DNA of 24,302 bases from a virus (lineage: Duplodnaviria; Caudoviricetes). The notes beneath the pieces are model-generated. The model made no database searches and was not told where the DNA came from. It saw only the letters and a list, made by a program, of their open reading frames with translations. The DNA is taken from positions 1 to 24,302 of IMG/VR virus record IMGVR_UViG_3300038313_000129. One strand, 5' to 3'. This document shows, one piece after another, positions 1-24,302 of this stretch. Position 1 is the stretch's first letter. Each line of letters begins with the position of its first letter. A program made the position numbers and the translations under genes.

Positions 1-686
1 ACGCCATTTGTACTATCTCTTATTCCCACCAAGTATAATCCCTCGTCCTCTTTGGTATATACGACACAATGAGCATCATCTAAAGAAATGTATTCAAATA
101 TAAATGTATAATTCGGATTACTTTTAAGCATTTTTAAATAGTTTGGAGAATCAAATAGCATATTATAGCCATCTTGTAGTCTCCAAGACAAATCCTTATC
201 TAAAGATTGACTTCCACTCATTATAATCTCGCCATTATACCATCTTGCACTTTGCATTGAACCGTCTAATTTATTTGATACCTCAATGTTTTTTGCTTTG
301 ACAATTTTATTCTTAATATTTTCAAGGCTGGTTTCTTTACATTCATTAAGATTCCTAAACTTCTTAAATGGCGAAAGGACAATATCTTCATTTACTATAT
401 CTATAACCAAACTTCGACATTCTTTATAAATACCGTCGTATAAATCCCAAAAATCGGTATATTCATATTCTGATTCACCATTAAAAACATTTGAATATCT
501 ACCATATCTAATCAATAATAGATTCCCATATTGTGTCAACTCCAATGGTTCGCATACCTTTTGGTGGTACGCACTACAATATTTAGAAATTAAATCCTTT
601 ATAGGTGTAGTTGTGTTGAAATTTTCACCCACTTCTTTTTTTATGTCCATAAATAATTCAAATACTTTATTCCAACTCGTACCCAT
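1..686 (-). CDS. T4 Rnl1-like RNA ligase, N-terminal part; runs off the window start
   Basis: Not in the ORF track. Manual translation from ATG 686 (GAGGA RBS at 696-700): MGTSWNKVFELF...KECRSLVID..VLSPFKKFRNLNE...VSNKLDGSM...TFIFEYIS..HCVVY..EGLYLVGIRD. Contains nucleotidyltransferase motif I (KxDGS) and the ECR/KFxN signatures of Rnl1. Confidence 0.85.
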   Translation of the reverse strand, partial: MGTSWNKVFELFMDIKKEVGENFNTTTPIKDLISKYCSAYHQKVCEPLELTQYGNLLLIRYGRYSNVFNGESEYEYTDFWDLYDGIYKECRSLVIDIVNEDIVLSPFKKFRNLNECKETSLENIKNKIVKAKNIEVSNKLDGSMQSARWYNGEIIMSGSQSLDKDLSWRLQDGYNMLFDSPNYLKMLKSNPNYTFIFEYISLDDAHCVVYTKEDEGLYLVGIRDSTNG

Positions 687-732
687 ATATCTTAATCCTC
701 AAATTCCTTTACCGTTCTAATCCTAAATTTTA

Positions 733-2340
733 TTATTCTACCTCAAACCTTTCTATAACACATTGTGGATTCATTCGACCTTGCCACCAGTTAATTCTTA
801 ACTTGCACGTTAGATTAATAATTAGGTCGGCATTTGCCCCGATATATAATAATTTTTCTTGGTCATCGTGTGATATGAAGAATTTGATATAATCTATTCC
901 ATTCACATTGAATTTTATAGTCGTTTTATTCTTACCCATAACTCGTATATTGTTAGAGTTTATTTGTATGTCATGTATATAAAACAATGGTTCTGATATT
1001 CCCTCACCCCACAAGTCATCCATACCATCAAACTCGGTAAATAACCTATTAGGGATAGCATTTGGCGTATAGGATTGTACCACATCTATTGGAGCTTCAT
1101 CTATATCAAACGCTTCACATTTATCTTTTAATGCCTTCAAATCACTTTCCATAAATCCGACACCAAATGCTTCATTATGCCCAGCACATATGGTCATTAA
1201 ACCACTATTCTTTAACGGCGTCAACATATCTGTATAAGACCGACAAGAACCAATATATTCGTTGTTATCTTTATGAACCAGTAATACTGGTTTACCGTAA
1301 TAATCCCTTAATTTATTGGCAACTAACCCAGTATATGGTGTGTCTTTTGTTTCTAATATCATAACTTTATCGTCATTGGGTTTTGTCATTTTTATGATGT
1401 CATCATACATCTTCTTAACATATCTTGATTGTTTATCGTGTTGGTTGTTCATTTGCCCTATAACATCATCATAATCGTTCCTGTTGATTACAAAACAATC
1501 GAACATGGCCTTTTTCAGTTGTTGATTATCACTACGACACACGCTATTTATCAACGGCGTTACATTCCATACTATATCCGTTGGTGTGATTGGGGAGTTT
1601 TTTATTTTCCTCTCGCATAGTTTTTTTAAGAAAGGATTGATTATGTGTTCTAATCCCCATACATTAAATGCACGATTTTCCAAAGACCTCATATCCATAA
1701 CATCGCTTAGATTCCCTAATGACACTAAGTCTATTAAGGTTTGGTAGAAATTATCACCACTATGGCGACAACAATATTCTATGAATTTGAACGTCACTCC
1801 CACTCCAGCCAAATCTTTATTAGTTACATTAGGAGACACTTGGTTGTTTATAATCACGGCATAAGGATTATCAACATTCTTTTGATGATGGTCTGTGATT
1901 AATATATGGACACCATTATCGAACAGTTCTTTGCATCTATCAACATCATTAGTTCCAGCATCGGGAATCCACAACATTCCGCAATCGTCCTTAATTTCGT
2001 TATATACATCATCGGACAATCCGTGTTGTTTGCCTTTATGAAATAGCACTCTTACATTATCTTTGGTATATCCTAAGTGTTTTAGATATAAATATGCTAT
2101 AACACTACTTGTTACGCCATCTGCATCCGAATCACTAATGATATATATAGCCTTATCAGAATCCGCCATTATTTGGAATAATATATTGAACCCCAACCCC
2201 ATTTTGTCATAATTTTCACAATCTTCTATATGTTCAAAACTATGGTCGATATATTCGTCTATATCTTGTATACCACATTTATGCAAATATTCTGTTAATG
2301 TAACCCTTGAATTTGAGGCGAATAATGTATTAATCTTCAC
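733..2340 (-). CDS. recJ: RecJ-like ssDNA exonuclease (DHH family)
   Basis: DSDADG, DAG, TDHH, LAGVGV, SDVMD, GSCRS and AGH motifs; follows helicase and primase as in SPbeta yorI-yorJ-yorK. Confidence 0.92.
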   Translation of the reverse strand: MKINTLFASNSRVTLTEYLHKCGIQDIDEYIDHSFEHIEDCENYDKMGLGFNILFQIMADSDKAIYIISDSDADGVTSSVIAYLYLKHLGYTKDNVRVLFHKGKQHGLSDDVYNEIKDDCGMLWIPDAGTNDVDRCKELFDNGVHILITDHHQKNVDNPYAVIINNQVSPNVTNKDLAGVGVTFKFIEYCCRHSGDNFYQTLIDLVSLGNLSDVMDMRSLENRAFNVWGLEHIINPFLKKLCERKIKNSPITPTDIVWNVTPLINSVCRSDNQQLKKAMFDCFVINRNDYDDVIGQMNNQHDKQSRYVKKMYDDIIKMTKPNDDKVMILETKDTPYTGLVANKLRDYYGKPVLLVHKDNNEYIGSCRSYTDMLTPLKNSGLMTICAGHNEAFGVGFMESDLKALKDKCEAFDIDEAPIDVVQSYTPNAIPNRLFTEFDGMDDLWGEGISEPLFYIHDIQINSNNIRVMGKNKTTIKFNVNGIDYIKFFISHDDQEKLLYIGANADLIINLTCKLRINWWQGRMNPQCVIERFEVE

Positions 2341-2512
2341 CGTAATATCCCTTCAACATCTTTATAAAATCTTCTTCTTCTATAAAAAATAAATCACTTC
2401 TATAACTAGCCATAACATTATTTATCATTTGCATAAATCTTAGGTCGGGATGTTTTTTCCAAACCTTTTCTATATCTTTAAGGAACGGTTCTATTCTTTT
2501 AATATCTCTCAT
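2330..2512 (-). CDS. small conserved phage protein (YihD/DUF1040-like)
   Basis: MRDxKRI...VWKKHPDLRFMQ pattern; stop overlaps the recJ start. Confidence 0.6.
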   Translation of the reverse strand: MRDIKRIEPFLKDIEKVWKKHPDLRFMQMINNVMASYRSDLFFIEEEDFIKMLKGYYGED

Positions 2513-2517
2513 TTTGT

Positions 2518-3084
2518 TTACACCATCTTTCTATTTATTAATAGTTCTGATATAGTTCTCGGCGTGTAATCCATCCACGGCATCATACACCCCACATTTA
2601 TTGTTTTGCAATAGTTATTAGGATAATTTTCTTTTATATAATCGGTTATTTCGTCCATCATCTTTTGTTCTAATGTTACATGAACGTGTCCATACAACAT
2701 AACCGCATTAGGGTAGTGGTCGTGATTATAGAATGGCATAGGATAATGTGACATCATTATCATTCTTTTACAATCATTTATCTCTTTATATGATGTTATT
2801 TCTACGAAATTAGACTCTGCCTTAACTGGCATCTTTTTAATATCGTGGTTGCCCAAAATCAAATGTTTGTTGCCGTTAAGTTTGTCACAAATATCATTCC
2901 AATCATCGGGTTTGGTACTCCAGCAAAAGTCACCTAATATATACACATCATCCTTTTTGCCAACTACATCGTTCCACCTTCTTACCATTTCGCCTTCCAT
3001 TTCTATCATATCCAAAAAAGGGCGGTTATCTAACTGGATAATATTATTATGTCCGAAGTGTGTATCTGCTATATAAAAATTCAT
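2518..3084 (-). CDS. calcineurin-like metallophosphoesterase
   Basis: DTHFGH, LGD, GNHD, SHYP and GHVH motifs; start moved to ATG 3084, which follows GGAGG. Confidence 0.92.
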   Translation of the reverse strand: MNFYIADTHFGHNNIIQLDNRPFLDMIEMEGEMVRRWNDVVGKKDDVYILGDFCWSTKPDDWNDICDKLNGNKHLILGNHDIKKMPVKAESNFVEITSYKEINDCKRMIMMSHYPMPFYNHDHYPNAVMLYGHVHVTLEQKMMDEITDYIKENYPNNYCKTINVGCMMPWMDYTPRTISELLINRKMV

Positions 3085-3085
3085 T

Positions 3086-3349
3086 TTACCTCCATTTATT
3101 AAATCCACCGACATTATTATCGGCTCTGTTGCAATATCCTAAATCTTCATTGTTGGGCGTTGTGTCTGTATTAGTAAATGTAACATTTGGCGGGGCTTTA
3201 GTCTTAACACCGCTTTTCGCTTCACACCATAACATTATCAGTATACCACATAACACGGCAATACCACACCACTTACCACAAATCAACCAAATAACGCCTA
3301 CTAAAGCCCCATATCCTAATATATATATTAATAATCCTACTATAAACAT
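3086..3349 (-). CDS. small membrane protein
   Basis: Two hydrophobic segments in the N-terminal half; GAGGTG RBS. Confidence 0.7.
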   Translation of the reverse strand: MFIVGLLIYILGYGALVGVIWLICGKWCGIAVLCGILIMLWCEAKSGVKTKAPPNVTFTNTDTTPNNEDLGYCNRADNNVGGFNKWR

Positions 3350-3388
3350 AATATCACCTCTTTATATAATATAATATCACAATTCACC

Positions 3389-4453
3389 CTATAAGTCAAC
3401 CCTATTTTTATATAAATATTCAAATTGCTCTTTGGTAAAATCAAAGGGCGAATATTTATACCCTTGAAATTTATCGTTAAACATCACATTTACTCTAAAA
3501 TAAGGCTTAAGCATACTGGCGGTTTTCATTACTTTCTTTCGATATTCCTGTGATTCTGCATCTTGGGGGTCTTGGTAGTCATAATCAATACCAATGGTTA
3601 CTTCATCCACACCCATTGACAATAGTGTTTTTATTTTAATGCTACTTACATTACTGCCATATAATGCAAGGGCAATTGAATTATTCCCATACCAACTATC
3701 TGATTTAAGTACGGACTTTTCACCCTCTACTAATATAGCCTTTTTCTTTTGTGATATACTTTTAGCGTTTTCATATTCCCCATACATATAAGCACTCGTT
3801 GGAAAATTATATATAGTTCCATTTAATAACTTAACGGGGCGATATTTTCCATTATCCCCATAAAAATATCTGCCACGAATACCCACCAAATCACCTTTAA
3901 TATCACGACAAGGCAATATAATACAATCTTTGGTGGGATAGTATGCCACCAGAAATTTCTTTAATGAATCGTTACAAATCCCTTCATCAATCCAACCCTG
4001 ATAGTACATCTTAGGAAATCCTTTTAGAATATTATCATCATATACAATTCGCTCATTTTTTGTGAAATTATGGCGATATTTCGCTACTATTTTGTGCCAA
4101 CTGGATTGTATAGTCTTAGATTGGTAATTATCGCTGTTTAAACCTAATGTATCTAAAACGAAAATAACCGAATCGAAGAATGTATAATCGGGATTGAATA
4201 GTTGCTGTCTTATCTTTACTAATTCAAATACATCCCCACCACTTAAACAACCATGAGAAAAACAAGTTAGCGTATATGTATTGGTATAAAATGCAAGATT
4301 TGCGTCACAATCGTCTGGGGATATGCAATGACACATGGATTTTAACATCCACACATCATTGCTTCTTGATACAACTGGTATACCTAACTCGTCAAATACT
4401 TTCTCATAGTCGTCCAAAGTTAGTGTTTCTTTTAATGCTTTAATGTCTAACAT
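3389..4453 (-). CDS. DNA primase (Zn-binding domain + TOPRIM)
   Basis: CH...CxxxC zinc ligands, G-I-R-G-R, LVEGEKS and DYD TOPRIM motifs; replication-module context. Confidence 0.9.
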   Translation of the reverse strand: MLDIKALKETLTLDDYEKVFDELGIPVVSRSNDVWMLKSMCHCISPDDCDANLAFYTNTYTLTCFSHGCLSGGDVFELVKIRQQLFNPDYTFFDSVIFVLDTLGLNSDNYQSKTIQSSWHKIVAKYRHNFTKNERIVYDDNILKGFPKMYYQGWIDEGICNDSLKKFLVAYYPTKDCIILPCRDIKGDLVGIRGRYFYGDNGKYRPVKLLNGTIYNFPTSAYMYGEYENAKSISQKKKAILVEGEKSVLKSDSWYGNNSIALALYGSNVSSIKIKTLLSMGVDEVTIGIDYDYQDPQDAESQEYRKKVMKTASMLKPYFRVNVMFNDKFQGYKYSPFDFTKEQFEYLYKNRVDL

Positions 4454-4770
4454 TTTACCTTAAACTTCTTATCATTCAAAATATAATATGTACTTATAGG
4501 ATATGTTAAATTGCTATAATCGCTATATACCGATGTGAATCCTAAATAATAACGCAAATAATCTATTAATACATTTAGGTGGTCTTTGTCATATATTTTA
4601 ATAAAAGTTTTGTTACCTATTAATACCTCATCGTACAATAAAAATTCATCGTAATCAAGTTTAGATTGCCACCTTTTTGCTTTATCTGGGTCTCTAAAGT
4701 TTTGACCATCGGTTGTAATAAACATTGTTTGAATATTGATGTTGTGTCCGTGTGTTTCTATCGCTCTCAT
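4447..4770 (-). CDS. hypothetical protein
   Basis: 107 aa ORF overlapping both neighbours; GAGGTG RBS. Confidence 0.75.
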   Translation of the reverse strand: MRAIETHGHNINIQTMFITTDGQNFRDPDKAKRWQSKLDYDEFLLYDEVLIGNKTFIKIYDKDHLNVLIDYLRYYLGFTSVYSDYSNLTYPISTYYILNDKKFKVKC

Positions 4771-5018
4771 AATATCACCTCATAATTTTCCATCACATCT
4801 TCTCTTGTTAATGGTTGCACTTTCATAACCTCGGTGGTTATCGCATCTGTGTCGGGATTACAATATTTATTAAATATCATATCACTAATATCATTTGATA
4901 TTTCCGCACTTCTATCATTACATCGTTTATATGCCTCAACCATTGTATCTTCATCTTTGATTTCTTTAGGCGACATATTCAAAATCCTTATCTGTAATAC
5001 CGTTTCTACTGCTACCAT
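4767..5018 (-). CDS. hypothetical protein
   Basis: 83 aa ORF coupled by TAATG and ATGA overlaps. Confidence 0.75.
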   Translation of the reverse strand: MVAVETVLQIRILNMSPKEIKDEDTMVEAYKRCNDRSAEISNDISDMIFNKYCNPDTDAITTEVMKVQPLTREDVMENYEVIL

Positions 5019-6421
5019 TAAATATTCACCTTCGTTTCATAATTAGTTGCTATAACTTTACTTGTTTTATTTGCCTTAGACAATCTCTTTTTTAGTTCCT
5101 TTGAAAATCCTATCTTGTCGTCTTGATTACCGTGAACAAGGCAAATCTTGTTATATGATAGTTTAGTATAGTAATCAAGCAATTGCTTTTTATCCATATG
5201 GCTTGAAAAACTATTAAGTATCAATACCTTACATTTATTCTTTACGACCTTTTTATCTATCTTTATTTCCTTTAGTTCGCCACTTTTCATTTTACCAGCG
5301 TTGGATTCTGGTGTTGCATACCCACAAAATACCATATATGATTTGGGGTCGGGCATTATATATTTAAGCCACGCCATAGCACCGCCAGATTTAAGGAATC
5401 CTCCACTCGATAGTATAAGTAGCGGATAATCACTTGAATTTCCAAAATATTCTATGTCTTTAAAGTCGTGAATGAATAATTTCTTATCCCATTTCTTTAT
5501 ATCATACCATAGTTCCTTATTTTTGTCAATAACATTTTCCCATTCGTGTGATATAGATTCACCCAATGGTGTGTATATTAGCACCCTTATAGGCGGATTC
5601 TCGCTATACATATCATATATAGTGGTTAACATTTCTTGCAATCTGCTATTGGCGAATGTCGGTATTAGTATTTTAGATTTATGTTCTATCGCAAAATCAA
5701 TAGCCATTTTTAGTTTGTCAATATCCTTACTGCGGTCTTTAATTTTATTCATCCTTTTACCACCACCATAAGTACATTCGCCCACCAATACATCTAAGTG
5801 TTCATTTATAGGCTCAAATTCACTGATATAATACTGTTGTGGTTTATGGCTTATATCACCAGTAAACCCCACCCTTTTAATATTGACACCATCAAATAGT
5901 TCAACTACAACCTGTCTTGCCTTTGGTATATGCTCAGCGTTGTAATAAGTAAACGATATGTTATTATCTATCTTAGTTTTATCGTGTACTTCACATTCAA
6001 TAATATGATTTAACATATTATCCACATCATCTTGTGTGTATATTGGTTGTCTATTATTCTTAATACTATCTTGACCGAATATCTTAACACAATCCTGTAA
6101 CATTAAACTATATATTCCTTTAATACCCTTTGGTATATATACTGGGCAATTTGCCCCGTCTTTGAATAACGCTGGAACTAAGCCACCGTGGTCTATGTGA
6201 CTTGGATGTGTGATGATAATTGCATCTATTTGTTTTGGCTTTATGTCCTTGTGTCTTGTACTGTTTATTTTATAGTCAAGGTCGTCATCATTGTTCTGAA
6301 AAAGACCATAATCTATAAGGATGGTCTTATCAAAGAATCTTAGTAAGATACAAGACCCAGTAACATCATTAGAATTATGACCTATAAATTTTAGGTAAGG
6401 GGTTTTAATTGCTTTTGCCAT
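5018..6421 (-). CDS. metallo-beta-lactamase/beta-CASP nuclease (Ysh1/CPSF73-like)
   Basis: VTGSC, IDYG, THPSHIDH, FTGD, ECTYG, GY, FSSH and LVHG motifs. Confidence 0.88.
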   Translation of the reverse strand: MAKAIKTPYLKFIGHNSNDVTGSCILLRFFDKTILIDYGLFQNNDDDLDYKINSTRHKDIKPKQIDAIIITHPSHIDHGGLVPALFKDGANCPVYIPKGIKGIYSLMLQDCVKIFGQDSIKNNRQPIYTQDDVDNMLNHIIECEVHDKTKIDNNISFTYYNAEHIPKARQVVVELFDGVNIKRVGFTGDISHKPQQYYISEFEPINEHLDVLVGECTYGGGKRMNKIKDRSKDIDKLKMAIDFAIEHKSKILIPTFANSRLQEMLTTIYDMYSENPPIRVLIYTPLGESISHEWENVIDKNKELWYDIKKWDKKLFIHDFKDIEYFGNSSDYPLLILSSGGFLKSGGAMAWLKYIMPDPKSYMVFCGYATPESNAGKMKSGELKEIKIDKKVVKNKCKVLILNSFSSHMDKKQLLDYYTKLSYNKICLVHGNQDDKIGFSKELKKRLSKANKTSKVIATNYETKVNI

Positions 6422-6442
6422 ATGTTAGCCTTTCTTTATTAG

Positions 6443-6670
6443 TTATTTATCTATTATTTTTCGTGTTGCCAAATAATCTCGCACCGCTTCTTCAAATGCT
6501 TTGTTAATACCTTGTAATGCATCGCTTTCAAACACTACTAAGTCGCCTAAAGTATTATCTATTGTGCCGTAAAAGGTTACTTGTTCGTCTTGCCAATCCT
6601 TATAAATACTGGCGTTATACACCTTATTATCTACTACTATCGAACGATTAGTCATATATTTTTTCTTCAT
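6443..6670 (-). CDS. HicB-like antitoxin domain, orphan, no C-terminal DNA-binding domain
   Basis: Y-x-A-S-I...FYG-x-I...DLVVFES...KAFEEAVRDYL resembles the HicB N-terminal domain; 75 aa; no hicA alongside. Confidence 0.7.
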   Translation of the reverse strand: MKKKYMTNRSIVVDNKVYNASIYKDWQDEQVTFYGTIDNTLGDLVVFESDALQGINKAFEEAVRDYLATRKIIDK

Positions 6671-6671
6671 A

Positions 6672-8183
6672 TTAGCCCATCCTTAAATCTAATTTTTCCA
6701 TCTCATAAGGTTCATTATCTTTGTTTGTCACCCAACAATCAGCCACATCTCCCGTAGACAAATCAAGATTTATCCATACTTTAGCCCCTTGTTCGTGACT
6801 TCCAAATCTAACCTTATATACGTGCAGTATTCTATTTGGATATATTATTTCTTTCTTACCATTCTGCCTTTGTTCATCTATCATTATCTGTGCAATATCC
6901 TGTTCGTCTGGTCTTAATGGCATTAATATACTTGCATAATCGCACTTATTCACCACGCTTCTCGACCCTGCAATACACCCAGAATCCATTTGCTTTTGTT
7001 GATATACATTGGCATTAACCTGTGTAAATGAACTAACCGATATATTATATTTAGTCGCCATATCCTTAAGGAACGAACTCATTGTTGCTAATACCATATC
7101 ATCTCTTGTAGTTACTTTATTTTTCATAGCAACTTCACCACTTACAGATGCTTGCGAACTAATATAATCAAACCATAAATAACCTATATTATGATTTAGC
7201 ACATAATCTTGAACATAAGCCTCTACTGTCGCTAAAGTGAAATTAGGCATATTAACCATATATATATTACTTTCGTTCAGTATGTCTATAGCCTTGTCCA
7301 CACGCTCCCTTTCATCATCATAGTATGTTCCATTTAATATGTGTGTGGTCGGTACTTTAGATATGCTGGCAATCAGTTTTGGTGATGTTTCATATAGTTG
7401 ATTTTGTTCATAATCCATATATAGGATTCCTTCATTCACATAATAAGGGTTCTTTTGCCATTCTTTTGTATATTTATTGTATAAAATAGGACAACCAATT
7501 AAAGCCATATTGCCAATAGCCCATGTTGATTTTCCCATTCCTGAACCGCACGATATTACATTGAATTGTCCCTTAATTAATCCCCTTGTTATTGCGTTAT
7601 AATACTGACTTAGTGTACTAGCACCAACCATAGGCGTTTTAGTAAACTCTTCAACAATTTCGTGCATTTTATAGCCAGCTTTAACTTCTTCAATATCACT
7701 ATCTACTAAGTATTCTTTTTTCGCCTGTGCTTGAATTTTGTCGTAATATTTTACAATATCTTCTAGTTCAAATTTTTCTAATTTTTCTCTATCGTCAAAA
7801 TCTTCATTATAGAATTGTGTAATATTGAATCCTTTTGATTTGTAATATCTTAATAATGCGTATTTTTTTAATACATTATAATGATAGTCAAAATCATCTA
7901 CACTAGCAAGTTCTTTAGCTGACCTAACAAATTCCATAAAATTATTTTGTTTGGCGACAGTATATCTTGCTTCATCACATTGCAAGAACATATCAATACT
8001 GACTTCATCAAGTTCATTGACTCCTTGACTTGTTACATTTCTTATTGCCCAAAACATAATCCTGTTAAACTCATTAGGTTCAAAATCAGTTGGTTCGATT
8101 TTATATTTGTCACTTAATAATAGTGTTGGTCTATTTAATAAATGACCTAGCACCATTAACGCCGAATTTTCACTATATAACAT
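6672..8183 (-). CDS. DnaB-like replicative helicase (YorI-like)
   Basis: Walker A GSGMGKS, catalytic E (DYEQ), Walker B WFDYI, TQVN, AGSRSVVNKCD, KVRFG. Confidence 0.92.
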   Translation of the reverse strand: MLYSENSALMVLGHLLNRPTLLLSDKYKIEPTDFEPNEFNRIMFWAIRNVTSQGVNELDEVSIDMFLQCDEARYTVAKQNNFMEFVRSAKELASVDDFDYHYNVLKKYALLRYYKSKGFNITQFYNEDFDDREKLEKFELEDIVKYYDKIQAQAKKEYLVDSDIEEVKAGYKMHEIVEEFTKTPMVGASTLSQYYNAITRGLIKGQFNVISCGSGMGKSTWAIGNMALIGCPILYNKYTKEWQKNPYYVNEGILYMDYEQNQLYETSPKLIASISKVPTTHILNGTYYDDERERVDKAIDILNESNIYMVNMPNFTLATVEAYVQDYVLNHNIGYLWFDYISSQASVSGEVAMKNKVTTRDDMVLATMSSFLKDMATKYNISVSSFTQVNANVYQQKQMDSGCIAGSRSVVNKCDYASILMPLRPDEQDIAQIMIDEQRQNGKKEIIYPNRILHVYKVRFGSHEQGAKVWINLDLSTGDVADCWVTNKDNEPYEMEKLDLRMG

Positions 8184-8197
8184 TCATACTTATCCTC

Positions 8198-8518
8198 CTA
8201 ACTTAGTTTGTCTTGATTCAATGGTTTGCCATATTCTCCTATTGAATCAATACATTGTTTAATGATATTTGCACATTGTGTCTGTTCTCTTAGTTCTTCG
8301 CAGTTAGTCTTATCATACCACACAAAAACCCTGTATTCCAAATCGAATAGGTAAGCATTTAAACAAGCCACACTATATGTATATATGTATGGGTCTCCCC
8401 TGTTGATTGCTTCTAATGTATCAAGAAATGAACAACACATATATTCACGTTCGACCTCGTCAGTATCATACAAGAACAAATGAAATTCTTTATTATTATA
8501 TATCAATTTCATATCCAT
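8198..8518 (-). CDS. hypothetical protein
   Basis: 106 aa ORF with GGAGAGGA RBS. Confidence 0.75.
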   Translation of the reverse strand: MDMKLIYNNKEFHLFLYDTDEVEREYMCCSFLDTLEAINRGDPYIYTYSVACLNAYLFDLEYRVFVWYDKTNCEELREQTQCANIIKQCIDSIGEYGKPLNQDKLS

Positions 8519-8620
8519 TATCCTCTCCTATTGTAATTAATATATTTTCATCCCGAAATTCGCCTTGATTACTAGTGCTGGGCAAAACTTTGGCTTACCA
8601 CCCATACTGTATCTCCTATA

Positions 8621-8728
8621 TTAAACATAAGTTGAATTGGGTTTTATATATTTTGCTATTGGTTCTATTGCATATAATGGTGTATAAAATTCATCGTTAC
8701 CACTATTGGCTACATTTGCTACTATCAT
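8621..8728 (-). pseudogene. truncated N-terminus of a second (adenine) DNA methyltransferase-like gene
   Basis: ATGA-coupled to the MTase. MIVANVANSGNDEFYTPLYAIEPIAKYIKPNSTYV* resembles the DEFYTP..AI.PI.KY.KP.STIWCPFD start of phage MTases but stops before WCPFD. Confidence 0.6.
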
Positions 8729-9447
8729 ATATTTTTTATCCTTTCAACTGCTATATCAAAATATTTTTTATCAAGTTCTATACCTATATATCTACGATTA
8801 GTATTCTTACAAGCCACACAAGTCGAACCTGAACCCATAAATGGGTCTATTATTACACTATTTTTATTTGAATGTAATAATATATATTGAGTTAATAAAT
8901 CAATGGGTTTTTCGGTTGGATGAAACCTTGTTTTATTAGGAACGATTGAACTAATAAAACATTTCTTTTTATAATCAAAAGGTGTATTATTATTAAAAGT
9001 CGCTCCCTTCCCACGAACATATACAATAAATTCGCAATCTGATAAATATTTACCATTACATAATGGTGCTGGATTAGTTTTGTTCCATACTAATAAAGTT
9101 GTGGATAATTTTTTTGATTCAAAATATCCCATAATGGTAGAAATTTGTTTATTTGAACAAAATATAAAGAAATTCGGAATTTTACATATTCTTAACATTT
9201 GAGTAAATATTTCTTCATAATTGAATCCATTACTTATAAAATCTATGTGCAAATCTTTTACAAGTTTCCTTTGAGCTAATTCAGTTTGTCCACCACCATG
9301 ATTTTCATTTTTATATGGTGGGTCTGTCAATATCATATCAACACTATTATCAGGAATATTTTTCATAATATCTAAGCAATCACCTTTAAAGCACATACCT
9401 AATTCGTCTTTATAGTCTGCTTTATTATATAGTTCTTTTAGTGTCAT
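8725..9447 (-). CDS. N4-C/N6-A DNA methyltransferase, beta class
   Basis: GDCL, DPPY (motif IV) before HPTEKP and DPFMGSGST (motif I), IGIELD. Confidence 0.95.
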   Translation of the reverse strand: MTLKELYNKADYKDELGMCFKGDCLDIMKNIPDNSVDMILTDPPYKNENHGGGQTELAQRKLVKDLHIDFISNGFNYEEIFTQMLRICKIPNFFIFCSNKQISTIMGYFESKKLSTTLLVWNKTNPAPLCNGKYLSDCEFIVYVRGKGATFNNNTPFDYKKKCFISSIVPNKTRFHPTEKPIDLLTQYILLHSNKNSVIIDPFMGSGSTCVACKNTNRRYIGIELDKKYFDIAVERIKNI

Positions 9448-9464
9448 TATTTTCTCCTTTAATT

Positions 9465-9626
9465 CTATATTTCGTTCTCTATATATAACTGAACACTATT
9501 GTCTGCTTCGAAAGACCTTCTTTTATACTTTAAATAATCCTCATTCCATTTATTTTTTCTTTCCAGCGCATCAGCTAGCTTATCTGTAGTATATATAACG
9601 ATTCCTTGTGATACTAATATATACAT
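9465..9626 (-). CDS. hypothetical protein, 53 aa
   Basis: MYILVSQGIVIYTTDKLADALERK...ENEI*; GGAGG RBS; fills the gap between neighbours. Confidence 0.7.
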   Translation of the reverse strand: MYILVSQGIVIYTTDKLADALERKNKWNEDYLKYKRRSFEADNSVQLYIENEI

Positions 9627-10154
9627 TTAAAATTCCTCCGTTTTTAACTTCCCTTTAATTTTGTCGTTTCTTTTTTTTACCACAACCACGTTTGTTTTAC
9701 TGTCAAATATGTGACCGCCCACACTTTTCTTAATCCTTTGTTTTTTTATCCAATATCCTTTAGTTTCGTTGTAGTATTTTTCGACTAAATATATAATACC
9801 ATACTTCGGTTCGATTGTCAACAACTTTATTTTAATAATATAATCGACTGTTAATTCTATGCCTTTATATGTATGCCCGCTATTTATTAATTTAGTTATC
9901 TGCTTTCTTATCATTGGCTCATTTATTTCGCCTATTGTGTTCTGTAAGTATTCCACCAATCGGTCTGATTCGGCATTTTGAATCGGTGTCTTTTTGCCAT
10001 ATTTTATATTCATATAGTTTTCACGGTCTTTTTGTTTCTTACCTTCGTGTTTTAGATAGTGTTCTTCATTACAGTAATATCTTCCTTTTGCTGGGCTATA
10101 CGCTGTCTCTTTATCTATTTCTTTATGACAATATCTGCACTTAACGATTGTCAT
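9627..10154 (-). CDS. Zn-ribbon replication protein (SPbeta YorH-like, possible helicase loader)
   Basis: VKCRYC...RYYC..H N-terminus; lies between the recombinase/SSB and the helicase. Confidence 0.6.
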   Translation of the reverse strand: MTIVKCRYCHKEIDKETAYSPAKGRYYCNEEHYLKHEGKKQKDRENYMNIKYGKKTPIQNAESDRLVEYLQNTIGEINEPMIRKQITKLINSGHTYKGIELTVDYIIKIKLLTIEPKYGIIYLVEKYYNETKGYWIKKQRIKKSVGGHIFDSKTNVVVVKKRNDKIKGKLKTEEF

Positions 10155-10173
10155 TTATTTCACCGCCTTTAAC

Positions 10174-10226
10174 AATATAAGGGAGTAGATTAACAATACA
10201 CACTTTAATCCTACCCCCTTAATATT
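10174..10226 (-). terminator. stem-loop at the 3' end of the 186-aa ORF
   Basis: AAGGGGGUAGGAUUAA pairs with UUAAUCUACUCCCUU (one G-U, one bulge); weak U tail, so it may be a processing site instead. Confidence 0.55.
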
Positions 10227-10771
10227 ACAATATCATCTATTAGTTTCTTAGGATATTGACCAACTTTAGTAATATCCTTAATAATCAAATGAGGTCGCCT
10301 TATGTCATATATTCTTTCATTGTTACACTCATTCCCCATATAGGCAACGGAAAGCTGGTATCTGCCATATTTATCCTTTTTAAATCCTTTATCACATTCT
10401 ATTTCTAATATATCCTCGATACTCGGAAGAATAAATCTATCAGTATCGTAAGGCGACCCATCTATATTAAATGAAAGAACATCTTTATCTTTATTATCTA
10501 CCCTTGAAATATGGTGCATCTTATAACCATATGAAGTTAGGGTAGCGGTCAAATATACCCTTGTTGGATATAATGTACTTAATTTCCAACCATTAATCAA
10601 CCCTTCTAATTCGCACATCGCTGGCTTTTCATACATATAATATTTATCTTCATCACACTTTCGTATTACTTCGTAAGGCACACCTAATGTTTCGAGAATA
10701 GTATAATATTCTAAGCGATTATATTTTGGTGTATTTATGTAAAATCTTATGTATTTATTGCCAGTTTTCAC
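10211..10771 (-). CDS. hypothetical protein, GTG start
   Basis: 186 aa ORF; AAGGGG RBS. Confidence 0.75.
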   Translation of the reverse strand: MKTGNKYIRFYINTPKYNRLEYYTILETLGVPYEVIRKCDEDKYYMYEKPAMCELEGLINGWKLSTLYPTRVYLTATLTSYGYKMHHISRVDNKDKDVLSFNIDGSPYDTDRFILPSIEDILEIECDKGFKKDKYGRYQLSVAYMGNECNNERIYDIRRPHLIIKDITKVGQYPKKLIDDIVILRG

Positions 10772-10824
10772 TACTATTGCCCCTTTGATATATGGTATAT
10801 CGTTGTTTCGGGCAATAGTAAGTG
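10769..10824 (-). promoter_or_regulatory. RNA hairpin sequestering the RBS and start codon of ORF 10211-10771
   Basis: TACTATTGCCC (10772-10782) and GGGCAATAGTA (10810-10820) form a perfect inverted repeat, extended by CAC/GTG; inner GATATA/TATATC hairpin. Confidence 0.7.
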
Positions 10825-10862
10825 ATAGTTCATAAATCGTTCCTACACAATCTATTCGATTA

Positions 10863-11510
10863 TTAAAACGGACAATCCTCGCCCACCTCTACAGGCGATG
10901 GCTCTGATACTGGTGTTTCTTCTACGGTTGGTTCTGGTGTTTCCATTGTTGTAGCATTATAGAACGACTGTTCTGTCTCTGATGTCCCAGTCGTGTCGGT
11001 GTTTACACTAAATGGATTAGCCGAATCTGGAACGCCTATTTTTCTTGAATCTTTTATTTCTGGAATTTTGAAATCGCCATTTCTAATAGCATTGGCTGAA
11101 TGAACAGAATCAACTACTAGTTTCTTCTTAGATTCACCCTTTGAATTAGTATAAAGTTCCTCCCCGAATACCAATCCGATACCTTTCTTAACAAACATAG
11201 ATTCGGTTTCTCCGTCCCACTTAAATCCTTTATTGGTTTCCTCTATGCTAGTAACAAAACCCTTAAAGAACAACATTGCGGTGTCTTTATAAGACTTGAA
11301 GAAATATGGCATATCCCAACCCATCCTCTTTTTAAGGTCGGTATAATATCCCTTAAATTCTCCATCTGCAATATCGTAATATACCTTTAGGTATTCTCTA
11401 TCTGGTACATCTTCTACCCCAGTAATAATACAAACATATCCACCTGCTTTAGGTTTTTCAAATTCGGTATATTCCTGTGCAAGTTCCAACTTCTTGTTAA
11501 TATTTTTCAT
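10863..11510 (-). CDS. phage single-stranded DNA-binding protein
   Basis: PKAGGYVCII N-terminus, low-complexity acidic tail ending EDCPF; directly downstream of the Sak4-like ATPase. Confidence 0.75.
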   Translation of the reverse strand: MKNINKKLELAQEYTEFEKPKAGGYVCIITGVEDVPDREYLKVYYDIADGEFKGYYTDLKKRMGWDMPYFFKSYKDTAMLFFKGFVTSIEETNKGFKWDGETESMFVKKGIGLVFGEELYTNSKGESKKKLVVDSVHSANAIRNGDFKIPEIKDSRKIGVPDSANPFSVNTDTTGTSETEQSFYNATTMETPEPTVEETPVSEPSPVEVGEDCPF

Positions 11511-11534
11511 ATATTCATTTCTCCTTTATTTTAT

Positions 11535-12212
11535 TTAAACTGTTTTAGATTTAGGGGTAACGGTTGATGTTTTCTTGGCAACATACCCTCGTTTTGGCGG
11601 TAAAGACCAATACTCTCTAATAGTATCATCCACCATTTTTAGGTCGTTGTCTATATCATTGTTTTCAAACATCCCCATAGGTGATTTGGCGGTATTTGTG
11701 CCGTCAGAATGTGTAATAAATCTAAACTTACCATTATCTGCTGTTGCCAACAAAACTATGTCAAAAAGTCCCTCTACCGTTAACTGGGAGTCAAGCATCT
11801 TTCCAATAGTTTTCATCTTTATCTTACCAGTAACCTCGCTTTGTTCGGTGTGTGCCAACAAATATACTATTGTATCATCTGGAGTATTATTTATAATATA
11901 TTTCAACATATCATAAAAATTCTTCGCCATATCTGTGAATTTACCATATCCTGTTTCTTTTGCTTTATCAAAAGACTCGAAACACATAAGATAATTCGCG
12001 TCATCTATCACATATGTATTAGTATATTTACCGTTTAAGGCGTTGGCTATATCTACATATGTTGCACCACGCTTATTAATAGTAAATTTACCCTTAAACG
12101 GTAATAGTTTTGAACTTACATTTAGAAATGTAATATCATTAGCACCAAAATTTCTTAGACTGGTAGTTTTTCCACTACCACTTTCACCCATTATAAGAAC
12201 AGGAATCCCCAT
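11535..12212 (-). CDS. Sak4-like AAA_24 ATPase / single-strand annealing protein
   Basis: GESGSGKTTS Walker A, VIDD Walker B, LAH, GKMLD, VEGLFDIVL, AKSP. Confidence 0.88.
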   Translation of the reverse strand: MGIPVLIMGESGSGKTTSLRNFGANDITFLNVSSKLLPFKGKFTINKRGATYVDIANALNGKYTNTYVIDDANYLMCFESFDKAKETGYGKFTDMAKNFYDMLKYIINNTPDDTIVYLLAHTEQSEVTGKIKMKTIGKMLDSQLTVEGLFDIVLLATADNGKFRFITHSDGTNTAKSPMGMFENNDIDNDLKMVDDTIREYWSLPPKRGYVAKKTSTVTPKSKTV

Positions 12213-12225
12213 ATTATCTACCTCC

Positions 12226-12480
12226 TTAAATTATATCAAAAAATCTTTCCATCGCTGTTGATACTGGTATAAATCCATTCCAATACCCATAATCGTCCAA
12301 GAATTTTTCCTTCAAATTATTCAATTCCCTTTCCTTTTTTTCGATTTCAGCAATTCTGTCTTTCTTTTCAGCCGATTTTTTCTTTTCTGCTTCTTCCTTT
12401 TCTTTCTTTTCTTTTTCAAACTTCAAAGCATCTTCTTTGTTTTCAAAACTTTTTCCGTCAACATCATACATTATTTTCAT
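12226..12480 (-). CDS. hypothetical coiled-coil protein
   Basis: E/K-rich 84 aa ORF. Confidence 0.75.
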   Translation of the reverse strand: MKIMYDVDGKSFENKEDALKFEKEKKEKEEAEKKKSAEKKDRIAEIEKKERELNNLKEKFLDDYGYWNGFIPVSTAMERFFDII

Positions 12481-12487
12481 TAATATT

Positions 12488-12751
12488 CTAATCTCCTATC
12501 TCTATACATTTATTTATAAGTTTACCATAGACATCCATATATAATTCGTTTTTATCGCCGTTGTATGTAAATTCATAATACACTTGGTCTGGAATGTCTG
12601 TACTTAACAATGCTTTCTGATTCTGTAATGTCTTACACAACCAAACAACATATACATCGCAGTCTTTCTTTTCATTGCCCCATATATCATGTAGGTAATG
12701 ACGGACTTCACTTTTGCATATGTCGGTAAATTCTCTACTCGACTTTATCAT
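12488..12751 (-). CDS. DUF6275-like phage protein
   Basis: VYVVWLCKTLQNQKALLST...YYEFTYNGDKNELYMDVY pattern; ATG 12751 follows AAGGAGG. Confidence 0.75.
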   Translation of the reverse strand: MIKSSREFTDICKSEVRHYLHDIWGNEKKDCDVYVVWLCKTLQNQKALLSTDIPDQVYYEFTYNGDKNELYMDVYGKLINKCIEIGD

Positions 12752-12908
12752 TTGCATCCTCCTTATTTGTGTTATAAGGGTTTGTCTCCCATTTACCATA
12801 TCTTTCCTCTAACGATATATGTTTGCGATTTTTAGACATATATCCCATTGAATGTCCTTTACAAATATCCTTACTAACATATCCACGCCACGGCTTAGTG
12901 TTTCTCAT
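12735..12908 (-). CDS. hypothetical protein, 57 aa
   Basis: MRNTKPWRGY... TAATG-coupled to the upstream gene. Confidence 0.55.
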   Translation of the reverse strand: MRNTKPWRGYVSKDICKGHSMGYMSKNRKHISLEERYGKWETNPYNTNKEDANDKVE

Positions 12909-13153
12909 TATAGTTCCACCCCTTCTATTACAGCCCTTTCGTCCAAATAAGACTGATATACTTCCATAGCCTTTAACTGTCCGTTCAAAAGGTCGTAACT
13001 GCAATTTGGTGTAAATGGTAAAGTTCCATCCTGATATTTAATAAGCATTTGTTCAAGACCAACGCATCTGTTTTCCAACTGATAATATTCCGCCTTGAAC
13101 CTATCCTTATAATCTTCACTACACATTAAATCAAGTGTTTTGTTAAGTTTCAT
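12908..13153 (-). CDS. crAss001_48-like helical hairpin protein
   Basis: MxSEDYKDRFKAEYYQL...LLxxQLxAMxxYxxxLxxRAxxEG pattern; start at ATG 13153. Confidence 0.75.
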   Translation of the reverse strand: MKLNKTLDLMCSEDYKDRFKAEYYQLENRCVGLEQMLIKYQDGTLPFTPNCSYDLLNGQLKAMEVYQSYLDERAVIEGVEL

Positions 13154-13382
13154 TCTTTTTCTCCTTTTTGTCGTAAATACCGTCAACACCCTTATCAAAA
13201 TTCTTGCGTAACCCCAGTTCTTTCTTACACCATTCAACCAAATCAGTATCAGACTCGCTCATACTAATCAAGTCTTTTAATGCCAAACAATACCCTTGTG
13301 ATAGGGCTTTGACATAATTACGCTTCAATTCATTTTGATAATAATTGACTACCTTGTCTACATTATCCTGTTTCTTTGACAT
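13143..13382 (-). CDS. hypothetical protein
   Basis: 79 aa, GGGAGGTGG RBS, TATAAT at 13402-13407. Confidence 0.75.
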   Translation of the reverse strand: MSKKQDNVDKVVNYYQNELKRNYVKALSQGYCLALKDLISMSESDTDLVEWCKKELGLRKNFDKGVDGIYDKKEKKNET

Positions 13383-13447
13383 ATTACCACCTCCCTACTA
13401 TATTATACAATATTTTTTGTAATTAAGACACCATAAATTTTAAAAAA

Positions 13448-14122
13448 TTACAAGAAAAATTCTTTAAAATATGGTAGTGTTTCGCACCAATCACAAAATT
13501 GATGCCATTCGGTCAGTTTGTGATTTTGTCGCTGGCTGTAGATATGATATACATTCTCATAACTCATAGTAATAGTTCTTGTTTGTAGCCAAGATTCTGG
13601 TAACCATCTTATTAGTTCTTTCCAATATCTTTTGTCTTGTGTTTCAAGATATGTTTTACGTATTAGTTCTAAATAACAAATATTATCCTTTGCTAACATA
13701 CCTATATCTGTAAGGTCTATGCCTATAGGTAAATCACCTTCAAAATCGTCTGTTTCAAAGCAATCTAATGTGATAGGTGTAGTCGATAGTTTGTGCATCG
13801 TGCTTGTACTATTAGCCGTTGTTCCCACTTTGTAAGTATCAAATTCTTTCCAATAATATAACGGGGCGGTAATATCTACGCTCACCATAATCTGCCTTAG
13901 AAACTTTCTGTGTTCTGAACCAGCATTGATTAATTTCTTAGCAAGCGTCATATCATTATCGCCAATAATAACACCATTATAACATTTATTACATTGGTCG
14001 TTATCACATTGTTCACAATCTCCATTGAACTCGCTATCACTTTTATCCCAACTATTCATAGGATTACGCATACCACGCAATGCTCCCTCGAAATTAAATA
14101 TTCGCGTATTCTCAAACTTCAT
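13448..14122 (-). CDS. ThyX/Thy1-like (FAD-dependent thymidylate synthase-related) protein
   Basis: H-x-KFLRQI, APLYYWKEFDTY, STMH, LP, R-x-N-H-KL-x-EW follow the Thy1 layout; the canonical RHR motif is absent. Confidence 0.55.
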   Translation of the reverse strand: MKFENTRIFNFEGALRGMRNPMNSWDKSDSEFNGDCEQCDNDQCNKCYNGVIIGDNDMTLAKKLINAGSEHRKFLRQIMVSVDITAPLYYWKEFDTYKVGTTANSTSTMHKLSTTPITLDCFETDDFEGDLPIGIDLTDIGMLAKDNICYLELIRKTYLETQDKRYWKELIRWLPESWLQTRTITMSYENVYHIYSQRQNHKLTEWHQFCDWCETLPYFKEFFL

Positions 14123-14137
14123 TAATTTATCCCTTCT

Positions 14138-14293
14138 TTAGCCTCTAACTATTGTAGACAAAAATATTCCACCCACAATATATAAAGACCAATAATATAA
14201 CCAACTACAAGATATTTTAGAAATTTCTTGTGTGACACCGATTACTCCAATAATAAAATATAGTACCACAAGTATTACACACCAAGTTTCCAT
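14138..14293 (-). CDS. small two-TM membrane protein, 51 aa
   Basis: METWCVILVVLYFIIGVIGV...WLYYWSLYIVGGIFLSTIVRG*; AAGGAG RBS. Confidence 0.7.
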   Translation of the reverse strand: METWCVILVVLYFIIGVIGVTQEISKISCSWLYYWSLYIVGGIFLSTIVRG

Positions 14294-14306
14294 ATTCTTT
14301 CTCCTT

Positions 14307-14861
14307 TTATTCCTCTGCCATTAACGCCCTAACTTTGCTCGCCCACCCACTATTATCGGGACAATATTTAGATTGCATTGCTTCGGGGGTCGTTAATCCT
14401 TCATCATAATAGTTTTCTTTAAGACACAATATAAACGCATTTACGCCCGAAAGCGTACTACTATAATAAATCCAGCCGTTACCGTTTCGCATACCGCCCA
14501 CATTATTATTCTGTTTATACATAGCACTAGTAAAATTACCAGTTTCCAACCTTGATATTGCAACCGCCAGTTTAGGATTTATACCAACTTTTTTCGCAAC
14601 TATAACTATTAGTTCTTTAGTAGTATAATTTTTAGCAGTTCCAGTCTTTTTTATCTGCTTTTGTATATCGTTTAACTCTGAATATACCAACTTACTTTCA
14701 TCCCTTTGATGTTGTAATTCCGTTTGCGTTTTTGATAATTCGTTATCTATATTTGTTATTTGCTTATTAATAGTATATGTTAATGTAAATATTACACTTG
14801 CAAACATCACTCCTGATGCTATTATTGCAATCATTTTCCTTGTATGTCTATTAATCTTGAT
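14307..14861 (-). CDS. membrane-anchored glucosaminidase (GH73/lysozyme-like) cell-wall hydrolase
   Basis: N-terminal TM and coiled coil, then AISRLETG, NNVGGM and KYCP..W. First ATG is at 14834; an ATC at 14861 has the better RBS. Confidence 0.8.
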   Translation of the reverse strand: MKINRHTRKMIAIIASGVMFASVIFTLTYTINKQITNIDNELSKTQTELQHQRDESKLVYSELNDIQKQIKKTGTAKNYTTKELIVIVAKKVGINPKLAVAISRLETGNFTSAMYKQNNNVGGMRNGNGWIYYSSTLSGVNAFILCLKENYYDEGLTTPEAMQSKYCPDNSGWASKVRALMAEE

Positions 14862-14871
14862 AAAATCACTC

Positions 14872-15120
14872 CTATCTCTTGAAATGGTATATAGTGTTTA
14901 ATGTTTCAAAAACCATTTCGTTTTCCAAATCAATATCAACTACCATACTGGTAATTAATCCCGTATCATTTTCGCTTTTAGAGTTGAAATAATATGGCAC
15001 TCCAATCTTTAATCTGTCAAGGTTATATTCTTGTCCTATTCTTGTTGAATAATGACAACCATCTTTATCACCTTTTGGATTATTATTTTTATCCGTTACA
15101 GATACTAATGTGTATTTCAT
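14872..15120 (-). CDS. hypothetical protein
   Basis: 82 aa, GGGAG RBS. Confidence 0.75.
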   Translation of the reverse strand: MKYTLVSVTDKNNNPKGDKDGCHYSTRIGQEYNLDRLKIGVPYYFNSKSENDTGLITSMVVDIDLENEMVFETLNTIYHFKR

Positions 15121-15124
15121 TTAT

Positions 15125-15181
15125 TTATCTCCCTTCGCATACATTCCCATTAAAAACACGACTATTGTTCACAACCGCCAT
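15125..15181 (-). CDS. 18-aa mini-ORF
   Basis: MAVVNNSRVFNGNVCEGR* after TAAGGAG; fills the gap between the recombinase and the next gene. Confidence 0.4.
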   Translation of the reverse strand: MAVVNNSRVFNGNVCEGR

Positions 15182-15190
15182 ATCTGCTCC

Positions 15191-16024
15191 TTAATATAAA
15201 TCTATATTCATAGCATTAACTACCTGTGTATTATTAGTTTTTATATATCTCATAGTTGTTTCAATCCTGCTATGTCCTAATATCTTTTGAACCGTTGGAA
15301 TTGGTACGTTATTTTCTGCTAATAATGAAGCATAGGTACATCTGAATAAATGGGGCGAAACCGCTTTCCAATCTTCTATTCCAGCCCTTTTAGCCAGTGC
15401 TTTCAATGTCTTGTTGATAGTTTTCTCCTTCATTTCTGTACCATTGTTTGATACGAAAATGTTATCAATATCACAATTTTTTCTACTTTTGAGATACTCT
15501 TTTATAAAGCCTCTCGTTTTATTCGATACAGATATAACTCTATCCTTGTCGCCCTTCCCGTGTATGACAACAGTTTCGCTGTCAAGGTCGGATAATTTCA
15601 TATCTATCAATTCGCTAACACGAATACCCGTACTCGCTAAAGTCTGAACAATTGCCTTATCCCTTGAATTTTTCCCCTGTCTAATTATAGCGTTTACTTC
15701 ATCTACAGTTAGTGGGACTTTTTCTTTAGATTTCGGTGTAAATGTCTGAAAGTTCTCTATGGGATTTTCGCTTATATATCCAATAGCTGTCAACCATTTA
15801 AAATATGACTTCAATGCCATTATTTTTCTTGACATAGTTGCGGTTGAATACTGTTCACGATAATGTCCGAACCATTCACTTATATCATTATATGTGATTT
15901 CAGATTCGTTCTTGCCAACATATTCCATAAACTGTCCTATATCAAATCTGTAAGCCACTTTTGTATCTTCATCTAACCTATTGCCGTGTCTATTAATTTT
16001 TTCATTCAAGAATCTTTCTAACAT
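15191..16024 (-). CDS. XerC/D-like tyrosine recombinase
   Basis: TGIRVSE, GKGDKDR, PHLFR, LGHS, TTMRY (R-K-H-R-H-Y) plus a core-binding N-terminal domain. Confidence 0.95.
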   Translation of the reverse strand: MLERFLNEKINRHGNRLDEDTKVAYRFDIGQFMEYVGKNESEITYNDISEWFGHYREQYSTATMSRKIMALKSYFKWLTAIGYISENPIENFQTFTPKSKEKVPLTVDEVNAIIRQGKNSRDKAIVQTLASTGIRVSELIDMKLSDLDSETVVIHGKGDKDRVISVSNKTRGFIKEYLKSRKNCDIDNIFVSNNGTEMKEKTINKTLKALAKRAGIEDWKAVSPHLFRCTYASLLAENNVPIPTVQKILGHSRIETTMRYIKTNNTQVVNAMNIDLY

Positions 16025-16054
16025 TTTATTGTCCTCCTTTGTTTTGATATATAT

Positions 16055-16083
16055 ATCTTAACATATAATATGATATTTGTCAA
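16055..16083 (-). promoter_or_regulatory. sigma-A promoter of the recombinase operon
   Basis: TTGACA-17-TAAGAT with extended TG; AAGGAGG RBS downstream. Confidence 0.85.
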
Positions 16084-16155
16084 CAAGAAAATGCAAATAT
16101 GCTACAAATAATTCCTGTTATAAGTAGAAAATATATTAACATAACCTAAACCATC

Positions 16156-16626
16156 CTAACACGTACACATTTCTGTATTCGCATATTTTTTAATTCCCGC
16201 TTTATCTATAAGATATACTCCATAACCGTCTGTGCTTTCAATAGCATAAATAGTTTTATCGTATCTTCTATGTTGCGCAATTTTTATAACTTTATATTCG
16301 CTACCCATTCCTGGTTTATGACCATATGCGTACATAACCGCCTTATCAGGTATATTATGTAATACCCAATCAGTATATCTAGAATATATCATAGCTGGAT
16401 TAATTACCTCCACATAATCACCTTCTGAAATATCTTCATACTTGGCAATCGCCCTATTTTTTGACAATTCCGCACCTTTGTTAAAATCGAACACATCACT
16501 CTTACAACAAGTTGCCCGTCCAGTTGCTAATTTTACACTTTTCTTATTTTTTGTACCATATAGTGTAGTGATTACACTTCTTGTACCGTTTCTTTTGGTT
16601 ATTATTTTTCTGATTTCCTTATCCAT
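16156..16626 (-). CDS. two-domain hypothetical protein (GxAxC..D.F...G...RA domain + SH3-like domain)
   Basis: GRATCCKSDVFDFNKGAELSKNRA followed by ISEGDYVEVI. Confidence 0.7.
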   Translation of the reverse strand: MDKEIRKIITKRNGTRSVITTLYGTKNKKSVKLATGRATCCKSDVFDFNKGAELSKNRAIAKYEDISEGDYVEVINPAMIYSRYTDWVLHNIPDKAVMYAYGHKPGMGSEYKVIKIAQHRRYDKTIYAIESTDGYGVYLIDKAGIKKYANTEMCTC

Positions 16627-16644
16627 TTTCGTTTTCCTTTCTTA

Positions 16645-16766
16645 TTTTTGGTTTTCATTTTCAAAAACGATTTTCAATTTTGATTTTTAAATTTCGTTTT
16701 CATTTTTTATTTTTAGATTTCATTTTTTTTTAATTTTAAATGTAAAATTAAAGTTCAAAATTAAAA
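16645..16766. repeat. degenerate hexamer / T-tract low-complexity repeat
   Basis: Runs of ATTTTC, GATTTT, TTTTCA and TTTTTA units in an intergenic gap. Confidence 0.6.
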
Positions 16767-17018
16767 TCAAAGTTTACTAGGCAAACTGCCGTGATTCAAG
16801 TTCCACCTTAAGCACCATGCCTTATACTCTTCTTCTGTAATCCTGTCACCAACATAATCAATTTTGACCTGCCGTGCATCATTAGTGTCTGGCGACAATG
16901 AATATGGTTTTATCTTTTTGTTCTTTTTAAGACCATTTGCGCCAACAGGATTTGACCTTAAATAGTCTTGCATCGCCAATTCGGAAATTATCTTATCAAT
17001 TGCTTTCGTGTTCTTCAT
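16767..17018 (-). CDS. hypothetical protein
   Basis: 83 aa, AAGGAGGT RBS, own promoter. Confidence 0.8.
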   Translation of the reverse strand: MKNTKAIDKIISELAMQDYLRSNPVGANGLKKNKKIKPYSLSPDTNDARQVKIDYVGDRITEEEYKAWCLRWNLNHGSLPSKL

Positions 17019-17042
17019 TTCTATACCTCCTTGATACCATAT

Positions 17043-17071
17043 ACCTTAACATATAATATAATATTTGTCAA
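17043..17071 (-). promoter_or_regulatory. sigma-A promoter, near copy of the recombinase promoter
   Basis: TTGACA-17-TAAGGT; 17039-17072 matches 16051-16084 at 32/34 positions. Confidence 0.8.
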
Positions 17072-17270
17072 CTATTTTTTGTGGTTTAGGCTGAATTTTC
17101 TTCAGTTAGTCGCCAGTTGCCATATTCATACCATTCTATAGGTAGGATTTAAGGGCGAAATTTGGATTCAGGCATAAGTTTTTCGACTTTCCTACCATTA
17201 TTGAGTAGTTATTCATTAAAGGAATTAAATCGTTTAAAACATATCTTTTCTTCGATTTGGTTTAAGAATC

Positions 17271-17404
17271 GTTTTCTTTAATTTAATTTAATTTTATAAA
17301 AAAATAATTTAATTAAAATCTTTTTAAATTTATTTTTTTTATTTTTAATCAAATTGTTTTTTTTAAAACATTTTTTTAATTTTATTTTTTTCAAAATCTT
17401 TTTA
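17271..17404. other. extremely AT-rich tract with repeated T-runs
   Basis: 8 G/C in 134 bp; ends abruptly at the G-rich box CCTCGTGGGGGTATTTTGGGCGCACG. Confidence 0.85.
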
Positions 17405-17457
17405 CCTCGTGGGGGTATTTTGGGCGCACGATTACCTCAGAAAAAATTTGGGGGTTG

Positions 17458-17553
17458 AATTATCAGAATATTTAGAAATGTATATATATTCATTTTCAGA
17501 TAATTCGTACTATTCTGACAATTTCCAATTATTCCCAAAAATGTCAGAATTTT
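17458..17553. promoter_or_regulatory. cluster of CodY-box-like sites
   Basis: Against AATTTTCWGAAAATT: 17458 AATTATCAGAATATT 13/15, 17467 11/15, 17491 CATTTTCAGATAATT 13/15, 17509 ACTATTCTGACAATT 12/15, 17539 11/15. Confidence 0.6.
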
Positions 17554-17716
17554 CCAGCCTACAAAAAAATGGGAATTTTTACCAAAACTTCCAGTTACTT
17601 ACAATTTATTTTTTTGCAACTTGGATGTTTGCGGCTTTAAACTCCCATTGTTTGTCATTCCATACAACACGATTTTTCGATTAAACCGTGAGGCTTTTTA
17701 TTTAATTTATACCTAT

Positions 17717-17744
17717 ATTATATCACAGTTCCAGCCATTGTCAA
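17717..17744 (-). promoter_or_regulatory. sigma-A promoter with no substantial downstream ORF
   Basis: TTGACA-16-TATAAT with extended TG. Confidence 0.75.
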
Positions 17745-17748
17745 TAGA

Positions 17749-17767
17749 AATAATGAAAATAATTATG
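17749..17767. promoter_or_regulatory. Fur-box-like site
   Basis: AATAATGAAAATAATTATG, 15/19 to GATAATGATAATCATTATC, 4 bp from a -35 hexamer. Confidence 0.45.
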
Positions 17768-17783
17768 TTTTTATTTTGATACA
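17765..17783. repeat. 19-bp TGT-N12-ACA operator-like motif, copy 1 of 4
   Basis: ATGTTTTTATTTTGATACA; other copies at 20323, 22745 and 23263. Confidence 0.65.
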
Positions 17784-17860
17784 ATTATTGTAAGAATATG
17801 GTACATTTTGTATACATAATTGATACCCTCGTTATACTTTAACACTTTATCAGACTAAAG

Positions 17861-17960
17861 CGGCTGATTGCCGTTCTAAACGACTTTAGTTATACGCATT
17901 GATATTTATATCATTGCGCCATTAAAACCTGTCACGCCTTAATTTTGGGCTTTACAAGGG
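17861..17960. repeat. ~100-bp periodic element (strong-gyrase-site-like)
   Basis: Core GATATTTATATC, 8 nt, then arm 17921-17956, 27/36 identical to arm 18535-18570. Confidence 0.6.
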
Positions 17961-17970
17961 TATATGCGAT

Positions 17971-17991
17971 ATTGTTGGATATACCAACAAT
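17971..17991. promoter_or_regulatory. perfect operator-like palindrome
   Basis: ATTGTTGG-ATATA-CCAACAAT. Confidence 0.6.
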
Positions 17992-18046
17992 AAAACTAAT
18001 AAATGTATAATATTTATTTTTGTGTATATTATGCAAAATCAAAAAG

Positions 18047-18063
18047 TTGGCATGATTCTTGCA
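18047..18063 (+). promoter_or_regulatory. sigma-54 (-24/-12) promoter motif
   Basis: TTGGCATGATTCTTGCA = TGGCAY-N5-TTGCW with exact GG-N10-GC spacing. Confidence 0.65.
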
Positions 18064-18080
18064 AAATGTAGGAAAAATTC

Positions 18081-18190
18081 AAGCCGTATAAGGCTGTTTT
18101 TAAAGCCATATAAGGATTAAATGGCTTATATGATAAACTATACCTTGAATCAAATAAAACCCGTTAGAAACGAAAATAAAGCCCTGTAGA
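18081..18190. repeat. ~100-bp periodic element (strong-gyrase-site-like)
   Basis: Core GATAAACTATACC, 8 nt, then AATAAAACCCGTTAGAAACGAAAATAAAGCCC. Confidence 0.6.
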
Positions 18191-18392
18191 ACCATATGAT
18201 GTTTTGGCATGATTAAGCATTATTCAGAAAATATACACTCCCAGCGATACATACGCTTTAATCCTTTATTACTTTAGCGTGTGAAAGTACGATTTGCAAC
18301 CTCGGTGGACAAAATCTCCGCATCTTCCTTCTGTAGCTTATAGGATTGCCTCCATTCAAAGCGATCTCGATTTCCTTTGTTTTATTATCTAT

Positions 18393-18421
18393 AGTATACA
18401 CCAGAAAAAGCAATTTGTCAA
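18393..18421 (-). promoter_or_regulatory. sigma-A promoter with no substantial downstream ORF
   Basis: TTGACA-17-TATACT. Confidence 0.8.
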
Positions 18422-18470
18422 CACATTTCTTAAAAGTTTTTCAGGTTTTTTTGTTGGATAATGTGAAATA

Positions 18471-18570
18471 TAAAGCCCAGAATTGACTTGTAATGGATTT
18501 TATTTGACTTATTGAATACTTATATCTAAATGGAATTAAAGCCCGTTAAACCTTAATTTCAAGCCTTACA
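18471..18570. repeat. ~100-bp periodic element (strong-gyrase-site-like)
   Basis: Core GAATACTTATATC, 8 nt, then ATTAAAGCCCGTTAAACCTTAATTTCAAGCC. Confidence 0.6.
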
Positions 18571-18593
18571 ACACTAATACATGATTTTCACAT

Positions 18594-18620
18594 AAAAAAT
18601 AAGGGCTATTAACCCTTATT
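18594..18620 (-). terminator. intrinsic terminator ending the early gene block
   Basis: AATAAGGG-7-CCCTTATT running into a T tract on the minus strand; overlaps the stop of the ArdC-like gene. Confidence 0.7.
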
Positions 18621-18870
18621 TAATTTTTTCGCATTGTTCCTTTGTAAAGAATCCAGCATTTACAAGGTAAAGTTTTTTTTCATCTTTCCCAGTTTCCTTG
18701 TTTTTCCTTTTACAAGGTTTCCATATTTTGGTAATAAATCTTGCTTTTTCTCCATGTTTTACCATATACCCAGCTCGTTTCCAAGCTGGATAAGTATTAA
18801 CTATTGTATCAAAATCAATACCATTTTCCAATTTTGCTTCTAATATTAATATTTTGTTTGTAGTTGCCAT
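18616..18870 (-). CDS. ArdC N-terminal (ssDNA-binding)-like protein
   Basis: TYxxWKxxGYxVKxGEKA...IW...FF..EQ pattern; ATG 18870 follows AGGAGGT. Confidence 0.7.
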   Translation of the reverse strand: MATTNKILILEAKLENGIDFDTIVNTYPAWKRAGYMVKHGEKARFITKIWKPCKRKNKETGKDEKKLYLVNAGFFTKEQCEKIK

Positions 18871-18883
18871 TTTTTTGTACCTC

Positions 18884-19075
18884 CTATCTAATTTTAATTG
18901 CGTTAATTTTGTTGGCATAATATCTTATTTTTGCGCCTCCATTAAATGGATTATTAGTATTTTCCAAATTTAATATTATTTTTGCTATTGTTCCTACAGC
19001 CTCATCTTTTGTGATGAGTCCCATTTTGCAAGCCTCGTAATATTTTTCACATTCTACATTTTTTCTTTTAATCAT
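18884..19075 (-). CDS. early hypothetical protein
   Basis: 63 aa, AGGAGGT RBS. Confidence 0.8.
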   Translation of the reverse strand: MIKRKNVECEKYYEACKMGLITKDEAVGTIAKIILNLENTNNPFNGGAKIRYYANKINAIKIR

Positions 19076-19451
19076 TTTGTAACCTCCTATTAATTACATT
19101 TGTTTTCTTTTGATACTATTATAATATACCACTACATTCAAGTTACTTACTTAATGTTGTGTTCATCCATAAACCTTGTGACTTCCTCTATTTGTTTCAT
19201 TATTTTTTTAACATCTTCTTCGTCTTGCGCAATCCACGCTTTACTATCTTCATCTCCGTATAGCTCATAGCACTTTTTGCTATCAGCAAGTTTCTTTTCA
19301 GCTTTTTTAAGAACCTCGTTCCACTCCATCATCGTATTTTCTCTTTTGGTTCCTCTTAATATTTGCATTTTCTTGCCTCCTGAACACTCATCATATTTTT
19401 TTTGTAACCTCCTATTAATTACATTTGTTTTCTTTTGATACTATTATAATA
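19075..19451. repeat. 52-bp perfect direct repeat (19075-19126 and 19400-19451)
   Basis: TTTTGTAACCTCCTATTAATTACATTTGTTTTCTTTTGATACTATTATAATA twice, followed by CACTACATTxAAGTT in both (after a 3-nt insertion in the left copy); covers the -10, leader and RBS. Confidence 0.95.
19147..19368 (-). CDS. early hypothetical helical protein
   Basis: 73 aa, AGGAGG RBS. Confidence 0.8.
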   Translation of the reverse strand: MQILRGTKRENTMMEWNEVLKKAEKKLADSKKCYELYGDEDSKAWIAQDEEDVKKIMKQIEEVTRFMDEHNIK

Positions 19452-19474
19452 CACTACATTAAAGTTTTTGTCAA
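19446..19474 (-). promoter_or_regulatory. sigma-A promoter
   Basis: TTGACA-17-TATTAT. Confidence 0.7.
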
Positions 19475-19511
19475 CACTTTTTTAGAAAATAAATAAAGTT
19501 CTACTATTTTG

Positions 19512-19548
19512 AATATTCTGACAATTTAACCTGTTAAAAATTTATCAA
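19512..19548. promoter_or_regulatory. CodY-like box followed by a Rex-like box
   Basis: AATATTCTGACAATT (13/15); CTGTTAA-AAAT-TTATCAA (12/14 to clostridial Rex TTGTTAA-N4-TTAACAA). Confidence 0.45.
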
Positions 19549-19568
19549 TTTATTTTAGCGTTCACTTC

Positions 19569-19597
19569 ATTATAACACAAAAAATTCGTTTTGTCAA
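19569..19597 (-). promoter_or_regulatory. consensus sigma-A promoter
   Basis: TTGACA-17-TATAAT with extended TG. Confidence 0.88.
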
Positions 19598-19611
19598 GTG
19601 TTTTATCATAA

Positions 19612-19643
19612 AAAAAATTGTACTTTTTCAAGTACAATTTTTT
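19612..19643. terminator. bidirectional intrinsic terminator
   Basis: AAAAAATTGTACTT-TTTC-AAGTACAATTTTTT. Confidence 0.75.
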
Positions 19644-19663
19644 CCTGTTGATAAATTAATCCA

Positions 19664-19704
19664 TAACTTGTTTATATCTTATCATATAAACAAGTTAAAG
19701 TCAA
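19664..19704 (-). promoter_or_regulatory. sigma-A promoter embedded in a 14-bp perfect inverted repeat
   Basis: TTGACT-17-TAAGAT with extended TG; arms TAACTTGTTTATAT (19664-19677) and ATATAAACAAGTTA (19684-19697). Confidence 0.65.
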
Positions 19705-19712
19705 GTGTTTTT

Positions 19713-20228
19713 TTAATAAATTCTGTTAAAATTTCCGCCACAAATACCACATCTATAATTTTTATAATTATTAACAAATTTGCTTTGTCTCTTCCTCCTG
19801 ATTATTTGCCCGCAACCCTGACACTTAAATTCATATTGATAACTTTCTCTTTCTCTATCGCTCGTTGGTCTTTTAATCCCAAAAGATTCATAACTGGAAC
19901 ATCTAGAAATGTGATAGCCTAATTCACGATTTACCTTGTTTGCCAGTTTTTCCCAATTACCTTTATGACCATTTCCGCCTTTAGTACAATGTAGAATCTC
20001 GTGTACTATGGTATTTTTTACCTCGTTCGTGTTTGCCTCATCTCTTAGTATTTCGCTGGAGATATTAATCGTATGAACTCTTACGCCGTTTTGGTAAAAA
20101 CCCTTTGCTTCTCCAAATCTTCTTTTTGCCCTGTAATTGACCGACACATCTATTATAGGTTCTACATCGATTCCAATCGAACCGACCTCATTCATACATT
20201 CTACAAATAGTTTGTTTAGATTTTTCAT
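19713..20228 (-). CDS. SprT-like zinc metalloprotease
   Basis: RRFG, TIVHEILH, GHKGNW, C-terminal CxxC...CxxC zinc ribbon. Confidence 0.9.
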   Translation of the reverse strand: MKNLNKLFVECMNEVGSIGIDVEPIIDVSVNYRAKRRFGEAKGFYQNGVRVHTINISSEILRDEANTNEVKNTIVHEILHCTKGGNGHKGNWEKLANKVNRELGYHISRCSSYESFGIKRPTSDRERESYQYEFKCQGCGQIIRRKRQSKFVNNYKNYRCGICGGNFNRIY

Positions 20229-20273
20229 TTTCTTATAACCTCCAATTAGTTATCATCTTTAACTGATATACTA

Positions 20274-20302
20274 AGTATAGCACACGATAACGCCGTTGTC
20301 AA
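20274..20302 (-). promoter_or_regulatory. sigma-A promoter of the SprT-like gene
   Basis: TTGACA-17-TATACT with extended TG. Confidence 0.85.
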
Positions 20303-20398
20303 CAAAAATCTAACAAGTTTTTATGTATTTTTTTTAGTACAATATCAAACCCCAAAACAGCCCAAAATACGCTAAAATCAAAAAAACTATACCCTTAT

Positions 20399-20497
20399 AA
20401 GCCACGAAACGGCGTTCTAACGGCTTTTATTTTCGTTTGATATAAGTGTTCACGCCCTTTAAAAAAGTCTGTTAAACCTTAAAATAAAGGCACGTTT
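20399..20497. repeat. ~100-bp periodic element (strong-gyrase-site-like), inverted core
   Basis: Core GATATAAGTGTTC is the reverse complement of the 18514 core with 1 mismatch; shares GTTAAACCTTAA with 18545-18556. Confidence 0.6.
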
Positions 20498-20512
20498 TTT
20501 TTGAAAAAAGTA

Positions 20513-20541
20513 TTGACAAATCACCTAAAAGGGTTTATAAT
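20513..20541 (+). promoter_or_regulatory. perfect consensus sigma-A promoter on the non-coding strand
   Basis: TTGACA-17-TATAAT. Confidence 0.85.
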
Positions 20542-20548
20542 AAAAAAA

Positions 20549-20590
20549 GTACATATGTTCTTTTTATTAATAAATTAGAACATATGTTCT
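20549..20590. promoter_or_regulatory. two LexA/DinR (Cheo) boxes
   Basis: AGAACATATGTTCT (20577-20590, perfect GAAC-N4-GTTC) and GTACATATGTTC (20549-20560, 1 mismatch). Confidence 0.7.
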
Positions 20591-20599
20591 TCACAGCAT

Positions 20600-20645
20600 A
20601 TAAATAATAGTGTTACCAGTTTTTACCAATAACACTATTATTTAT
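20600..20645 (-). terminator. long stem-loop at the end of an early operon
   Basis: 16-bp perfect arms ATAAATAATAGTGTTA / TAACACTATTATTTAT; the stem extends by G-U pairs only on the minus-strand RNA. Confidence 0.75.
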
Positions 20646-20672
20646 TTATGTAACTTGGAGGATTAACTTATC

Positions 20673-20858
20673 TTAATATTCTGTATACTCCCATTCCTTG
20701 CACATCCTATGCAATGTGTCATAGTCTCTTTTTGTTACTACAATACCATCATAATGTATTGTGTCTTGCTCCCTTGTAAAGCATTTGCCTTCAAAATTTA
20801 TTCTTAAAAAATAATGGTTTCCGTTCATGTTTACTTTTGTCCTAAAATCTACTACCAT
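20673..20858 (-). CDS. early hypothetical protein
   Basis: 61 aa, GGAGGTG RBS. Confidence 0.8.
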   Translation of the reverse strand: MVVDFRTKVNMNGNHYFLRINFEGKCFTREQDTIHYDGIVVTKRDYDTLHRMCKEWEYTEY

Positions 20859-20862
20859 TTTT

Positions 20863-21255
20863 TTACACCTCCACTCTTATATCTGTTAGTACATCACTCC
20901 AATTAGTTCCAAAATGTGTAACGCCCCAAACGTACATATCTAATGGCTCAATGTAATATACGATTTCATCTGTAAACTCTTTTAAAATGTTTACTCCATT
21001 ACTATCAATAATAAAATACTGAAAAATATCATAATATTCATTTGATTCGTCGTCACAATCCAAACCGTTAACAAGTTCAACCTCCGAATACTCACCACTT
21101 ATTTCACAATAAAACAATTTTGTAATATTATTGCATAATACGGCATCAAAACTTTTTGCTAACGTGCCGTAATCCACAAAGTGATTCTCTAAGCCATAAT
21201 TACTTATCTTATTTCCGAAAAAATATTCACTCTTCCATACCTTTTTATTGTTCAT
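20863..21255 (-). CDS. early acidic hypothetical protein
   Basis: 130 aa from ATG 21255 (AGGAGGT); DIFQYFII...YVWGVTHFGTNW motif. Confidence 0.8.
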   Translation of the reverse strand: MNNKKVWKSEYFFGNKISNYGLENHFVDYGTLAKSFDAVLCNNITKLFYCEISGEYSEVELVNGLDCDDESNEYYDIFQYFIIDSNGVNILKEFTDEIVYYIEPLDMYVWGVTHFGTNWSDVLTDIRVEV

Positions 21256-21305
21256 TTTTTTACCTCCTATTAGTAAAACATATAATATAACTTTATATAT
21301 CAACT

Positions 21306-21461
21306 TTATTCTTTTGAATCATTATCAAATCTCTTCATTTTTGCCTCTAGAACCTTGATTTTATCGGTCTGAAAGTTATATTCTAACTGTAAAACTTTTC
21401 CAGCCCTCAAAGCCCTATTCATCATAGGCACAAGTTTTTCTATATTTACATTTTTTACCAT
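21306..21461 (-). CDS. hypothetical protein, 51 aa
   Basis: MVKNVNIEKLVPMMNRALRAGKVLQLEYNF...DSKE*; overlaps the upstream stop. Confidence 0.7.
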   Translation of the reverse strand: MVKNVNIEKLVPMMNRALRAGKVLQLEYNFQTDKIKVLEAKMKRFDNDSKE

Positions 21462-21874
21462 ATCTCCAACCCCTCCATTACACCACTAAATTCATTATCC
21501 ATTATTTCTAAAAAATCTTTGTCGCCGTCAGGTATTCCACGATAACAACAATTTATATAATTTTGCAACCACTCCTCATTAGTCAAATCATAGTCAAACT
21601 CACTATGGCACTCTTCTCGCACATCATCATCCATATAACTAGCTATTGTTGTCATCAACTTATCAGTTACTAACTGGTCAATAAATATATTTACAGTATC
21701 TCCCATAATGTGAAAATTCACAATGTCATAATTAAAGTAGTTGACCCCAATACTATTTTTACCGTCATAATTTGCCACAATATCATCATTATCCCAAGGC
21801 TCACCATTATGTATATTTATGATATTGATATTATTGTTATCTGATATTTTTTTTAATAATTCTTCTACTTTCAT
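21455..21874 (-). CDS. early acidic hypothetical protein
   Basis: 139 aa, D/E/N-rich, GGAGG RBS. Confidence 0.8.
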   Translation of the reverse strand: MKVEELLKKISDNNNINIINIHNGEPWDNDDIVANYDGKNSIGVNYFNYDIVNFHIMGDTVNIFIDQLVTDKLMTTIASYMDDDVREECHSEFDYDLTNEEWLQNYINCCYRGIPDGDKDFLEIMDNEFSGVMEGLEIW

Positions 21875-21878
21875 TCTT

Positions 21879-22151
21879 CTACGCCTCCATCATCATACAT
21901 AAAACTATAATTCCCTGTGTATAATAATCAGAGAATAACTCACTACTATTAGCACATATACTCTGATTATATTCATCTTCATCCATCACTTCAACAAAAC
22001 TAATTTCTGAATTGTCTGAATAATCGAATATTTCCGAACAATTATCAGTATGAAAATGATTAGGAAAATGTTCTCCCGTGTCGTTGGGCTTATAAACCTC
22101 AATAACATCATAGTCACCTTTGTATAGATTTTTGAAATCTTTAATTGTCAT
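21879..22151 (-). CDS. early, very acidic hypothetical protein
   Basis: 90 aa, about 19 D/E against 4 K and no R; AGGAGGT RBS. Confidence 0.8.
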   Translation of the reverse strand: MTIKDFKNLYKGDYDVIEVYKPNDTGEHFPNHFHTDNCSEIFDYSDNSEISFVEVMDEDEYNQSICANSSELFSDYYTQGIIVLCMMMEA

Positions 22152-22167
22152 TTGCTTATACCTCCTA

Positions 22168-22425
22168 TTAGTATCTTACAATCTTTACTATCTTATCTCT
22201 TTTATACACCGCTATATAATTAACAGATTCTTTATAGTGCTTTTTAGTTATCAATACAAGCCCCTTATCTTCGTTATACATATTAACCTCATATGTATAT
22301 ACGCCCTTTGTTTTGTCTACTTGTTCAATTTCTGCTATTCCAGCGTGATATCCACATATAATAGCTGTACCACCATTACTTGATATAACGGCTGTTATCA
22401 ATAGTGCGATAATTCTTTTTTTCAT
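22168..22425 (-). CDS. small exported or membrane-anchored protein
   Basis: MKKRIIALLITAVIS signal-peptide-like start. Confidence 0.75.
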   Translation of the reverse strand: MKKRIIALLITAVISSNGGTAIICGYHAGIAEIEQVDKTKGVYTYEVNMYNEDKGLVLITKKHYKESVNYIAVYKRDKIVKIVRY

Positions 22426-22427
22426 TT

Positions 22428-22646
22428 TTACTCACACCTCATTCCGTTTTTATAAGCCTGAATAGTCAGTTCTACCGTTGTACCATCATCAAGATAAAGT
22501 ATAACACCTTTATCTTTTGTTAAAATTCCAGCCTCTTCAAAACTTTCTATATCATTTATTTCAGTTCCAAAATTATCAATACCCTCCACCTCGTCAAGTT
22601 CTGAAAAAATATCCATTAGACAATTTTCAATTTTTTTCTCTTTCAT
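22428..22646 (-). CDS. early acidic hypothetical protein
   Basis: 72 aa, SFEEAGILTKDKGV..L.DG motif; AGGAGGT RBS. Confidence 0.8.
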   Translation of the reverse strand: MKEKKIENCLMDIFSELDEVEGIDNFGTEINDIESFEEAGILTKDKGVILYLDDGTTVELTIQAYKNGMRCE

Positions 22647-22692
22647 TATTAATACCTCCTATTGGTTCGTTTTATCTTTAACTTGTACCCTT

Positions 22693-22721
22693 ATATTACA
22701 CCTTTTTATTCCCAATGTCAA
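22693..22721 (-). promoter_or_regulatory. sigma-A promoter
   Basis: TTGACA-17-TAATAT. Confidence 0.75.
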
Positions 22722-22764
22722 CCCCTTTTGACAAAGTTTTTTTTATGTTTTTATTTCAGTACAA

Positions 22765-23187
22765 TCAAAATAATGTTGTATTAATTTTTTTTAAAAATTC
22801 ATCGATTTCATTGTCACATACTCTAACTTTTTGTGGTTGACAATCATTGATAGATTTTAGCATCTGGCTTAATGTATAACGGTCTTGTTCAACTCCGTTA
22901 AAGTATTCACGCCCCGTTATTTCCCATGTGCTTGTATTAATGATATACATTCCATTATCCCAGTTATCACAATCAAGATTCTCCAATAAATCAACTCCAC
23001 AAGATAGCCCGTCATCAAAATAGTTACAAATAGTTTGCGCCAGCCTTGCCATACCATAATCATCATTGCGATAACCTTTCATTTTACAATATTTCAAAAA
23101 ACCCTCAATACTGTCTCTCCCACCATTCCAATGTAAATAAATTCCTACCTTTTTTCTTTCATCTGTTATTACTGCTCTGTTGCCCAT
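22765..23187 (-). CDS. early phage protein (MGNRA...YLHWNGG type)
   Basis: 140 aa, AGGAGGT RBS, own promoter. Confidence 0.8.
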   Translation of the reverse strand: MGNRAVITDERKKVGIYLHWNGGRDSIEGFLKYCKMKGYRNDDYGMARLAQTICNYFDDGLSCGVDLLENLDCDNWDNGMYIINTSTWEITGREYFNGVEQDRYTLSQMLKSINDCQPQKVRVCDNEIDEFLKKINTTLF

Positions 23188-23234
23188 TTTTAAAAACCTC
23201 CTATTAGTTTTTCTTTTGTTTTAACTTTATTTAT

Positions 23235-23263
23235 AGTATACACTTAAAAATCCCATTTGTCAA
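23235..23263 (-). promoter_or_regulatory. sigma-A promoter
   Basis: TTGACA-17-TATACT. Confidence 0.85.
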
Positions 23264-23307
23264 TGTTTTTATTTTAATACACGATATAATATTTGTCGTA
23301 TGATAAT

Positions 23308-23730
23308 TTATCTACTGCAATACTTATTATATATCTTTAAATCATATTCGTTGTTGTTTAAGCCTATTCCAGCCCTTATTATTCGCATTATATCACAGAA
23401 TATACTAAGATATAATACATCTTGAATATACCCTTGTTCATCCTTTAAATATTCATTCCATTCATAATTTAATATTTCCTGCTTATCATTGATAATATTA
23501 CCATTTATACAGATTGAATTAGTCTGACCGTAAAACTCATTTAATAAATATATAGTACCATTTGCAAAATTAATATAACAATTATGTTTAGTATATCTTT
23601 CAAACAAGTTAGATATATCTTTTTTATTAATTTTATAAGTATAATAATCTTTATTAATAAAATCCATTGCATATTTAAGAAATGCTGTTTTATCAGATGA
23701 TGTTAGATATATTCGCCTTTTATTATCCAT
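23308..23730 (-). CDS. early hypothetical protein
   Basis: 140 aa from ATG 23730 (AGGAG RBS). Confidence 0.75.
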   Translation of the reverse strand: MDNKRRIYLTSSDKTAFLKYAMDFINKDYYTYKINKKDISNLFERYTKHNCYINFANGTIYLLNEFYGQTNSICINGNIINDKQEILNYEWNEYLKDEQGYIQDVLYLSIFCDIMRIIRAGIGLNNNEYDLKIYNKYCSR

Positions 23731-23747
23731 TTTTATATCTCCTATTC

Positions 23748-23915
23748 TTACCATTTTTCTATGGGTAATTTTTTTTCACGACAATAATCCATTCTATGTG
23801 AATGTAATCTTAGTAGTCCGCAAAGCTCTTGCTCTTTTTTACTGCATTTTGAGTCGCAACCATCTTTATCATTGCAATTATCAATTCTCTTTTGTATACT
23901 TTCTAACAATGTCAT
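23748..23915 (-). CDS. Cys-rich hypothetical protein, 55 aa
   Basis: MTLLESIQKRIDNCNDKDGCDSKCSKKEQELC...YCREKKLPIEKW*; AGGAGGT RBS. Confidence 0.75.
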   Translation of the reverse strand: MTLLESIQKRIDNCNDKDGCDSKCSKKEQELCGLLRLHSHRMDYCREKKLPIEKW

Positions 23916-23940
23916 TTTTTTGTACCTCCTATTAGTCTTT

Positions 23941-24042
23941 TAGCACCGTTATTTTGTGTTTTAACGGTCTTTTTGTTTTAATCAATAACTTATACCTTAA
24001 CGGCATTAAAGTCGATAAAAGCACTTATTAACGGCGTTAAAC
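23941..24042. repeat. ~100-bp periodic element (strong-gyrase-site-like)
   Basis: Core AATAACTTATACC, 8 nt, then ATTAAAGTCGATAAAAGC; fills the intergenic gap. Confidence 0.55.
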
Positions 24043-24045
24043 CTA

Positions 24046-24285
24046 TTAAATTACATCTACCAAATAACCCGCATCACTAAACAACCAGCCGTTTATTATC
24101 AACCCGTTAATTATTTCACAATTAGTTGGAATTTCACCTCCATAATCCCAAGGGTTCAGATTATCTTTAATCTCCTCAAGTGCTTTAATTTTGCTATTTT
24201 CAGATAATTCTGAAAATAAGTAAGTATTTTCTGAATTACCGATTAAAGGCAAATCTGTTAAATGTGTCATTTTTGATACATCCAT
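24046..24285 (-). CDS. early hypothetical protein
   Basis: 79 aa, AGGAGGT RBS. Confidence 0.8.
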   Translation of the reverse strand: MDVSKMTHLTDLPLIGNSENTYLFSELSENSKIKALEEIKDNLNPWDYGGEIPTNCEIINGLIINGWLFSDAGYLVDVI

Positions 24286-24302
24286 TTTTTTTAACCTCCT
24301 CT

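Follow-up and report, generated by a model that had tools for sequence, protein, structure and literature searches.

The gene-free gap at 17019-18615 of the virus contig analysed here, a single stretch of 24,302 bases (the window) from a Clostridia-type phage, with nearly every gene on the minus strand, probably comprises the margin and the inner (right) end of one long direct terminal repeat. Judging from the sequence, the finishing cut by the terminase would fall near 17412, at a place set by a conserved motif at 17417-17436. Two copies of this one motif, recognised in the same geometry, would serve the genome: the outer copy, which lies past this contig, would start packaging, and the inner copy would end it once a full genome and the early-gene block had been packaged. 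The repeat length would track the variable early block (3-14 kb in relatives), and the remaining gap would form a gene-free margin of the repeat. A terminal-repeat end is a known type of structure; the sequence signature described here is new and predictive at base level. To our knowledge, how terminases define both ends of terminal repeats of 3-14 kb is poorly understood.

The gap lies between an early block and a replication block, a position that had been proposed to matter and does so under the terminal-repeat reading. The replication block, which encodes RecJ, primase, helicase and a Sak4-like protein, is headed by a XerC/D-like tyrosine recombinase (15191-16024, minus strand). The early block (18616-24302, minus strand), the predicted content of the terminal repeat, combines small genes with many near-perfect promoters, includes an ArdC-N-like gene (18616-18918) and a SprT-like gene (19713-20228), varies among strains, and is closed by a bidirectional terminator at 18597-18621. 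As expected of a long repeat, this small-gene block with strong host-type promoters lies on the repeat side. The claim that the gap holds no credible gene was borne out: its open reading frames have zero PHROGs or Pfam matches, only micro-ORFs with weak SD sequences were detected, and the longest open reading frame carries a frameshifting insertion at 17562 in one strain. Rfam (E<=1) and ARAGORN gave no match in the window, which is also free of parS. Near-identical strains of the window phage are present in 8 studies, and two strain contigs cover the gap, L168 (98.7%) and L169 (96.3%). By helicase and recombinase, the closest cultured phages are six Enterocloster siphophages of ~100 kb (35-38% identity).

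Several features of the neighbouring genes were observed in passing. The first gene past the predicted genome end (16767-17018) encodes an 83-aa protein that belongs to no known family, has 23 homologues and ends in a conserved EEEYKAWCL, and a Beta-CASP metallo-beta-lactamase-fold nuclease (5018-6421) lies between helicase and primase. In the early block, a 58-nt direct repeat comprising a promoter and a ribosome site (19075-19132 and 19400-19457) flanks a 73-aa gene; the 325 nt between the repeats are deleted in run X2 and other strains swap the 73-aa gene, suggesting cassette exchange.

The most conserved element of the gap sits at its left edge (17403-17436), and the original prediction had omitted it from its list of features; it points to genome-end formation, which agrees with the same prediction's suggestion that the DNA itself is the functional unit. 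Homologous gaps in relatives were located by alignment of the recombinase (15191-16024) as anchor, and the motif was recognised by reading these gaps. In the window it takes the form GGTAATCGTG-N5-AAAAT (17417-17436, minus strand), predicted to be the inner copy of the terminase recognition site; group-wide it reads GGTAATnGyG-N5-AAAA, on the gene strand and at the replication-side edge of the gap. The window contains one exact match only (17436-17427), which is kept intact in strains L168 and L169. Of 22 clade loci, 15 have the motif upstream of the recombinase (15 of the 16 with at least 5 kb of upstream flank), as counted with a pattern that was tuned on these same loci and admits the GGTAAAG variant of G002. 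Six of the seven misses have a flank of 4.5 kb or less, and the seventh, L092, is genuine; in G003 the motif is absent from the 8.8 kb upstream. Across the 22 clade loci there are zero matches on the opposite strand and zero in the replication block, and the controls yielded 0 matches in 831 kb and 4 in 1,158 kb. Loci retrieved with the protein at 13448-14122 mostly had other layouts and were kept as controls only, and scans of genomes and viral contigs with the Sak4-like protein returned distant phages. Collection-wide scans with 14- and 15-base forms of the motif gave mostly unrelated short-pattern matches and were excluded from the counts; an observed count of 29 against 2.6 expected, biased by the choice of stretches, was likewise kept out of the evidence. 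The 18 relatives whose gaps were compared fall into about five lineages, as judged by their flanks, without a tree. One could still regard the gap as a lineage-specific mosaic of ordinary promoters, operators and terminators with no packaging role, since most of the motifs originally listed in it are at chance density or unconserved and the gap has no DNA-level likeness to cultured phages (short blastn patches only). Against such a mosaic, which we regard as very unlikely, stands the conservation of motif position and strand among phages with recombinases that share only 35-45% identity with that of the window.

A link to a physical genome end comes from the cultured Enterocloster phage PMBT24 (proposed Kielviridae). 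Its genes around the gap follow the order seen in the window, and it shares the motif, the RNA blocks, the periodic elements and the CodY-like boxes, although its proteins are only 29-38% identical. In the accessible part of its description, PMBT24 is a virulent phage with a single PhageTerm peak on the reverse strand, published as pac-type and circularly permuted, and position 1 of its record is the PhageTerm-mapped end; neither the motif nor its second copy is mentioned there (PMC11035940). The outer motif starts at base 25 of this record, on the minus strand and 25 nt from the mapped end, and a second, co-oriented copy is found at 87,135, within the gap homologous to that of the window. Co-oriented distant pairs recur in all five cultured Enterocloster phages examined (9.0, 12.7, 12.7, 12.85 and 13.7 kb apart), as well as in G004, G005, G006, G008, G010 and G001 (3-13 kb); a scan for such pairs gave no match on the opposite strand. 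In these 11 two-copy genomes the copies lie 3-14 kb apart and flank the early genes. How the motif is conserved, oriented, paired and placed with respect to the PMBT24 end can be seen directly in these genomes. The two copies also differ in what follows them: the outer one marks a sharp switch from G-rich to C-rich DNA, and the inner one is followed by A+T-rich DNA (0.69-0.92 in relatives); the copy in the window is of the inner type. The switch at the outer motif is also one from purine-rich to pyrimidine-rich DNA, abrupt, with skew passing from ~+0.65 to -0.9; such sites are seen in L201 (330-560), in L200 (39660-39963), and in G001, G004-G006 and G008. Palindromes of parS-like sequence lie within ~400 nt inside the outer motif at ~39600 of L200 (PMBT24) and ~57900 of G001.

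The published assignment of PMBT24 suggests another reading, in which these are headful (pac) phages, the motif is the terminase site, and the window's copy is a lone pac site or a secondary, occasionally cut one. The single PhageTerm peak, so far as the available description goes, agrees with it (PMC11035940), as does the lineage G011-G016, where the motif is confined to a single locus, mostly as a tandem pair 37-41 nt apart; even the complete G012 lacks a distant partner. On the other hand, the inner copy keeps to one landmark as its distance from the outer copy varies from 3 to 14 kb, and unit length plus spacing spans 105.6-120.8 kb among the five cultured phages, so that the inner copy does not track one headful. 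Typical pac sites start within or adjoining the terminase genes. The PMBT24 end is ~15 kb from terL, and no terminase lies near the gap. A terminase family search found a match in one of five genomes. Furthermore, according to the parts of these sources at hand, PhageTerm labels any one-strand peak as pac (PMC5557969), and in Twort-like phages with 8-kb repeats the left end is unique whereas the right ends are scattered (PMC3896407). The pac call for PMBT24 would therefore be compatible with a long repeat whose right end is imprecise, and we consider the headful reading quite unlikely. Asymmetric termini of the N4 or Twort type, with a fixed start and several or scattered right ends, fit both the single PhageTerm peak and the tandem inner motifs; N4 itself differs from the window's group in its repeats of ~400 bp, and no comparable motif is described for it in the accessible portion of that source (PMC3896407).

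A replication origin is a further alternative. Here the motif would bind a phage initiator and, with the A+T tract, form an origin upstream of the helicase-primase block. Tandem motif copies ~40 nt apart, followed by DNA of 80-92% A+T, occur in several lineages, the site is gene-free and heads the replication block, and the complete G012 has a single motif locus. Yet in PMBT24 the motif lies 25 nt from a mapped virion end and the DNA downstream is C-rich, the window has one copy only, and nucleotide skew does not switch across the gap. An origin appears unlikely on this balance, while in G011-G016, with their single locus, an origin or a pac site would fit equally well.

When the 25-nt offset of PMBT24 is applied to the window's motif, the cut is predicted at 17412, between 17412 and 17411, within an inverted repeat TACC..GGTA (17403-17417) that has perfect 6-bp arms in L168 and L169. 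The window holds eight repeats of this type, so the chance that a given base falls inside one is ~0.5%. In all 18 relatives a C/G run covers the +25 position. Directly past the predicted genome end comes an A+T-rich tract (17270-17402), and A+T reaches 0.91 across the 150 nt downstream of the motif. Similar anatomy was found when the right ends of seven long-repeat phages were compared (K, P59, Spock, AvesoBmore, A511, SPO1 and CampHawk). In K (whose repeat boundary is annotated as inferred by similarity), P59 and Spock, TACC stands before the cut and GTA or GGTA just past it, followed by A/T tracts; ~60 nt upstream, P59 shares with the window a C run and a CodY-like box. A511 and AvesoBmore display half of this anatomy, and it is absent from the ends of SPO1, taken at the position where we presume its end to lie, and CampHawk. 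SPO1, T5 and the Herelleviridae (K, A511, Spock, P59) share with the window a small-gene takeover block bounded by gene-free DNA, and repeats of the Herelleviridae type further share C/G runs, TACC..GGTA and an A+T tract at the right end, with CodY-like boxes inside. The window, in contrast, belongs to an unrelated siphophage group, its end is a predicted one, and GGTAATnGyG stands before both predicted ends, a motif not found at the ends of Spock or P59. The records of 6ec, nattely, Satyr and MMB025 have starts that carry no long-repeat annotation. The end motif was not found described in the literature on phage termini searched, which took in few subscription papers.

The runs compared (X2, X6, X17 and X19, as contigs) showed neither an end nor a twofold depth step, features that contigs would not display, and the RNA run X19 leaves the gap uncovered. 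Contig X17 extends 32 nt past 17412, and L168 and L169 cross it too, as repeat-ended assemblies do likewise. Given the single-locus lineage G011-G016, and an outer copy and a terminase that lie past the contig, we hold a terminal-repeat end to be probable, with an origin unlikely and a pac or secondary site quite unlikely. Cutting at the inner copy, and every assignment of a protein to a site in this locus, are what we infer.

The original prediction had taken 17405-18600 for a crowded array of sites for host DNA-binding proteins, with far more regulatory input than nearby genes need. Enrichment was judged against 300 dinucleotide shuffles of this stretch, with 14 motif types scanned. CodY-like boxes did stand up to this comparison. 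A predicted cluster of CodY-consensus boxes occupies 17458-17553 and includes a 24-nt overlapping pair (17458-17481); boxes lie at 17458 and 17491 (two mismatches), 17509 and 18219 (three), and 17467 and 17539 (four). Those with at most three mismatches number four, against a shuffle mean of 0.43, a count reached in 0 of 300 shuffles. The 24-nt pair consists of the boxes at 17458 and 17467, which have 6 nt in common; 4 of 300 shuffles contain such a pair. In the part of the CodY literature at hand, a 6-nt overlap is the arrangement of genuine CodY sites, and operators such as hutP resemble the window in having the 15-nt consensus and a 24-nt overlapping pair with two and four mismatches (PMC10415144). 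A 15-nt consensus above chance together with a 6-nt-overlapping pair would mark the stretch as a putative CodY operator, and unlike known operators it adjoins a predicted genome end, with a gene-less promoter upstream. CodY-like boxes recur in 17 of 18 homologous 1.2-kb gaps, and 14 of the 18 relatives have at least one no more than ~325 nt upstream of the predicted cut. A second overlapping CodY-like pair (19503-19526), an inverted near-copy of 17453-17482, was noticed in the window downstream of a perfect promoter (19597-19569).

The array had been proposed to act as a decoy or landing pad, either titrating host regulators (CodY and Fur among them) or controlling the entry of DNA. The enrichment of CodY-like boxes and their recurrence in 17 of 18 gaps speak for it, as do the CodY-like arrays inside the terminal repeats of the Bacillus phages P59 (31 sites) and Spock (9 sites), which were picked for matching the window's box cluster. 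Against it, the window has only about five CodY-like sites, the PMBT24 boxes (14 in the 12.9 kb between motifs vs 29 in 57 kb) are enriched only about twofold, and none of the 18 relatives has a Fur-like or a sigma-54 site. CodY has more than 100 chromosomal targets according to the accessible part of its source (PMC10415144), so a handful of sites would make titration implausible, and the decoy reading is highly improbable. P59 (L462, 9792-12435) has two long CodY-box arrays inside its terminal repeat, with ~40-48 nt spacing and many boxes in 9-nt-offset pairs; judged by sequence, these would be far better candidates for a CodY sink than the gap of the window.

The other sites in the supposed array fared less well. 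The Fur-like box at 17749 has 4 of 19 positions mismatched, a score that 2% of shuffles reach before correction, and it is present in none of the 18 homologous gaps; it is neither clearly above chance nor conserved. TGT-N12-ACA at 17766 is also near chance: 11 further copies lie elsewhere in the window, and 16 such sites are spread over 11 of 18 relatives' gaps. Scans of the gap for DnaA, Rex, cre, LexA and Spo0A, with consensus strings that we assume to be the right ones, stayed at chance level. The sigma-54 -24/-12 consensus at 18048-18063 (plus strand), which points into the early block, has a perfect core with exact spacing that 0 of 300 shuffles matched (as one of 14 motif types scanned) and is identical in L168 and L169. 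It has no downstream gene and no counterpart in any of the 18 relatives, and would be lineage-specific or a chance occurrence. The palindrome with 9-bp arms at 17970-17992, listed as a perfect palindrome at 17971, is present in the window and disrupted by substitutions in runs X6 and X17, so that it is not strictly conserved among strains. TTGTATACA (17808-17816) is there too, but altered at both ends in L169. CTTTA-N6-TAAAG (17845) and ACTTT-N8-AAAGT (18271) are patterns defined post hoc, and inverted repeats with arms of at least 5 are at chance in the gap (30 vs 30.8 in shuffles); those with arms of at least 7 number 7 vs 2.5, reached in 1 of 100 shuffles.

These two spaced inverted repeats, with the tyrosine recombinase 1.4 kb off, could suggest an attP or resolution site for that recombinase. 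Such repeats are nevertheless at chance density, the scan of GTDB genomes with the Sak4-like protein revealed no integrated relatives, and PMBT24 is described as virulent in the part of its report available (PMC11035940); this reading is scarcely credible. As a whole, then, the multi-regulator array is not supported by the sequence as a conserved unit. What survives of the claimed excess of regulatory input is the CodY-like sites, the other motifs being at or near chance or unconserved. CodY-like boxes and the periodic elements described below exceed shuffled density and are kept in relatives (17 and 12 of 18, respectively), and Fur-like boxes and short palindromes stay at or near shuffle level; Fur-like and sigma-54 sites (0 of 18) fail the comparison with relatives.

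Both sigma-A promoters said to have no gene were confirmed, one with an extended -10 at 17717-17744 (minus strand, 12/12) and the other at 18393-18421 (minus strand, 11/12). The first would drive a predicted small hairpin RNA at 17562-17710 (minus strand), a long hairpin ending in a U run. The 149-nt stretch past this promoter has a folding z of -4.7, as against only -1.7 for a 17760-18388 transcript. The predicted RNA has no Rfam match, and one of its hairpin pairs is broken in strain L169. Its blocks TRTGGAATG and GCAAACA are common to the PMBT24 group and L090 and occur in 8 of 18 gaps, while a structure common across lineages was not found (2 pairs). A different, highly conserved non-coding block of ~110 nt past a gene-less promoter was seen in L104 (5530-5650) and also in L105, L107 and L108, and is a candidate small RNA of that lineage. 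The only perfect plus-strand sigma-A promoter in 16000-24302 lies at 20513-20541 with no evident downstream gene; past it, at 20578, stands a perfect GAAC-N4-GTTC palindrome, which we take to be LexA-type.

The three periodic elements of the original prediction are real. Gyrase-site-like elements were placed at 17835-17965 (score 28.6, centre 17895), 18073-18203 (36.1 under the four-base model, and the window's top site under the A+T-phase model) and 18445-18575 (31.0, centre 18509). Periodic elements centred near 17900, 18138 and 18515 were matched in 0 of 300 shuffles even with free phase allowed; the mean for the gap's top three sites is 33.5, whereas shuffles reach 25.9 at most and 14 coding pieces score 19.1-24.1. 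A putative fourth near 17212 (score 18.7) did not reach this level. Periodic elements exceed shuffles in 12 of 18 relatives' gaps, and in PMBT24 the strongest ones lie between the two motifs. Further elements of this kind were observed in the window at 20370-20500 (~20435) and 23925-24055 (23989), the latter being the strongest of the window. With ~130 bp, two arms and a 10-11-bp period, the elements would have the shape of strong gyrase sites. They resemble the Mu SGS and the 130-bp gyrase motif in length, two arms, ~10.5-bp phasing and, apparently, T-A-G-C order (Table DS10), and differ from the Mu SGS, as far as the accessible part of that source goes, in that several copies lie in the early block of a non-transposable phage and are displaced in phase by 1-2 nt relative to the E. 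coli matrix (PMC6379681). The model used is parametric, with phases taken by eye from Table DS10 (PMC6379681, available in part), and the -1 phase shift in scoring the gap and relatives was chosen post hoc, after an earlier phase result. With a best fit shifted by 1-2 nt in phase, and a swapped-order control that at 27.4 is lower but still exceeds the null, gyrase is a lead and no assignment. On the terminal-repeat reading, the elements would likely wrap on gyrase and relieve supercoils from the strong early promoters.

Host CodY would likely be bound beside the genome end. It is conceivable, though quite doubtful, that the motif stands at both ends of a variable repeat with a fixed-offset cut and that CodY beside each copy acts as a cofactor of packaging or DNA entry; IHF at lambda cos is a packaging cofactor and offers a parallel. 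If this were true, genome-end formation would be tied to the amino-acid and GTP status of the host. With a motif 25 nt before a mapped end and again beyond the early block, the prediction of the cut can be checked at base level in the reads of cultured phages. If the terminal-repeat reading is true, PMBT24 and its relatives would move from the pac to the long-repeat phages, the sequence by itself would suffice to call the genome ends of uncultured members, and CodY sites near the ends of phages would offer a testable link between host nutrition and packaging.
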